Shown: piece after piece, positions 1 through 64,000 of the stretch | Layout: each line of letters starts with the position of its first letter | Numbering within the stretch: position 1 is the first letter of the stretch | NCBI GenBank assembly: GCA_963662465.1 | Contig: OY759599.1 | Coordinates: 288,001 to 352,000 of the forward strand | DNA: 64,000 bases | Direction of reading: 5' to 3' | DNA from: Desulfatiglandales bacterium | GTDB lineage: Bacteria > Desulfobacterota > DSM-4660 > Desulfatiglandales > Desulfatiglandaceae | Made by a program: the position numbers and the translations under genes | The notes under the pieces: generated by a model | Database searches by the model: none | Seen by the model: only the letters and a program-made list of their open reading frames with translations | What the model was told of the DNA's origin: nothing

Positions 1-273
1 AACTTCTTCGATGATGTTTTCGACTTGTTTCAATTCCCCCGGTAGCCTTGCCGATAAACAGTCCGGGAGAAAGCTGAATGTTTCATGCCCCATTTTGCAG
101 TACCATCTGGCGATTTTTGTTCCTTCCGGATACTTTCTACTGTAGGTGCCGTTCTTACCAAAACCACAGCCACCTTCAGGATGAATCGGGCATTTTTCAA
201 GCTTTACGTCCTTCCAGGCTTCGCTTTGAACGTATTCCTCAGCGGATAAATCCGTTGCAAACCTCAGTTGCAT
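1..273 (-). CDS. Partial Cys/His-rich protein of the type found beside DDE transposases (runs off window start)
   Basis: Not in ORF track; hand translation from ATG 273: MQLRFATDLSAEEYVQSEAWKDVKLEKCPIHPEGGCGFGKNGTYSRKYPEGTKIARWYCKMGHETFSFLPDCLSARLPG..., open to position 1. Transposon association is recalled family knowledge. Confidence 0.6.
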   Translation of the reverse strand, partial: MQLRFATDLSAEEYVQSEAWKDVKLEKCPIHPEGGCGFGKNGTYSRKYPEGTKIARWYCKMGHETFSFLPDCLSARLPGELKQVENIIEEV

Positions 274-318
274 AACAAAGCCCTTGCCTCAAATGGAAAT
301 TAATGAGAGCATCCGGTC

Positions 319-720
319 ATGGTCAAAATCGGTCGAAATGCACCATGTCCCTGTGGCAGTGGTAAAAAGTATAAGAAATGCTGCTTGTCGGCACAACCAG
401 AGAAATGGCCCGTCAAAGAGCAGCGGTTCATACCGGTCTACACGGAACTTGATCAACTGTCGAACAGCGTCGTTGATCTCATAAAACAGAAAAAACTCGA
501 TGAAGCTGAAATCATATCACGGAAATTTCTTGATGAATACCCCGACCAAGTCGATGGCTTTAACCGGCTGGCGATGGTTTATGAGGCCCGTGGTGAAAGA
601 AGAAAGGCCGCGGAGTACTTCAGAAAAGCCCACCGTTTCGCTATGTCAAATGAGGGTTTCGACCAAGACATTGTTGATTGGTATTTATCGGAGGCGAAAC
701 GGTTGGAATCTCAAAAATAA
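319..720 (+). CDS. SEC-C motif / TPR protein
   Basis: N-terminal [20 protein letters not shown] followed by TPR-like helices. Confidence 0.85.
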
Positions 721-965
721 GATGGAATGAAAGGAATTAAATGGATTCCTTATAAAAGGAATCTGGGAATCAAAAGGAAGGAATCAAATCTCGCAACATA
801 ACGGACCCCGCAACATAAATTGAGAGTATCCAAAAAAATCGGCACCATCATAACCTTGTGATACCCCTTATATGCCCCCAGCTACCGTCATGCTTGCTTT
901 TCCCTTTCCAGCGTAGCATAAGAAATCACCTGTGAAGGATTTCAAGCTGGGACTACCTCATTTTG

Positions 966-1760
966 ACCGGATAGGTCGGAGGCCTTACGGCCTCCTTCCC
1001 TACACGGCTCAAGCCTCCGGTAAGGTTTCCCTGGTGGGGATTCCCGCAGATTTGCATCTGCTTCACGTTACAAGCCGGCTGTCAGAATAGCCAAAGGCAC
1101 ACGGGGCGCACCAGCCTCAAGGGCCGTCATTCGCCCGTTTCACTGGCTGCTTTCCCCGCTTTCATCTGATTCCTCCGGTGTTCACGTGATCGGACACCGC
1201 GATGAACGTCTGCCTCCTTACGGAGCCGGGAATGTTTCACCCGGTATCCGAACCATTACAGCCCGGCATTCGCTTTTTTCAGTCTCCTACTCCGGCCCGC
1301 CAACAGCATGCCTTACGGTTAGCCTGCCCCCAAAAGGGGCGACGGGACCGGGTTTCCATGTTCCACATAGTTGATCCAATGGATGACTTAGGTGCGCCCT
1401 CTACGCCGGTGGTACAACAGTTCCGTGCAGGCAGTTGACAGACCTGCAACCTGACCACATCCGCTGACACTGGGCAGCGGCATAAGACCTGTTAATCCTC
1501 GTAGGCCCTTCGCTTGTGATCGACGCTTAAAGACATTCAGATACCTTCACCATATCATCCGACCCTGGCCCTTAACCGGGGAGGATTCCCGGAGGGGTTC
1601 TCCTGTCGCCATTCAAACCCAATTCGGTACGTTGTCCGCAGGGCTTCACACCCCGTCATCAGCGCAACGGCAGCATGCCTGCGTAGGGTCCGGTAGGAAC
1701 ATACCGGGTACTACATGTAACTACATGAATACACTCAAACTATGCGACTTCGTGTCGCAA
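966..1760 (-). mobile_element. ORF-less, degenerate group IIB-type intron inserted after the attC R' core
   Basis: Minus strand starts TTGCGACACGAAGTCGCA and ends ...GAGGCCGTAAGGCCTCCGACCTATCCGGT (domain VI). Shares the IEP-start block GGGGAAAGCAGCCAGTGAAACGGGCGAATGACGG with the intron at 3583-6147. Domain V is cut after GAGCCGTG. Confidence 0.8.
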
Positions 1761-1845
1761 GCCAACGTTAAGCTCACCAGCGCTTCCTCCGGCCCCCGCT
1801 AGGACCGCAGGACTATCAGGCGTCTGGTGCAGCGCTTGGTTCGCG
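1761..1845 (-). other. Integron attC site (attC1)
   Basis: Minus strand CGCGAAC-CAAGCGCTGCACCAGAC...GCTGGTGAGCTTAAC-GTTGGC: R'', L'', L', R' boxes in an imperfect inverted repeat. Confidence 0.85.
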
Positions 1846-2096
1846 ATTCCAGCGGCTAATTGGAATAACGCAGATTTTGGCCCTAAAAACGGAAATATAG
1901 CCCCAAAAAGGAGCAATATTTAGAAACAAACTCTTATATTTTTAGTCAGTTAGCTTGGCCCGACCCCATTTGCACCCCCAATGCTACGGTTCCTTAAAGG
2001 CATGTTTTTGGGGGCGAAAAAAAGTTTTCAAGGTCCAAAACCACCCTATTCCTATCACTAAAACACTGAATGCATTGTTGTATTCTCGGTCCGACC

Positions 2097-3290
2097 CTAG
2101 CCCGCATTGCCTTTGGACCCGGCAAGAACATCAGTCAGCTTTCCCAACCCCCATTCCAAGCTGTACTTGTTGCCGTGCCGCTCCCAGGCCTTGAGACATA
2201 CCAAAAAGACGGTGACCGCCGCCAACCCCAGGACAAATGAGGGAATGGCGCCCATCAAGTCGAATTCCGGATGCCGCCCAGTAAAGAGATACATGATCCA
2301 TAGCGGCAGGGCGATTAGGGGGTAATGTATAAAATAAACGGTTAATGAATGTCTGCTCATGCGCTTAAACCAGGCAGCAAATACCCCGGTTCCGGGAACA
2401 GGGTCTCTTCCATCGTAGTAATAGTACAACAAGGTAAACACTATCAGGGCTTGCCCCACCTGTAGGTAAACCATGGTGTTGGAATCGGGAAAGAGACTGA
2501 AAGGCGAGATGTAATCTGTTATGTGAGACGATTCGGCCCGCAAAAGGCTGGCATAACCGGCGGCAAACGAAAGAAAGATCAGAACAAACCCGATAACCAA
2601 CAGAAAAGGGAGATCTCGTTTCATCTGATTGGCTACGATACGCCGTCCGATCACTAAACCGAACAGGGGAAAGACAAGCCAGGGAAAAACGGGGAAAAAT
2701 CCCGTTAAAAAAAAGCCCCTTATCATTTTAGAAAACCGCCAACTGGGTTCATATTCGCCTGCAGGCTCCACCAGGATGCCTGGAAGGTATTCGGAAATGA
2801 CGGGTGTTTGAATGAATTGTCCTCCCCAGTCGGTCGCAAAATCCACAAAGCCCCGAAGCCAAGGCGACATGAAGACAATTGCTGCGGCCAGAAGGAGAAG
2901 CAGCCATGAAGGTAAAAACCGGCAGAAGTGAAGGACAATGTAGGCTGAACCGATCAGGGTCAAAACGTCCCAGTTCCACACGTTTTTCGGTCCCCAGGCG
3001 AGAACGTTCATCAGGAGTCCGGCAGTAAACACGTATGCGCCGCGAAGAAAGGCCTTCTTCATCAGGTTGTCTTCACCCATCCCTTTTCTTCGTTCGCTGG
3101 AAACCGCCTGACTCACCCCTACCAGCAATAGAAACCAGACCGCACCGAAATCGCCAAGGGCATGGTCCATAATGAAATAAAGCGGATTTTCCGCAGCCTG
3201 AGCATTTCCGTACTCAAGCATATAGTGGCAGATGACCATTCCCGTTAGGGAAAAACCTCTCAGTACATCAATGGATACAATACGCTGCAT
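2097..3290 (-). CDS. Membrane protein, HGSNAT/DUF1624-like acyltransferase domain (cassette gene)
   Basis: RIVSIDVLRG start, multiple TM helices, FFPVFPW and SLTVYFIH motifs. Confidence 0.75.
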   Translation of the reverse strand: MQRIVSIDVLRGFSLTGMVICHYMLEYGNAQAAENPLYFIMDHALGDFGAVWFLLLVGVSQAVSSERRKGMGEDNLMKKAFLRGAYVFTAGLLMNVLAWGPKNVWNWDVLTLIGSAYIVLHFCRFLPSWLLLLLAAAIVFMSPWLRGFVDFATDWGGQFIQTPVISEYLPGILVEPAGEYEPSWRFSKMIRGFFLTGFFPVFPWLVFPLFGLVIGRRIVANQMKRDLPFLLVIGFVLIFLSFAAGYASLLRAESSHITDYISPFSLFPDSNTMVYLQVGQALIVFTLLYYYYDGRDPVPGTGVFAAWFKRMSRHSLTVYFIHYPLIALPLWIMYLFTGRHPEFDLMGAIPSFVLGLAAVTVFLVCLKAWERHGNKYSLEWGLGKLTDVLAGSKGNAG

Positions 3291-3655
3291 GGCTCCTCAT
3301 TTTCAATACACTGAAATTATTCGAATCATCCTTACAGATATGCGTTTCCGGAAAATATAGAAAAAATCCGATCGGGTCCATAAGCATTTTTGAGCTCTGT
3401 CAACAGATGAAAATCGCACAGAATTTCTTTCAGTCAATCATCGTCAAACGATTGGATCTTTTGCCTCATTGGCAGAAAACGACATTCAGATGTTTTGGGT
3501 TCCGAAAAAACACATTGGCTCCAATGAAAAAAACGCAAGCAATTAGATCCAATCACGACTTGCGCGGCCTTTTCCGTTATGGGTCGAGTAGCCAGGGGAT
3601 GTTGCCATCCCCCAGCCCTCTAAGAACCGTGCGTGCGCCGTTAAACGCACACGGC

Positions 3656-5513
3656 TCAAGCATTCCAAAGGCAAGCCCTTTCGGGGCTACCCGGTTGTGA
3701 CGTTTTATGCTCTTTACGCCTGTCTGCCTTCTGCTGACTGCGTTGGGCATATTGTTTCCTGAAATATTGTTCATATTTCGGATCGAAGGGGTTCGCATCC
3801 CCTCGAATTTTGACATGGCGTTTTATCTTGACGTCGTAAGCCTTCTCAAGTTCAATTCTGGCGGATTTCGCATAGCCGTCCTTGATCACCGCTGAAAAGG
3901 ACCACGGGCGAGATCCTTTTGACCAGTATTTATCCACCAGCCAACTCTTACTCTTGCCCGAATGTTTCCTCCTCATCCATTGCCAAATATAGCTGTAGAT
4001 ACGGTGATCTACAAGCCCGAAAGTTCTACCGGAAACCACATGCCTGTGGTAATTGGCCCACCCCCTGATTTTGGGATTGAGTACTTTAATCAGAATGTCG
4101 GCTCTTGATGCCGCATGCTTTCGGATTGTTTTCCGGATATTGCCTAAAAAGGCTTTCACGTTTTTGCGAGAGGGCTTTATCAAAAGTTTTCCTCCGTATT
4201 TGCGTGAACTTTGTCCGAGAAAATCAAATCCTTCTTCTATCCTTGTGATCAACGTCTTTTCCGCTGAAAGCGAAAGACCTCTTCGCTCCATAAATGCTTC
4301 AATTTCCAGCTTGATCTCATTTAGCATCTCTCTGGAATTCCCGGTGATGATAAAATCATCAGCGTAGCGGATTACGTTTATCTTGGACCGTATATTTCCC
4401 TGAATTCTTATCGGGGCGGTGCTTTTGGCTGCCGCTTCCAGACCATCCAGGACCATATTAGCCAATGTTGGAGAGATAATCCCGCCTTATGCAAAGAAAG
4501 TAATTATGCAAAGTAAACCGTAAAAGCCATAATAATTCAAGAGATTCTTGTTGATTTGCTTAGCATAATCTCCACTTATGGTGAATGAGAAAAAGTTCAA
4601 AAAATCATTAGACAAAACAAAGGAGCTATTTTTATCCAAAACAAACGAAGAATGCTGCATCATTTACTTGGCTTTCAAGTCTGAAGTAGTCGTGATATTA
4701 TGCAAAGTAAATTCAGTGCATATGCTTGAAATATTGCACCTTAACTGATTTACTTTGCATAATCGTTAACTTTGCATAAGGCGGGTTATGCAAAGCTTTG
4801 CATAACCCGCCTTGCGGGGTTCCTCTGTATGTCGGATAGAGCTTGCCTCCTTCTACATACCCGGCTTTCAGGCATTTCTGAAGCGTCCGTTTATCCATCG
4901 GGATATTTTCGAGTATCCATTGATGGCTGATTTCATCAAAACAGGCCTTTATATCTCCCTCCAGAATCCATACGGGTGAGTAGCGCTTGGCCAGAGAAAT
5001 AAAACACTGACCGATGGCATTCGCACATCCCCGATAGGGTCTGAACCCGTAAGAGTTCGGATCGGCGGTGGTTTCCGCCACCGGATCAAGCGCCAATTTG
5101 TACAATGCCTGCATGGCTCTGTCCTTCATTGTGGGAATGCCCAATGGGCGTTTCTTGCCGTTTTTCTTGGGTATGTAAATTCGGCGCAGCGGTTTGGGTC
5201 GGTAGGCTCTTCGGCGCAGGTCGTTTACCGCTTGCATTTTGTCAATGTGGGTGGACCATATGACTTTATCCACTCCCGGTGTGCGTTTACCCCGGTTGGA
5301 AGTAACGCGCTTGATAGCCAACAACTTGGCATAAAACGAATGAGTCAAAAGCCACTGTATCACCTTGACTTTTCCCCATCGCTTTTCCTTCACAGCTTTT
5401 GCGATACGCACCTGCAGTCTTCTAACATGCTCCCCGGCGGTTTTCCAGTTTATGGATTTCCACCAGTTTGTTCCGTCCAAAGGTGCACCAGTCGCCAGAA
5501 CGGCCACCGTCAT
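3656..5513 (-). pseudogene. ltrA: Group II intron reverse transcriptase/maturase split by a 325-bp insertion
   Basis: N half (TPGVD, RPLGIPT..DR, YGFRP, EGDIKACFD, GTPQGG) and C half (IISPTLAN, RYADDF, GFDFLG, IRGWANY) rejoin as PQGGIISP when 4481-4805 is removed. Confidence 0.9.
4481..4805. mobile_element. MITE-like insertion in the RT gene
   Basis: About 37-bp imperfect TIRs CCCGCCTTATGCAAAG..ATTATGCAAAGTAAA (4481 and ending 4785), AT-rich interior, extra 20-bp palindrome at 4786-4805. Confidence 0.8.
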
Positions 5514-6147
5514 TCGCCCGTTTCACTGGCTGCTTTCCCCTGTTTGAAGATTCTACAGATTATCTCGCAATGGAACACCGGTCAGAAGTCTGCTCTCTTT
5601 CGAGCCGGATCATGTCGGTGATTACCATCAATCCGTATCCCCATCATTACAACGAGGCATTCGCTTTTTCTGACATCCTTTACCCGCAACCCCATGGGCT
5701 CACCTTGCGGTTCGCTTTCCCCGTGGGGAGGGTTAACGGGCTTACCATGTTCCGCGTAAGTACCCGAGCAGGTTAGGTTCCGCCCTTACGCCGGTGGCAC
5801 GACATCTGCGACGGAGGAGTTCGCAGCCTCCGTTCCTGGCCACGTACCTTTTGGTCCAAGCCTTTCAGCATCTTAGGCTTGTTCTCGTGACGACGCTGCA
5901 GTGATTCACATGTGTTAACCGTACTGCTCAATTCTAGCTCCCTCACCGCATGATGCTTGCAGAGTTGAGGTCCCCTCGCGGTTCCCTCTCCCGGAAAATT
6001 CCGCGGGCTTCATTGTCCCGAGAGCTTCACATCCCCGGATTACTCCGGACGCATGTCCCGGTAGAATACCTGTTGCAGAAAACAGGGTTTTGTTGTATGG
6101 TTTATATTGATATATAAAACAGATACTTACGCGACATCACGTCGCAC

Positions 6148-6229
6148 GCGAACGATAAGCTCACCAGCGCCTTGCACCGGCCCCCGCAAGGACCGCAGAA
6201 CTTTCAGGCGTCTGGTGCAGCGTTTTGTT
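6148..6229 (-). other. Integron attC site (attC2), with introns at both ends
   Basis: Close copy of attC1. Minus strand AAC-AAAACGCTGCACCAGAC...GCTGGTGAGCTTATC-GTTCGC; R'' is restored as TGCCAAC when 6230-7056 is removed. Confidence 0.85.
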
Positions 6230-7056
6230 GTGTGCCGGGCACGGCACGTGTTCTTAAGGGTGCGCGCAATGTACCATGCTTCCGATATTTTACGCAAGTC
6301 CCAGACCCAGCCAGGTAGTGGCGAAGGGTGTAGCGGTATCACAACCGGGTACCCGGTAACGGGCCTGGAGAGGCAGTGGCCTTGCCGCGGCAGGGCACCG
6401 CAAACGCACGGGGCGACGAACAGAAATCGAGTGAGGCGGGTCTGGTGGGACGAGTTCGCAACACAGAACAAAGTCCTCTAACTACTATAGGCCAGGCACG
6501 TTGTCGGCGCTCGTGTGCGGAAAGACACGTGTTTACCCCGGGAGGCCCGTTGCGTCTCGTAGGGAGCTGCAACTGAAATCTACCGGAATATAAGGGAAAA
6601 CCGGTAAAACAAAACCCTGGCGTCAGGAACATTTCGAGTCAGAGCCCTGACGAGCCCGGCCTATTGGTCGGGAAACACAAACAAATGGACTCGACAGATT
6701 GCGGAAACTACGAGTGAGCGAACCGCAAGGGGAGCCCACCGCGTAACGGGAGTCAGCAGAGGGCATATTAAGCCGGAGAAACGAGCCCTGAATAAAGGGA
6801 GGCCTCACTCCGGTGAAGGCCCGGACTGTGCCACCTGCCGAATGGCAGGGGTAAATGGTTGTGTTTGTCAAAGAACGTGTACTTATTGGTCTAATGCAGC
6901 AGTAGCTGAAAGGTCGATAACGTCGCATTCTGGAAAACCCGGTAGGGCGGAACCTGTTTTATCCGTGCCTGCTCTGACCAGCCGAATCGCCGTATACGGA
7001 CCCGTATGTACGGTGGTGTGGGAGGGGGGAGCTGTGAGGCTCCTCCCTATCCCTAT
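6230..7056 (+). mobile_element. ORF-less group IIC-attC intron
   Basis: Starts GTGTGCCGGGCACGGC after TTGTT; GGAGTCAGCAGAGGGCATA and GAAGGCCCGGAC motifs; IIC-type domain V ATCGCCGTATACGGACCCGTATGTACGGTGGTG; ends CCTATCCCTAT; domain IV only about 150 nt. Confidence 0.88.
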
Positions 7057-7357
7057 GGCAGCCCATAGTTCAGGTAATAGCACGGAATTACGGAGGAAAT
7101 ATCTTGGCACTTTGCCTCATAGATGAAGTCTTATTTCCTCTGCAGATTTCGTCTATGCCTGTCACATTCCGCAAAATGTCATAGGGAAAAACAGCTTTGC
7201 ACAACTCCCCTTTGAAAATAATTTTATTCCCTATTCGTAATTCCCATCACTTTAAATTACCCTTCTGACCTCTTCATTTGCCTTCGGATATACTGCTCCC
7301 GTGCGCCAGTCAACAAGAAGCTCAACAGTTCGGTTCTGCAGTCAGAGGAACGTATGG

Positions 7358-7792
7358 TTAGGTGATTTGATTTACACATTTTTCTGCATTCTCAATAAGT
7401 GTAGGAATATTCGGTTTATTGAAACCCATTTCTGGTGCAGGAATTCGGTTATGTTTAATATCGGGTGGAATATGTTTATGATGGGGGTATGAACTTTTCA
7501 GAACAGGATCATTCGGATGAGGCTGAGAATCATACCAGTATAGCTTTTCTTCATCTTTCCATACCTCATAGCCGTACCATTCTATAGTAAGCGGTAAACG
7601 ATCATACAAGAGTCGTTCCCTCACGATAATTCGGACGGAACCGTCAAAATACAATTCACCTGCTACTCTCGCGAGTGTTGCCCCCACCCGGACGAAAGTT
7701 ACGGTCGAATGGCGTACAACGGGGAACTGTTCAGTAATCGTGTACAAAAACAGTTCATAATCTTCCGGTGAGCGAAGCGGATTTTCCTGCAT
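7358..7792 (-). CDS. DUF6516/TumE-like putative toxin (cassette gene)
   Basis: Y.Y....WYDSQPHP...SYPHHKH motif. Confidence 0.65.
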   Translation of the reverse strand: MQENPLRSPEDYELFLYTITEQFPVVRHSTVTFVRVGATLARVAGELYFDGSVRIIVRERLLYDRLPLTIEWYGYEVWKDEEKLYWYDSQPHPNDPVLKSSYPHHKHIPPDIKHNRIPAPEMGFNKPNIPTLIENAEKCVNQIT

Positions 7793-8057
7793 AGGATACC
7801 TTTATCAGTCCTTTTAGACCCGATGATGATTGGCGGATACGCTGAATCTCATTCCGGTATTCTGCCTGCCGGAAAAGCCATGTCCGGTAGATGCTTGCCC
7901 ATTCACCAAAATCCAGAACCCAATTGTCATCTTCAGGTTCTTCACCCTCAATATATGCAGCATACAGGGTTTCAGAGCGAATACCGTATTTGCGCTCAAA
8001 ATTTAGGAGTTCCGTTTCAAGAGCATGAATATCAGTCAGAGTATCATATAAATTCAT
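7755..8057 (-). CDS. Putative antitoxin (TumA-like) paired with the DUF6516 gene
   Basis: LLNFERKYGIRSE..Y.....G.......DFGEW pattern; overlaps the downstream toxin-like gene. Confidence 0.55.
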   Translation of the reverse strand: MNLYDTLTDIHALETELLNFERKYGIRSETLYAAYIEGEEPEDDNWVLDFGEWASIYRTWLFRQAEYRNEIQRIRQSSSGLKGLIKVSYAGKSASLTGRL

Positions 8058-8435
8058 TGTTTTTCCTCATCAATTGGCTGGTCGCCCTCGAACCCTGTTA
8101 ATCGCTCGGCATCATATTAGAAAATGACGTAGCGCCTTGCGTCAAAGATAACGCCTTATTTTCTTTGCAAAGTTGGCTCGGATTTCCCACTCTCGCACAA
8201 TTTTACAAGATCATAAGGATTTTGAATAGTTCCCCCAATAGTTATCATACGTCAGGCGGAGCATTCAACCAAAAACCGTATGGAAACAATGCAAATCACA
8301 CTGAATTACATAGGAAATAGGGCAAAGCTTTAGCACATAGATGATGCCTCCCATCACATATGGATGTTTCCCATCACTTTCGGCTACCCACCAAACCTCT
8401 TCATACCTATTCGCAGTTGCTCCTCACGTCCGCAC

Positions 8436-8559
8436 GCCAACATTGAGTTAAGCTGTAATTTTTCGGCCCAAAAATTGCCGCCCTCCCAACGTGAAAAACG
8501 GCGACAAACTCTCAAATGCAATTTTTGGGACGAAAAATATCAGTCTTGAACCATTGGTT
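8436..8559 (-). other. Integron attC site (attC3, different sequence family)
   Basis: Minus strand AAC-CAATGGTTCAAGACTG...CAGCTTAACTCAAT-GTTGGC with long internal inverted repeat (TTTTTCGTCCCAAAAATTGC / GCAATTTTTGGGCCGAAAAA). Confidence 0.8.
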
Positions 8560-8938
8560 GTGTGCCGGGCACGGCACGTGTTCTTAAGGGTGCGCGTAAT
8601 GTATCATGCTTCCGATATGTTACGCAAGTCCCAGACCCAGCCAGGTAGTGGCGAAGGGTGTAGCGGTGTATCACAACCGGGTACCCGGTAACGGGCCTGG
8701 AGAGGCAGTGGCCTTGCTGCGGCAGGGCACCGCAAACGCACGGGGCGACGAACAGAAATCGAGTGAGGCGGGTTTGGTGGGACGAGTTCGCAACACAGAA
8801 CAAAGTCCTCTAACTACTATAGGCCAGGCACGTTGTCGGCGCTCGTGTGCGGAAAGACACGTGTTTACCCCGGGAGGCCCGTTGCGTCTCGTAGGGAACT
8901 GCAACTGAAATCTACCGGAATATAAGGGAAAACCGGTA
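8560..8938 (+). mobile_element. 5' fragment of a second copy of the IIC-attC intron
   Basis: Near-identical to 6230-6606, inserted after TGGTT of attC3; similarity stops at GGAAAACCGGTA. Confidence 0.88.
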
Positions 8939-9003
8939 TCCTTCATTTTCCAGTTTACACTTTTGTCCCCATGCATTTCGTTTCCAAACATGAAACTCCC
9001 CCC

Positions 9004-9029
9004 AGAGACAAGGCATGCCTTGTCTCTAC
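9004..9029 (-). repeat. GTAG-family REP-like palindrome
   Basis: Minus strand GTAGAGACAAGGCATGCCTTGTCTCT, perfect palindrome with GTAG tail. Confidence 0.6.
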
Positions 9030-9172
9030 AGCAGCTGCGTGCGTTTGTACAACCTGCTTTTGTGTTCGATGAGAATGTACCGGCCAAAATCCCCGTACAA
9101 ACACCCCGCCGTCAAGTAAAAACCCCTTTTTCTCTTCGCTGTCGTTTTTTCCTTTTACGACCTCTTTTTATT

Positions 9173-9257
9173 TCTCGCGCCAAGACGCCAAGACGTCAAG
9201 ACGCAAAGTTTTTAAAACATAGTCTTTTTCTTTGCGCCTTTGCGTCTTTGCGCGAGA
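9173..9257. repeat. Palindromic element built of 8-bp units
   Basis: TCTCGCGCCAAGACGCCAAGACGTCAAGACGCAAAG...CTTTGCGCCTTTGCGTCTTTGCGCGAGA. Confidence 0.7.
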
Positions 9258-9269
9258 TTATTTTTTAGT

Positions 9270-10088
9270 CTACGGACGATGAGCCATCTCCGCTAGTTTA
9301 ACAGCGAGACGCCGAACTGCCGCCATATAATCTGAAAACCCTCGGGCTAGGATGTCATTATGGTTGGCGCCGGGGATTTTAAGCAGTGTTTTATCAGGGG
9401 CGGGGCAGGCATCAAACAGGGCTTGTCCGTCGGAAAAGGGAATGATGTGGTCATGCTCCGCGTGAATGATCAGGGTGGGTTTTGAAAAGGTCTTTATTTT
9501 TGATACGTTTTTAAAGCCCACCCCCTCATCCAACCCTATGGCCCCGGAATTGATGCCCAGAAGGCGAAGAAGTGGACCGGCAAAGGCAAACCCGCTTTCA
9601 ATGATCAGACCGTCCATCTGATCTTCGTAGTGAAACGCAAGTTCGAGGGCTGATGCACTGCCCAGAGATCTTCCCATGATGATCAAAGGGCCTGTATGAC
9701 CGGTGGCGGCACGCTGTTCCTTCACGAAGTGAAAAATCCGGTGGCAGTCCCGCATCATGGTGGTAACGGTGGGTTGCCCCGTTGACCGTCCGTAGCCCCG
9801 ATAATCAACAGGCAGAAAGTTGATGCCGTTATGGTTGTAGAAAGTCGCTATTTCATCATAGTCCGACACGATTTCGCCATTCCCGTGAAAAAAAAGGATT
9901 GTAGGTGCGTTTTTTGCGCACAGATGTGCCCTGGCGCCCACCACGATGTGATCTTCGACGGGAATGAGAATGTCTTCTCCGCCATTTTGATCTCCGGCGT
10001 TGTTCCATCCTTGTCTCGGGTGAAAGAGATGCATGAGGATCTCCGGATGATCCAACCCTGAGTAATCGGTTTCAATATTTTTTTTCAT
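9270..10088 (-). CDS. Alpha/beta hydrolase
   Basis: FFHGNGE, DYRGYG, GRSLG nucleophile, D and H (GANHND) triad. Confidence 0.9.
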   Translation of the reverse strand: MKKNIETDYSGLDHPEILMHLFHPRQGWNNAGDQNGGEDILIPVEDHIVVGARAHLCAKNAPTILFFHGNGEIVSDYDEIATFYNHNGINFLPVDYRGYGRSTGQPTVTTMMRDCHRIFHFVKEQRAATGHTGPLIIMGRSLGSASALELAFHYEDQMDGLIIESGFAFAGPLLRLLGINSGAIGLDEGVGFKNVSKIKTFSKPTLIIHAEHDHIIPFSDGQALFDACPAPDKTLLKIPGANHNDILARGFSDYMAAVRRLAVKLAEMAHRP

Positions 10089-10116
10089 GGAAAACCTCTC
10101 CTTGAAAGTTTAGGCC

Positions 10117-11796
10117 CAATACCCGTGAATGAATTGGCTTCACTTTTTCTGAGGCCAATCCTCAGTAAAGATAATCGTCAAAATAAAAAGAAATTCTATA
10201 TAAAAGCGAGAAAAAACGATCTAATAAGGCCATACGGCTGATTTTAGCGAATAATGCCGCAATACGGAGCGGGACATTCGCTTCATACTCGTTTAAACTC
10301 TGATGGGTTCATGTAAAGACCAACTAATCAGAAAACTTAGACGAGGATAGAGTCATGATCAAAAGGGTTTCAGAAATTTTTTCCAAAATTGAAAGTGATT
10401 TTGAGTTTGCTCCTTTTGAAAAAATTATTCAACCGATCATTGAGGATGCTCTCAAAGAACATCAGAAAGACAAATACAGGAAAGGCACGATTCTGACGCC
10501 GGTTGTTTTGGTTTGGCTATGCTTTGCATTAGCTTTGCGTCGAAACTTGAATTACGACAAAACTTTGAACTGGCTGGTCGCCGGTATGCGCTGGAAGGAT
10601 TTGGATTTCCATGGAAAATTTGTAAAAGCAGGCACGATTAGCCATGCTCGATCCAAAATGGGAATTGACGTCTTTCGTACCATTTTTTACAGATTTGCTT
10701 CGACTTTCAAAGACATTGAACCTCCTGATTTTCATGGAATGAGAACCGCTATGTTTGATGGTACCTCCTTGACAATGCCGGACACTGAAAGCAATTGGCA
10801 AAAGTTTGGAAAACACAACTCGGGAAGAGGCTACGGCGCATTCCCGCAAATGAGATTGGTTGCATTAATGGGTCTGACTGCCCGTCGAATTATAGATATT
10901 GCTTATGCTCCCTACAAAGGAAAAAAGACCGGCGAAAGAACCTTGATGTTTCAAATCCTGAAAAGATGTTCAATAGAAAGCGCATTATTGCTTTTTGATG
11001 CTGGATTTTACTCATTTGATTTGGCCAATTATATGTTCGAGAATGGGATTCAACACATTATGAAAATAGCAAAATCGGGAAAATTAAAACCAATTCCTGG
11101 TTCCCAAATGCTTGACGGCAGTTATCTGAGCAAAATTGACGGGAAAATCGTTGAATCGGAAGACCCGAAAACCGGCCGGAAAAAATGGAAAAAGGTTGAA
11201 ATAATCGTTCGTGTAATTCATTTCCAAATTCCAGGTTTTCGACCTGTACGTTTAATTACAAGCCTCTTGGATTCAGATATCAGCGCAAAAGAGATTGTCA
11301 CCCATTATCATAAGCGCTGGGATATAGAAATTGCTTTTGATGAAATTAAAACTCATCAGTGCGCTACTCTTAAAGGGCAAATGCCGACCATAATTCGTAG
11401 TAAACGCAGTGATTTGGTTGAACAGGAATTGTATTCAATAATGATCGTATACAATCTGATTCGCTCTTTGATCCAAGAAGCAACAAACATGGAAGGCGGT
11501 GATCCTTTGTTGATCAGTTTCGTAGATACTGTCGATCTTATCATACAAAGTGCCCCACTCATGAGTATGATAACGGGAAAGAGAAAAGAAAAGCGGTCTT
11601 TTCTGCTTAAAATGATCGCAGAATCAAAAATTGATAGACCACGCAGACCCAGACGTAATCCACGGGTCATAAAAGTAAAAATGTCTAATTTCAAACGAAA
11701 GCGTAGCAAGGATAAATCGCAAACCGTCCATTTCAATCAAGATGTGGAAGTCCTGTACAAAAAGGCAGCATGAACATCATTCATTCACGGGTATTG
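10117..11796 (+). mobile_element. IS4-family insertion sequence
   Basis: 18-bp TIRs CAATACCCGTGAATGAAT; 10-bp TSD AGTTTAGGCC at 10107-10116 and 11797-11806. Confidence 0.95.
10355..11773 (+). CDS. IS4-family transposase
   Basis: FDGTS, FDAGF and YHKRWDIEIAFDEIK (Y-R-E-K signature). Confidence 0.93.
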   Translation: MIKRVSEIFSKIESDFEFAPFEKIIQPIIEDALKEHQKDKYRKGTILTPVVLVWLCFALALRRNLNYDKTLNWLVAGMRWKDLDFHGKFVKAGTISHARSKMGIDVFRTIFYRFASTFKDIEPPDFHGMRTAMFDGTSLTMPDTESNWQKFGKHNSGRGYGAFPQMRLVALMGLTARRIIDIAYAPYKGKKTGERTLMFQILKRCSIESALLLFDAGFYSFDLANYMFENGIQHIMKIAKSGKLKPIPGSQMLDGSYLSKIDGKIVESEDPKTGRKKWKKVEIIVRVIHFQIPGFRPVRLITSLLDSDISAKEIVTHYHKRWDIEIAFDEIKTHQCATLKGQMPTIIRSKRSDLVEQELYSIMIVYNLIRSLIQEATNMEGGDPLLISFVDTVDLIIQSAPLMSMITGKRKEKRSFLLKMIAESKIDRPRRPRRNPRVIKVKMSNFKRKRSKDKSQTVHFNQDVEVLYKKAA

Positions 11797-11971
11797 AGTT
11801 TAGGCCTATGGAGGGTTATCTCCTAAATTTGGTGAGATAGCCATGGCATTTTTGATCGAAATGGCATAAAATCTTAAAGGCTGAGAAGGTTGTGCTGATT
11901 TTTACGCCCAATGCCCCTTTTGTCAAGGGTTACCGATATCATAACCTCTAATTTTTACAGGAGCGGAACAT

Positions 11972-13681
11972 TTGGAAAAACGCATACAAGGAAATGGTCC
12001 AAATATTAGAAACAATCATGGAATTTTGCCCCTTGACGGGGTCTTTTTGGATGATCTGCACCCCCTTTCAGGTGGAAAGGCTTTGGAGAGGGTTTTAAAT
12101 CACCCGGATCCTCCCCGTTTGATCCAAAGCATGAGCAGTGAGGATTTTTTATGGCTGGTCAAAAAGGTGGGTGTGGATGAATCTCTTGAATTGCTGGAAT
12201 TGGCTTCACTGGATCAATGGCAATATATTATTGATGTGGAATCGTGGGAAAAGGACCGTCTCGACCTGAACCGCACCGACCAATGGATGATGCGGTTGAC
12301 GATGGCGGATCCCGAGCGATTGGTGGAATGGCTGTATTCCGATGGGCAGGGCCTTGCTTACTATTACCTTTATCGAAGCATCGTGGTGGAAGCGATGGAA
12401 GGAAACGACCTTTATGACGTGGGCCCCGAATTTTTTACCATTGACGGGCTTTTCTACATTCGGGCACTGCGGGAAGACCAGCGGGGAACCATTGAAAAAC
12501 TGCTGCGAACCATGGCTGATAAGGACCTCCTCAAATACCATGCCCTTCTGATGGGTATGGCGGGGGTGCTGCCGGCGGAATCTGAAGAGGACATGTACCG
12601 CATGCGAAACATTCGTCTGGCGGAACACGGGTTTCTTCCCAGGGATGAGGCCATGGTGGTTTACGCTCCTCTGAAGCCGGAGCGCTTGAAAATGGATGCG
12701 CCAAGCGCTTCTGATCAGCCGGTTCCGGATGAAGATGACCTTGACCTTGTTCCCCGTTGGCCGCTTCAGTACATTCAGGGGGAAAACCTCTTGGCCAAAA
12801 CCATTGCAAGCCTTTCGGATGCAACGCTTTTGGATCGCATTCGCCTGGAGTTCGCCGGCCTTTGCAACCAGATCGTATCCGCTGAAGGTTTGGTGGACAG
12901 GGATGTGGATGATCTTCAGGAAATTCGCCTGCAAGCGGCCGGCTACTTGAATTTAATTTTAAAGGAGCGGTGCAGTGAAGATATTGTAACCGCCGAAAAG
13001 CTGTTAAGAATGAATTCTCTGTTGTCTCTGTTTCGCGCGGGTTTTGGTTTGGCCGTGGATTTGAAATGGAAAGCGGATCGGTGGTTAAAGACCTGCTGGT
13101 TTCACGAGGCCGGTTTTGAACCGTCCTTTTGGGGAGAGGAATGGGGCGGTATCCTCGAAGGTCTTTTGAAAAGGCTGCCCCTTTTCTATTGCGGAAGCGA
13201 GTCGGAGAATGGTTTCCGGCACTTTCAATCCTTATCGGAACTGTCATCCACCGCCGCGGTTCTGCGCCATCTGGATTGTTTGGACGGCCTCATGGCACGG
13301 TTGACAAAGCAACACCCTTTGGACGCTCCGGATTCCGGGCCCTTTGATTTAACCTTTTATCCGCTGCTTTTTACCTTGTGGGCCCGGCAACTGTTAGACA
13401 TGCGTCCCGGTTTTGATGCTATCTCCCTTGATCAGGCAAGAGCGTTTTTCTGCCTCCTCAGGGAAGGGGACACATCACCTCCCTACCGCATGTTCGGTTT
13501 CGAGGAACGGTTCCTGAAGGCCTTTGAAATGCCGAATTCGGGACCTGGGGACTGCCCTTCAGAAAATCTAAGAGAGGCCCTCTCCCTGGTCTGGCGTGAC
13601 TTCAGCAATGAAATGGGACAGGTGCCGACGGATGCCGTGGATGCGAAGTACAGCAAATATATTATGATTGCACCCAGTTGA
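11972..13681 (+). CDS. Conserved hypothetical protein (DUF6178-like)
   Basis: Long ORF; QWQYIIDVESW and E.MYRMR..RLAEHGF patterns; start uncertain. Confidence 0.65.
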   Translation: MEKRIQGNGPNIRNNHGILPLDGVFLDDLHPLSGGKALERVLNHPDPPRLIQSMSSEDFLWLVKKVGVDESLELLELASLDQWQYIIDVESWEKDRLDLNRTDQWMMRLTMADPERLVEWLYSDGQGLAYYYLYRSIVVEAMEGNDLYDVGPEFFTIDGLFYIRALREDQRGTIEKLLRTMADKDLLKYHALLMGMAGVLPAESEEDMYRMRNIRLAEHGFLPRDEAMVVYAPLKPERLKMDAPSASDQPVPDEDDLDLVPRWPLQYIQGENLLAKTIASLSDATLLDRIRLEFAGLCNQIVSAEGLVDRDVDDLQEIRLQAAGYLNLILKERCSEDIVTAEKLLRMNSLLSLFRAGFGLAVDLKWKADRWLKTCWFHEAGFEPSFWGEEWGGILEGLLKRLPLFYCGSESENGFRHFQSLSELSSTAAVLRHLDCLDGLMARLTKQHPLDAPDSGPFDLTFYPLLFTLWARQLLDMRPGFDAISLDQARAFFCLLREGDTSPPYRMFGFEERFLKAFEMPNSGPGDCPSENLREALSLVWRDFSNEMGQVPTDAVDAKYSKYIMIAPS

Positions 13682-13874
13682 CAATCTCCTGTTCCGAAAA
13701 ACAGCCGGTACGGGCTTTGCCCCAGAGCGAGAAGGTTTTTTCCGCCTGATAAGGTTTCAGGTGGGTATATCCGTCGTCCATGAATCGCTTTAAGGCGGAG
13801 ACCGGCAGGGAAGCACCTGCAACTTGAACGTTTTGGCCAACATTTTTTCCGGCAATCAGTTCTTCAATTTTCAT
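13662..13874 (-). CDS. Small hypothetical protein
   Basis: 70 aa with GGAGG RBS upstream. Confidence 0.6.
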   Translation of the reverse strand: MKIEELIAGKNVGQNVQVAGASLPVSALKRFMDDGYTHLKPYQAEKTFSLWGKARTGCFSEQEIVNWVQS

Positions 13875-14022
13875 AAAAAAACCTCCCTGTTCTAAGTTGA
13901 AAGTATTGGCATTTGCTTACCATGAAAATAGAGCCATTAGCTGTTAGCTATTAGCCGTTAGTTTAAAAGCGGTAGATGTTATTTCCATCCGCGGGGGTGG
14001 TAAAACCTTTTATCATGGGTGT

Positions 14023-14406
14023 TTATTCTTCAATCGCGGCATCGTTTGTTTTGGCATGTTTTTCCAGAGTGCCCGCATCGTAACCGGCTTTTTCGTAATT
14101 GTCGATAGCCCGCATTTTCAGTTGGTTGTCCTTGATTTTTTCCGAATGGGTGTCAGCCAGTTCGGCCGCATGACTCCACATCCCTTCCTTCTCATAGGAA
14201 GCGATTTTTCGGTTGATGCGCACATGCTCTTCCGAAGGCTCCATAACGGCCGATCGGCACCAGGAGATGATTTTTCTGACGCCCTGTCCGCAGGCGGGGC
14301 AGTGGGTAAGGGGGGCTTCATTGATTCCCTGGATAAATTCAAATCCTCCCCGGCACTTTTCACAGCTTCCGGCAAAATCCAACGGTTCATATTCATATAT
14401 GGGCAT
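14023..14406 (-). CDS. FmdB-family zinc-ribbon protein
   Basis: MPIYEY..CEKC...FE...CPACG. Confidence 0.8.
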   Translation of the reverse strand: MPIYEYEPLDFAGSCEKCRGGFEFIQGINEAPLTHCPACGQGVRKIISWCRSAVMEPSEEHVRINRKIASYEKEGMWSHAAELADTHSEKIKDNQLKMRAIDNYEKAGYDAGTLEKHAKTNDAAIEE

Positions 14407-14449
14407 GGTTGCAGCTTTCTTTTAGCGATCCTAAGTTACATAAAAAAGT

Positions 14450-16765
14450 TCACGGTATTTCAACCGATCTCCGCCATTGCGGTCCCTCTTGTGTATCGAT
14501 GACCTCAATCCCCATTTCTTCGATTTCCTTTCTCAGAATGTCGGCTTCGGACCAGTCTTTTCGGCTTCTGGCCAGTTCCCTTTTCGAAATGAGTGCGTCC
14601 ACTTCCGGATTCGCGGCGGGGGGCTTCAGATTTATAAACCCCAGGACCGAATTGATTCGCTTAAGGGCTGCCAGCAATTTTTCCCGGTCCGAAGGGGAAA
14701 GCCCTCTTTGATCCATCTTTTTGTTGACGATGCGGGTAAACCCGAAAAGGGCGGCCAGGCCCGCAGCCATGTTGAAGTCATCGTCCATGGCCGCCGCAAA
14801 CCCTTGCTTGAGGCCATAGATCGTCTGGTCAAGGTCGGGGTCCGTGGAGGCCGGTTTCGCAAAATGTATTTTTTGAACGAATTTGTCCAGATGAGCGATG
14901 GTATTTTTAACGGCGGAAAGCTTGGTATGGGAAAAAAAGATCGGTTTTCGATAGTGACGGCTGAGCAACCAGTATCGAATTTCTCTTCCCGTGTACCCTT
15001 CGGCCAGAAGGTCTCTAAGGGTCAGGTGAATGCTGTTTGATGCGTTGGGGCCGTTGAACATGACCGGTTCATTGTGAAGCCAGTAATTGGAAAGGGGCTT
15101 GTCGGTTGCGGCCTGGCTAATGGCGATGGCGTTTTCATGGTGGGGGAATGCCAGTGCGACCCCGCTGGTGTGGATGTCATGGGTGGAACCGAGGGTTTTG
15201 AGGGCAATGGCCGCACATTCAAGATGCCATCCCGGTCGCACATTTCCCCACTTTGTCTTAAAAAAGAGGCCGTTTTTCAGCTCATTGAGGGTGGATCTTT
15301 TCAGCAGGGTAAAATCTTTGGGGTTTTCTTTTTCGTATTGATCCAGGTCAACGGTTTTGCCGATTCTGATTTTATTGAGATCCACGTTGGAAAGTTTTCC
15401 ATAATTTTTGAAGCGGGAGATATCAAAGTATATGGACCGCAATTTTTCATAGGCATATCCCTTTTCAAGAAGCGTTTGGGTTAGTTCAATCATATCGTCC
15501 ACATGTTCGCTGGGCCTGGGATACTGGGACGCTTTTTTGATGTTGAGACTGTTTAGGTCTTCCATAAAGGAATTGTAAAACATATCGGTAAATTCCTTAA
15601 GTGAAACACCGGCCTTTTGAGCGCCTGAAATCGTGCGGTCATCCAGGTCCGTCACATTCATGATATGGGTGACGCCGTACCCTTTATAAGTCATGTAACG
15701 GCTGATCAAATCGGAAAAAAGCAGCCGCCTGCATTGTACGAGATCAATGACCTGGCAAAGGGTCGGGCCGCAAGAGTACAGGGTGACATGATTGTCTTTG
15801 ATGGGGATGAAATCCTCTTTTTTGCGGCTCATGGTATTGTACACCCGAAGCCCTGATTTTTTTCTGGCCATGAACAGGGGCGTGCTGAGGTATCTCTCTC
15901 CTCCGTCGGGCAAAATTACGATAATGCGGCCCCGTTCCATGTTCCGGGCGACCTTCAGGGCCACTGCCATGGCGGCCCCGGAACTCATTCCCACGAAAAT
16001 GCCTTCTTTCCGGGCCAGCATCCGAGAGGTCTCAAAGGCCTCTTCGTCTTCAATATTGATGATTTGGTCGGCTCTCTTTTTTTCAAATATCCCCGGCTGA
16101 TAGGACTCCTTCATGTTTTTGAGACCCTGAATTTTATGCCCCAGATAGGGTTCCACGCCGATGATCTGAACGGAAGTATCCAACTCCTTGAACCGCCTGG
16201 AAATGCCCATGAGAGTGCCGGTGGTTCCCATGGTGGCCACAATGGCATCCAAACGCCCCTCGGTTTGTTCCCATATTTCCATGGCCGTACCGTCATAATG
16301 GGCCATCCAGTTGGCCTCATTGTTAAACTGGTCGGCCAGCCAGAATTTTTCCGGGTTCTCACGGGCCAGGTTGTACACATGTTCAATGGCGCCGTCCGTT
16401 CCCAGATGCGCCGGGGTGAATTCTATTTCCGCGCCCAGGGCCGCAAGGATCTTGATGCGCTCTTCGCTGACCGCCTCCGACATGGTCAGCAGAATCTCGT
16501 ATCCCTTGACGGCGGCTACCATGGCCAGACCGATCCCCGTATTCCCACTGGTCGCTTCAAGAATGATTTTGCCTTTCTTCAGCGCCCCCGTTTTTTCGGC
16601 TTCTTCGATCATTTTCAAGGCTGGCCGGTCTTTGATGGAACCACCCGGGTTAACGCTCTCCAGTTTGGCCAGGATTTCAACATTTTCGTTGGCGCCAAGC
16701 CGGGTTATGGAAACCAGGGGGGTCTTGCCGATTTTGTCGAGAATATTATGGTATTGATGGGGCAT
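14450..16765 (-). CDS. Cysteine synthase (CysK/CysM) fused to a cysteinyl-tRNA-synthetase-like domain
   Basis: N: NPGGSIKDR, ATSGNTG, GTTGT, PDGGERYLS. C: YNTMSR, CGPT, RPGWHLEC, FPHHEN, DDFN. Start could be 16798. Confidence 0.9.
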   Translation of the reverse strand: MPHQYHNILDKIGKTPLVSITRLGANENVEILAKLESVNPGGSIKDRPALKMIEEAEKTGALKKGKIILEATSGNTGIGLAMVAAVKGYEILLTMSEAVSEERIKILAALGAEIEFTPAHLGTDGAIEHVYNLARENPEKFWLADQFNNEANWMAHYDGTAMEIWEQTEGRLDAIVATMGTTGTLMGISRRFKELDTSVQIIGVEPYLGHKIQGLKNMKESYQPGIFEKKRADQIINIEDEEAFETSRMLARKEGIFVGMSSGAAMAVALKVARNMERGRIIVILPDGGERYLSTPLFMARKKSGLRVYNTMSRKKEDFIPIKDNHVTLYSCGPTLCQVIDLVQCRRLLFSDLISRYMTYKGYGVTHIMNVTDLDDRTISGAQKAGVSLKEFTDMFYNSFMEDLNSLNIKKASQYPRPSEHVDDMIELTQTLLEKGYAYEKLRSIYFDISRFKNYGKLSNVDLNKIRIGKTVDLDQYEKENPKDFTLLKRSTLNELKNGLFFKTKWGNVRPGWHLECAAIALKTLGSTHDIHTSGVALAFPHHENAIAISQAATDKPLSNYWLHNEPVMFNGPNASNSIHLTLRDLLAEGYTGREIRYWLLSRHYRKPIFFSHTKLSAVKNTIAHLDKFVQKIHFAKPASTDPDLDQTIYGLKQGFAAAMDDDFNMAAGLAALFGFTRIVNKKMDQRGLSPSDREKLLAALKRINSVLGFINLKPPAANPEVDALISKRELARSRKDWSEADILRKEIEEMGIEVIDTQEGPQWRRSVEIP

Positions 16766-16937
16766 GATTTTTTTCGCTTTCCGTCGTCGTAAAACCATTC
16801 GGCCCGGAGGCCTGGATTGTTGATAACTTCTTGACCCTCGCTTATCGTCTTGTTAATGTGTTGCTCGGTCTTTTTGGCTTTTCATCAATTAAAAAACGGA
16901 ATATGCAATCCTACTTGCGATGACAGGAGAATTCAAA

Positions 16938-17894
16938 ATGAAAATACTGGTTACCGGCGGGGCCGGGTTTATCGGTTCCAATGTGGTGGACGGGTACATT
17001 CGAGCCGGACACGAGGTTTTGATCCTGGATAATCTTTACACCGGAAAGCGGTCCAACGTCAACCCACAAGCGCGATTCTATGAATTTGATATTCGTTCTC
17101 CTGAAGCCGCCAGGGTCATTGAACAAGAAAAACCCGATATTTTGAATCACCATGCCGCCCAGATGAGTGTGCCGGCATCCGTTGTGGATCCCGGTTTTGA
17201 TGCGGATGTCAACATCAAGGGCTTTTTGAATCTTCTGGAGGCGTCGGTAAAATCAGGTGTCAAAAAGGTCATTTTCATCTCCTCCGGCGGCGCCATATAC
17301 GGGGAGGCGGATGAATATCCCACATCCGAGATTTATGTTCCAAAGCCGCTTTCCCCTTATGCCATCACAAAATTTTCGTCGGAACATTATCTGGCATACT
17401 ACCGGTACCAATATGGCCTTGATTATACCACCCTTCGGTATGCCAATGTCTACGGCCCCCGTCAGGTTCCCCATGGAGAGGCGGGTGTGGTGGCCATTTT
17501 CATGGACAACCTGGTGGAAGGAGCCCCATCCATGTTGAATCATTTCCCGGAAGACGACAGGGGCATGGTGCGGGATTATTGCTTTGTGGTCGACGTGGTC
17601 AGGGCCAATCTTGCGGCGTTGAACTGGGGCAGCGGCGATTTCTTCAATATTGGTACAGGGCGCGGAACCAAAACCCTTGACCTTTATGAAATAATTCTGA
17701 GTGCATTAGCGGATATGGGCAGGCCCGCGGCCAAGGAATTGTATGAAATGAAAAAACAGCTGGCTCGGCCCGGGGATTTGAAAAGAAGCTGTCTGACGAT
17801 TCAAAAGGCAGCCGATGTTTTGAATTGGCAGCCGAAGGTTCAGCTGAAGGAGGGTATTCGTGAAACCCTACAATGGCGTCTGAACCGAAGTTGA
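16938..17894 (+). CDS. NAD-dependent epimerase/dehydratase (UDP-glucose 4-epimerase-like)
   Basis: GGAGFIG, YAITK, RYANVYGPRQ. Confidence 0.9.
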   Translation: MKILVTGGAGFIGSNVVDGYIRAGHEVLILDNLYTGKRSNVNPQARFYEFDIRSPEAARVIEQEKPDILNHHAAQMSVPASVVDPGFDADVNIKGFLNLLEASVKSGVKKVIFISSGGAIYGEADEYPTSEIYVPKPLSPYAITKFSSEHYLAYYRYQYGLDYTTLRYANVYGPRQVPHGEAGVVAIFMDNLVEGAPSMLNHFPEDDRGMVRDYCFVVDVVRANLAALNWGSGDFFNIGTGRGTKTLDLYEIILSALADMGRPAAKELYEMKKQLARPGDLKRSCLTIQKAADVLNWQPKVQLKEGIRETLQWRLNRS

Positions 17895-18268
17895 CCTAGG
17901 CGCTGAGTTCCCTTTCCATAATTTGTCCTGCCATGTTTTTTGGTCCTTGCCCTTGACATTCCCGGGGTCGATATTAATTTTCTGTGCAATGAGACCTACG
18001 ACTGCAACGCTTCATTTTTATTGCAATGTCAAGGGTCTCAAGAGATTTTCCTCTACCCATTTCAAAACAAAGGACCACGCAACCTTCGTCTGTTGACTTG
18101 TACCATGTCGCCTGGCGGAAGTATTCTGGAGGTCATTCACCGTTATCCGGCCGGGAGGAAATGAACAGGGTTGCCTGGAGGCGTTCAGGCGAGAGGATGT
18201 AGGGTTTTTTTTGGTGAACCATATGGCGTTTATGCAAAAACACACTATTTGATGAGGAGAAAAGAGAA

Positions 18269-18556
18269 ATGAAAGTAAAACCGTTGCATGACCGTGTTAT
18301 CGTAAAGAGAATTGAGGAAGAAGCAAAGACCAAGGGTGGCATTATTATTCCCGATACGGCCAAGGAAAAACCCGTTGAAGGCGTTATTTTGGCTGTCGGT
18401 GATGGGAAAGTGTCGGATGAGGGAAAGAAAATCGCCCTCGAAGTAAAGGTAGGCGACAAGGTTTTGTTTGGAAAGTATGCCGGTACGGAGATTCAGATCG
18501 ATGGGGAAGAACATCTGATCATGAGAGAAGACGATATCATTGCTGTCATAGAGTAG
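18269..18556 (+). CDS. groES: Co-chaperonin GroES
   Basis: KPLHDRV...[15 protein letters not shown]. Confidence 0.98.
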
Positions 18557-18634
18557 ATATTTTCGAAAGCCTACTCCTAAATTTGGCGTAATAGCAGGAC
18601 CTTTAAAAATAATTTTCAAAGAGGAGAACTATAG

Positions 18635-20290
<1,656 letters not shown>

Positions 20291-20342
20291 ACAGCCATTC
20301 CATCGGCTCAAAGGTCCACACGGATTTTTGATGTATAAGATT

Positions 20343-20379
20343 GCGCCCGGGGAGATTTTTCCCCGGGCGCTTTTTTTTT
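20343..20379 (+). terminator. Rho-independent terminator after groEL
   Basis: GCGCCCGGGGA / TCCCCGGGCGC hairpin plus T9. Confidence 0.9.
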
Positions 20380-20497
20380 GCGCAAACGCGACGACGGCAA
20401 ACCCTATTCCGGGTTATCCGGCTTAAGGGGGTTTACTTATTACGCTATTTGCACTAAAAGTAGGAAGAAACGTAAACTTTTGAAGGAAAAGGCGGCT

Positions 20498-21466
20498 ATG
20501 GCATTTGAGGATCAAACGGTTTTGGTAACGGGTTCCGCGGGGTTTATCGGTTTCCATCTCTCTAGAAAACTGCTGGAAATGGGATATCATGTGGTGGGCG
20601 TGGACAACCTGAATCCCTATTATGATGTAAGCTTGAAAAAGGCACGGTTGAATTTGTTGATGCCCCATGATAATTTCCGGTTTTTCAAAGTGGACATCCA
20701 TGACCTCCAGGCCATGCGCCAGGTTTTCAGTCAACATAAAATCACCCGTATCTGCAATCTGGCGGCCCAGGCCGGGGTCAGATATTCCCTGAAAGATCCT
20801 TTTTCCTACCAGAAAAGCAATATAGAAGGGTTTTTGAACCTTCTTGAATTGGCTCGGGAGTTTCGGGTGGAAAATTTCGTTTACGCCTCTTCATCTTCCG
20901 TATATGGAAAAAACAAGAAGAATCCCTACCGCGTGGAAGACCGGGTCGATAATCCCATCAGTCTCTATGCGGCTACGAAAAAGGCCAATGAACTCATGGC
21001 CCATGCGTATAGTCACCTATTTGACATTCCCTGCACGGGTCTCAGGTATTTTACCGTATATGGTCCATGGGGTCGTCCCGATATGGCGCTTTTCCTTTTT
21101 ACGGATGCGATCCTGAATAACCGCCCCATCAATGTTTTCAACCATGGCAATATGCGGCGTGATTTTACTTATATTGATGATATCGTGGCGGGTACGGTGA
21201 GCGCTATTGAGCGGCCGGTCCCATACGAAATTTTTAACCTGGGCAACGCCGATTCAACGGCGTTGATGGATTTCATTCAGGTGATCGAGGCGGAACTGGG
21301 GCGGAAAGCGGAAAAAAACATGCTGCCCATGCAGCCGGGGGATGTCGCGGAAACGTCCGCCGACATTGCTAAATCCAGAGAACTGCTCGGGTTTAATCCC
21401 AAAACGCCCCTGAAAGAGGGGATCAGGGCGTTCATGGCCTGGTATCGGGAATACTACGGGGTCTAA
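20498..21466 (+). CDS. NAD-dependent epimerase (UDP-glucuronate 4-epimerase-like)
   Basis: GSAGFIG, LAAQAGVRYS, YAATK, YGPWGRPDMA. Confidence 0.9.
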   Translation: MAFEDQTVLVTGSAGFIGFHLSRKLLEMGYHVVGVDNLNPYYDVSLKKARLNLLMPHDNFRFFKVDIHDLQAMRQVFSQHKITRICNLAAQAGVRYSLKDPFSYQKSNIEGFLNLLELAREFRVENFVYASSSSVYGKNKKNPYRVEDRVDNPISLYAATKKANELMAHAYSHLFDIPCTGLRYFTVYGPWGRPDMALFLFTDAILNNRPINVFNHGNMRRDFTYIDDIVAGTVSAIERPVPYEIFNLGNADSTALMDFIQVIEAELGRKAEKNMLPMQPGDVAETSADIAKSRELLGFNPKTPLKEGIRAFMAWYREYYGV

Positions 21467-22623
21467 AACGCCTTTGCCATCAACGGAATGGCCACAAACG
21501 CGCCCAATGAACTACCCAGGTTGGTCAATACAACGATCAGCAAAATCCGGGTAATCTTGTTTTTCCAGAAACCCTTGACGGAAACAATGTCTTCCGGCAG
21601 CCGTTCAAAGTCTTTTACCTTTGGTTTAACGAGAAAGACCTGCACCAGACCTGCTACCCAGCCCGCGGCGATCATGGGGTTTAAGGAGGTAACGGGGGAG
21701 GCGATGAATGCGGTCGCTATCGTCAAGGGGTGCGCCAGGGCGCAGGCGGCGCCCAGTCCGGCCAGGACGGCGTTGGCCAAAACCCACCATTTGACCATGT
21801 TCGCGCCGGCATTGGCCCCCGCCATATAGAAACCGAAAACGATCAAGACAATGACCAGTGAAGGAATCCCCCATTTTAAAAATCCCACCCATTTCCCCTT
21901 GGGGGGGATGATTTCAAGGGCCTTGATGTCCACCGGTTCATGCCAGTATCTTTTGATGCCCGGAACATGACCGGCCCCCACCACGGCAACGATTTTCTTT
22001 CCGGGCGCCGTCCTGATTTTGTATGCCAGATATTGATCCCTTTCATCGATGAGTACCCGCTGCAATTCGGGCAGCGTTTTTCCCAGTTCGCTCAACAGGG
22101 ATTCAAGGACATCCTGTTCCTTCAGTTTTTCAATGTCCTCCTTTTCAATGTCGTCCATGTCTCCCATGGAGGTGATCAATTGTATCAGCAATTTCACTTT
22201 CGTCCAGAGCCCCATGAGCCGCCACGTTCGGGACAAGGTGGTGCGGATATCCCTGTCAGCCAGGTGTATGGTCGCTTTTATGTCATTGGCCGCCGCTATG
22301 GCGCGCAACATCTCTTCCCCGGGCTTGATGCCGAGTTTTTTGCCGATTTTTTTCTGAAAGGAGGCCAGCATGAGATTGGAAAGCAGCAGAAACGCTTTTT
22401 TTTCCTTGATAACTTTGATTAAATCGGTTTCTTTCCACCTGTTTTCCTCGGTCATGGCCTGGTATCTTGACGCGCAGAGTTCCACTGCCACGGTGTCCGG
22501 TTTCTCTTCTTCGATCACGCTTGCCACCAAATCGGTACTTTCCCTGGACACGTGGGCGGTCCCGATAAGGATGATTTCCTTATCTTCCATGGTGAGGTGA
22601 TGTTTGTTATGGTCGCTGATCAT
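21463..22623 (-). CDS. TraB/GumN-family protein
   Basis: IGTAHVS, VELC, PGEEM, LIDERD, VVGAGH, C-terminal TM helices. Confidence 0.88.
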   Translation of the reverse strand: MISDHNKHHLTMEDKEIILIGTAHVSRESTDLVASVIEEEKPDTVAVELCASRYQAMTEENRWKETDLIKVIKEKKAFLLLSNLMLASFQKKIGKKLGIKPGEEMLRAIAAANDIKATIHLADRDIRTTLSRTWRLMGLWTKVKLLIQLITSMGDMDDIEKEDIEKLKEQDVLESLLSELGKTLPELQRVLIDERDQYLAYKIRTAPGKKIVAVVGAGHVPGIKRYWHEPVDIKALEIIPPKGKWVGFLKWGIPSLVIVLIVFGFYMAGANAGANMVKWWVLANAVLAGLGAACALAHPLTIATAFIASPVTSLNPMIAAGWVAGLVQVFLVKPKVKDFERLPEDIVSVKGFWKNKITRILLIVVLTNLGSSLGAFVAIPLMAKAF

Positions 22624-22782
22624 GAGTATGCCTCAAATGAGATGTGAAACAATGCCTAATAGCACAAATGTTTTCGGTTTCCAAGGGGTTTTGTTTTGAC
22701 TCCGTTCTGTTTTGTCCTTGACCTGACCACCCATCTGTGGTCGAAAAAGGGCGTGGAGGTGGGATAGATTTTTATTTGGTAT

Positions 22783-23979
22783 ATGATAAAGGACAAAGGG
22801 ATGATGGATAAGAAGATGATTTTGGCGGGATGGGTGATTGATGGGACCGGCGGTCCGGTTCGGGAGAATGTGCTTTTGCGACTGGAGAATGGTCTTTTTG
22901 AGGAAATATGGGATTTCCCTGTTGGTTCCGTTGCGTCTTCAGCTTATCTGGATTTATCAGGGCATACGCTTTTGCCGGGGCTGGTAGATGCCCATGTTCA
23001 TCTGTTCATGTCCAGCACGGAGGATCAGAACAGGCGGAAGCAACAGTTAAATGAAGGATTTTATCGGGTGAAAGAGACCATTTCCCGCCACCTGCGGCAA
23101 TTGCTTGCGCATGGTGTATTGGCGGTGAGAGACGGGGGCGACAAAGAGGGGTACGCCCTGCGCTACAAGAAAGAGTGTATGGAAGAGAAAGATTTTTCTT
23201 TTTGTCTTCATGTTGCGGGAATGGCGTGGCATAAACCTGGAAGGTATGGTAGTTTTGTGGGGCGTGCGTTAAAAACCGGCAGCCTTGCCGACGGTATTCG
23301 GAATGATCGTCATACCCTGGATCATGTGAAGATCATTCAGTCCGGGTTGAACAGCTTGACGGCGTTTGGAAAAGAAACGCCCAGCCAGTTCGGTTTGGCG
23401 GCATTGAAAGGCGCTGTGCGTGCAGCCGCTGAAAGGGGCCTCAAAACCATGGTGCATGCTAATGGTGAAATTCCCGTACAAATTGCCCTTGAAGCGGGTT
23501 GCCATTCCATTGAACACGGCTTCTTCATGGGGCAGCGGAATTTAGAGCGTATGGCGGCCGGCCATGTCTTCTGGGTTCCCACTGTCTGCACCATGAAAGG
23601 CTATGCGGCGTATGCCGGCGGCAGCGCCGGGGAACGCCGCATCGCCTTAAGAAACCTGAATCACCAACTGGAGCAGATGGCGATGGCAAGAAAACTGGGC
23701 GTGCCCGTGGCCCTTGGAACGGATGCGGGAAGTATCGGTGTACACCACGGCAGCGCCGTAATTGAAGAGCTGAAACTGTTGATGGAAGCCGGATTCTCAA
23801 TTGAAGAGGCGATAAAATGCGCCTCGCTAAATGGTATGCGACTTTTGGGCCTGGAAAAAAGAGGGTTGATAGCCAAAGGGATGAGAGCGGATTTTGTGGC
23901 GGTAAAGGGTGGGCCGGAGGGTCTGCCGAACAGCCTGAATGACATTTTTCAGATCCATATGGGTGAGCGATTTTTATGA
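22783..23979 (+). CDS. Amidohydrolase family protein
   Basis: PGLVDAHVH, HANG, SIEHG, GTDAG. Confidence 0.88.
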   Translation: MIKDKGMMDKKMILAGWVIDGTGGPVRENVLLRLENGLFEEIWDFPVGSVASSAYLDLSGHTLLPGLVDAHVHLFMSSTEDQNRRKQQLNEGFYRVKETISRHLRQLLAHGVLAVRDGGDKEGYALRYKKECMEEKDFSFCLHVAGMAWHKPGRYGSFVGRALKTGSLADGIRNDRHTLDHVKIIQSGLNSLTAFGKETPSQFGLAALKGAVRAAAERGLKTMVHANGEIPVQIALEAGCHSIEHGFFMGQRNLERMAAGHVFWVPTVCTMKGYAAYAGGSAGERRIALRNLNHQLEQMAMARKLGVPVALGTDAGSIGVHHGSAVIEELKLLMEAGFSIEEAIKCASLNGMRLLGLEKRGLIAKGMRADFVAVKGGPEGLPNSLNDIFQIHMGERFL

Positions 23980-25232
23980 TGCTGCAATTGAAATTGATTC
24001 TGTTTTTGGCAACCTTTTGCTTCGTGGTCCCAATGTTTGCGGGTTGTACGGTTTCCAAGATGCCCCAGGGAATGGAAGCGGTTCTGGTGAGCAGGGAAGA
24101 CCCTATTTTTGACAATAGTTTTGAACAACTTTCCCCGAAAGACATAGACTTGAAAAACATGTGGATGGAAAGGGACGCTTTTGGGCCCAGGGAAAATGTC
24201 GCCATTCACAACAACACCTTTGCGGATATCGCGGAAAGCGCAAAAGACGGGGTCGTCAACATTTACACCCGCAACCTGGAAGAGAAAGAAGCCCGGTTCG
24301 GGATTTCGCCCAATGATATCCTGCCCATTCGAATTCCGCTTCTTTCCTATCTGTTCGATATCATTCCCTTCAAAGTTCCCATTCCCTATAGAAGCGAGGG
24401 ATTCAGCCTCGGTTCCGGATTTATCATTAACGAACAGGGATATATTCTCACAAACGCCCATGTCATCCATAACGCAACGGATATTCGCGTGGTCCTTTCG
24501 GAAGGGAAAAAGGAATATCCCGCCAAAATAGTGGGCGCCGATAGAATTACCGATACGGCGCTCATCAGGATCGAACCGGATCACCTGTTGACGGTCCTTC
24601 CCCTGGGTAACTCGGATCGTTTGAGGATCGGCGAGATGGTGTTGGCCATCGGAAATCCATTGGGGCTGCGGCATTCCGTGACGTCGGGGATCGTGAGTGC
24701 AACGGAGCGGATCTCTCCCGGTCTCAATGAAAAACTGGTGGATTTTATTCAAACGGATTCCGCCATCAACCCCGGGAACAGCGGCGGACCATTGGTGAAT
24801 CTTCATGGCGAAGTGGTGGGCATCAATACGGCGGTGATCAGTGAGGCGCAGTCCATCGGGTTTGCCATCCCTATCAACACTGTGAAAAAAGTGATGCCCC
24901 TGCTGGTTTTGGGAAAGACGGAACGGGGCTGGCTGGGGATCCAGGCGATTCCCCTTCTGCCGGGAAAGGCCTTCGAATTGAAATATCCCGATGAGGGAGG
25001 CATTCAGGTGGTGGTGGTTGAAAAGGACAGTCCCGCGGAGGCGTCAGGCGTTAAACCCAATGACATCATTATGAGCTTAAACGGTCAACCCGTGGGGCGC
25101 TTTATTATGCTCAGACGGGAATTACTGGGGTTGAGTCCCGGCGCCGAACTGACCCTGACGATCTTCAGGGGAGGGACTATCCGGGAGATTAAGAGTGTTT
25201 TGGGAAAGAAGGCAACCGATAAGGAAAAATGA
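23976..25232 (+). CDS. HtrA/DegP-like serine protease with PDZ domain, probable lipoprotein
   Basis: FAGC lipobox, TNAHV, GNSGGP, C-terminal PDZ. Confidence 0.9.
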   Translation: MMLQLKLILFLATFCFVVPMFAGCTVSKMPQGMEAVLVSREDPIFDNSFEQLSPKDIDLKNMWMERDAFGPRENVAIHNNTFADIAESAKDGVVNIYTRNLEEKEARFGISPNDILPIRIPLLSYLFDIIPFKVPIPYRSEGFSLGSGFIINEQGYILTNAHVIHNATDIRVVLSEGKKEYPAKIVGADRITDTALIRIEPDHLLTVLPLGNSDRLRIGEMVLAIGNPLGLRHSVTSGIVSATERISPGLNEKLVDFIQTDSAINPGNSGGPLVNLHGEVVGINTAVISEAQSIGFAIPINTVKKVMPLLVLGKTERGWLGIQAIPLLPGKAFELKYPDEGGIQVVVVEKDSPAEASGVKPNDIIMSLNGQPVGRFIMLRRELLGLSPGAELTLTIFRGGTIREIKSVLGKKATDKEK

Positions 25233-25287
25233 TTTGGCTTGAGGCTGAAAACCTTCGCGGGTTTATGCTTAAGCTTTTCAAACATCT

Positions 25288-25749
25288 TTACGTTGATCCA
25301 CCCAATTCCAAATATCTCTTGCTGTATGTTTGAATGCCCTCGACAGCATTCATCAGGGGCGGCGACAACGCTAAAACCCGTTCGAAAATTTCCAGAATGG
25401 TTTGTCGCTTGTATTCATGCGCAATTTCGTTTCGAACCATGCGGATATCAACAAAATCATCGGCTGATTCAATAATACCCCGTTTTTCCGCACGATTGAT
25501 GCGGTCCCGTACAGTTCCCCGGTCATCCAGATCCAAGGCATCGAGTGTCCTGAAAACCTTCTGGATCATGATATCGCTCAACCTGGCGAAACGAGCCGTG
25601 AGCGCCTCAAAACGTTCCATTGTCTCGTTATCCAGACCGTCTTTCACGGAGAGCCGACGGCAACGGTCATAAGAAAAACGGAGTGCGTCTCGTGCCTTTC
25701 CAAGGTCATCCATTTCGTTTGCCAGGAGTTCTGTCAAAACATTACTCAC
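25288..25749 (-). CDS. HEPN-domain protein (HepT-like toxin)
   Basis: RNEIAHEY (R-x4-H) motif, downstream of MNT gene. Confidence 0.8.
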   Translation of the reverse strand: MSNVLTELLANEMDDLGKARDALRFSYDRCRRLSVKDGLDNETMERFEALTARFARLSDIMIQKVFRTLDALDLDDRGTVRDRINRAEKRGIIESADDFVDIRMVRNEIAHEYKRQTILEIFERVLALSPPLMNAVEGIQTYSKRYLELGGST

Positions 25750-26027
25750 AATAGGACCCCTTCATGCAAGGCGATTTTTACGAATGGATCCGTTGTGTCG
25801 CGGCCAATGACCAGGTGGATTGACTGGTCTTCGAGTGATTGGAAAATCCGGGCCTTGATTTTCAGTTTGTCGGCGAATGTCAGGCGCTGCGACAAGGCCA
25901 AAATGTCGATATCTCCTCCTTTTTTATTATCGTCTGTTCGAGAGCCGAATAGATAGACCTTAGCGTCCGGGTCTCGTTCTTTCACCGATTCTTTGAGGAT
26001 TTTTCTCTCGTTTTCTTTAATACGCAT
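25746..26027 (-). CDS. Minimal nucleotidyltransferase (MNT antitoxin)
   Basis: YLFGSR...GGDIDI. Confidence 0.85.
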   Translation of the reverse strand: MRIKENERKILKESVKERDPDAKVYLFGSRTDDNKKGGDIDILALSQRLTFADKLKIKARIFQSLEDQSIHLVIGRDTTDPFVKIALHEGVLL

Positions 26028-26215
26028 GGAAAAATTACGCTGATTTAGGTTAAAAGATAACAAATTCTAAGTGAAATTCATGGGATATGTCAATCTAAAA
26101 ACGCAAAATCACTTTGCATTTCGGCAGGCTTGATGATACGCTCACGCATATCTCTTGCCAAATAATAACTGCCTATGGGAGAACTGAAAATGGAAAGCGG
26201 GAAAGGAAAGCTGCT

Positions 26216-27390
26216 ATGATACCGGATTTCTTTGAGTTTTACAACCCGACAAAAGTGGTATACAGCCCTGGCATTGCTTCGGATTTCAAGGCCGAACTCG
26301 ACCTTTTGGGGGCATCAAAGTACTTCATTGTATCCGACAAGGTCATCAGCGATAATGGTCTTGTGCAAAGGGTGGTGGATGGGCTTGAATCCACCGGCAT
26401 CGAGATTACCGGGGTGTTTCTGGATGTGCCTCCTAATTCCGAGGTAAAGGCAGTCAATGCATGCGCTGAACAGGCTAAGATTTCGGGTGCTGAAGGCCTG
26501 GTAGCTGTAGGGGGGGAAGCGTTATTGATACGGCCAAGGCTGCTAACATCCTGATCTGCGAGGGCGGCGATCTTGTAGAGGATTACTCCGGCGCCCAGAC
26601 CTTGACAAAACCGCTGAACCCTTTGGTTGCAATACCAACTACTGCCGGTACAGGCAGCGAAGTAACCATGGTAGCGGTTATCTATGATGAGGAAAATAGC
26701 GTTAAGATGGCTTTTACCGATAAATTCCTCCTTCCCAATTTGGCTGTACTCGATCCTGAAATGACGATTTCAATGACGCCAAGGCTTACGGCATCGACGG
26801 CCATGGACGCGATGACCCATGCTGTGGAGGCATATGTGGGCTTGCAATGGTCGCCTGTTTCAGATGCCCTGGCATCAGGCGCCATCGAACTTATCTGTGG
26901 AAATATTGTGCAGGCCACCCGGAATGGGAGCGACATCGCGGCTCGTGGGAGTCTGTTGGTGGCTTCGACCATGGCCGGCATTGCCTTTTCCCACTCGATG
27001 GTGGGATGCGTGCATGGCATGGCCCATGCGGTTGGAGGGCTCTGTCAGGTGCCCCACGGGATTGCCAACGCGATACTCCTGCCCCATGGTCTGGAATACA
27101 ACTTTGAGGAAATCATGGAAAAATTGGCCAAGCTTGCGTCTATCATGGGTGAAGACGTATCCGGGCTATCACCAAATGATCGGGCCAGGAAGGCCATCGA
27201 ATCAGTGAGGAAACTGACTGGAAAGCTGAACGAGATGGGCGCTTTGCCCTTAAGATTGAGAGAAGTGGGCGTTCCCGAGGAACGGCTGTATGAAATTGCC
27301 GAGGCAGCGGTTATGGATGGCACCAGCTTTTATAATCCGCGAGAGGTAGTTGCCGATCAGATATTGGTGCATCTAAAGAATGCATATTAA
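26216..27390 (+). pseudogene. Iron-containing alcohol dehydrogenase, frameshifted in a G7 run
   Basis: Two ORFs (FYNPTK...; IPTTAGTGSE, DAMTHAVE, HGMAH, PHG) join as VGGGSVIDTAK if one G is added at 26510-26516. Confidence 0.85.
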
Positions 27391-27419
27391 ACATTATTGA
27401 CAGGAATGGGGGAAAATGG

Positions 27420-27833
27420 ATGGGATTTTTTAAAAGCGCTGAGGAATTTGAAGAAATGCTGGGTGGTTTTTTCAAGCAGGTCGTTGACGTACCGGTGATT
27501 GGCGATAAGCTGCTTGCTTCAAAATTAATTATCAGATTTAGCTACAGTGATCCGGATGTGGTATTATTGATTGACTGCTCAGGGGACGAGGTTGAAGTAA
27601 GGGCTGGAGACGCCGATACCAAGGCTGATGTCAATATGTCCATGAGTGCGGACATTGCTCACAAGTTCTGGTTCGGGAAGGTGAATTTGATGGCGGCTCT
27701 GACCCGGAAGCAGATGGTGGCAAAGGGGCCAATACCAAAAATATTGAAGCTTTTGCCCGCAATAAAACCTTCCTATGCCATGTATCCCAAGTATCTCGAT
27801 GACAACGGCTATGGGCAGTATAATATTTATTAG
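27420..27833 (+). CDS. SCP2 sterol/lipid-binding domain protein
   Basis: ADV.MSMSAD..HKFWFGKVNL..AL....MVAKGP pattern. Confidence 0.75.
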   Translation: MGFFKSAEEFEEMLGGFFKQVVDVPVIGDKLLASKLIIRFSYSDPDVVLLIDCSGDEVEVRAGDADTKADVNMSMSADIAHKFWFGKVNLMAALTRKQMVAKGPIPKILKLLPAIKPSYAMYPKYLDDNGYGQYNIY

Positions 27834-27916
27834 TTGCCGTTCATGACTTCAGAGGCTCAGGGTTTTTTGAGTTTTATGATGAGGCGTGAAGCGCAACTGC
27901 TTAGGAGGTATTCAGT

Positions 27917-29824
27917 ATGGGCGGTTATGCAGGGAGCATTCTTTACGTCGATCTGACATTTGGGAATATCGAGACAAGGCCCTTGGATTTGGAATTTGCC
28001 AGGGAATACATTGGCGGCCTGGGCTTTGGGACCAAAATCTATTTTGATCTCATAAAAGAGAAACCTGACTTTGACCCCCTTTCCGCGGACAACCCCTTTG
28101 TGTTGATGACCGGACCTTTAACCGGTATGAGAACCAATGCTGTCGCCAGGTGGACTGTTGGTGCAAGATCCCCCCTCACCGGATTTTGGGGCGATTGCAA
28201 TATCGGTGGTTTTTTCGGAGCGCAACTGAAATTCGCGGGCTATGACGGTATCGTGATTACCGGTGCGGCGAGCAGCCCCGCCTATATATACATCGAAGAC
28301 GCAAAGGTCGAGATAAGGGATGCACGGAAATACTGGGGAAAGGATGTTTACACTGTTAACGATGAGATGATCGCAGATCATAAAACGGTGTCTAAAAAGT
28401 CAGGCCAGGTCTTTGCAATAGGCCCTGCCGGCGAGAATCTTGTGAGATTTGCATCCATTATTAACGATAAGGGACATGTGGCCGGACGTACTGGGTTAGG
28501 CGCCGTATGGGGTGCAAAGAAACTCAAGGCCATTTTTGTCAGGGGAACCGGAAAACTCGGTGTAGAATATCCTGACAGGTTTGATAGCCTACGTTCAGAG
28601 CTCAAGGAACTTTATGACGGGAATATTACCACTGAAGGATTGCATGCCTTTGGGACTGCCTCACATATGGATATCGGCATTATATCCGGCGACATCCCCA
28701 TGAAGAACTGGCAGATGAGCGATTGGGAGCTGCTTGATGAAATCGGACCCATAGCCTATGAAGAAAAGATCCTGGCCGGTAGCGGTACGTGCTATGCGTG
28801 TGGGGTAACGTGTAAGAGAGAAGCGGAGGTGAAGAATGGAGAATTTAAATTTACAAAAGGACCCGGTCCCGAATATGAAACCATCGCTACCTTTGGGACT
28901 ATGTGCCTGAATGCCAGTCTGGAATCTATTGGTAAGGCGAACGATATTTGCAATCGCTACGGTATGGATACCATGACGTGCGGTGCGACCATTGCCTTTG
29001 CCATAGAGTGCTATGAGAACGGTTTGATAAATGAAAAAGATACTGACGGTCTGAAGCTTACGTGGGGTAATTCAGCGGCTATCGTTGCCATTGTGGAAAA
29101 GATAGGAAAGAGAGAAGGGATTGGCTCGATCCTGTCTGAGGGAAGCGCCAAAGCAGCAGAACAGATTGGCGGCAACGCCAGGGACTTCCTGACCACGGTT
29201 AAGGGTCTTGAAGCTCCCATGCATGATCCCAGGGCAGCACACAGCTACGGCCTGGCTTATGCCGTTTCGCCGAGGGGGGCATGTCACGTGGCCAGCCTCG
29301 TTTATCCGGTCGAAGGCCTTGGTATGTATTTACCTGAGATTCCGGAATTAGCAGATGAAATAACCGGAATGAACAGTGAGGGAAAGGCCAAGTTAAATAT
29401 CGCCTATCAGGATTATGGAATGTTTTTTTCCCACTGTGCAGGGTTCTGTAGTTTGGGTGCGGCAATCCTGAATGCGACCCAGGCCGTGGACATGGTAAGA
29501 CACGTGACAGGCTTTGACTACACCCTTGAAGAGGTGATGCAATTAGGGCGGAGGATCTGGTACATGAAGCGGGGTTTGTCTAATCTCTTCGGGGCTAGAG
29601 CAGGGCACGATGTTTTACCAAAGAGACTCATGACGATCATGGATACGGGCCCGACAGAGGGGAGCATCCCTGATATGGATTTGATGTTGAAGGAGTTCTA
29701 TGCGCTAAGGCGCCTTAATGAAGACGGGGTGCCGGAAAGGGTTGTACTTGAAGGGCTTGGATTAACAGAATTGGCGGTGCTTCTTTACAACAGAGTGTAT
29801 CAGGAAAAGACAAACGGAAAATAA
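27917..29824 (+). CDS. Aldehyde:ferredoxin oxidoreductase (W/Mo AOR family)
   Basis: SPLTG, AGRTGLGAV, CYACGVTC, GPEYET, HDPR, RGACH. Confidence 0.92.
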   Translation: MGGYAGSILYVDLTFGNIETRPLDLEFAREYIGGLGFGTKIYFDLIKEKPDFDPLSADNPFVLMTGPLTGMRTNAVARWTVGARSPLTGFWGDCNIGGFFGAQLKFAGYDGIVITGAASSPAYIYIEDAKVEIRDARKYWGKDVYTVNDEMIADHKTVSKKSGQVFAIGPAGENLVRFASIINDKGHVAGRTGLGAVWGAKKLKAIFVRGTGKLGVEYPDRFDSLRSELKELYDGNITTEGLHAFGTASHMDIGIISGDIPMKNWQMSDWELLDEIGPIAYEEKILAGSGTCYACGVTCKREAEVKNGEFKFTKGPGPEYETIATFGTMCLNASLESIGKANDICNRYGMDTMTCGATIAFAIECYENGLINEKDTDGLKLTWGNSAAIVAIVEKIGKREGIGSILSEGSAKAAEQIGGNARDFLTTVKGLEAPMHDPRAAHSYGLAYAVSPRGACHVASLVYPVEGLGMYLPEIPELADEITGMNSEGKAKLNIAYQDYGMFFSHCAGFCSLGAAILNATQAVDMVRHVTGFDYTLEEVMQLGRRIWYMKRGLSNLFGARAGHDVLPKRLMTIMDTGPTEGSIPDMDLMLKEFYALRRLNEDGVPERVVLEGLGLTELAVLLYNRVYQEKTNGK

Positions 29825-29840
29825 AGATGTGGAGGTTGGG

Positions 29841-29999
29841 ATGAAGTGGAGAGCGGTATGTTTGGGAATGGGTATGCTGTTGCTGCTGGTGAGCATGAGC
29901 CTTTCAGCGTGTGTTGATAAGTCCAAATGGCGCGCCAAGGACCATGGGGGTCCACCGAACTGGGAGGAAGATTTCGGCAGACCCAATTATGATTGGTGA
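29841..29999 (+). CDS. Small putative lipoprotein (52 aa)
   Basis: Below ORF-track cut-off; GGAGG RBS; MKWRAVCLGMGMLLLLVSMSLSAC-VDKSKW... with LSAC lipobox. Confidence 0.6.
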   Translation: MKWRAVCLGMGMLLLLVSMSLSACVDKSKWRAKDHGGPPNWEEDFGRPNYDW

Positions 30000-30048
30000 T
30001 GGGTTTTGTGAAAAACCGATGGCCGGTCTGAATGAATTTGGAGTTTAA

Positions 30049-31068
30049 TTGCCCGTGAACCAGGAATCTCTCATATTGATTCTGGAGGCCATGGCCATAT
30101 ATTTTTTGGTCTTATGGTCTCATTCGTTGCGCCATCGGTTTGGCCTGGCCCATTTTTATGCCCTCATCGGGGGGCTTACGGCCATCATGAGCTGGATTAC
30201 CGATGCCGGCGTTAAGGTGGAGGTTATGGGCGTTACCTTCATGGTCGGGTCCACCGTTTTTTACACATCTTTGCTGTTAAGCGCTTTTGTGGTGTATGTG
30301 TTTGATGGTCCCAGGGCCACGCGGATTGCCATTTCCACCATTGTGGGCGTATCCATCTTTGTTCCCCTCATTGCACTGGCATTGCATTTTCAGATGAATA
30401 TCACCCACCCGGCGCCCATGGGATATGTGCCGATCCCCAGTTTGAGAATCAACGCCGCTTCCGTGACGGCCACCCTGGTGGATTTGCTATTCCTGGCCAT
30501 TTCCTGGGAATTCCTGGGTCATGGGCCGTTGAAGCTTTGCCTTTGGCTTCGGGTTTTTATCACGTTGCTGGGTGTTATGTGGCTGGATGTGGTCCTTTTT
30601 GCTACGGGCGCTTTTGCTCCGGGACCGGAATATATTAGTATTATCAAAGGATCGCTTTTGAGCCGTTTGATCATTTCCATCTTTGCCTGTCCCTTTTTAT
30701 ATGTCTATTTTAAATGGCAGAACGTCAAAAAAGGGATGAGAATCGAAAACCGTCCCATATTGGCCATTCTAAAACAGGTAGCGGAAATCAAAAAAGAGTT
30801 GACACTGGCCCAGGCGGAGATTGAGCGAAGGAAGGCATTGGAGCGGGAGCGAGAGAAATTGATTGCCGAACTTCAGCAAGCCTTGTCGGAAATCAAAACC
30901 CTTCAGGGTTTTTTGCCGATCTGCGCCAGCTGTAAAAAAATTCGCGATGATGAAGGGTATTGGCAACAGATCGAACAATATATCCAGGACCGATCCGATG
31001 CCAAATTCAGCCACAGCATCTGTCCCGAATGTGCGAAAAAATTGTATCCCGATCTTGACCTGTTCTAG
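30049..31068 (+). CDS. Membrane sensor-like protein (TM domain, coiled coil, C-terminal Cys-rich domain)
   Basis: Several TM helices; PICASCKKIRDDEGYW...SHSICPEC tail typical of deltaproteobacterial signalling proteins. Confidence 0.75.
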   Translation: MPVNQESLILILEAMAIYFLVLWSHSLRHRFGLAHFYALIGGLTAIMSWITDAGVKVEVMGVTFMVGSTVFYTSLLLSAFVVYVFDGPRATRIAISTIVGVSIFVPLIALALHFQMNITHPAPMGYVPIPSLRINAASVTATLVDLLFLAISWEFLGHGPLKLCLWLRVFITLLGVMWLDVVLFATGAFAPGPEYISIIKGSLLSRLIISIFACPFLYVYFKWQNVKKGMRIENRPILAILKQVAEIKKELTLAQAEIERRKALEREREKLIAELQQALSEIKTLQGFLPICASCKKIRDDEGYWQQIEQYIQDRSDAKFSHSICPECAKKLYPDLDLF

Positions 31069-31308
31069 TTGTTTTGGGCGGAACCGGGCCAATTGTAATT
31101 GTTAACTTATTTGATGCTTTCAACGATTGTTTTTTTAAGGTTCTCATTATTTGAAATGCAGAAACAATATAAGTAATGTATTAAAAAAATAACATTCAAA
31201 TATTGACTTATTCCGATTTGTGTTTATTTTCATTCTCAACGAATGGTTTTGCCGATGCAAAAGCAGCAGGATCGCTTGAGCATATCAAACAATAAGGGGG
31301 AAATGGGA

Positions 31309-33213
31309 ATGAGCAAAGTAATCGGAATAGATCTGGGGACCACCAATTCTTGCGTAGCCATCATGGAAGGCGGAGACCCCGTGGTTCTCAACAATGCAGA
31401 AGGCGGACGGACGACGCCATCCATTGTGGCCATCACTGAAAAGGGAGAACGGCTTGTGGGTCAGACGGCCAAACGTCAGGCCACGACCAACCCCGAGAAT
31501 ACCGTATTTGGCGTCAAACGGTTGATCGGGCGAAAATATGATTCAACGGAAGTTCAGAATGACGTCAAGATTTTGCCCTACAAAATTGAAAAGGCCTCCA
31601 ATGGGGATGTTCGCATTAAGATGCGGGGAAAAAATTACAGCCCCGCTGAAATATCGTCCTTTATCTTGAGCAACCTCAAGAAGTCGGCAGAGGCGTATCT
31701 GGGTGAAAAGGTAACCGATGCCGTCATTACCGTGCCGGCTTATTTTAACGACAGCCAGCGACAGGCTACCAAGGATGCCGGAAAAGTTGCCGGGTTAAAT
31801 GTCCTCAGAATTATCAATGAACCCACTGCCGCGTCTCTTGCCTATGGCCTGGACAAAAAGGGAGATGAGAAAGTGGCGGTCTTCGATCTGGGAGGGGGAA
31901 CCTTTGACCTGTCCATCCTTGAACTGGGGGATGGGGTTTTTGAAGTGAAGGCCACCAACGGCGACACCCATCTGGGCGGGGAAGACTTTGACCTCAGGCT
32001 GGTGGATTATCTGGCGGATGAATTTATGAAGGACCAGGGGATTGATCTTCGAAACGACAAGATGGCGTTGCAGCGGCTGAAAGAAGCGGCTGAGAAAGCC
32101 AAAATGGAACTCTCGGGATCTCTTGAAACCAGCGTGAATCTGCCCTTTATTACAGCCGATGCCTCCGGGCCCAAACACCTGGATGTTAAAATTACAAGGG
32201 CCAGGCTGGAAGCCCTTGTGGGTGAATTGCTGGACCGTCTGGAAGGGCCTTGCAGAACCGCTTTAAAGGATGCGGGGTTGAGTCAGGGGGATATTGACGA
32301 AGTGATTCTGGTGGGTGGCATGACCCGTATGCCGGCGGTTCAGGCGCGTGCCAAATCGGTGTTTGGCAAAGAGCCTAACCGGGGCGTTAATCCCGATGAA
32401 GTGGTTGCCTTAGGCGCCGCCATACAGGGCGGGGTCTTGAAAGGGGAGGTCAAGGACGTTTTGTTGCTCGATGTGACGCCTCTTTCACTGGGAATTGAAA
32501 CCCTGGGAGGCGTGATGACCCGGCTTATTGATAAGAACACCACCATTCCCACCAAAAAAAGCCAGGTGTTTTCCACCGCCGAGGATAATCAGCCCGCCGT
32601 TTCCATCCATGTGCTTCAGGGTGAACGGGAGATGGCCGGCAATAACAAAACCCTGGGCCGGTTTGAGCTGGTAGGCATCGCTCCCGCGCCTCGGGGCATG
32701 CCTCAGGTGGAAGTGACCTTTGACATCGATGCCAATGGTATTGTGGAGGTTTCCGCTAAGGACCAGGCCACGGGAAAACAGCAGTCCATTCGCATTACGG
32801 CCGCTTCGGGGTTGTCCAGGGAGGAGATCGACAGCCTGGTGCGAGAAGCAGAGGCGCACGGCGAGGAGGACAGGCGGCAGAAAGCCTTGGTGGAAGCTCG
32901 GAACGGCGCTGATGCCCTGATTTACCAGACGGAAAAATCTCTCTCGGAGTTGGGAGAGCAGGTGCCGTCGGATGTCAGAGGTGAGATCGAGGGCGCCGTG
33001 TCTCAACTCAAGGGCACTCTCAAGGGGGACAACACGGATGAGATTACCCGCTCGGTCGAGGCGTTAAACCAGGCTGCCCAAAAAATGGCGGCCATGCAGC
33101 AGCAGGAGCCCGCGGGCTGCCAGGGGGGGAGCTGTGGTTCCCAGGGAGGCTGTGGCGACTCAGGCTGCCCGGACGATGATGTGGTTGATGCGGAATTCCG
33201 AAATGCAGCGTAA
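31309..33213 (+). CDS. dnaK: Hsp70 chaperone DnaK
   Basis: [31 protein letters not shown]. Confidence 0.97.
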
Positions 33214-33259
33214 ATCCTTTCCGGTTTAGAAAACAATTGGTTTAGAAAACAACGGGGGG

Positions 33260-33291
33260 GGCGGTGATTCCATAATCACCGCCTTTTTTTT
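33260..33291 (+). terminator. Rho-independent terminator after dnaK
   Basis: GGCGGTGATT / AATCACCGCC hairpin plus T8. Confidence 0.85.
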
Positions 33292-33297
33292 GATCCC

Positions 33298-34440
33298 CTA
33301 TTCGATTACATCGGTTTTAAAAAACGTCCGGATCTCCGAATCCGAATATCCGAGCTCCAATAGCATCTCTTCAGTGTCGGCGCCTTTCGGTCCCTTGGCC
33401 TTATGGGCTTCTCCGGGGGTTCGGGATAGCCTGGGCGCGGGGGCGGGCTGGGGTACGCCGTCTATGTCGATGATGATGCCCCGTTCTTTATTGTGGGGAT
33501 GTTCCGCTACCTCGTCCAGGTTCAAGACCGGGGCCACGCAGGCGTCTTTTCCCTTAAAAACGGTGGTCCATTGGTCTCTGGTTCTGGTTTTAAAGACTTC
33601 GGCAAAACGTTCTATCATTTCCGGCCACCGGGTCGTATCATATTGGTGGGGCAGAGATGCGGGGTCCAGTTCAAGACCTGCGAGCAGCTCAGCGTAAAAT
33701 CGTTGCTCTATGGGGCCTACGGCCATGAATTGTCCGTCGGCGGTTTCGTAGGTCTGGTAGAAGGGAGCGCCGCCGTCCAGGGAGTTGGTTCCGATATCCA
33801 GCGTCATGAGGTTGTGCGACAGCATGCCGTGGAACATGGCGGTGAGATTGGCGGCGCCGTCAACCATGGCGGCATCGATCACCTGTCCCTTGCCGGAGCG
33901 GTTACGTTCCACCAGGGCCAGCAATATGCCCATGGCGCAGAACAGCGCGCCGCCGGCGAAATCACCCACCAGGTTGACGGGGGGGAGAGGCCTCTCCCCT
34001 TTTCTTCGGATTAGGGAAAGGGCGCCTGAAAGGGCAACATAGTTGATGTCATGCCCTGCCATGGAAGCAAAGGCGCCCGTTTGCCCCCAGCCGGTGAGTC
34101 GGGCGTAGATCAGTTTGGGATTGCGTTTCAGAGCGTCTTCAGGGCCCAGCCCCAGGGCCTCCATCACACCGGGACGATAGGGTTCCAGCAGGACGTCTGA
34201 CGTTTGCATCATCCGCTTCACAATTTCAATGCCGTCTTCCGATTTAAGGTTTACCCGCATGGATCTCTTGCCCCGGTCAAAGGGGCTTTTTTTCATGATG
34301 TAGGGGATCTCGGGTGCGCCTTTGGTCAACCGGTCCACAATGACCACATCCGCCCCGAAATCCGACAACAACATGCCGCAGTAGGGCGACGGGGCCAGGC
34401 CCGCCATTTCAATGACCTTGATGCCGTCTAAGGGTCTCAT
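33298..34440 (-). CDS. CaiB/BaiF CoA-transferase III (alpha-methylacyl-CoA racemase-like)
   Basis: RGKRS, YRPGVME, AGHDINY, GDFAGG. Confidence 0.92.
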   Translation of the reverse strand: MRPLDGIKVIEMAGLAPSPYCGMLLSDFGADVVIVDRLTKGAPEIPYIMKKSPFDRGKRSMRVNLKSEDGIEIVKRMMQTSDVLLEPYRPGVMEALGLGPEDALKRNPKLIYARLTGWGQTGAFASMAGHDINYVALSGALSLIRRKGERPLPPVNLVGDFAGGALFCAMGILLALVERNRSGKGQVIDAAMVDGAANLTAMFHGMLSHNLMTLDIGTNSLDGGAPFYQTYETADGQFMAVGPIEQRFYAELLAGLELDPASLPHQYDTTRWPEMIERFAEVFKTRTRDQWTTVFKGKDACVAPVLNLDEVAEHPHNKERGIIIDIDGVPQPAPAPRLSRTPGEAHKAKGPKGADTEEMLLELGYSDSEIRTFFKTDVIE

Positions 34441-34680
34441 ATTCTTTCCTTCACAAAAAAAACAGGGTTTAGCAACCTTGTTGGGTGAACAACGCAAATC
34501 ATACGGCACATATGAGAATACTGTCAAGGAAAGTGCGTCCACGGAATTTCAAGAGAATATGACGGTCAGGGTTGTAATACGGAAAAACTGAATTAGGTTA
34601 TCCGCTTACCTTGCTGAATCGCGGCGGGGTGTTCTTTTCATAATCGTACAACGTCTGAAAAAGACCCAGGAGATAAAAAA

Positions 34681-35244
34681 ATGACGGACATTTCAGAGAT
34701 CACACTGTACAGCGGCGGCCACAAGGGGACTGAGGCTGAGTTCGGCAAACTTGCCGAGGCCTGGCACATGAAAGAGGTGAATATATCATTTGAAGGGCAC
34801 AATTCCGAGCGTACCCGGGGCGTTTTGATACTGACCCGGGAAGAGCTGCAAAAGGGCGATATCAGCATGGAAATTGTTTCCAAGCTGATGAAACGCAATT
34901 ATTCTCGGACGGATAAAATTCGGAAAATTATACAGTCCCTTTTTCACATGGTCAATAGCGGCTATCACGTTGTTGCGGTCGGGTGGATACAGGAGGACAA
35001 TACCGTCAAGGGGGGAACCGGTTGGGGGGTGGAATTGGCAAAGCTATTCAACCGACCCCTGAGCGTCTATGATCAGGAGCGGAAGGGATGGTTTTCCTGG
35101 GAGAACAACCAATGGGTTGAGAACACGCCCGTGATTGCTTCGGATACGTTCGCCGGCACCGGAACCCGCAACCTTTCCGATGATGGCCGTCAGGCCCTCC
35201 GCGATCTTTTTGTCCGCTCTTTCGGTCCTGAGGCGCAAAAATAA
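34681..35244 (+). CDS. Conserved hypothetical protein, possible SLOG-like fold
   Basis: YSGGHKGTE, GGTGWGV and AGTGTR glycine motifs. Confidence 0.6.
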   Translation: MTDISEITLYSGGHKGTEAEFGKLAEAWHMKEVNISFEGHNSERTRGVLILTREELQKGDISMEIVSKLMKRNYSRTDKIRKIIQSLFHMVNSGYHVVAVGWIQEDNTVKGGTGWGVELAKLFNRPLSVYDQERKGWFSWENNQWVENTPVIASDTFAGTGTRNLSDDGRQALRDLFVRSFGPEAQK

Positions 35245-35332
35245 TGCCGACTGGGGGATACCGCCGTCCGCCGGCGACTGCCGGCGGTTTGTGTTGACCA
35301 GCCCCGGCGGTGTATGCATGTACGGGGAGGAC

Positions 35333-36502
35333 TTATTCAGAGGGCAGCGTTTCCAGCGGTTGGGTCAACAGAAACTCCCCCTTTTCCACCCATCCTTTGA
35401 GAATATTGGCAATTTCCAAAGCCCTCTTATGGCTGGAGATGGGAACAGAGGGTACTTCCCGTCCGTTAACGTGAATGATGCCGCTTTTCAGATCCGCGTA
35501 GCTGACCTGGGCCAGGCTTTTGCCTTCTCCCTTGGGATAATCGTTGCCGTAATCAATGACCTGCGTATAAATATCTTCATCTGAAACGCCCGTGAATTGG
35601 GCCATTTCCGCATCCAGAATGGGGATGGGGATTCCCAGACCCACGGCAAGGGAACAGCCGTACCCCAGCATGCTGACCCCCACAACCCATCGGGGATCCA
35701 TTTCTTTCATGTTGCCGTTCACCATGAGGGTGCCGGCAGGCGTTAACGGCGTGCCGTTTTCGTGCCGTTTGGCATTGGGGTTGTGCTGGGTTCCCGGCGC
35801 AATGACATGCCCCTGAGCGCCGCCCAGGAAAATACGGGTCCCCAGACCGATGGTGCGGTAATAGGGATCATTAAAAAGAGGACTGAGTTCGCCGGCCGTG
35901 GCATAATTGGCATTGCCGCCGTTGGGCTTTAAAATTCCCATATAGGTGTAGATAGTTTTTTGGGTCAGGTTAATGGCGCAGTTGTAGTTTTGATAAGCGT
36001 TCCGAGGGTTGAGCATCATGGCGTAGGGGAGTTCCGAAAGGGTCACTTTTTTCTTCATCTGGGTCTTGGGGTAGCAATCGGTGCCATAGCCGGTGGCGCG
36101 CAGCTCAACTTTTTTGCCCGCTATCAGATCATGGAGTACGTGGCCGCCCCCATATTTGAATTGCCCGGGGTGAACGCCGTTCAAGGGGTCATCTTCCCTG
36201 GGTTCCGTGGCCCCGATATAACAATCCACCGCTGCCACGCCCCCATAAGCGGGGACGTCGTTTACCCAGGTGCGAGAGGCTCTGATGCCGGGCTTGGTGT
36301 GCCCGAAATTAATAAAGGCGCCGGAAGAACACATGGGAGAAAAGGTTCCCGTGGTGACCACATCCACTTCCCGGGCCGCTTTTTCAGCGCCGTTTTTTTT
36401 GACAATGCCGACCATTTCATCGGCTGTGACCACAACGACTTTTCCTTCTTTAATCTTTCGGTTGATATCCTCAATGGTTTTGGAAACCTTTTTTTGTGTC
36501 AT
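35333..36502 (-). CDS. Homocysteine biosynthesis protein (DUF39, aspartate-semialdehyde sulfurtransferase)
   Basis: DVVTTGTFSPMCSSG, RNAYQNY, GELSPLFNDP, GTQH. Confidence 0.85.
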   Translation of the reverse strand: MTQKKVSKTIEDINRKIKEGKVVVVTADEMVGIVKKNGAEKAAREVDVVTTGTFSPMCSSGAFINFGHTKPGIRASRTWVNDVPAYGGVAAVDCYIGATEPREDDPLNGVHPGQFKYGGGHVLHDLIAGKKVELRATGYGTDCYPKTQMKKKVTLSELPYAMMLNPRNAYQNYNCAINLTQKTIYTYMGILKPNGGNANYATAGELSPLFNDPYYRTIGLGTRIFLGGAQGHVIAPGTQHNPNAKRHENGTPLTPAGTLMVNGNMKEMDPRWVVGVSMLGYGCSLAVGLGIPIPILDAEMAQFTGVSDEDIYTQVIDYGNDYPKGEGKSLAQVSYADLKSGIIHVNGREVPSVPISSHKRALEIANILKGWVEKGEFLLTQPLETLPSE

Positions 36503-36743
36503 TGGTAATTGACCTCCCCTGGAAATAAGCAGTCACGCGAAGGCTCACGCCTTGGTAGTAGACTGGAAAAGACAAGAAGGCGCATGATAAGGCTTATTGC
36601 CTTGCATGACAAGAAAAAGTTGTTTTGTTGTTTGGGGGCCTTGGTTTCTTGACTTTCCCAAAGCCTTGCTATAACAATGTCGTCATAAGGTTTTTAGAGA
36701 ACCGTATTTTTGATAACCACTTTTCAGGCTTGTTATTGCCATA

Positions 36744-37568
36744 ATGGGAAAAAATATTAATATAGGAAATCTAACCATCGGCGCAAACGGTCCGTTTTTT
36801 CTGATTGCGGGACCCTGTGTCATTGAAAACGAAGCCGCCACATTGGAAATCGCGGGCTATTTGAAAGCGTTGAGCGAAGACCTCCAACTGCCCATCATTT
36901 TCAAGGCCTCTTACGACAAGGCCAACCGGACTTCCCTGGATTCCTATCGCGGTCCCGGTTTGGAAAAGGGCCTTGATATTCTGCGAAAGGTTAAAACACA
37001 AATCGGGTTGCCGGTTCTGTCGGATGTCCATCGCATCAGCGAGGTGGTGGAAGCGGCCCGGGTTCTGGATGTCATCCAGATCCCCGCCTTTTTATGCCGT
37101 CAGACCGATTTGATCGTGCATGCCTCCCAGTTCGGAATTCCCGTGAACATTAAAAAAGGGCAGTTCATGTCTCCTCTCGAGATGGGGCCGGTCACGGAGA
37201 AAGTGATCGCCGCCGGAAACCGAAACATCTTGATTACGGAGCGGGGAACCTCATTCGGCTACAACAATCTCGTGGTTGATATGAGATCCCTGTCCATTAT
37301 GGAAGCTTTTGGTTTTCCGATTGTCTTTGATGCCACCCACAGTGTGCAGTTGCCGGGCGGCGCGGGAAACTGTTCCGGAGGGCAACGGGAGTTTGTGGCA
37401 TGTCTTTCCAAGGCGGCTGTAGCGGCGGGTGCAAACGGTGTCTTTATGGAAGTGCATCCTGATCCGGATTGCGCGTTGTGTGATGGCCCCAATTCATTGC
37501 CGCTTACAGCGGTAAAACCTCTGGTGGAAATGCTCAAGCGTCTCCATGGTCTGGTTCGGTCGGTGTGA
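36744..37568 (+). CDS. kdsA: KDO8P synthase
   Basis: AGPCVIE, KASYDKANRTS, DATHSVQ. Confidence 0.97.
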   Translation: MGKNINIGNLTIGANGPFFLIAGPCVIENEAATLEIAGYLKALSEDLQLPIIFKASYDKANRTSLDSYRGPGLEKGLDILRKVKTQIGLPVLSDVHRISEVVEAARVLDVIQIPAFLCRQTDLIVHASQFGIPVNIKKGQFMSPLEMGPVTEKVIAAGNRNILITERGTSFGYNNLVVDMRSLSIMEAFGFPIVFDATHSVQLPGGAGNCSGGQREFVACLSKAAVAAGANGVFMEVHPDPDCALCDGPNSLPLTAVKPLVEMLKRLHGLVRSV

Positions 37569-37574
37569 ACGCAT

Positions 37575-38096
37575 ATGGAAGATAAGGCTGCCTGCATAAA
37601 ATTGCTTTTCCTGGATGTTGACGGGGTCCTGACGGACGGCGGCATCACCTTGAATGAAAATGGAGAAGAGCTTAAGACCTTTGATGTCAAAGACGGTTTC
37701 GGATTGAAACTGCTTATGAGGGATGGGGTAGAAGTGGTGATTGTTACCGGCCGCCGGTCTCGGGTGGTTGCCCATCGCGCCGGGGAATTGGGAATCCGCG
37801 AGGTTTATCAAGGGGTTTCCGATAAAGGGGCTCTGTGTAGGCGCTTGATTGCCGAGAAGGGGCTCCAGAAGTTGGAGGTAGGCGCCGTGGGGGATGATCT
37901 GCCGGATCTGGCCATGTTTCGGGAATCCGGTTTTTGCATCACCGTGGCGGATGCCGCCGGGGAAGTTCGAGAACAGGCGGATTTCATCACAAAAAAAAGA
38001 GGGGGTCAAGGCGCTGTAAGGGAGATCTCCGAGTGGATATTAAAGTGCCGCGGACAGTGGCCTAGAATTGCCTTTACAGAACAAAGCAGGGGTTGA
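37575..38096 (+). CDS. kdsC: KDO8P phosphatase (HAD)
   Basis: DVDGVLTDG, GDDLPD, GAVRE. Confidence 0.93.
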   Translation: MEDKAACIKLLFLDVDGVLTDGGITLNENGEELKTFDVKDGFGLKLLMRDGVEVVIVTGRRSRVVAHRAGELGIREVYQGVSDKGALCRRLIAEKGLQKLEVGAVGDDLPDLAMFRESGFCITVADAAGEVREQADFITKKRGGQGAVREISEWILKCRGQWPRIAFTEQSRG

Positions 38097-38115
38097 TATA
38101 CTGCAAAAAGGTTCC

Positions 38116-38700
38116 ATGAGACGTTTTGTAAAAAGACATTGGCCTCTTTTGGGCGTCGGCGTTCTGCTTCTGGTGGTGGCCTTCTATTTCGCAAAAGCCG
38201 GTAAAGATTTTTTTAAAACCACCGCGTTTTTGAAGGACGTTATCTCGGGTGAAGGCGTTAAACTGAAGGATATCCATTACCGCCAGGATGATCCGGATGA
38301 AAAAATCAAATGGGTTCTGGATGCCAAGGAGGTCCGTTTTTCCGAAGACCGGAAGACCATTCGGTTTTTTGATTTCTATCTTGAAGTGAAAACCGAAGGA
38401 CAGCCGGCGTTTTCTCTGCGCGGTAAGAAAGGCATTTATCTTAAGGATAGTGGGAAAATTGAGCTTTGGGGCAACCTGGATGGTTTGTACGGGAAACAAT
38501 ATCGGTTTCTTACGGAGTATGTCGTGATTAACGAAAAGGACGGGATTGTGAGCAATGAAGAACCGCTGGAGATATTCGGCCCATTTTTTACGGTCAAGGG
38601 AACAGGGCTTTTTGCTGACCTGGCGGAGAAAAGGATCAAGGTTCTGTCAAACGTTGTGACAACCCTTAACCGGGAGGGGGAGGCATCGGTGCTGCAATGA
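38116..38700 (+). CDS. lptC: LPS export protein LptC
   Basis: N-terminal TM anchor; position between kdsC and lptA. Confidence 0.8.
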   Translation: MRRFVKRHWPLLGVGVLLLVVAFYFAKAGKDFFKTTAFLKDVISGEGVKLKDIHYRQDDPDEKIKWVLDAKEVRFSEDRKTIRFFDFYLEVKTEGQPAFSLRGKKGIYLKDSGKIELWGNLDGLYGKQYRFLTEYVVINEKDGIVSNEEPLEIFGPFFTVKGTGLFADLAEKRIKVLSNVVTTLNREGEASVLQ

Positions 38701-39251
38701 AACGGCATGCAACTTATCTGGGGTATGGCTTGATGGGGCTCTTTTGGCTCCTGACCTTTTCTGTTCCCGCGATGGCGGCTGATCCTCAGAAGAAGGTTGA
38801 AAAAAAGGGCCAGGGGCCAATGGTGATCAACTCCAGGACCCTGGAAGCCGATGACAAAAAAAAGAGGGTGACCTTCTCGGGCGATGTGGAAGCCAAACGA
38901 GATGATTTTACGGTATTCTGTCAAAATCTGGTGGTGCTTTATGTGAAATCCGACGAGCAAAAAGGCGCAGAGGGGGTTTCGGCTCGTATCGATAAAATTG
39001 TTGCCACGGGCGCCGTCAGGATCGTTCGTGCCGAGGGGGGGGTGGCGACCGGAGAAAAGGCTGTTTATTATCAACAGGATGAAAAACTGGTACTCACGGG
39101 AAAGCCGGTTGTGAAGCAGGGAGAAGATTTTGTTGAAGGGGATGTGATTACCCTTTTCCTGAAAGAGGATCGGAGCATCGTGGAGAGCGACAAGGATAAA
39201 AAGGTCCGGGCCGTCATCTTTCCAAAACAGGAGAAGGGTCAAAAGCCTTGA
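38697..39251 (+). CDS. lptA: LPS transport periplasmic protein LptA
   Basis: Signal peptide, OstA-like pattern (FSGDV, ATGAV, LTGKP). Confidence 0.88.
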   Translation: MKRHATYLGYGLMGLFWLLTFSVPAMAADPQKKVEKKGQGPMVINSRTLEADDKKKRVTFSGDVEAKRDDFTVFCQNLVVLYVKSDEQKGAEGVSARIDKIVATGAVRIVRAEGGVATGEKAVYYQQDEKLVLTGKPVVKQGEDFVEGDVITLFLKEDRSIVESDKDKKVRAVIFPKQEKGQKP

Positions 39252-39982
39252 AGACGGCGTCCCAAATGCTCCAGGCCGAGGGCCTTGTCAAGGCCTATGG
39301 TGGTAAACGGGTCGTGGATCGTGTCAATGTGACGGTCAAGCGGCAGGAGATTGTGGGTCTTCTGGGACCCAACGGGGCGGGAAAAACAACCACTTTTTAC
39401 ATGGTGGTGGGGCTTACGCGGCCGGACGAGGGCCGGATTTTCCTGGACGGCATGGACATTACACAAGATCCCATGTTTAAAAGGGCCAGGAAGGGTGTCA
39501 GCTATTTGGCGCAAGAGCCATCGGTATTCCGGAAACTGACTGTTGAGCAGAATCTTCTTGCCATCCTCGAAATGCTCCATCTGCCTGTACAGGAAAGAAA
39601 AGAACGACTGAAAAGAGGCCTCAGGGAGTTGACGATTGACCACCTGGCTAAACAGAAAGCGATGTCCCTTTCAGGTGGGGAGCGGCGAAGGCTTGAAATA
39701 TCCAGAGCCCTGGTGACTGAACCCAGGTTCATGCTTTTGGACGAACCCTTTGCCGGCATTGATCCTTTGGCCATTAATGATATTCAACAGATTATCCGTC
39801 AGCTGAAAAAACGGGGTTTGGGCGTTATCATTTCAGATCATAATGTACGTGAAACATTGAATGTTTGCGATAAGGCCTATATCATCAATCAGGGACGGAT
39901 CATCGAACAGGGCGCCCCGGATGATATCGTCAAAAGTGATCTGGCCCGGAGCGTTTATCTGGGGGAGAATTTCAATCTCTAA
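39248..39982 (+). CDS. lptB: LPS export ABC ATPase LptB
   Basis: GPNGAGKT, LSGGERRR, DEPFAGIDP, DHNVRET. Confidence 0.96.
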   Translation: MKTASQMLQAEGLVKAYGGKRVVDRVNVTVKRQEIVGLLGPNGAGKTTTFYMVVGLTRPDEGRIFLDGMDITQDPMFKRARKGVSYLAQEPSVFRKLTVEQNLLAILEMLHLPVQERKERLKRGLRELTIDHLAKQKAMSLSGGERRRLEISRALVTEPRFMLLDEPFAGIDPLAINDIQQIIRQLKKRGLGVIISDHNVRETLNVCDKAYIINQGRIIEQGAPDDIVKSDLARSVYLGENFNL

Positions 39983-40013
39983 GTAGTTTCTTTGTGGAAT
40001 TGTTGAATCTATT

Positions 40014-41537
40014 ATGGCGTTAGAACTAAGACAATCTTTAGGCCTCACCCAACAGCTTGTGATGACTCCACAGTTGCAACAGGCCATTAAGCTCTTGCAG
40101 TTGTCGAGGCTTGAACTCCTTGAAACCGTTTCCCAGGAGATGGAGGAAAACCCCATTCTGGAAGAAATGACCCAGGGAGAGATCGATGGGGATGATGGCG
40201 CTGGGGAAAAAAAGGCGGAATCGGCTCAGGAGCTACAGGCATCCCAGGAGAGAAAATCTGAAAATCCTTCAAATGATGATTCCGGGCCGGATCCTGACTC
40301 TGCCTCATTGCCCGAAGTGACCGTGGAAGAACGGGCGCGGGATGATGTGAATTGGGAAAATTATCTCTCGGAGTATAACACCGGGTATTCCGAAGGATTT
40401 TCCGAAGGTCATTATGAAGAAAAAGATGCGCCGTCCTTTGAGAATTTTACGGCCACCAGGACGGATCTTTTCTCACATCTGCTCTGGCAGTTGAACATGA
40501 GCAGTATGGACGATGAACAAAAGGAAATCGGCGCGCATATCATCGGCAACCTGAATGACGACGGCTATTTGGATACCACCCTGGAAGAAATATCCCAGGC
40601 AACGGGCCATACGCTTGATGATGTTGAGGATGTCCTGCAATTCATTCAGAATTTTGATCCCGTGGGCGTAGCGGCGCGGGATACAAAGGAATGCCTGTTA
40701 ATACAGGTCGCATTTCAGAACCTTGAGGGGACTTTGGCTGAGAAGCTCATCAGGGATTACCTCAAGGATTTGGAGGCGAAACGCTACCACCTTATTGCGG
40801 ATCAACTGAGCGTTTCCATCCAGGATATCCTGGTGGCGGTTTCGGCTATTCAAGCGCTGGATCCCAAACCTGGGCGGGTTTATGCGGCTGAGGAAACCAT
40901 CTATGTGACCCCCGACATTTACGTGGCGAAAGTGGGGGACGGTTACGAAATTATTCAAAATGAAGATGGGTTGCCGAAATTAAGAATCAATGCTTACTAC
41001 AAACGTATTTTGAAGAACAAAGGCCAGGTATCCGATGAAACGAAGGCATACATCCAGGAAAAAATGCGCTCCGCTGCATGGTTGATCAAAAGCATTCATC
41101 AGCGTCAAAGGACGCTATATCGGGTTACTGAGAGTATTGTGCGGTTTCAGGGGGAATTCCTTGACAAGGGCATTGCGTATTTGAAACCGCTGGTGCTGAG
41201 GGATGTGGCTGAAGACATCGAAATGCACGAGTCGACGGTCAGCCGGGTCACCACGAACAAGTATGTGCATACACCCCAGGGGCTTTATGAGCTGAAATTT
41301 TTCTTTAACAGTTCCATCAACAGGGTCAATGGGGATGCGCTGGCATCGGAAAGCGTCAAGGAACAAATCCGGAAGCTTATCAAAGCGGAAGACAAAACCA
41401 AGCCTATTAGCGACAAGGGCATTGAAAAGATGATGCGGGACCTTAACATAAGGGTTGCGCGTCGAACTGTGGCTAAATATCGGGAAGCCATGGGAATCCT
41501 GCCATCCAGAAAGAGAAAGGAAATTCAAATAACCTGA
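40014..41537 (+). CDS. rpoN: RNA polymerase sigma-54
   Basis: Q-rich region I, HESTVSR, ARRTVAKYR box. Confidence 0.98.
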   Translation: MALELRQSLGLTQQLVMTPQLQQAIKLLQLSRLELLETVSQEMEENPILEEMTQGEIDGDDGAGEKKAESAQELQASQERKSENPSNDDSGPDPDSASLPEVTVEERARDDVNWENYLSEYNTGYSEGFSEGHYEEKDAPSFENFTATRTDLFSHLLWQLNMSSMDDEQKEIGAHIIGNLNDDGYLDTTLEEISQATGHTLDDVEDVLQFIQNFDPVGVAARDTKECLLIQVAFQNLEGTLAEKLIRDYLKDLEAKRYHLIADQLSVSIQDILVAVSAIQALDPKPGRVYAAEETIYVTPDIYVAKVGDGYEIIQNEDGLPKLRINAYYKRILKNKGQVSDETKAYIQEKMRSAAWLIKSIHQRQRTLYRVTESIVRFQGEFLDKGIAYLKPLVLRDVAEDIEMHESTVSRVTTNKYVHTPQGLYELKFFFNSSINRVNGDALASESVKEQIRKLIKAEDKTKPISDKGIEKMMRDLNIRVARRTVAKYREAMGILPSRKRKEIQIT

Positions 41538-41625
41538 GCGAGGAGAGTAGCGCCATTTGTCAATAGAATGGTTTTTCTGAAAAGGGTGTTTATATTGTTT
41601 ACTCCCAATATCCGGAGGAAATTTC

Positions 41626-42177
41626 ATGGAAATAACGGTAACATTCAGGCATACGGACCCCATAGAGAGTTTGAAGGACTATGCGGAAGAGAAAATTTCA
41701 AAAATAAAGAGATATATCGATGCTCCCTTGGAGGCGCACGTTGTATTAAGCGTAGAGAAATTCAGGCACATTGCCGATGTGACCCTTAGTTTAAATGGCA
41801 CCCGAATCAAGGCGGTTGAAGAAACAGACGATATGTATTCGGCCATCGATCAAGTGATGGACAAGGTCGAAAATCAGGTTAAGAAGCATCTGGGTAAAAT
41901 CAGGAGACATCGCGGAGATGGCGCCAAAGCTGAAGAGGATTCCTTGGTTGCGGCACTGGATGAAGAGATTGAAGACGCGGTTGATATGTTTCAGGGTGAT
42001 TTTTCCATTGAAGTGGAGAAAATGGTTGCAAAGCCCATGGATCCTGAGGAAGCCGCCATGCAACTGGGCCTGCTGCGGCAGGAATTCCTGGTATTTCGAA
42101 ACGCCAAATCGAGAGAAATTAACGTTATCTATAAGAAGGCCGATGGAAACTTCTGTTTGATTGTGCCCGCAGGCTGA
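41626..42177 (+). CDS. hpf: Ribosome hibernation promoting factor (long form)
   Basis: DMYSAID; C-terminal KPMDPEEA domain. Confidence 0.92.
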   Translation: MEITVTFRHTDPIESLKDYAEEKISKIKRYIDAPLEAHVVLSVEKFRHIADVTLSLNGTRIKAVEETDDMYSAIDQVMDKVENQVKKHLGKIRRHRGDGAKAEEDSLVAALDEEIEDAVDMFQGDFSIEVEKMVAKPMDPEEAAMQLGLLRQEFLVFRNAKSREINVIYKKADGNFCLIVPAG

Positions 42178-42217
42178 TGTACTTTTTGGTGAATTGTTCA
42201 ATTTTTTGGTTTATGTA

Positions 42218-42679
42218 ATGAGACTTTCTGAAATTTTAGCTATCGATAACATTATTCCCGAGCTTAAGGCCAAAGACAAGAAGAGTGTTTTAGGAGAGCT
42301 CGCTGAAGTGATCGCCAGATATGACGCTGATATTGATAAAGATGATCTTGTGAAAGTGCTGATTGAACGGGAGCATCTCGGCAGTACGGGCATTGGCGAC
42401 GGCGTTGCTATTCCACATGGAAAACTCAGTTCAGTGACGCAGCCGATGGTGTCCTTTGGCAGGAGCAAAAAGGGACTTGATTTTGATTCCATGGACGGAC
42501 AGCCGGCTTTCCTTTTTTTTCTTCTTCTGGCGCCGGAAAATTCTTCCGGCGTTCACCTGCAGGTCTTGACCAAGATTGCGAGAATTTTAAAAAGCAGCAC
42601 TTTTAGGAAAGAATTAATGAACGTGGGTAGTCGAGAGGAAATTTACCAAACCATTATTCAAACGGATGGAGATACCTGA
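42218..42679 (+). CDS. ptsN: PTS IIA nitrogen-regulatory protein
   Basis: RE.LGSTGIGDGVAIPHG. Confidence 0.9.
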   Translation: MRLSEILAIDNIIPELKAKDKKSVLGELAEVIARYDADIDKDDLVKVLIEREHLGSTGIGDGVAIPHGKLSSVTQPMVSFGRSKKGLDFDSMDGQPAFLFFLLLAPENSSGVHLQVLTKIARILKSSTFRKELMNVGSREEIYQTIIQTDGDT

Positions 42680-42728
42680 ACTTCTTTTTGGCATTGAATG
42701 CCTAATGGATGAGGCTTTGACATAACCA

Positions 42729-43130
42729 ATGGTCGGATTACTTATTATTTCTCATTGCAACCTGGGGCGGGAGTTTTTAAATGCGGCTGAACTTATCCTC
42801 GGAAAACTGGATGCTGCCGATGCCATTGCTGTTACCCAGACGACTGAAAGCAAGGAAATCCTCCAGTCCATATCCGACAAAATTAAAGCGCTTGACCAGG
42901 GTCAGGGGGTTCTTATTCTGACGGATATGTTTGGCGGGACGCCGTCGAATCTCAGCCTTTCTTTTTTAGAGGAGGAAATGCTTGAGGTTTTGACCGGGGT
43001 TAACCTGCCCATGGTGATGGCCGTTGCCGGTGATCGTGACCATTTGACGTTGAGCGAATTGGGGGAAAGAGCAGAACAGGCCGGAAAGAGGAGCATTGCT
43101 TTGGCTGGAAAACTTTTAAAGTCGGAATGA
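42729..43130 (+). CDS. PTS IIA mannose/fructose-type component
   Basis: IISH, TDMFGGTPSN, GVNLPM. Confidence 0.9.
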   Translation: MVGLLIISHCNLGREFLNAAELILGKLDAADAIAVTQTTESKEILQSISDKIKALDQGQGVLILTDMFGGTPSNLSLSFLEEEMLEVLTGVNLPMVMAVAGDRDHLTLSELGERAEQAGKRSIALAGKLLKSE

Positions 43131-43227
43131 TGCTTTTTTAGTTTTCGCTATGCCATCTTTCCTGACACCCTTACTATTGTCTTGTTAGAACATTATGAAT
43201 GCTACGCATTGAAAAAGGAGGTAAGCA

Positions 43228-44226
43228 ATGGCTTTAAAGGTGGCTATTAACGGTTTTGGCCGCATCGGAAGGATGGTTTTCAGAGCCGGTTTTTATAATC
43301 CCGATATTGATCTGGTTGCCATCAATGATTTGACGGACACGGCGACCCTGGCGCATCTGTTGAAATACGATTCGGTCCACGGCGTGTTTCGTGAAGATAT
43401 ATCCAGCACGGACCGTTCACTGGTTATCAACGGCAAAGAGATTGAGATTTATTCTGAAAAAGATCCCTCCAGGTTGCCATGGGGCGATCTGGGGGTTGAA
43501 ACGGTTTTTGAGTGTACAGGGCTTTTCAGGGATCGGGAGAGTGCATCCGGCCATTTGGATGCCGGCGCCGAAAAGGTGATTATCTCAGCCCCCGCCAAAT
43601 CTCCGGACATTACGGTGGTGATGGGGGTAAATGAGCAGGAGTATGATGCCAAGACCCATCATATTGTATCCAATGCCTCTTGTACGACCAACTGTCTGGC
43701 GCCTGTCTGCAAAGTTTTGCTGGATCATTTCGGCATTGAAAAGGGGCTCATGACCACGACCCATGCGTATACCGGAGATCAACGCTTGCTTGATTTTCCC
43801 CATAAGGATCTGAGGCGGGCCAGAGCTGCCGCACTGTCCATGATTCCCACCACAACGGGCGCCGCAAAGGCCGTTGCACTGGTTTTGCCCCAATTGGATG
43901 GAAAATTGAATGGTATGGCCATCCGGGTTCCCACACCCAATGTTTCGGTTGTTGATCTTGTGGTCCAATTGACAAAGACGGCTACGGCTGATGTGGTCAA
44001 TCAAGCCATGAAAGAGGCCTCGGAGACCTCCCTGAAAGGAATACTCGGTTTTTCCCATGAGCCGCTGGTCTCCATTGATTTTAATGGCGCCACCGTTTCA
44101 TCGACCGTGGACGGTCCCTCCACCATGGTTATCGGGGATATGTTGAAAATTCTGTCCTGGTACGATAACGAATTCGGATACTCCAGCCGGATGGTGGACC
44201 TGGCGATTTACATGGCCGGTTGTTAG
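43228..44226 (+). CDS. gap: Glyceraldehyde-3-phosphate dehydrogenase
   Basis: GFGRIGR, ASCTTNC, WYDNE. Confidence 0.98.
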
Positions 44227-44308
44227 GGCAAAAAGATGCATTCTTAATAATAAGGGTCGTTGAAGATAACGCTTATTTCGAAGAAATTTCAGGGAAGGAT
44301 GAGAGAAA

Positions 44309-45079
44309 ATGTTTGAAAGAACGCCTATGATTGCCGGTAACTGGAAGATGAACCTGAGTCTTGAAGGCGCCGTGGCGCTGGCTGAAGCCGTAGGTTCCGG
44401 GATCGGGGATGTATCGGATGTCGAGGTTTTGGTGGCGCCTCCTTTTACGCACCTTGCCGCGGTGAAAGGCGCCATTGATGAGACGAAAATTTTTCTTGCC
44501 GGGCAGAATATGCATTGGGAAATGACCGGCGCTTATACCGGAGAAATTTCAGGAAGGATGCTTCAGCAGTCCGGTTGTACCCATGTGATTTTGGGGCACT
44601 CGGAAAGGCGGATGCTTTTTCACGAAACGAGCGAGGTGATTAACCTCAAGGTCAGGGCGGCTTCTTTTCTCGGGCTTATCCCCATTGTTTGTGTGGGGGA
44701 AACCCTTGAGGAAAGGGAATCCGACCGGACGTTTGAAGTCATTAAAGCGCAGTTGGATGTATCCCTGGATAATTGCAAGGCGGATCAGATGATGCCGACC
44801 ACCACCATTCTGGCCTATGAACCGGTGTGGGCGATTGGGACGGGAAAGACCGCCACGCCTGAGCAGGCACAGGAAGTGCATCAGTTTATCCGACAATGGA
44901 TCGAGAATACGTTTAATTCGGGTACGGCAGCCCAGGTCAGGATACTCTATGGCGGCAGTGTAAAACCTGAGAATGTTAAGGCTCTCATGGCCGAGCCGGA
45001 TATTGACGGTGCTCTGGTGGGTGGCGCAAGCCTCAAAGGCGATTCTTTTGTTCAGTTGATCCGTTACAAAGAGGCATAA
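44309..45079 (+). CDS. tpiA: Triosephosphate isomerase
   Basis: AGNWKMN, GHSERR, AYEPVWAIGTG. Confidence 0.98.
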   Translation: MFERTPMIAGNWKMNLSLEGAVALAEAVGSGIGDVSDVEVLVAPPFTHLAAVKGAIDETKIFLAGQNMHWEMTGAYTGEISGRMLQQSGCTHVILGHSERRMLFHETSEVINLKVRAASFLGLIPIVCVGETLEERESDRTFEVIKAQLDVSLDNCKADQMMPTTTILAYEPVWAIGTGKTATPEQAQEVHQFIRQWIENTFNSGTAAQVRILYGGSVKPENVKALMAEPDIDGALVGGASLKGDSFVQLIRYKEA

Positions 45080-45176
45080 AGGGGGAAAATTTTTGTTGCA
45101 AAAAAAAATGTAATGATTTATACCTCTCTGATTAACCATTGCAGCACCTATTGTTTTGAAAGAAAGAGGGTCATGG

Positions 45177-45509
45177 ATGTTCCCCGTTTTGATTGTATTG
45201 CATGTTTGCGTGTGCGTGGCGCTTATTTTGATTGTTCTCCTTCAGAAAGGAAAAGGCGCGGGAATGGGTGCCGCCTTTGGGGGATCAAGCCAGACGGTTT
45301 TTGGCAGTAGCGGTGCAACCTCTTTGTTGCACAGAGTAACCACGGCCGTTGCGGTCGTTTTTATGTTAACTTCTCTGGGCTTGTCTATTTTTATTGGGAA
45401 GGGTGCCAATACTTCTGTTATGAAGGATGTTCATCCCGTAGAGGCAACTTCTGAGGCTCCCAGCCCTGCGTCGCCGCCGATAAGCGACAATGCGCAGGAC
45501 AAGCAATAG
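45177..45509 (+). CDS. secG: Preprotein translocase SecG
   Basis: VLLQKGKGAGMGAAFGG; tpiA-secG-tRNA-Leu synteny. Confidence 0.93.
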   Translation: MFPVLIVLHVCVCVALILIVLLQKGKGAGMGAAFGGSSQTVFGSSGATSLLHRVTTAVAVVFMLTSLGLSIFIGKGANTSVMKDVHPVEATSEAPSPASPPISDNAQDKQ

Positions 45510-45528
45510 TGAGGTATGTTTTTATTGT

Positions 45529-45615
45529 GCCGAAGTGGTGGAATCTGGTAGACACGCTATCTTGAGGGGGTAGTGGGCTACGCCCGTGCGGGTTCAAGTC
45601 CCGCCTTCGGCACCA
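45529..45615 (+). tRNA. tRNA-Leu(GAG)
   Basis: GCCGAAG acceptor stem, CTATC-TTGAGGG-GGTAG anticodon arm, long variable arm, GTTCAAGTC, CCA end. Confidence 0.97.
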
Positions 45616-45652
45616 TAAAAAAATCAAATACTTACATGAACAGGCTGCTTTT

Positions 45653-46822
45653 TTAAGTGGCCTGTTTTTCGTTCAAGGTAACATTTTGGGTAACATTTTT
45701 GAAAAACACCTCCAGGCTGTTAACAGCGTTCCGGGTGTCTTCCAGGTCAACCGTGTTGTATCGATCAAACATTTCCCGTGTTGAATGGCCGGTAATCGCC
45801 ATGATAACGCTTTCCGGTACACCTGCCTTTCGCATATTCGTGTTGAACGTGTGCCGTAAGTCGTGAAAAACGAAACCGCCTTTCTCGAAACGGCCATAAA
45901 CGATATCTGATTTCTTGCAGGCTTTTACCAATCCGGTCCTAATATCGGAAACAGGTTTTCCCCGAAAAAGGAAAATATGCTTGTCGTGAATATGCCGGGT
46001 AACATTTTTTAACATTTCATGAAGTTCATCGCTTATCGGAATTGACCTTTTTTCATTATCCTTTGTATCAGAAGCCTCCAGGTTGATGAAACGGTTTTTC
46101 ATGTCAACTTTATCCCATGTCAGATTCAGGATTTCCCCACGACGCATTCCGGTGTAATATCCCATGGTGATAATTTCCCGGATATGCCGGGTTGAATTTC
46201 CACAAAGCCGGGTGAATTCGTCATGGGTCAAAATCCTATCCCTGATATCCGTGCCTTTTTTGAGAACATTCTTGACGACCTTAAACGTCCGCATAGTCTC
46301 GCCACTGATCATTCTATTGTCGAATGCCTTTGAAACCATGGTTCTTGTTTTGCCGATCTCATGGTCAATGGTCGCTGGGGCCATGCCTGCTTTAAGGCGG
46401 ATCGCCTGATAGTTCTCCAGGTCCGCCGGGGTGATCTTGGCAATAATGGTTCCGCCATAAACTTTGTTGAATTTCACGAGGGAAATGCGGATTGTATCGA
46501 ATGAAGCCAAAGCCTTCACCTTTTCCAATTTCAGATACCAGTCGGTCAATTCCTGAAACGTCATCTTAGCATCGGCCTTGATATCGAAAAGACGGCCTTC
46601 CTTTTTCTGAGTCTTTTTTTTTCCGTCCGCCGCTCGGGCCTCCTCAATGGACGTGCCCACGGGTTCCTGTTTCTGCTTGCCGCTGGGTAGTCGGTAACTG
46701 ATCCAGTATATGAGCTTTTTCCCTGACTTGGCCTTATTCAAGTCAGATCCGCACATTTTGCAGAGCTTATTTTTAATGGATTGCCGGGTTTTGCATACCG
46801 GGCATTGAGCCAGAATTCCCAT
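45653..46822 (-). CDS. Tyrosine recombinase/integrase with N-terminal Cys4 finger
   Basis: TGMRRGE, FHDLRHT, TGHST...RY; CPVC...CKMC at N terminus. Confidence 0.95.
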   Translation of the reverse strand: MGILAQCPVCKTRQSIKNKLCKMCGSDLNKAKSGKKLIYWISYRLPSGKQKQEPVGTSIEEARAADGKKKTQKKEGRLFDIKADAKMTFQELTDWYLKLEKVKALASFDTIRISLVKFNKVYGGTIIAKITPADLENYQAIRLKAGMAPATIDHEIGKTRTMVSKAFDNRMISGETMRTFKVVKNVLKKGTDIRDRILTHDEFTRLCGNSTRHIREIITMGYYTGMRRGEILNLTWDKVDMKNRFINLEASDTKDNEKRSIPISDELHEMLKNVTRHIHDKHIFLFRGKPVSDIRTGLVKACKKSDIVYGRFEKGGFVFHDLRHTFNTNMRKAGVPESVIMAITGHSTREMFDRYNTVDLEDTRNAVNSLEVFFKNVTQNVTLNEKQAT

Positions 46823-46908
46823 AAATACCGCCTCCGAAAATATACGATTGTTTCGGGTATTGTTTCATGGTATCATGTCTTCATCCATTTAGGGAAAGGG
46901 AAATTACC

Positions 46909-47163
46909 ATGGGCGCCACTATCACATTTGACACCTTCGAAAACGTCAAGAGACTAAAAGCCGTCGGTTTCACGGAAGAGCAGGCTGCCGAACAGACAAA
47001 AATCATCAGCGAACTTCTGGATGAACAGCTTGTAACAAAGCAATATCTTGATATACGCCTTAAAGAGCTTGATGCCAGCGTTACAACGAACATCATCAAA
47101 TGGGTTGCCGGAATGCTGGTTGTCCAGGCTGGCGTTGTTGCCGCTTTGGTTAAGCTTCTGTGA
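46909..47163 (+). CDS. DUF1640/CCDC90-like small coiled-coil membrane protein
   Basis: FDT...VKRLKAVGFTEEQA, IIKWVAG. Confidence 0.8.
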   Translation: MGATITFDTFENVKRLKAVGFTEEQAAEQTKIISELLDEQLVTKQYLDIRLKELDASVTTNIIKWVAGMLVVQAGVVAALVKLL

Positions 47164-47293
47164 TTTTCATCGTTTCCTATGCCGAAACATCCGCGCCTTT
47201 CCCATCAACTCTTCCGTGCCGGCCATAAACGCCACGGCCAGGGCGCCCAAAACAGTCCGGGCCCCTGGGGTTGTCTGGCCATGACAAGTGATA

Positions 47294-47788
47294 TCATGCC
47301 GCCATTTGCGCTTCCTGGAATTCCAGGGCCTCTTCCGTTGGCTCCTCCACTGTTCCGTATTTCTTTTTCAGGTACAGCTCCGCCAGATGGGCATACGCCT
47401 CGCGTTCCTCTTTATCCAACAGGAACACGCTCATGGATTTTTTAATTTTATCCGGCAACTGTAGAAACTGCCATTGCAGCTCATGGCAAGCTCGGTTTTC
47501 CATAACGTTTCGCGTCTCGGTCCGGAAGTCGTCCGCGGGGGACTTCCCACGGTATTCTTTTTTGAAAAAGCTGTCCAGGGCGTCCCATCGAAGCATGCAC
47601 GACCAAAGGGTGGTGGTCACTGAGTGTACAAGCGGTGTGTCCCTCAGCTCCCCTCTTTCCCACATGGTCGTCAACATCTCATGGATCAATTTCATGGGTT
47701 CCTTTACGGCGATTTCAAGTTCCTGTTGATAATCCAAAACATCCGGTTTTGTGCCGTCCTTGTGTTCGTAGAATGCCAAATTGTCCAT
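47294..47788 (-). CDS. Hypothetical protein
   Basis: 164 aa, GGAGG RBS, operon-like with next two ORFs. Confidence 0.65.
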   Translation of the reverse strand: MDNLAFYEHKDGTKPDVLDYQQELEIAVKEPMKLIHEMLTTMWERGELRDTPLVHSVTTTLWSCMLRWDALDSFFKKEYRGKSPADDFRTETRNVMENRACHELQWQFLQLPDKIKKSMSVFLLDKEEREAYAHLAELYLKKKYGTVEEPTEEALEFQEAQMAA

Positions 47789-47799
47789 TGTGTTCCTCC

Positions 47800-48021
47800 T
47801 TAGGATTTCTTCCTGCCCGCAATGGCCTTTTTCCAGATTTCATCTAACGCCCTATCTGCGACATCAACCATCTTATGCAAGATAAAATCACCCCTGGTAT
47901 CTTCAGCCGTGGCCCCGATCGCGCTTGCCATCCATTTCACCTCATGTGCGAAATTGTAATAGTCGTGGTACAGCTCATCAAATAAAGACCAACTGACCGT
48001 GTTTTCATTCTCTGTGGTCAT
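47800..48021 (-). CDS. Hypothetical protein
   Basis: 73 aa, GGAGG RBS, ATGA overlap. Confidence 0.6.
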   Translation of the reverse strand: MTTENENTVSWSLFDELYHDYYNFAHEVKWMASAIGATAEDTRGDFILHKMVDVADRALDEIWKKAIAGRKKS

Positions 48022-48401
48022 TGTGCCACCTCCTTTTCCGGTTTACACAGGACGCCAATGGGAACACCGCCGTCATAGGTGATTTCATCTCGCATCGGCG
48101 TGTCTATGAAAAACCTACCCCCCATGGCTTCCTCAATAAGATCACATGCCTTTTGAACCTTCAACTTATTGGCTTCAATCAAAGCCTCGCATACAAATCC
48201 AAAATTTTCATAGGCATCATCACCTATCATATTAACGAGTGACTCCATTTGTTTCAGTGGTGTCATCATGAAATCTTCAAGGCAGATTCGGAATGCTTTT
48301 GTTTCATTTCCGTATTGGTTCAGGTAAATTGGGTTCCAATTATCGTCTTTTATGATTTCGGGTTTCTGTGTTTCCGGGGAGTAGTTTTCTTTCTGAGACA
48401 T
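48018..48401 (-). CDS. Hypothetical protein
   Basis: Start MSQKEN after GGAGG. Confidence 0.6.
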   Translation of the reverse strand: MSQKENYSPETQKPEIIKDDNWNPIYLNQYGNETKAFRICLEDFMMTPLKQMESLVNMIGDDAYENFGFVCEALIEANKLKVQKACDLIEEAMGGRFFIDTPMRDEITYDGGVPIGVLCKPEKEVAQ

Positions 48402-48594
48402 GCTGCAACCTCCAATAAAAAAGCGCACAAGATGTCTCATGGTGTATTAAACCATTCCGGGCCTCACGGCTGCCGGCATCTTGTGCGCGAATATTTTGTA
48501 TAAATAAAAAATGCCATTTACGGTTGGCCTCCGAATACGTTTTGAGAGAAACCCACAAATACCCCGTTGCCGCCTGCTCGTCAAGGTTTTTTTT

Positions 48595-50125
48595 AGCGGG
48601 CCGAAAAATCGGTTGGCTTCCCCGGTAGATCGCCTTAATTTTAAGGAGATCTTTTAACCGCCTCATTTTTGAGGCGGTTGAATTCCCCGGCTTCCAAACG
48701 GTCCAGGGCCTCGGGGTGGTCTCTGGATAGGCGGCGGAGTAGGTAGGTTTTGCCTCTGTCTTGTTTGGGCTTATCATTATTAAAACGGGTAGCGTCACTA
48801 CCTGTTTTAATACCCCTTCCAGGTCCAGACTTACCCTTACCTATTTCCTGTTTGGGTAGCGGCATCTCCCGGGCGGCGGAAATAGCATCCCTCAGCGGCA
48901 CCTCGAAATCCGGGTCCTTGATCTTCAGCCAGGCAACCGCCAGATCGGCTTAATTCTCAGCCGATCTTTTACACCTGGCAGGGAAGAGACCGCCTGAATT
49001 TTAAGGCGGTTAAATACGTCGATCTGTGCTTCTGGTTCAAGTTGGGTGAGGGGGCGGACTTGGGATTCATTGGTGGGCTGAATGTCCCCCATGGGGGATA
49101 AAAGTTTTTGGACTTTCGCAGAATCTATCAACCGATATACGTGTGATTTCCTTATTTCCCACCGATCCCGGCAATAATCCTCAAACGTCGAGTACTGCTC
49201 ACGGTAGAGGCGGGAAACAACCACGATCCCCCGCCAGGCTTCACCAGAGCCCCCGTGTTGGTCGTTCGCTGTTCAACCCTTACATGGGTATGGGTATTTT
49301 AAGAAACGGTTGTTTTTTGTCTCCCCGGTCTGTTCCATAGCGTCAATGACCTGGACCACCTCTGCGGCTTTCTCTGCGGTCTTGCCGGACATTCCTACTT
49401 TCGCCGCTGCCAGGTCTCGGGAATCACCTTTTACTTCCGGTAAATTTTCCGGAAGTGAATCGCCTTTATACTGGACTGCCTGCCTCACCTTAGCCCGCGC
49501 CGCCTCGATCTCCTTCAGCTTCGTGAACTCCCGGGCCTTCTGCTCGTTGTTTTACGCATTATCAGAGGCGTTTAGAAAAACGTATACGCTTATCATACAA
49601 ATAGGCTGAATTTCGGCGGATATTCCTTTGCCTGTTTATGGGTGATCACTTCCCCGGCTTCGGCCTTTTCGATTGCTTCGGTACGGGCAGACGCGGGGGT
49701 GCTGTTTTGGGCAAGGAGATAAAGGGCGGACCTTGAAATGTCTGAATTACCAAATTTTGGTAATTTATCCGCCACATTCATCATGTTTTGAATCGTTTGA
49801 CGTTCCCACGGAAAATTGGCCTCACAGCAATTCATAAACTGCCCATGTTCCAACCTTTCCTTGACTTCCAGCAGGTCACGGCCGTTCTCCCAGATCGTTT
49901 GAGAAGTACGGGCAGATTCGGGGGGTGCGTAGGCGTTTGATGGTCCTTTCTGATTGCCCGGTTTCTTCGGCAATCTGTGCCACGGTGGCACAGTTTCCGT
50001 TCGTTGGGCCTTCCTTCACGCCCCGAATCTCATAAAGCCGCTTGATCGCCCGCGCCATGGAAGACGTTGACAACTGCCGCCGCCGTCCATCCATACCCAC
50101 CTATGCCTTTAACCGATAACGCTTA
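48595..50125 (-). pseudogene. Mosaic of phage DNA-binding-protein gene fragments (ParB-like HTH, DUF3102-like, Rha-like) rich in palindromes
   Basis: Five short coding-like pieces without clear RBS/starts, e.g. RLYREQYSTFEDYCRDRW, DSRDLAAAKVGMSGKT, GRDLLEVKERLEHGQF, TVAQIAEETGQSERTI. Confidence 0.65.
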
Positions 50126-50153
50126 ACCTCGGCAATCTGACAGGCTGCAAGCC

Positions 50154-50381
50154 TTAATAATCCGCATCAAGTTCCCTTGTGTCTGAATCTTGAAAAATAG
50201 CGCCGATCAACTCATATATGCCGTTCATATCTTCCATTGTGGTGGTGTCGCCTGATTCAAACAGCTTGCATTCAGAACATGGAACAATGGCCACCCTATG
50301 GTTTGCTGAATAGCATAGACATCGCCAGTAATGCTTACAGTCATACCGCCTTTTGGCCTTCAGGGGTATCCGTTTGATCAT
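50154..50381 (-). CDS. Small Cys-rich hypothetical protein
   Basis: ATGA overlap with terL stop; C..Y..C.C........C..C. Confidence 0.55.
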   Translation of the reverse strand: MIKRIPLKAKRRYDCKHYWRCLCYSANHRVAIVPCSECKLFESGDTTTMEDMNGIYELIGAIFQDSDTRELDADY

Positions 50382-51789
50382 CTGCTTAACCAGGATGGCC
50401 GTTTGTATTGGTGGGACTTCGTTTGCGCCTTCAGCGGCCTCGGGGGCCTCTTGTGGTTGGGTTGCCGTTTTGCCATGTAGACAGGCTTTTGCAGCACACG
50501 CACACCGCCGGCACATTGCGGGTCCGCCGCCGCCAGTGCGTAAATCTCACAGTCCAACCAGTGATTAGGGCCGGAAACGTGCCACTCGATCTTGCCGTTT
50601 CGATGGACTCTTTTTTCCTCTGAAATGATGTGCTGGGCATAGATTTTGCCCACGTCCTCATGAAGATACCAGGCGCCCGGTTCCCCCTGGGCAAGGCCAA
50701 TGCGATAATGGAGGGCGTCTTTGAGCTGGTCCGTGTTCAACAAAAACAGCCGTAAGCCGCCAGGGATAGCCATTCCAGACCGGCCAGGCATCCGATCTAT
50801 GACGGAAAACTTAATTCGTTCGGTGGTTTTCCAGGATTGACCTTTCACACCAAAAGCGATCCCATTCCCATTGTTTCGGAGCCAGGTGTAGCACTCTTCA
50901 GTCATGGTGAAGCCTTCAGATCCTTCGCCGCCGCCTGTGTCGATAAATGCACGCCATATGCCCATGGATTTCTCAGAATCCACAATGGGATAAGTATCTT
51001 CAAAAACTATCTGTCGAATATCATCCCAACTTTGAGCCTCGCCATATCGGATAAGCCAGGAGGTCATATCACGCCGCCAGGCTCTGACAACGTAATAGAA
51101 CGAAAACTTTTGAACATCGATGCCGCAAGTGAGTGCCACCACATCCGCCGGAACAGTCAGCGGCGCCAGGTCGGTTTTGCATTTCAGGATATCATCGGTT
51201 TTTTTGACTGTGAGGGTTTGCTTCCACTCTTGGCATAGCCAGCCATTGCGGAAATTCATCAAACGTCCGATGTCGTCTTTTGAATCCAGGAATTCGTAGG
51301 CGATATCGCCCCAGCTGAGAAACGGCGAATACAGGCTGTTCAACTGAAAACCAACTGATTCAGCCTCCTCAAATGGGCTATCTTCCTCTGATTGCCATTG
51401 CCCTTTCCTCAACATCTCAGGCTTATCATTATCCAGGATTTCTTTTTGACAGTGAGCGCACTCATAGCGGGCTGCACGTTTGATCTTCAGCCGGGTTGAC
51501 TGTTCGCTCGTATCTCCGAAGCTGGGCCATTTGATTTGCTCAAACACAAGTAGCTGCAAGCCGCCACAGTGCGGGCAGGGGACAAAGAATTGATATTTTA
51601 AATCACAATCCCGATGATATCTGGAAATGAGTCCACCTTCCACTGTGGGACTGGAAACAAGCACGGTTTTTCGGGTGTATTGGAAGGTCTTTTGCCGTTC
51701 CATCGCCAATTTAATGGGATCTGCATCTTTCCCAGAAAACTGCGGGAAGGTGCTTACCTCGTCACAGAAGACATTCTCAATGGGCATTG

Positions 51790-53795
51790 CGCATAAGTCT
51801 AAATGTTGTGGGGTTGTATAACCCATCAAAATTAAAAGGCGTTTTCGGTAAACAAGAATGCATTATGAACATTCATAACTTGAATCCAAGGTAAGTCAAA
51901 TGTTTGGCCGTTGGCTAATTCAAAGGGACTTTTATGAGCATTTTTTGCGCCAGGTAAAAATGGGACAAAATTCCTGATAGTCGCATGTGCTCGAAAAAAA
52001 AGACTTGCCCATTTCTTATCTCGAAAACTCTCAATTTGTTTTAGTTTACGTTTGATTCCTTTTAAATAATTGTCAACAATGGAGGTTGTTTGTTTTATCC
52101 CATTTCTATTTTTATGAGAGGTATAATGAGTGGCATTTTCTTTTAATTCTACTACCCTCTTTTTTAGTAATGGATGAGAAAATGCATCGTCATCTAATGC
52201 CTTAATCTTTACTTCCAAGTTAACTTTAGATGTGGATGTTTTCAAAACTTTCTTAAATTTTTTATAAAGCTTGTCCACTTCTTGGTCGGTACATTTTGAT
52301 TCTTTTTGATATTTTGATAGTGCATCGTAGAAGTTTTTCAAACAATGACGATGGCAATATCCGACCCAAATGTTATGGAATACGGTCTTGATAGCATTGG
52401 TTGAGGCTTTCCACTTATCTTTTGTTACACCAAGGATTTTGAAGTCGATTTTTTGCAAAAAATCCTCAAATGAACCGCACAGGTTTTCTTCATCAACATG
52501 ATCAACATAATCGGAGTGCCATACTAATAAATTTTCAGGATCGACCATAACTACAGAATAAGTTCTTAAATTTGGTTCTTTTTCAAAGCCCTCATCTTCC
52601 TGTAGATATCCTGAGCCTTTCACTCCTGCTCTTGTTAGTATTGTTGCAGGATGAAGTGTTCCTGCCCATCGATTCCAGTTCAAGATGGTCTGTTTGCTTT
52701 TGACACTTTTTTTGCCAATAATTTTAAGGCTTTCGATGGCTCCTTGAATGCTCGCATTAAAACGGTACATATTCCGAAATACGTGCCCAATAATCTCTAT
52801 ACCAAAATTCTTTTCCCTTGGGAGAAAGCTGGGAACAAGAGAGAACTTTTGTTTGCACTTCCGGCATTGTATCATGCGGATTGGGAATGTCTGTTGTTCT
52901 CCTCCATTCATTATTGTTTTTCGAGGATTCCCGCGGAAACCAGATAAAATATATTCTTTAGGTCCAGAACATGTTGAATTATGGCCTGTGTGGTGATCAT
53001 ATTTATCGAGTTTATCTAATACTTCAATGCGAAACTTCTTACTATCTTTTACGAGAGCATGATAGCTTTCGGTGTTATTATAAGGAAAGATATATGTTTG
53101 ATTTCCTCGTTTAGAAACAAGGTCTTCCATTTTCTTTTTTACATTTTCGATTATGGATTTATCAAAAGATTTTAACATCCCTATCTCAAATGCAATACTG
53201 ATTGTACTATCACGACTTTTTACATTATTCAATTTTTTAGTAATATTACTTATCATTGAACGAATTGAATAAAAGATTCTAATTTTCTGTCGATCCCGTT
53301 GTGTTTTTGGAATGCTTTTTTTCCCTTTTATTGGCTTACAAATATCCCATAATTGACTTATTAACCTACCAAGTTCATCAATAAGAGCAGACAATGTTAC
53401 ATAAAAATATTGCAATGATTGAAACATCTCCCTTTCATTGATCCATGATCTGATGGCATTAATGCATTTCTCAATTTCAAAGAAAATCTCAGGATACTGT
53501 TTTGGATCGTAATAACATTGTCTTGCAAGTCTGTTTTGAGCTTTGTCCAACATTGTCAAAGCTCTCTTAATATTATTAATCATGTGCAACCTCTCTAATT
53601 TAACATAGACTGTTGCACTATGATTATGCACACTTATCAAAAAAAGTCCCTAACTTTTTTCCGCTAAGGCGAATTCAGGAAAAAATGTTTGGCCTCACGA
53701 AATGCGCTTTGATTAGGATATTGATTCTGAACCGTTTAACAGATGAAATAATTTCAATATGTTAGAGTAAACCCCACAACATTTAGACTTATGCG
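51790..53795 (-). mobile_element. Insertion sequence, probably Mutator-like (IS256 superfamily)
   Basis: 26-bp perfect TIRs CGCATAAGTCTAAATGTTGTGGGGTT; 8-bp TSD GGGCATTG at 51782-51789 and 53796-53803; visibly AT-rich. Confidence 0.92.
51832..53640 (-). CDS. Transposase
   Basis: Only long ORF within the TIRs; CRKC..FSLVPSFL finger, QEDE, TKDKW, CHRH motif. Confidence 0.8.
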   Translation of the reverse strand: MISVHNHSATVYVKLERLHMINNIKRALTMLDKAQNRLARQCYYDPKQYPEIFFEIEKCINAIRSWINEREMFQSLQYFYVTLSALIDELGRLISQLWDICKPIKGKKSIPKTQRDRQKIRIFYSIRSMISNITKKLNNVKSRDSTISIAFEIGMLKSFDKSIIENVKKKMEDLVSKRGNQTYIFPYNNTESYHALVKDSKKFRIEVLDKLDKYDHHTGHNSTCSGPKEYILSGFRGNPRKTIMNGGEQQTFPIRMIQCRKCKQKFSLVPSFLPREKNFGIEIIGHVFRNMYRFNASIQGAIESLKIIGKKSVKSKQTILNWNRWAGTLHPATILTRAGVKGSGYLQEDEGFEKEPNLRTYSVVMVDPENLLVWHSDYVDHVDEENLCGSFEDFLQKIDFKILGVTKDKWKASTNAIKTVFHNIWVGYCHRHCLKNFYDALSKYQKESKCTDQEVDKLYKKFKKVLKTSTSKVNLEVKIKALDDDAFSHPLLKKRVVELKENATHYTSHKNRNGIKQTTSIVDNYLKGIKRKLKQIESFRDKKWASLFFRAHATIRNFVPFLPGAKNAHKSPFELANGQTFDLPWIQVMNVHNAFLFTENAF

Positions 53796-54271
53796 GGGCA
53801 TTGATTTCAGGTCCGCCGCACTGTTCGCGGTTGCTGCATACCATATGGCGTCGGCAAAGTGCATTTCTCTGTTCTGAAACAGATCCGGGCTCGGGTGCTT
53901 TTTTGATCTGAGGGTAGGACAAGCATTGATCATCGGTTTAACCCTGGTTCGGGAGAACTTGTCCACCACCTGGTCCGTTGGAAGAACATGCAAAATTGAT
54001 CCGCCGGTAATATCCAAAATATATCCCAGCATATTTAATTGAGCTTCACTTTTGCCCAGCTGGGTCGCAAACTTCAGAACCATTAAATGAATGTTGGGTG
54101 CCACAAAGCACTCCATCGGATACCGTAAGTACGGCGTCCGGTCTGTGTTCCAGGGGCCAGGTTCGGCCGATGTGGTCCTGGTAAGAACACGCCTTTGGTC
54201 CGCCCACATGGCCGGGTCTTTGATGTCGGATAGCTGCCAGCCGTCTTTGATCTCGCGTAACAGAGGACTTT

Positions 54272-54910
54272 TCATTTCAATTTTCCTTTCAATGTCGAAG
54301 CGTTTTGACCTTTTGACATATTCGTGAGAATCGCGCCGGTAAGCTCTGAGAGGACTGACTGCATATCCTGGGCAGATAATCCCACCAACTTGCCAGGAGC
54401 CGTCCTGGGGAGCAGGGCCAGGTGTTTCTTCACATAAGATTGCATCTCCCGGAAGGCCACCATCACATCCGCTTTCACGAGCAGGTCCCCACGTTTCAGT
54501 TTGAGTTCCAACTCGGCCAGTTTGGACTTGTGTTTTTTCAACTGTAATTTCCAAAACTCAATATCCGTTTCATCGCCAGGGCCTTTTTTCTTTTGCTTTT
54601 TCGAGTCGATCCAAGCCTGAATATCCGCGAGGCAGAATCCACCATCGGGCCTTGTGGGCATGCCGTCCCTGATCCAATTGGAAACCGTTCTCTCAGTCTT
54701 TTTGAAATGTTTCGCCACCACAAGTCGGCTGTAGGTGAGACCCTCCACCCGTCCGTTTTCGGCCTTTAGGCGCTTCTCCAGGGCGTTGAAAACTCCCATT
54801 TCCGCCGGGGAAATTTTCCCACTTTTTATCTTTTCAAGCAAGTTGTTGAACTGCTTTGTGACAGCGGCCTGGGCAATAGTGGAAATATCTTTGGCCTTAT
54901 CAGGTTTCAA
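54272..54910 (-). CDS. Terminase small subunit (Nu1-like)
   Basis: HTH VAKHFKKTERTVSNWIRDGMP, coiled coil, ATGA overlap with terL. Confidence 0.8.
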   Translation of the reverse strand: MKPDKAKDISTIAQAAVTKQFNNLLEKIKSGKISPAEMGVFNALEKRLKAENGRVEGLTYSRLVVAKHFKKTERTVSNWIRDGMPTRPDGGFCLADIQAWIDSKKQKKKGPGDETDIEFWKLQLKKHKSKLAELELKLKRGDLLVKADVMVAFREMQSYVKKHLALLPRTAPGKLVGLSAQDMQSVLSELTGAILTNMSKGQNASTLKGKLK

Positions 54911-54968
54911 AACTAGATCCTCAATTTTTCAGAAATCGGTTTTTCAAAATTCATTTGTGGTGAGGGAT

Positions 54969-55014
54969 TGCGCCTCTAAGCATCGTATATAAAAGAAAGG
55001 CCAGAAAGGACCCG
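54969..55014 (-). promoter_or_regulatory. Lambda-like cos site (cosQ-cosN)
   Basis: Minus strand CGGGTCCTTTCTGG-N13-TACG-ATGCTTAGAGG-CGCA just upstream of terS. Confidence 0.7.
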
Positions 55015-55328
55015 TTGATTTCTCACGGCATTCGCTCACTGTACGCCGCCACATCCATCAGGTTCAACGGTAAGCCAGCAACGCATATCCTGGCATGTTT
55101 CATTTAAACGTGTCATGTCATCCATCGTAGCGCCTGTCATAGCCTGATCCATTCCTATTGATTTAAAGCCGGATACCGATGGTTTCGTAAGCCATTGGCT
55201 ATAGGGTCCGGCAACTCCTTTGCTGGTCCGCGCATCGAAAAACGGTTTTCAAGTTGGAAGGGCCGATGTCGCGGTTGTCAGGAGTCCGGGGCCAGTCTCC
55301 CGGATATGCTGCCTCCCTCCCATGTTCG

Positions 55329-55505
55329 TTAAGCGGTCTTGATCTTGCCTTTCACATCAATCAAGAGCGCTCGGATTTCTTCCAGTACGCTGAGCTTTTC
55401 CAACTCCAGCAGCAAAGGGCGGTTGTGGGTAGCGCTCGGGTTCATTCCAAATTCATTGCTGAGATTCTCGAAAATCCTATCAATTTTGTTCTGTTCTTTT
55501 TCCAT
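55329..55505 (-). CDS. Small hypothetical protein (58 aa)
   Basis: TAATG overlap with upstream gene; MEKEQNKIDRIFENLS... Confidence 0.5.
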   Translation of the reverse strand: MEKEQNKIDRIFENLSNEFGMNPSATHNRPLLLELEKLSVLEEIRALLIDVKGKIKTA

Positions 55506-56110
55506 TATTCGAGTCCTTTCTGAGCTGTTTCTACGAGGTTTTCAAAGCTGGGTAGCTTGCCATTTCTGATTTTCCAAAGGTCGTTTTGCACCCGGTTCAG
55601 TTTGGCTAAAATGGTGTCGGTCAGATCTTTTCCCGCCTGCATAGCCCGCAAGGACTTGGTCATTCGAATTCGCATGTCGTCATCAAAACCGAAGTTATGT
55701 AACCGCTTCAGGTACAGCCAATCATCAACACCAAAATCCTGTCCGGTTATTTCAAGCCGCAATGCCAAAAATCCAAGAAACGTCGGCATTAAGTGTCCGT
55801 CAACTTCCCCGGTTCGCTGTGCTATCAGGTCTACGCGCCGTTCATCCAGCTCCGCACGGTGGGTCCGGATCTCATCCGCGAGGGTGCGTTCACCTTCATC
55901 CGTGTTTGACCGGATCAGTTTGTTAACATTCTCCAGCTGAAATCGGACATCATCCATGGCTTGTCTCGCAGATCGTACTTTCTCGCTGGGGCTGTCCATG
56001 GCCTTTTGTTCGAGGTCGGCAACCTTCGCCTCCAGATCCGCCTTTGCGGCCAGAAGATCAGCTACCTTTTTGGCCAGGGCCACAGCCGTTTGTTCTGTTG
56101 TTTCAGTCAT
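55505..56110 (-). CDS. Coiled-coil hypothetical protein
   Basis: 201 aa, AAGGAG RBS. Confidence 0.7.
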   Translation of the reverse strand: MTETTEQTAVALAKKVADLLAAKADLEAKVADLEQKAMDSPSEKVRSARQAMDDVRFQLENVNKLIRSNTDEGERTLADEIRTHRAELDERRVDLIAQRTGEVDGHLMPTFLGFLALRLEITGQDFGVDDWLYLKRLHNFGFDDDMRIRMTKSLRAMQAGKDLTDTILAKLNRVQNDLWKIRNGKLPSFENLVETAQKGLE

Positions 56111-56124
56111 AATGTGCGTCTCCT

Positions 56125-57129
56125 TTACGCTCGGCCGGGTTGACCGAAAATGAAAAGTTTATGTAACGCCGGATAGTCCCGTACAGCTTGTTTCATAGCT
56201 GATTCAGTCGTGCATCCTTCCCGGTCCTTAATGGACTGCCAAGCCTCGGTAAAGGTCTTGGGTCCCGATACCGCCGCCGGGGTCCGCTGGGTGGCGGTGG
56301 GTGCCGTTGCTTTCGGTGGGATCTGTTTCCCAAACTTTGCGAAACGATCCGCCAGGTAGCGGGCCTTTGCGATTGCTTGGTCCAGGTCCCCGATCTGATC
56401 CGCCAGACCAGAGTCAATGGCCTGGGTGCCGATATAGATCCGCCCCTCGGTGTCCAGAATGCTTTGAACGGGCAGACCACGGTTTTGCGCCACACTGTCC
56501 ACAAACAGGCTGTAAACGTAGTCAACCCCTGCTTGTATGTAGGCTTTTCCGTCTTCAGAAAGCGGCTCAGAATCGTTTCCAATGGTTTTGTATTTGCCCG
56601 CGTAAATGAAGGACCGCTTCACACCGGCTTTTTCATTAGCCACCGAGTAATCATAATGGGCCTGGACAACGCCGATGGAACCAACTTCCCCGGTTTGGGG
56701 CGTGATAATCCAGTCCGCAGAAGATCCTATCCAGTAAGCCGCACTTGCCGCCATTCCGTTTACAAATGTGACCACGGGCTTTTTCTCCGAAGCTGCACGA
56801 ACAATTTCCGCCAGATCGTTGGTGCCGTCCACGGTTCCGCCTGGGGAGTCCACGTTCAAGAGGATGCTTTTAACTTTTGGATCCTTTTTTGCCTGGTTCA
56901 CCTGTTCGCCGATGGTCTGCATGGCGGTCGATCCGAAAAGCATTTGCAACCAGCCGGGCCTCTTGGCCAGCACGCCACGAATGTTGATCACGGCCACGCC
57001 GCCGTCGATGCTGTATTCCGCCGGGTTTTCAACCGTTGTGGGGGCCTTCAGCGATGCCGATTGAATTTGCGCAATGATTCCCGTTAGCCGTTCGGGGATG
57101 AGCGCCCATTTCTCAGTTTGCGTTAGCAT
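56125..57129 (-). CDS. S49-family (lambda gpC-like) head-maturation protease with scaffold-like tail
   Basis: VDSPGG, AASAAYW, GSIGV, AGKYK; Pro/Ala linker then helical tail. Confidence 0.88.
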   Translation of the reverse strand: MLTQTEKWALIPERLTGIIAQIQSASLKAPTTVENPAEYSIDGGVAVINIRGVLAKRPGWLQMLFGSTAMQTIGEQVNQAKKDPKVKSILLNVDSPGGTVDGTNDLAEIVRAASEKKPVVTFVNGMAASAAYWIGSSADWIITPQTGEVGSIGVVQAHYDYSVANEKAGVKRSFIYAGKYKTIGNDSEPLSEDGKAYIQAGVDYVYSLFVDSVAQNRGLPVQSILDTEGRIYIGTQAIDSGLADQIGDLDQAIAKARYLADRFAKFGKQIPPKATAPTATQRTPAAVSGPKTFTEAWQSIKDREGCTTESAMKQAVRDYPALHKLFIFGQPGRA

Positions 57130-57588
57130 TTATCTGCCTCCGTTCATGAAGTCTCTGTAAAGATCAGGATGTCTTTTAATGGCCTCGCCCATGGCTCGAT
57201 CCGTCGGTACTCCCGTTTCGGCCTTGATGGCGTCACACGCCTCTAGAAACCGATGCCTCTGCTTCGGGCCAGAGGCCTTCGCCTGGTTCACCTTGCCGAT
57301 GTAATCCGCATGAAGAGCGGGTTTGTCCCGGGCCACTCGTTTCATGGCATCCGTGGTGCTGAGACCTTCCTCTTTCAGTTTTTCAACCTCAGCCAGAAAA
57401 CCGTTTCCCGATGCCGGGGCCTGGGCCTTCCGGGTGGTTTGCCGGGTAACAGCCGGGGACGATGCCGAAGCCTGATTGTCCGCTGCCCGAAGCTCCGCCA
57501 GAATTTTCCGGTGGTCCGCCTGGGTCGCTTCGCTTCCGTCGGGGTTGATTCCAAACTTTTTGAAATTTTGTGTTGCTCGTGATTCCAT
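57130..57588 (-). CDS. Hypothetical protein with two scaffold-like repeats
   Basis: Two copies of F...(V/C)..(L/I)K...G..T..AM......P.L...(Y/F). Confidence 0.7.
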   Translation of the reverse strand: MESRATQNFKKFGINPDGSEATQADHRKILAELRAADNQASASSPAVTRQTTRKAQAPASGNGFLAEVEKLKEEGLSTTDAMKRVARDKPALHADYIGKVNQAKASGPKQRHRFLEACDAIKAETGVPTDRAMGEAIKRHPDLYRDFMNGGR

Positions 57589-58349
57589 TTTTCAGTCTCC
57601 TTTTGTAAAAATGCACCCCATTATGGGACGCTGGTTTATTTTGCGCCTAATTCTTGATAGGTTCGCATTCTACTTTTTGCCGCTGCCTCAAATACGCCGA
57701 TTTTTGAGTCCACAAAATCCACTATTGTCGCATGGCTTTGTCCAGGTGAAGGACGCAATCCACGCCCAACGGCCTGAATTAAACGTCCCTTGAATTTCAT
57801 AGGACTTGCCAAAATAACAGATCCCAAAGCCGGTAAATCAAAACCCTCCCCAACCAATTGCGATGTGGCAACCAACGCTTCGCCTTTTCCGGCATTCAGT
57901 TTTTCAACCACTGATTCCCTGGCTTTTTTGCTCAAATCGCCGGTGAGTACCAACGGATTTATATCGAAATCCCGTTCCAGGGCGTCCGCAAGCGCCATGC
58001 ACTGCATCCTCCTGTCGCTTAGGACCAAAGGTATGCCTTCCCCTGTTTTCGCCTGTTGGGCGGCTTCTTGACACACAAGGGCGTTTCTTCCCGTGTCCAT
58101 GGTAAGTTCGGATAACATTTTAGAATATTCGTTCGATGGGTCCCGGTCGGTCGTGAATTGGGTTGAAATCCATTTAACCCGGAAGGCCAAAATGGCGCCG
58201 GATTCTGTCAATACTTTCTGATCAATGCGGTGGGCGGTATCGCCAATATACCATCCGATAAGCCGGGTGAGTTTATCGCGCCGGTACGGGGTGGCTGATA
58301 GTCCCAACATATATTTTGAATCAAACGCGATTATGGCTTCCGAAAAGGT

Positions 58350-60957
58350 CAGAGTTCCTGGTAAATGACCTTTACGCAACTTAACTGTTTGAAATCGTTA
58401 TACTGGAGCTTCTCATAATTTCGTGTGCATTTCAGATTTTAGTGCAGCGTAACTAGCTGAAAATATTAGGTGGGGCAAAATATTTTTTTTATTGACAAAT
58501 GAAAACTGAAAAATTATCTTCAGACCATGATTGTCAAAACAGAAAAAATTAGCGACCTATCCATATGGACCGAGCGGGATTGGAAGGAAAAAATCACTGT
58601 TACGGTTTATCATGAGTATCGTCCTGTCGTCAGTTTCGATCCTGGGAAGATAAATGATAGGAGACTCGCTGCCGTACAACTTGTCGAGCTTGGTTATTGT
58701 AAAAACCGGGTTGCCGGTAAAATCTGTGGGTTTCACCGCAATACGGTTGGCAAACTGCTTCGCACCAAAAGACTTTTAGGTGTTGAGGCCATATTTGAGG
58801 ACAACCGTGGTCCCAAGGCTCCCTGGAAATATATTGGCAGCATTCGCAAAACCATCAAAAAACTTATCCGCGAGAATCCTGACTGGACTGACCAGCAGAT
58901 TGCAAATGCCGCGGAAAAGCAAACTGAAACGACTATTTCGAGAAGTGCTGTAGCTCGTATCAGAACCGCGGACCAAGATGCAGAAACTGAAAAGCCTACA
59001 AAGCATGACTTGGAGCAACTGGCTAAAATTGCGGATAGTATTGATTTGAAGCAACACGACGAGCGACAGCTTTCTTTCAACTTTGAGGCTGATTCTGAGT
59101 TCAAAAAGAAGGTAGATGAATTTGCTGATGAGGATACACCCAAGCCACAAACCGATACAGATAAAGTATTCCTGGATTATCTTCAACAGGGACAACGCAA
59201 TGTCTTTGCCGGCATGCTTCTTCACCATCTGTTTTTAGATCATATCAACTTCCCAAATGCCTTTGATTTGCCTTCTTATTCCAATAATATGTATGATAAT
59301 TATGAAGTGATGGAAACTGTCCTTTTCGGGTTGAACATCGGGTTGCCATCTATCGAATCCCATAAGCTGGTCAACAGTAGGGACATGGGGCTTTTGCTGG
59401 GACGAACCAGTTCCCCCGATGAGACCACTATTCGGTTGCGTTTAAAACAGATGGCCGAGTTCAAGCCCTCAGAGAGCCTGATAGATTATTTCGCAAACCT
59501 GTTTCTATCGTTGGGGTTCATCAACCCAGAGGTGTTTTTTATCGATGGGCACTTCCTTCCCTATTATGGACTGAAAGTTCTATCCAAAGGCTACCATACC
59601 GTGAGACGAATTGTCATGAAAGGAAACGAGATTTATGTTGTCAGCGACCTTGACGGGAAGCCTTTCTTTTCAATTACCGAAGGGTGTGATATCGATTTCA
59701 GGCCGATCATCATAAGAGCGGCCGACAAGATAATCAGCCTGGGTGTCGACCGCCCCATTGTGGTTTTTGATCGCGGTGGTTATGGTGTTCACTTTTTCAG
59801 TCAATTATCGAAAAGGGCTGACTTTATTACGTGGGCCAGGTATGTGAAAAAAGATGAATTGAAAGACTTGGAATATACGAGCTGCTTGATGTTTAATGGG
59901 AAAAGATATCTCATTGCCGAGAAAACAAAACTGATTCGTGAATCGATTTCTACAGCTGCCAAAGAAGGCCGAACAGAGGCAACTTCGACAGAAGTACGTA
60001 TGGTTGTTTTCAAGGAATTGGACAAGGATAGACCTGTGGCAATATATACCAGCAATCATCAAAAGCCTGCTCCTGATATTGCCGCATATATGCTTTCACG
60101 ATGGGGAGAGTCTGAAAACTTTTTCAAAGAGATGATGTCCCTGTACAACTTCAATTATCATCCCGGTTATGATCTTAAAGAACTTGAAGAACAGCCTCTT
60201 GTAGATAATCCTGAGGTAAAAACAATCAAAAAAACGATCAAGGGAATTAAACAAAAGATGGGGCAATTGGCGCTTGCAAAACAACAAACAGAGTCCAAAA
60301 TAGAAGCACGAAAAGATCTTCGTCTTAAAAAAAAGCTAAACACGCTCCAGGAAGAGATAGAGAAATACGACAAAGAGCTTGACGGTTTTCAGGCAGCCTT
60401 AAAAGAAATGCCTGACAAAGTATCGATAATTGAAGTGCTGAAAGGCAGACCAATGAACAAGGCAGATCTGGAGAAAAAGAAGCTCTACGACCTGATACAA
60501 ATGATTGCCTTTCACTCACGCGAGCATCTGGTTGGCCTGTTCCGTTCATGTTATGATGATCCGCGGGATGTGAAACAGATCCTGACAAAGGTCACAAAAC
60601 TCCCTGGTTATGTGAAATTAGTCGGGAAAACACTTGTTGTGCTTTTAGATTGGATAGAGGACAAAAAGCATCGGAAGGCAGCAACAAGATTTTGCCATCT
60701 GATAAACACTATGTCGCCCAAATTGAGAGGTCGCATGGAGTTCGACCTTTATTTTCGCATCTCCTCAATCCCTCAAGTGGGTTATTGCTGTTAAAGCCTT
60801 GCTCATCGTTTCAGCCATCCTACGCAGGGTATCGTGTTTCGACCACATGTAGGGGCGAAAAATCTTTCGCCCTAATGGCCGAAACAATGATCAAGGCCGC
60901 TGTTGAACTAAATGCACAATTTGAATTGAGAAAAAACGTCATTTACTATGATGTCTG
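58350..60957 (+). mobile_element. Insertion sequence (IS1634/IS4-superfamily-like DDE)
   Basis: Imperfect 20-bp TIRs CAGAGTTCCTGGTAAATGAC / CAGACATCATAGTAAATGAC; 6-bp TSD AAAGGT at 58344-58349 and 60958-60963. Confidence 0.9.
58527..60794 (+). CDS. Large DDE transposase
   Basis: FIDGH, VFDRGG, RWGESENFFK; N-terminal HTH regions. Confidence 0.85.
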   Translation: MIVKTEKISDLSIWTERDWKEKITVTVYHEYRPVVSFDPGKINDRRLAAVQLVELGYCKNRVAGKICGFHRNTVGKLLRTKRLLGVEAIFEDNRGPKAPWKYIGSIRKTIKKLIRENPDWTDQQIANAAEKQTETTISRSAVARIRTADQDAETEKPTKHDLEQLAKIADSIDLKQHDERQLSFNFEADSEFKKKVDEFADEDTPKPQTDTDKVFLDYLQQGQRNVFAGMLLHHLFLDHINFPNAFDLPSYSNNMYDNYEVMETVLFGLNIGLPSIESHKLVNSRDMGLLLGRTSSPDETTIRLRLKQMAEFKPSESLIDYFANLFLSLGFINPEVFFIDGHFLPYYGLKVLSKGYHTVRRIVMKGNEIYVVSDLDGKPFFSITEGCDIDFRPIIIRAADKIISLGVDRPIVVFDRGGYGVHFFSQLSKRADFITWARYVKKDELKDLEYTSCLMFNGKRYLIAEKTKLIRESISTAAKEGRTEATSTEVRMVVFKELDKDRPVAIYTSNHQKPAPDIAAYMLSRWGESENFFKEMMSLYNFNYHPGYDLKELEEQPLVDNPEVKTIKKTIKGIKQKMGQLALAKQQTESKIEARKDLRLKKKLNTLQEEIEKYDKELDGFQAALKEMPDKVSIIEVLKGRPMNKADLEKKKLYDLIQMIAFHSREHLVGLFRSCYDDPRDVKQILTKVTKLPGYVKLVGKTLVVLLDWIEDKKHRKAATRFCHLINTMSPKLRGRMEFDLYFRISSIPQVGYCC

Positions 60958-61673
60958 AAAGGTACGGCTCGGGCAGTGGTGGGCCTCATCGACGACGACG
61001 AAACCGAAGTATCTCTTTATCGAGTCCGCGATTTTATAAATGCTCTGTACGGTCGCAACCGTGATATCTCGAATTTCACATTTGCCGCCGCCAATGACTC
61101 CTATTTCTTTTTTGGGAATTCCAAGGAATTGCGTGATCCGTTCACGCCATTGCTCCAGGAGAGTTTTTGTGTGTACGATTACCAACGTTGGTTGTTGCCG
61201 CTCCGCAATCACGAAAAGGGCCATGGCTGTTTTTCCGCTGCCTGTGGGAGACTGCAATGTACCGAAGCGCCGGGAACGAACGGCTTTGACAGACGCCTCC
61301 TGATATGGTCGCAACTCGCCATGAAACCGAAAAGGGATCTCTGGTAATTCCCTGGTACGATCTTCCCATTCAAAAGCAACGTTGTGTTGGCGGGCGATGG
61401 TCGCCAGCTGTCGCACAAAGCCACGGGGTACGATCAGCCGTCCGGGTCCTGGTTCCCAAAAGTGATGTAAATACTCTGGCGTCTCTCCTTGCCAGCGATT
61501 CATTTTCTGATTGTCGATCCACTTCGGGTTTTTGATGGTAAGCCGGTTGATGATTTCACGGCGTACCTGTTCGGGTGCCTCGAAAATTTCAGCTCGGTTG
61601 TTGACGATGATTTTCATTTTTGTTTGTCCTCAAATGTGCATCCCAATAACCCAAAGGCGGAAAGGGTTTTTTA

Positions 61674-61915
61674 AAATCCGGGCTATTACGGATTTAAAAA
61701 CCTCCCCCTTTAGGGGCGAAAAAATCCGTATTAAAAATTACCCTGTTTTCTTAATAATTTCAAACACTTATGTATTACGGATTTGTCATAAATCCGTAAT
61801 AGAAAAAATCCGTATTAAAAATTGATCTGGATATGTAATGTTTTCAATGGTTTACCTTTACTTTTAATTACGGATTTTTACTGTGTCCAAGTGTGTCCAG
61901 GTTAATTACGGATTT
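61674..61915. repeat. Iteron cluster, putative replication origin
   Basis: Seven copies of AAATCCGTA(A/T)T in both orientations in AT-rich DNA directly downstream of the primase gene. Confidence 0.8.
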
Positions 61916-61918
61916 TTT

Positions 61919-64000
61919 TTAAAACCGAATTTGGTTGAAATTCATGTGGTCAAGCGGCACTGTTTTCAACCCCTTTTTTACGGGTCCAACTGACCCCGTT
62001 GACACCTCATTTTCATCCAAAAGATACCCTTCAACCATTGCTTCGATCAGTCCCGGGAATTCCTTTTTCTTAAAGTTCGGGAACTGCTCTTTGATGATTT
62101 CGATAATGTGGTTCACAACCCCTTTTTCGTTTTTAACAAAATCCCGCTGGCTATATTTCATTGGGTTTGCTTCGATCTCGTAATACAGAATTGCAAACAG
62201 TTTGCCTCGCCTTTGGGATTCCAGTGCCGCATATTCCAAAGTCCCGGCTTCGGTTCGTTTGAAAATCAATTTTGATTGCAAGCCAGCTGCGTAATTCGTT
62301 TTCACGATATCGAATGCGATATATCCACGGGGGTCGTCAATTCCATACCGCTGACATTCCGTCTCTGTAACGCCGGTCATGCCGGCAACCCAGCGGCAAC
62401 CGTCCACAATTGCAGACGCTCCACGGCTCATATTCTGGTTCATAGTCGCACCATTGGCTTTTGATACGTGGTGCGAAAACAAGATGGTGAGATTGAATTC
62501 TACGGCCAGGGCTTCAAGGCATGAAATCCATTGGGTGCTGTGATCGTTCGAGTTTTCGTCAAGTCCATAAAATCTTGACTTTGGATCTAAAATCAACACG
62601 TCCAGGGGGTCATGATTTTTGATCGTTTGCCGCAGCCATTCCCAATGTTTTGACCTTACGGGGTTATTATCAGCCAATTCCATAAGGGGGCCTAGACGGC
62701 CAACAACAGACACCACATGTAAATTAGTTGGGAATACGCCTGTTTCGGGCGATATCGTCCACAAGCGGCGGTCCACTTCGACCTGGGGGTCTTCGCCGCA
62801 TAGCATCAAAACTTTTAATTCCTGCGTAACTTTAAGGGGTCCAATGCCGGTTCCGTTCGCCGCGCCGTAAGCAAATTGCTGAAGGAAAAATGTTTTTCCG
62901 GTTCCGCCAGCGGCCATAAGTCCACCCACGATTCCCCTGGTTAATATGGGGCGTCCATAATATTCGAGCAATGCGTCTGGGATTGGTGGCGCCTCTGTGA
63001 TATTTACAGCTGTTTGTTCCGGTGTCAGCGGTGGGAAATCGTCAAATTCTTCAGTGCTAGATTCTTTTTCACCAATACATTTTGAGCAATCAAAAGCGCT
63101 TCCGGGAAATCCCATGCCTTTCATGTAGCTGCAATGGAATGCTGCATCCGCATCGCCTGATAGATAAGCAAACATCTCCTTAAAGTGCTGCAACCGTCGC
63201 TCGGGGGTGGTATATGTGCCGGAATGCGGGTATTTTTCCAGAAACGGCCATACAACGCCGATAGTCCGTTTTTCATCGTAACCAGCGGTGATGAAATATT
63301 TACAAAGATTCAAAACCAACTTATTGAAATTCGTCTTTTCCGTTGTCGGGCATGCTGTCAGAACATAACGGATACATGGTGGGATTTCTTTGGATATACG
63401 GGCCTTTTCGTCTTCTGTAAGCGGGTCAGCCTCCACCTTTTCGGACTGCTCCCGGTAAACGAACTTTTTAGCCTCAAGAAACATGTCGGCCAGGTCCACG
63501 CAAACATCCGGCGTGTCGTCGTCAACGTCAATATTCCTGGGGGCCTTGGTGAGTTCGATCAAAGCCACTTCGGGCAGGTCTTTGAACTCCTCAAGGGTAA
63601 GGGGTACTTTATAACAGCCATTGGCGCGCTTGACATTGGGTAAGCGCCACATGCGGCCACGCTTCATATTAAAGACAGCCATGTCTAATGTGGGCAGATT
63701 AAACGATGTTTTCAGCTCTGCGGCCAGACGCTTGTAAATCTTCGGCAACAACGGATCGCCGGCGTTCGCGCCGAAACACTCCGCCGGGATCTCGACGTGG
63801 ACCCCCTTTTTCCCACTCATGAAAAAACGGAATTCGTACGGGTCCGCTCCATAAAGGTCTGATAGATGAACAAGCGTCAGATCCCGGGCGTTTTGAACCG
63901 CGCCGGGTCCGTCGAAGTCAAGGCAGAAATCTCCACATCTATGGGGTTCCGGGGCGCCGCTGTTCTCCCATGGCTTTGAAACGCTCATGTTGGTGATGAA
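61919..64000 (-). CDS. Primase-polymerase (AEP) fused to RepA-like AAA helicase, possibly 5'-partial
   Basis: CLDFD, SGKKGVHV, RMWRLPN; AAGGTGKT, ILDP, HHVSK, RGASA; frame is open to the window edge. Confidence 0.88.
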   Translation of the reverse strand, partial: FITNMSVSKPWENSGAPEPHRCGDFCLDFDGPGAVQNARDLTLVHLSDLYGADPYEFRFFMSGKKGVHVEIPAECFGANAGDPLLPKIYKRLAAELKTSFNLPTLDMAVFNMKRGRMWRLPNVKRANGCYKVPLTLEEFKDLPEVALIELTKAPRNIDVDDDTPDVCVDLADMFLEAKKFVYREQSEKVEADPLTEDEKARISKEIPPCIRYVLTACPTTEKTNFNKLVLNLCKYFITAGYDEKRTIGVVWPFLEKYPHSGTYTTPERRLQHFKEMFAYLSGDADAAFHCSYMKGMGFPGSAFDCSKCIGEKESSTEEFDDFPPLTPEQTAVNITEAPPIPDALLEYYGRPILTRGIVGGLMAAGGTGKTFFLQQFAYGAANGTGIGPLKVTQELKVLMLCGEDPQVEVDRRLWTISPETGVFPTNLHVVSVVGRLGPLMELADNNPVRSKHWEWLRQTIKNHDPLDVLILDPKSRFYGLDENSNDHSTQWISCLEALAVEFNLTILFSHHVSKANGATMNQNMSRGASAIVDGCRWVAGMTGVTETECQRYGIDDPRGYIAFDIVKTNYAAGLQSKLIFKRTEAGTLEYAALESQRRGKLFAILYYEIEANPMKYSQRDFVKNEKGVVNHIIEIIKEQFPNFKKKEFPGLIEAMVEGYLLDENEVSTGSVGPVKKGLKTVPLDHMNFNQIRF

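Follow-up and report, generated by a model that had tools for sequence, protein, structure and literature searches.

Sense-oriented IIB-type group II introns in the attC core site of integron arrays in a Desulfatiglandales bacterium

The group IIC-attC introns, such as S.ma.I2, are integron-specific elements without an endonuclease domain that lie at the edge of attC (PMC3001079, PMC4424553). According to the consulted sections of these papers, they are inserted antisense to the cassettes, in the bottom strand and next to R'', split a gene from its attC, and block transcription from Pc. The TeI4h intron of Thermosynechococcus elongatus belongs to the CL/IIB1 class. In this organism the TeI4/TeI3 introns have proliferated, with many ORF-less derivatives that are served in trans and with EBS divergence between families (PMC2882425); in the part of that report used here, they home to diverse chromosomal sites and not to integron sites. 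One IIB1 intron has been described at an attC, namely UHB.I2, which has a CL1-class RT without endonuclease domain (Sonbol and Siam 2021, Mob DNA 12:8, PMC7923331). Known from one metagenome contig as a single copy, it lies in cassette orientation immediately after the attC top strand and has the boundaries 5'-UUGCG..GU-3'. In the sections of the article considered, its authors found the flanking exons poorly conserved among homologues and proposed no core-site specificity. The original prediction for the present locus had correctly mentioned occasional reports of IIB introns at attC; UHB.I2 is the one that was found.

The window, a stretch of 64,000 nucleotides from a Desulfatiglandales bacterium (contig OY759599.1, positions 288,001 to 352,000), contains two introns, A and B, which are new members of this barely described kind. 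Both resemble UHB.I2 in orientation and position, and B also in its boundaries. The printed RT of UHB.I2 and the A RT have long motifs in common, as judged by eye only. In contrast to the single copy of UHB.I2, about 28 copies are present here, and empty and filled sites, attI-adjacent copies, covariation between EBS1 and R', and a clade of attC-flanked relatives are added.

Intron A (3583..6147, minus strand) is of the IIB1/CL type, with a complete ribozyme and a split RT gene; it runs from 5' GUGCGAC to 3' CUCGAC. Intron B (966..1760, minus strand) is ORF-less and IIB-type, and runs from 5' UUGCGAC to 3' ...CCGGU. The start GUGCG of A fits GUGYG, and UUGCG of B is a variant. In each case the intron starts exactly six bases into an attC R' core, right behind its GTTNNN; it lies on the top strand and has the same direction as the cassettes. 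The minus-strand junctions are ...GCTTATCGTTCGC/GTGCGACGTG for A (6148/6147) and ...GCTTAACGTTGGC/TTGCGACACG for B (1761/1760). The Rfam model RF02012 matched the minus strand of A at 5938-6087 (114.8 bits) and of B at 1568-1708 (78.4 bits). RF00029 (domains V/VI) matched the 3' end of A (3583-3659, 55 bits), and gave no match in window intron B even at E<=1. Alignment with nine other B copies, in which a canonical domain V is present, showed that window B is without the 3' half of this domain. Because of this truncation, window B is probably splicing-dead. Its 3' boundary was set by homology to the B copy at genome position 3353258, for which an empty site defines the boundary.

The RT gene of window A consists of an N-terminal piece (4713..5522, minus strand; RVT_N and RVT_1 profile positions 1-123) and a C-terminal piece (3656..4486, minus strand; RVT_1 profile positions 122-203 and the GIIM maturase domain). 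Pfam found no endonuclease domain in the C-terminal piece. The gene is interrupted at the codons for GTPQGG/GG by a 325-bp element (4481..4805) that is bounded by the terminal inverted repeats TTATGCAAAG...CTTTGCATAA and by a target duplication of 8 bp. The element-free form, with 4480 joined to 4806, occurs in contigs from all four runs examined. Among the 11 full A copies of the genome, five have an intact 510-aa RT with RVT_N, RVT_1 and GIIM domains, in which Pfam likewise found no nuclease domain. The PDB search identified the TeI4h RT (IIB1; PDB 6me0) as the closest solved RT (E 2.6e-170, residues 7-485), and the matches to LtrA (IIA, 1.4e-42) and to IIC RTs (5.8e-34 and 1.6e-30) were far weaker. 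These matches support the assignment of the A RT to the IIB1/chloroplast-like (CL) class as a whole, in line with the predicted IIB type. The TeI4h protein is longer, with 562 aa and a reported endonuclease domain (PMC2882425); the A RT matches it only to residue 485. CL-type introns of enterobacterial plasmids are of the same broad RT class (ltrA genes with ~55% identity to the A RT) and have a similar 5' end (GUGCGACGUGAAGUCGC). The group IIC-attC introns were rejected as a home for A and B by the IIB-like RT and the top-strand sense placement; A and B differ from them in being IIB-type, at the R' end, and in having an EBS1 of 6 nt on a d3-type hairpin. The positions, junctions and loops originally given for both introns all match the sequence, and class and orientation also stood. 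The two introns need one correction, as the window copies look defective, A by its split RT and B by its incomplete domain V; both are probably non-autonomous or dead.

The introns lie in an integron array. The attC sites were found by a profile search of the genome, and an alignment of 17 sites showed compensatory changes in the arms of the inverted repeat. Intron B follows attC no. 1 (1761..1845, minus strand; profile match at genome 289762-289851), with R' GTTGGC (reverse complement of 1761-1766) and R'' GCGAAC (reverse complement of 1839-1844). Intron A follows attC no. 2 (6148..6229, minus strand), with R' GTTCGC (reverse complement of 6148-6153) and R'' AAC at 6227-6229; the remainder of this R'' lies past intron C, at ~7057-7060. 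A third attC of a longer family (8437..8560, minus strand) has an unoccupied R' GTTGGC (reverse complement of 8437-8442), then GTGCGGACGTGAGG. Between the first two sites and downstream of A lies a cassette ORF of 397 aa (2097..3290, minus strand) matching acyltransferase families (Pfam HGSNAT_cat 2.9e-23, Acyl_transf_3 1.9e-12). A TumE-like toxin cassette (7358..8057, minus strand) contains a TumE-like ORF (7358-7792, Pfam TumE 1.3e-11) and an overlapping upstream ORF (7755-8057) for which Pfam gave no family match. Intron C (6230..7056, plus strand) is an ORF-less IIC-type intron on the bottom strand in antisense, which fits the strand and position features of IIC-attC introns. It starts with GUGUGCC after a 5' exon ending in ...TTTTGTT, and is matched by RF02001 (6350-6532, 86.1 bits) and RF00029 (6985-7056, 45 bits). 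Introns A and C share attC no. 2 on opposite strands. A second copy of C is represented by a 5' fragment (8561..8938, plus strand; RF02001 at 8682-8864, 84.2 bits).

Across the genome, 28 5' ends were located (12 of A and 16 of B/D). Of these, 22 follow attC or attC-like hairpins, four follow an attI-like repeat, and two lie directly behind another intron copy. An A- or B/D-type intron follows 18 of the 55 profile-found attC sites. Together with the loop-exon complementarity, these counts exceed a chance pattern. One cassette (CAGACCCGCTGG...) occurs without an intron at three places (GTTGGA/CAGACCC); A occupies it at genome 3337135-3339699, and B at 3353258. Comparison of these copies shows that the insertion point is between core positions 6 and 7. 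Apart from this one cassette, common to an A and a B copy, the 3' exons differ among copies, which points to many separate insertions. The first 3'-exon bases vary (C, T, A, G), and stacked A-A-B copies are found at one site. The junction length after the G also varies. The G162/G163 lineage has 5 nt, as does one attI-like site; some other sites have 7 nt, and at genome 2371487 the length is 1 nt, the intron there directly following the crossover G. In L067 the attI-like repeat (...AAAAAAAACCGTATAATCACTGGTTNNN), labelled here as a candidate attI, lies upstream of the integrase ORF, 245 bp away, and the distance at genome 4983167 is similar. Near the copy at 3200232 there is a partial integrase remnant, and the other repeat copies have no integrase match nearby. 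Four of ~9 attI-like sites are occupied, and a fifth has a 9-nt 5' remnant. These sites have only GTTNNN in common with attC, so either the sequence requirement of the intron is very low or the copies came with cassettes.

The original prediction placed EBS1 in stem-loops of both introns, and RNA folding and covariation bear this out. The A loop GCGAAC (5819..5824, minus strand) forms six of six pairs with GUUCGC, and the B loop GUCAAC (1434..1439, minus strand) pairs with GUUGGC with one G-U. The surrounding stem-loops are ACGGAGG-CUGCGAACU-CCUCCGU in A and UGCAGG-UCUGUCAACUG-CCUGCA in B. In the alifold consensus the EBS1 loops are terminal loops of a d3-type domain I hairpin. A second stem encloses this hairpin, which lies between the EBS2 region and the domain I closing helix. 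Each of its seven stem pairs occurs as three to five standard pair types, with 18-22 of the 22 rows (22 distinct sequences) paired. Loop and exon are complementary at 5-6 of 6 positions in 21 of the 22 sequences; 18 of those 21 have the pairing at the same loop offset, and four non-attC targets are among them. EBS1 and exon covary at the attC targets (A GCGAAC/GUUCGC; B GCUAAC/GUUAGC; D CUCGAAC/GUUCGAG), in attC-flanked relatives (L035 GCUAAC/GUUAGC; L051 CUAACG/CGUUGG), and at non-attC targets (L036 CUCCCA/UGGGAG; L038 CAUUAC/GUAAUG; L043 CCGGUG/CACUGG). The form NNNAAC is found across the attC-associated lineages. EBS2, an addition to the predicted pairing, is clear for B and not for A. The B candidate ACAAGC (1512..1517, minus strand) is complementary over 6 bp to GCUUGU, a sequence that most sites of this attC family have one base ahead of IBS1; the exon of window B itself, GCUUAA, matches at 4/6. 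The loop position is backed by L020 (9 bp) and L038 (5 bp). In A and its close relatives, EBS2-IBS2 pairing is 4 bp or less and is displaced in A. EBS2 of TeI4h is likewise hard to identify (PMC2882425).

The attC association extends to relatives. Those from other Desulfobacterales genomes and from metagenomes have flanking attCs as well, and they group together in the RT tree; attC-type hairpins were found upstream of L025, L027, L030, L032, L033, L035, L039, L046, L048, L049, and L051. By their RTs, lineages A and B fall into a single clade (support 82/82; SH-aLRT 90 after five plasmid CL-type RTs were added). L038 lies inside the clade, with no clear attC in its 105 nt upstream. The attC-flanked L035 branches just beyond the core clade, as part of a polytomy that includes a plasmid intron of Simkania. 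The enterobacterial plasmid introns fall outside the attC-associated clade, and their 5' exons are without a terminal GTTNNN.

Phylogenetic, structural and distribution analyses suggest that A and B are likely retroelements of a CL/IIB1 lineage specialised on the integron core site. Points against this reading are the occupied attI-like sites, the varying junction lengths, the lack of a convincing EBS2 in A, and the placement of L038 and L035. In the proposed mechanism, the EBS1 loop NNNAAC, which has the sequence type of the attC inverse core R'', pairs with the top-strand GTTNNN of R', as the covariation shows. The intron reverse-splices in the direction of the cassettes, and the empty and filled sites show that it enters between core positions 6 and 7. 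In B, EBS2 adds pairing just upstream, as the complementarity shows; this is not evident in A. Since the RT has no endonuclease domain, cDNA priming would have to come from host replication. Because the insertion is 3' of the G/TT crossover, the attC keeps six of the seven core bases and the intron is the first element of the downstream cassette, with which it may be co-mobilised. This geometry agrees with the original proposal that the intron leaves G/TT intact and rides in the next cassette. No duplicated intron-plus-cassette unit was found, so the actual co-mobilisation is something we only infer. The intron would be transcribed with the cassettes and then spliced out. ORF-less and RT-broken copies, such as the window pair, might be served by intact RTs elsewhere in the genome.

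Six EBS1 base pairs are too few for the exclusive attC/attI distribution, since the genome contains GTTCGC 2851 times. The distribution must have another determinant as well, for which protein contacts, single-stranded or hairpin DNA, spread by the integrase, and selection for harmless sites are candidates. One alternative is hairpin-guided targeting as in IIC, in which the RNP mainly reads the folded attC top strand and EBS1 adds the last few pairs; the same idea was raised by Sonbol and Siam for UHB.I2 (PMC7923331). The insufficiency of six pairs, the position of relatives behind attCs that differ widely in length and sequence family, and the unclear EBS2 of A are in its favor. However, the four attI-like copies have no comparable inverted repeat in 110 nt upstream, and the relatives at non-attC targets, which have no hairpins upstream, form ordinary EBS1 pairing with this same loop. 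The 6-bp EBS2 match of B is typical of sequence-guided IIB homing, and the GTT of IBS1 would itself pair with R'' in the folded top strand. This alternative is rather unlikely.

Still less probable is that the distribution reflects mainly the integron and selection rather than the specificity of the intron; a few insertions at cassette 5' ends would then have been spread by IntI excision and integration, and copies elsewhere would have been purged. The intron lies inside the cassette boundary, attI is the entry point of new cassettes and four of ~9 attI-like sites hold an intron and a fifth a remnant, and the intron at 2371487 directly follows the crossover G, all of which would fit. An integrase-moved intron would, however, keep its downstream cassette, whereas the 3' exons differ save one. 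The stacked A-A-B copies indicate repeated insertion at the same 5' exon, and EBS1 is NNNAAC throughout the attC-associated lineages.

A and B are on the top strand in sense orientation, as predicted, which is supported by the divergent integrases, the cassette ORF direction and the IIC intron on the other strand. The TIGR02249 integron integrase genes are divergent from the arrays; the 55 attC profile matches lie in arrays that point away from the TIGR02249-positive integrases, and the introns of each array point away from intI. A strand misassignment, by which A and B would be ordinary antisense bottom-strand introns of the IIC-attC kind, can practically be dismissed: the window attCs on the plus strand can also be read as RYYYAAC ... 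GTTRRRY, but the arrays run from the upstream integrases in the A/B direction, ORF 2097-3290 shares the intron strand, the IIC-type intron is on the other strand after (T/G)GTT in ten of ten genome copies, and the RT is IIB-like, not IIC-like.

The strength of EBS1-IBS1 pairing varied among the 12 A copies, with six of six pairs in six copies, five of six in four, and four of six in one; the remaining copy is stacked. Mismatches between EBS1 and IBS1 are common among the genome copies, which counts against a lineage specialised on the core site.

The attC site at 6148-6229 is followed on the minus strand by intron A (3583-6147), an RT-bearing intron of the IIB1/CL type, and the attC site at 1761-1845 by intron B (966-1760), an ORF-less IIB-type intron. 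The original prediction had both introns beginning six bases into the attC core R' (GTTRRRY), each with a stem-loop presenting a hexamer complementary to these bases. On the minus strand, its junctions, stem-loops and hexamers were all recovered in place, and the observation was thus correct as written. The 5' junctions read ...GGTGAGCTTATCGTTCGC|GTGCGACGTGATG for intron A (6148/6147) and ...GGTGAGCTTAACGTTGGC|TTGCGACACGAAG for intron B (1761/1760); the predicted ligated exons for spliced intron A are ...ATCGTTCGC|CCATAACGG. Rfam group II intron domains were located on the minus strand (RF02012 at 5938-6087 and 1568-1708, RF00029 at 3583-3659) and on the plus strand (RF02001 at 6350-6532 and 8682-8864, RF00029 at 6985-7056).

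The ribozyme of intron A in the window looks complete, but a 325-bp element interrupts the RT at GTPQGG|GG. Intron B in the window is ORF-less, and the 3' strand is missing from its domain V. In other B copies domain V is canonical, and an RT is present in one relative copy (450963). The RT is split in six of the 11 full A copies, including that of the window, and intact (510 aa) in five. Two joints in the run contigs (n = 4 runs), 1760 to 3583 (a stacked A-B junction) and 4480 to 4806 (an RT without the insert), reflect other genomic copies. These contigs contained neither of the exon-exon joints expected from splicing (6148 to 3582 and 1761 to 965), a result with no bearing on expression. 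The intact RT contains the RVT_N, RVT_1 and GIIM domains; the domain search found no nuclease domain. Against solved structures, it matched the RT of the T. elongatus IIB1 intron TeI4h best (6me0, E = 2.6e-170, residues 7-485), and LtrA (IIA, 1.4e-42) and the IIC RTs (5.8e-34 and 1.6e-30) far more weakly. This comparison shows the class affinity of the A RT and agrees with the IIB type predicted for intron A. Published work assigns the T. elongatus introns to subclass IIB1 and places them nearest to the CL/IIB1 intron EcI5 (PMC2882425). The A RT also shares about 55% identity with the ltrA genes of enterobacterial plasmids.

According to a 2015 review (PMC4424553), three target specificities are known, namely homing sites, terminator motifs and attC sites; the latter two are tied to IIC introns, with antisense insertion at attC, and homing is found in all lineages except class C. 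The original prediction likewise took the well-described attC introns to be IIC and antisense; it was right about "occasional" reports of IIB introns, which came to one among the openly readable full texts (Sonbol and Siam 2021, PMC7923331). Their intron UHB.I2 is described as a IIB1 element with a CL1 endonuclease-less RT and the boundaries 5'-UUGCG..GU-3', lying in cassette orientation directly after the attC top strand. Its homologues showed poor exon conservation, and the authors speculated on a role of the hairpin (PMC7923331). Compared by its published description, UHB.I2 resembles the window introns in type, orientation and site. Since UHB.I2 has already been reported, the elements of the window are new members of a kind described once. 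As far as our searches of the openly readable literature show, lineage-wide targeting of the core site and its EBS1 logic are not in print.

Within the 90 nt 5' of each intron lies an imperfect inverted repeat, (R'')GCGAAC-CAAACGCTGCACCAGACGCC ... GGCGCTGGTGAGCTTGTC-GTTNNN(R'). Both arms covary in a 17-site alignment, e.g. CACCAGACGCC/GGCGCTGGTG versus CAGCGGACCCC/GGGGCCGCTG. A profile built from the 17 sites identified 55 attC sites, clustered in arrays, across the 8.16-Mb genome, and 18 of them are occupied by an intron. Four integron integrases scored above the TIGR02249 cut-off (3287696-3288643 (-), 4425408-4426355 (+), 4981289-4982224 (-), and 6792755-6793702 (+)), and the same search found a disrupted one (6845296-6848178 (+)). 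The attCs, as modelled, and the A/B introns are directed away from the integrase in every case. The acyltransferase ORF of a cassette (2097-3290) lies on the same strand as introns A and B, and intron C (6230-7056, plus strand) on the opposite one, as expected for a sense, top-strand orientation. At locus L067, a conserved repeat ending ...CACTGGTTCGT lies 245 bp from the start of the integrase ORF, which runs divergently from it; this repeat is here labelled attI-like.

Several side observations concern these arrays. At L067 (3101-4495, 4688-6013, 6461-6700), the integrase has a long N-terminal extension and is broken by an insertion sequence, whose 441-aa ORF was taken as a putative transposase. 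Integrase loci in the genome number at least five; of the roughly nine attI-like repeats, several have no integrase match nearby. The window cassette at 7358-8057 (-), between the attC sites at 8437-8560 and 6148-6229, looks like a toxin-antitoxin cassette, in which a small upstream ORF overlaps the one for a TumE-like toxin; the intron-bearing arrays of Sonbol and Siam also had toxin-antitoxin cassettes (PMC7923331).

The genome holds 12 intron 5' ends of A and 16 of B or of the D variant. Ten A copies follow an attC, one an attI-like repeat, and one another A. Twelve B/D copies follow attCs or attC-like hairpins (including one with only the attC 3' half and two with short attC-like hairpins), three an attI-like repeat, and one an A. 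The cassette starting CAGACCCGCTGG is empty at three places (GTTGGA|CAGACCC) and filled by an A (3337135-3339699) and by a B (3353258), both as GTTGGC|intron|CAGACCC. The intron therefore lies between positions 6 and 7 of GTTRRRY, without duplication. The 3' exons otherwise differ among the copies, which indicates many separate insertions. Strand, exact site and repeated independent insertion are thus established for this genome. At 3329531-3334776, one attC is followed by three introns in tandem (A, A, B), the arrangement expected if insertion recurs at a 5' exon that stays the same. The exceptions to the 6-nt rule are GTTGTGC| and GTTCG| at two attI-like sites, G|TTGCGAC at 2371487, and GTTCGAG| for D, which matches the 7-nt EBS1 of D. 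When riding was tested as shared 3' flanks among copies, one cassette was common to an A and a B copy, and none to copies of the same intron. An apparent shared cassette behind five B copies with identical downstream sequence was rejected; it is a 3.2-kb insert within the intron.

R' cores without an intron but with GTGCG following within 0-1 bases were seen at window 8423-8436 (-) (GTTGGC GTGCGGACGTGAGG) and at genome 3200391, 3309837, 3743213, 6840007, and 3221241; at one attI-like site, GTTCGC GTGCGACGT is followed by unrelated sequence. Such cores may mark places from which introns have been lost. From the cumulative GC skew, replication would start near 5.74 Mb and end near 1.78 Mb. By this measure, 11 of 12 A and 15 of 16 B/D copies are head-on to replication (sense strand as leading-strand template) and all ten IIC copies are co-directional; as the arrays are few, these orientations are not independent observations.

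An alignment was made of 24 introns (22 distinct sequences), each over its first 620 nt, comprising the A, B and D variants of the genome and relatives from elsewhere. In the consensus fold, the proposed EBS1 loop, which would pair with IBS1 of the 5' exon, tops a hairpin nested within a second stem, 3' of the EBS2 region. Its seven stem pairs each occur as three to five standard pair types and are paired in 18-22 of 22 rows. Eighteen of the 22 rows share one loop offset for the best match to the last six exon bases; the pairing is 6/6 in ten rows, 5/6 in 11, and 4/6 in one. The row of the intron L023 was extracted 3 nt off; using its GUGUG boundary, CCGCUU pairs with AAGCGG. The EBS1/exon pairs at attC are GCGAAC/GUUCGC (A), GCUAAC/GUUAGC (B at 3322313, and the metagenomic L035), and CUCGAAC/GUUCGAG (D at 3306435). 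At non-attC sites they are CUCCCA/UGGGAG (L036), CAUUAC/GUAAUG (L038), CCGGUG/CACUGG (L043), and AUGUGU/ACACUU (L020). The predicted EBS1 loops thus fold as hairpin loops on a covarying stem, and their pairing tracks the target; both position and covariation are clear from the alignment. The EBS1 of every attC-associated intron ends in AAC, which makes it the same type of sequence as the inverse core R'' (RYYYAAC). GTTCGC occurs 2851 times genome-wide; therefore, EBS1 alone cannot explain the distribution.

The candidate EBS2 is the loop 5' of the next hairpin. It pairs over 9 bp in L020 (UAACACAAA with UUUGUGUUA), as GUUUC with GAAAC in L038, and as ACAAGC with GCUUGU in B, one base from IBS1. 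For A and the introns close to it, the EBS2 pairing in the alignment of 24 introns reached 4 bp at most; EBS2 was likewise described as hard to identify in TeI4h (PMC2882425). ACAAGC, the complement of GCUUGU, was rejected as the EBS2 of A, as it belongs to a conserved stem that a non-attC relative has too.

Relatives elsewhere were found in the genome collection and in metagenomes. A Desulfobacterales MAG has a copy (L025, RT 85% identical) 3' of an attC ending GTTCGG, and a Desulfobacterium MAG two copies (L027 and L030, 82%) 3' of an attC-like hairpin; the Trueperaceae (54%) and Desulfamplus (50%) MAG copies are not behind an attC-type hairpin. Among the metagenomic copies, clear attC hairpins precede L032 (85%), L033 (68%), and L035 (55%); L036 (53%) lies inside an ORF, and L034 begins at a contig end. 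Among 209 genomes of the order, close relatives occur in six besides genome G000. The introns of the genomes G162/G163 start UUGCGAC after ...CGTTAA, CGTTGG, CGTTAT or CGTTAG, with the EBS1 CUAACG. A 125-nt attC family precedes L039, L046, L048, and L051, and an attC ending GTTAAG precedes L049; L043 is not at attC. L041, L045, and L038 were left outside the firm attC calls, and for L040, L042, and L053 no junction was found in this genome set. An automatic hairpin scan of the upstream flanks told the strong attCs (L032, L033, L035) apart from non-attC flanks. The scan missed or mis-paired the long attCs of G162/G163, which were then read by eye, so these calls are less firm.

In the RT tree, which had been called for in the original prediction, the A and B lineages form one clade (support 82/82) within a 100/97 clade including L035. 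After five plasmid CL-type RTs were added, the SH-aLRT support was 90, and L035 formed a polytomy with an intron from a Simkania plasmid; L036 and the introns of the enterobacterial plasmids, the Trueperaceae and Desulfamplus were outside the clade. These trees are small and midpoint-rooted, and kin share labels; the result is suggestive rather than a test.

Intron C begins GUGUGCC directly after ...TTTTGTT, the R'' end on the other strand, and we take it to be comparable to an Oceanobacillus IIC intron. (T/G)GTT precedes all ten genome copies. Its IIC class rests on insertion behaviour and Rfam family. Published IIC-attC introns are described as antisense insertions into the bottom strand that separate a gene from its attC (PMC3001079), and intron C behaves similarly in strand and position. 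The attC at 6148-6229 is thus occupied on both strands, by the IIB-type A after R' (top) and the IIC-type C after GTT at R'' (bottom). Three further attCs in the genome are doubly occupied (3345184-3345270, 3353174-3353257, and 2371408-2371486).

Retrohoming would proceed by reverse splicing into the top strand, with cDNA priming probably dependent on replication, and defective copies may be mobilised in trans. The intron would be transcribed with the cassettes and then spliced out, and may be transported with the downstream cassette. Since the change is confined to the seventh core base, the attC would probably keep working. The attI-adjacent copies are compatible with direct, GTTNNN-guided insertion as well as with arrival on a cassette.

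A broader reading is put forward tentatively, as possible rather than probable. A monophyletic CL/IIB1 branch might have turned its EBS1 into a copy of the inverse core (NNNAAC), and so home, on the top strand, to GTTRRR, which is universal in attC and attI. Insertion one base inside the cassette boundary would leave the attC recombinogenic, and every cassette moved by the integrase might then take the intron along, also to attI behind the Pc promoter, where the intron would be transcribed and able to splice out. Together with the bottom-strand IIC introns, unrelated classes would parasitise both strands of one attC. Sense introns with attC as 5' exon could also help to join attC ends to new genes through recombination between copies. 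If true, a IIB1 lineage that reaches the conserved attC and attI core in sense through ordinary EBS1 pairing would be a second, mechanistically different solution for integron life; it would leave the recombination site nearly intact, be spliceable from cassette transcripts, and should travel with cassettes. The genome offers a natural experiment on target choice, since it combines intact donors with derivatives that lack an RT or have a dead ribozyme, and has empty as well as filled sites and stacked insertions. Programmable gene-targeting tools are built on the IIB1 class, so a natural variant aimed at integron cores may interest engineers of cassette arrays.

The introns themselves host other elements. 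The 3.2-kb insert lies at the domain V/VI junction of five B copies (5886487, 3322313, 3314683, 6752326, and 6379417) and one D copy; the observation also covers locus L065 (980-3091). It encodes a 703-aa large serine recombinase, antisense, and is flanked in the B copies by the repeat GTGGTTCTGAGGG. The composite has a normal intron 3' end followed by different exons; the whole composite may have retrohomed, or the insert may have targeted each copy on its own.

The 325-bp inverted-repeat element (window 4481-4805) has eight copies in the genome (the others at 3346638, 3350322, 6842534, 3338476, 2365510, 4989421, and 3215916), all within RT genes. Seven are at the same codons, GTPQGG|GG(I/V)(I/V)SP (RVT_1 profile position 122/123); of the eighth, partial copy (2365510) only the right-hand junction remains. 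The host RTs represent three families, and two of the host introns are of another RNA type (RF02005). Divergence among the copies reaches 18%, and the inner part occurs in both orientations. Beyond the source genome, one weak end match was the only one among 209 genomes of the order; the end of the element is similar to that of an ISL3-type insertion sequence in another genome of the collection (G155). This pattern suggests a small transposon with a conserved RT motif as its target.

Follow-up and report, generated by a model that had tools for sequence, protein, structure and literature searches.

The window, by which we mean the whole 64,000-nt stretch of DNA analysed here (Desulfatiglandales bacterium, contig OY759599.1, positions 288,001 to 352,000), carries an attC site at 6148-6229 that is occupied by two group II introns of different classes, lying on opposite strands and pointing apart. 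The features concerned are these, in window coordinates:

1006-1760, minus strand: short form of a second IIB1-type intron subfamily, starting TTGCGAC directly behind R' (GTTGGC|); RF02012, 78.4 bits at 1568-1708
1762-1843, minus strand: attC of the acyltransferase cassette, 77.8 bits with the family profile; R'' GCGAAC, set against the cassette start TTCGC at 6152-6148
1844-3582, minus strand: remainder of the cassette headed by the IIB1-type intron, with an acyltransferase gene at 2097-3290 (HGSNAT_cat, Acyl_transf_3)
3583-6147, minus strand: IIB1-type (CL-like) group II intron, 2565 nt, starting GTGCGAC and ending CTCGAC; RF02012, 114.8 bits at 5938-6087; RF00029, 55 bits at 3583-3659
4489-4801, no strand assigned: MITE-like insert of 313 bp that splits the RT gene of this IIB1-type copy and is absent from five sister copies
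6148-6229, minus strand: attC body, 82 bp, with R' GTTCGC at 6153-6148 and the AAC of R'' at 6229-6227; 73.2 bits; bulged hairpin; collinear with the attC of a same-genus genome (G005)
6230-7056, plus strand: class IIC intron without an ORF, 827 nt, starting GTGTGCC and ending CCCTAT; RF02001, 86.1 bits at 6350-6532; RF00029, 45 bits at 6985-7056
7057-7060, minus strand: remainder of R'' (top strand TGCC), the IIC intron lying between TGCC and AAC
7358-8057, minus strand: cassette cargo, a TumE-like toxin (7358-7792) and a TumA-like antitoxin (7755-8057), from Pfam TumE and NCBIfam
8436-8559, minus strand: upstream attC of another sequence type, 124 bp, whose R' GTTGGC (8441-8436) starts the TumE cassette; predicted hairpin of -27.4 kcal/mol
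8560-8938, plus strand: 5' fragment of a second IIC copy, 379 nt, abutting a multi-copy repeat

The TumE and TumA genes lie on the minus strand, which is therefore the top strand of the cassettes. In the sequence, 82 bp separate GTGCGAC, which runs leftward from 6147, from GTGTGCC, which runs rightward from 6230; the first-pass annotation, which had described an 82-bp attC with outward introns at 6147 and 6230, is thus confirmed to the base by the sequence and by the Rfam matches. The IIC intron occupies the bottom strand of the attC, after the GTT of R'', and the IIB1-type intron its top strand, six bases into R'. The 3' ends were placed by comparison of copies. Among the IIC copies of the genome, CCC(T/C)AT| is the last sequence shared at all 10 3' junctions, the flanks beyond being unrelated, and in the 11 IIB1-type 3' regions that were examined similarity is lost beyond CTCGAC|, which delimits the minus-strand intron as 6147-3583 (2565 nt) and the plus-strand intron as 6230-7056 (827 nt). 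The same-genus genome G005 has a 78% identical cassette end with an attC that is uninterrupted at both ends. As this site is collinear with ...6229+7057..., the IIC boundaries at 6229/6230 and 7056/7057 are exact, and we regard the anatomy of the site and its boundaries as established. The host genome has no second copy of the TumE cassette with its attC end, only internal pieces of the gene at 1.79 Mb.

Removal of the IIC intron restores TGCC+AAC, the complement of GTTGGC (8441-8436) at the start of the same cassette, as had been proposed at the outset; both the sequence and G005 bear this out. The next cassette follows the same rule, its R' GTTCGC (6153-6148) complementing R'' GCGAAC of the attC at 1762-1843. 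Across the genome, all three variable core bases are complementary in at least 13 of 35 neighbouring attC pairs, where chance would give 1/64 per pair; this is a lower bound rather than a rate, because the parser was crude, misread several R' boxes and missed other attC types. The complementarity between R'' and the cassette start at the window site is the signature of integron cassettes. The core boxes, TGCC|AAC (R'') and GTTCGC(G) (R'), have AAC and GTT exactly, while their outer bases fit RYYYAAC/GTTRRRY only loosely. Scored with a sequence profile made from 14 attCs of the same genome, the site reaches 73.2 bits, within the 40-85 bits of near-full-length sites, and a genome search with this profile found 55 members of the attC family, clustered in arrays. 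An Rfam scan of the window reported no attC match. With the IIC intron removed in silico, the bottom strand is predicted to fold into a hairpin of -17.3 kcal/mol with bulged bases present. Five intI matches over the TIGR02249 cut-off were found in the genome, with arrays beside them. None of the five lies inside the window, so the window array is an attC cluster without a neighbouring integrase. The intI match at G000:C1:6845296-6848178 (L011, L012) is split, with residues 2-224 and 221-313 encoded approximately 1.9 kb apart.

The cassette between the two attCs had been called toxin-antitoxin-like. This stands as distant homology for the toxin candidate, which scores 44.8 bits with Pfam TumE (passing the cut-off of 23.4) and 19.2 bits with NCBIfam TumE (under the cut-off of 90), whereas the antitoxin candidate reaches 23.9 bits with NCBIfam TumA, under the cut-off of 100, and has no Pfam match. 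The upstream attC at 8436-8559 has its R'' likewise cut after GTT by an IIC copy. The repeat that abuts this 379-nt IIC fragment (window 8560-9195) is 95% identical at 6068480, 6070296 and 7111696, and probably marks the terminus of an insertion sequence. An approximately 180-nt module (window 7057-7237), with an inverted repeat of the CAGAGGAAATA / TATTTCCTCTG type inside it, separates R'' from the TumE stop codon; it recurs, 77-88% identical, beside the attCs of other cassettes, at genome positions 6382720 and 3348687 and in the congeners G005 and G007.

The assignment of the plus-strand intron to class IIC is supported by its RF02001 match and by the protein of an ORF-bearing sister (genome 443329-445451, L002), which is 98.9% identical to the window copy over nt 1-628 and whose product is closest to the GsI-IIC RT (2.3e-99, versus 9.7e-30 for the IIB intron TeI4h). 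DV of the window copy begins CGC, a start typical of IIC introns. The window copy is antisense to the cassettes and is one of about 10 in the genome, 90-100% identical. All 10 IIC 5' junctions follow an attC-like hairpin ending GTT (TTGTT in four, TGGTT in six) on the strand opposite to the cassettes; at the 10 3' junctions, the 3' exon opens with A in eight cases and with G in two. The MFE fold of the 827-nt RNA was uninformative on EBS1, and AACAA near nt 250 is a candidate partner of TTGTT. A tblastn search of plasmids with the IIC protein gave, as the best among the matches listed, proteins 55-62% identical; these carry generic ltrA annotations, for which reason we rejected them as evidence of membership of the IIC-attC clade. 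In L002, the sole ORF-bearing copy of the lineage, the RT and maturase domains are in different frames. With its maturase domain out of frame, the present-day mobility of the IIC lineage is unproven, and the approximately 10 IIC copies may lack a functional protein of their own if the frameshift is not a sequencing error. The IIC copy at G000:C1:3342346-3345186 (L003), which sits at a double-occupied attC, is itself split by approximately 2 kb at intron nt 441-449.

The minus-strand intron, sense to the cassettes, is present in 12 copies in the genome. The product of an intact sister, 510 aa long, has RVT_N, RVT_1 and GIIM domains but nothing that matches an endonuclease (HNH) domain; among solved proteins, the TeI4h maturase is nearest to it (2.6e-170, 570.7 bits, residues 7-485). 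This relationship, together with the EBS1 and EBS2 candidates described below, upholds the earlier label of IIB-type. The intron has the ends GTGCG...GAC, and GAGCCGTG... was read in DV (AGC triad criterion). The CL1 label is that given to UHB.I2 in PMC7923331, and any place of the protein in the CL lineage is tentative, judged by its closest solved relative, TeI4h. The MITE-like insert at 4489-4801 has inverted ends around TTATGCAAAG and an apparent 8-bp duplication, AAGGCGGG. Seven copies of this element of at least 250 nt occur in the genome, and each lies in the RT gene of a group II intron, always at one P-Q-G-G codon block; either orientation is seen, and the introns hit belong to more than one family. 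Both introns of the window attC are thus non-autonomous, the IIC intron having no ORF and the IIB1-type intron an RT gene split by the MITE-like element, so that splicing or movement of either would need protein from a sister copy.

Scores and 5' sequences divide the 28 RF02012 introns of the genome into at least three subfamilies. Of these, 21 lie behind an attC (18 confirmed by the profile, three behind an attC or half attC recognized by eye), four behind a shared non-attC, attI-like sequence and three behind the 3' end of another intron. Their usual position is on the cassette strand, six bases after the G of R'. The suggested division of the site between the two intron classes, by strand and by box, therefore holds genome-wide, with IIC introns opposite to the cassettes after GTT in 10 of 10 cases and IIB1-type introns on the cassette strand. 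In the IIB1-type intron, EBS1 (GCGAAC), located in the loop of a hairpin at intron nt 326, is the exact complement of GTTCGC (positions -6 to -1) in R', and EBS2 (ACAAGC), at intron nt 266, complements GCTTGT (-13 to -8) in L'; the window copy has GCTTAT as IBS2, with one mismatch to EBS2. Across relatives, the EBS1 loop and the 5' exon broadly covary (GCGAAC/GTTCGC, GTCAAC/GTTGGC, CCTAAC/GTTCGG (5/6) and CTTAAC/GTTAAT (5/6)), and the AAC that would pair with the GTT core is constant among the loop variants. IBS1 is imperfect, at position -3 or elsewhere, in 10 of the 21 attC-sited copies. The target pattern across the genome and the EBS/IBS complementarity are established observations. We infer from them that the IIB1 lineage may find attC by ordinary IIB pairing to the conserved L'-R' arm, which would be an alternative to the hairpin recognition envisaged for UHB.I2.

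One relative whose protein is 85% identical, found in a different Desulfobacterales MAG (L018), also lies behind an attC of the same consensus. For more distant relatives, 50-54% identical, from Trueperaceae and Desulfamplus MAGs (L013, L014, L017, L019), inspection by eye found nothing attC-like in front, so the attC habit is confined to the close relatives among those examined. No intron start was found for two further IIB1 relatives (L015 and L016). The non-attC sequence before four IIB1-type introns is approximately 90 nt long and ends TATAAT(C/A)ACTGGTT plus 2-4 bases (G000:C1, about 6844195-6844290, 4983237-4983326, 5886397-5886486 and 622946-623040). At these four sites IBS1 is kept and IBS2 is absent, and two of them are approximately 1.1 kb from divergent intI genes; judged by their sequence, they would fit intron-headed cassettes integrated at attI by the integrase. 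Head-to-tail intron arrays are seen at G000:C1:3329531-3334771 and about 440569, where two copies, the first of them attC-sited, stand in direct succession ahead of a third that belongs to another subfamily; here the 5' 'exon' is the CTCGAC end of the preceding intron and pairs poorly with EBS1. At the double-occupied attC at G000:C1:2371487, a TTGCGAC-type intron lies directly after GTCG, at the crossover G|TT and not after GTTNNN, with five bases apparently missing.

The genome has four double-occupied attCs, namely the window site and those at 2371411-2371486, 3345187-3345270 and 3353177-3353257. These attCs share only 75.3-83.5% identity with one another and their outer exons differ, so they arose by separate events. 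This bears on the prospect that the double site is an assembly artefact, or that one ancestral double-occupied unit was spread by segmental duplication. Both introns are multi-copy and 93-100% identical, such repeats are the usual cause of mis-joins, and no listed contig spans the whole stretch. Four double sites with attCs 75-84% identical and different flanks are hard to reconcile with either version, however, and the core-complementarity rule of the cassettes holds across both junctions. In addition, a 131-nt short-read unitig from run X17, which may be the source sample, covers 6126-6256 without difference, taking in the whole attC with 22 nt and 27 nt of the introns, and 455-nt unitigs cover 7030-7484 without difference; as the unitigs extend fewer than 31 letters into the repeats, below the bridging criterion, they speak for local adjacency only, with a 1.9-kb stretch unspanned. 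We consider an artefact or a duplicated unit very improbable.

Within the 55-member attC family, the one family to which these counts refer, 35 sites are empty, 14 carry an IIB1-type intron only, two an IIC intron only and four both. Four double sites compare with 1.96 expected (Fisher p=0.082), so independent homing is enough to explain them. A mutual dependence, in which one intron favours the entry of the other (for example through a stabilized hairpin or a single-stranded site), would predict an excess of this kind: an IIB1-type intron is present at four of the six IIC-occupied family sites and at 14 of the 49 without IIC (odds ratio 5, p=0.082), and the inverted intron 5' ends extend the predicted stem. 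Yet the excess is not significant and most copies stand alone (14 IIB1, two IIC), while the preference of both lineages for the same attC sub-type inflates their co-occurrence; we think dependence distinctly unlikely, though less so than an artefact.

It had also been suggested that the IIC insertion breaks R'' and may lock the toxin-antitoxin-like cassette; the attC would then be inactivated and the TumE/TumA genes fixed in place. R'' is indeed physically split, with TGCC 827 nt from AAC, an IIC fragment interrupts R'' of the cassette's upstream attC as well, and the cassette with its attC end exists once in the genome. Against this, the start of the IIC intron turns GTT|GGCA into GTT|GTGT, which recreates a near-consensus core, GTTGTGT, that agrees with GTTRRRY at six of seven positions; GTTGTG/CACAAC also occurs naturally as a core of unoccupied attCs in the genome. 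IntI cleaves attC at the R' side, which is intact here. Folding predictions still give a hairpin for the occupied bottom strand, at -19.6 kcal/mol compared with -17.3 kcal/mol when the IIC intron is removed in silico, because the two inverted GUGYG intron ends are predicted to pair and lengthen the stem. The claim of a broken R'' and a locked cassette is therefore not borne out, and we regard a lock as doubtful.

We conclude that two independent retrohoming events probably hit one attC, each lineage at its own end, and put the probability of this reading at roughly 85%. An attC is an imperfect palindrome and so offers a hairpin and a GTT core on each strand. The IIC lineage would read the bottom strand, recognizing the hairpin and a short 5'-exon pairing that ends GTT, and would insert within R'', antisense to the cassettes. 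The IIB1 lineage would read the top strand, pairing EBS2 ACAAGC with GCTTGT in L' and EBS1 GCGAAC with GTTCGC in R', and would land outside the hairpin, six bases behind the integrase crossover G|TT; the intron would thereby head the next cassette and lie in its sense orientation. The two targets, hairpin plus GTT on the bottom strand for IIC and L'-R' on the top strand for IIB1, would not overlap. As neither insertion removes the target of the other, double occupancy would accrue at roughly the chance rate. How the pairing works in vivo, which insertion came first and whether IntI recombination is affected are matters of inference.

By GC skew, replication starts near 5.74 Mb and ends near 1.78 Mb; a dnaA homologue lies at 5.768 Mb. 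In a hand tally, the lagging-strand template holds 10 of 10 IIC 5' ends and the leading-strand template 26 of 28 IIB1-type introns; the arrays are uniformly oriented, so this replication-strand bias is inseparable from array orientation. The bottom strands of the array attCs would lie on the lagging-strand template.

More tentatively, these elements can be joined into one picture, which we think unlikely to hold in full. The attC would be a two-sided landing pad on which an integron and two retroelements meet. The EBSs of the IIB1 lineage would be tuned to L'-R', so that the intron would always form the head of the next cassette and be moved by IntI; the four copies at attI/Pc-like sites, with IBS1 kept and no IBS2, would then stem from recombination at G|TT and not from retrohoming. 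A doubly occupied site would be recombinogenic, its inverted GUGYG ends rebuilding the outer R box, and the integrase would carry both introns.

Integrons, like group II introns, are a major driver of gene mobility in bacteria, and the known link between the two is essentially one lineage (IIC-attC) on one strand. If our reading is true, a second, unrelated lineage uses the other strand by plain base-pairing, which would make attC sites a general niche for retroelements. It would also provide a natural IIB intron with an integron-core target, of interest for targetron design, and bear on cassette expression through a sense-oriented, spliceable insert. The empty, singly and doubly occupied attCs would form a defined substrate for asking how much of R'' the integrase needs.

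Among the papers on group II introns, attC sites and integrons that full-text searches brought up, we found no description of one attC bearing two introns. What is already known, as far as the accessible parts of PMC3001079 and PMC7923331 go, comprises the IIC-attC introns and one IIB1 intron behind an attC, UHB.I2. The IIC-attC introns, such as S.ma.I2 of Serratia marcescens and its relatives, are placed by the available text of PMC3001079 on the attC bottom strand after the hairpin, opposite to cassette transcription; the group is also covered in a review (PMC4424553, available in part). The window IIC intron shares with the S.ma.I2 type, as portrayed in those parts of PMC3001079, the bottom-strand site after the hairpin, the antisense orientation and, in its sister, a protein of class C type. 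It differs in having no ORF (827 nt), in its approximately 10 near-identical copies, of which the only ORF-bearing one is frameshifted, and in sharing its attC with a second intron.

For the IIB1-type intron, the closest solved protein relative is that of TeI4h of Thermosynechococcus (PDB 6ME0), which the available portion of PMC2882425 describes as an IIB1 intron whose ORF-less derivatives were served in trans, some members having an unusual 5' U. The likeness covers the protein, the IIB1 RNA, a family with ORF-less members and, in some, the 5' U. In the same portion of PMC2882425, however, the TeI4h protein has an En domain, whereas the protein here ends at 510 aa without an HNH match, and the TeI4h targets are genes and other introns, not attC. 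UHB.I2 is nearer in its habit: according to the accessible text of Sonbol and Siam (2021, PMC7923331), it is an IIB1/CL1 intron directly behind an attC on a soda-lake metagenome contig. By that partial description, UHB.I2 resembles our introns in being IIB1-type, in its protein without an En domain, in its cassette orientation, in its place immediately behind attC and in a 5' end, UUGCG, that is also that of the second IIB1-type subfamily here. The same text reports one full copy with no conserved exons found, and speculates on hairpin recognition. In contrast, the lineage analysed here has 28 copies in one genome, at a consistent position, with EBS1 and EBS2 complementary to L'-R'.
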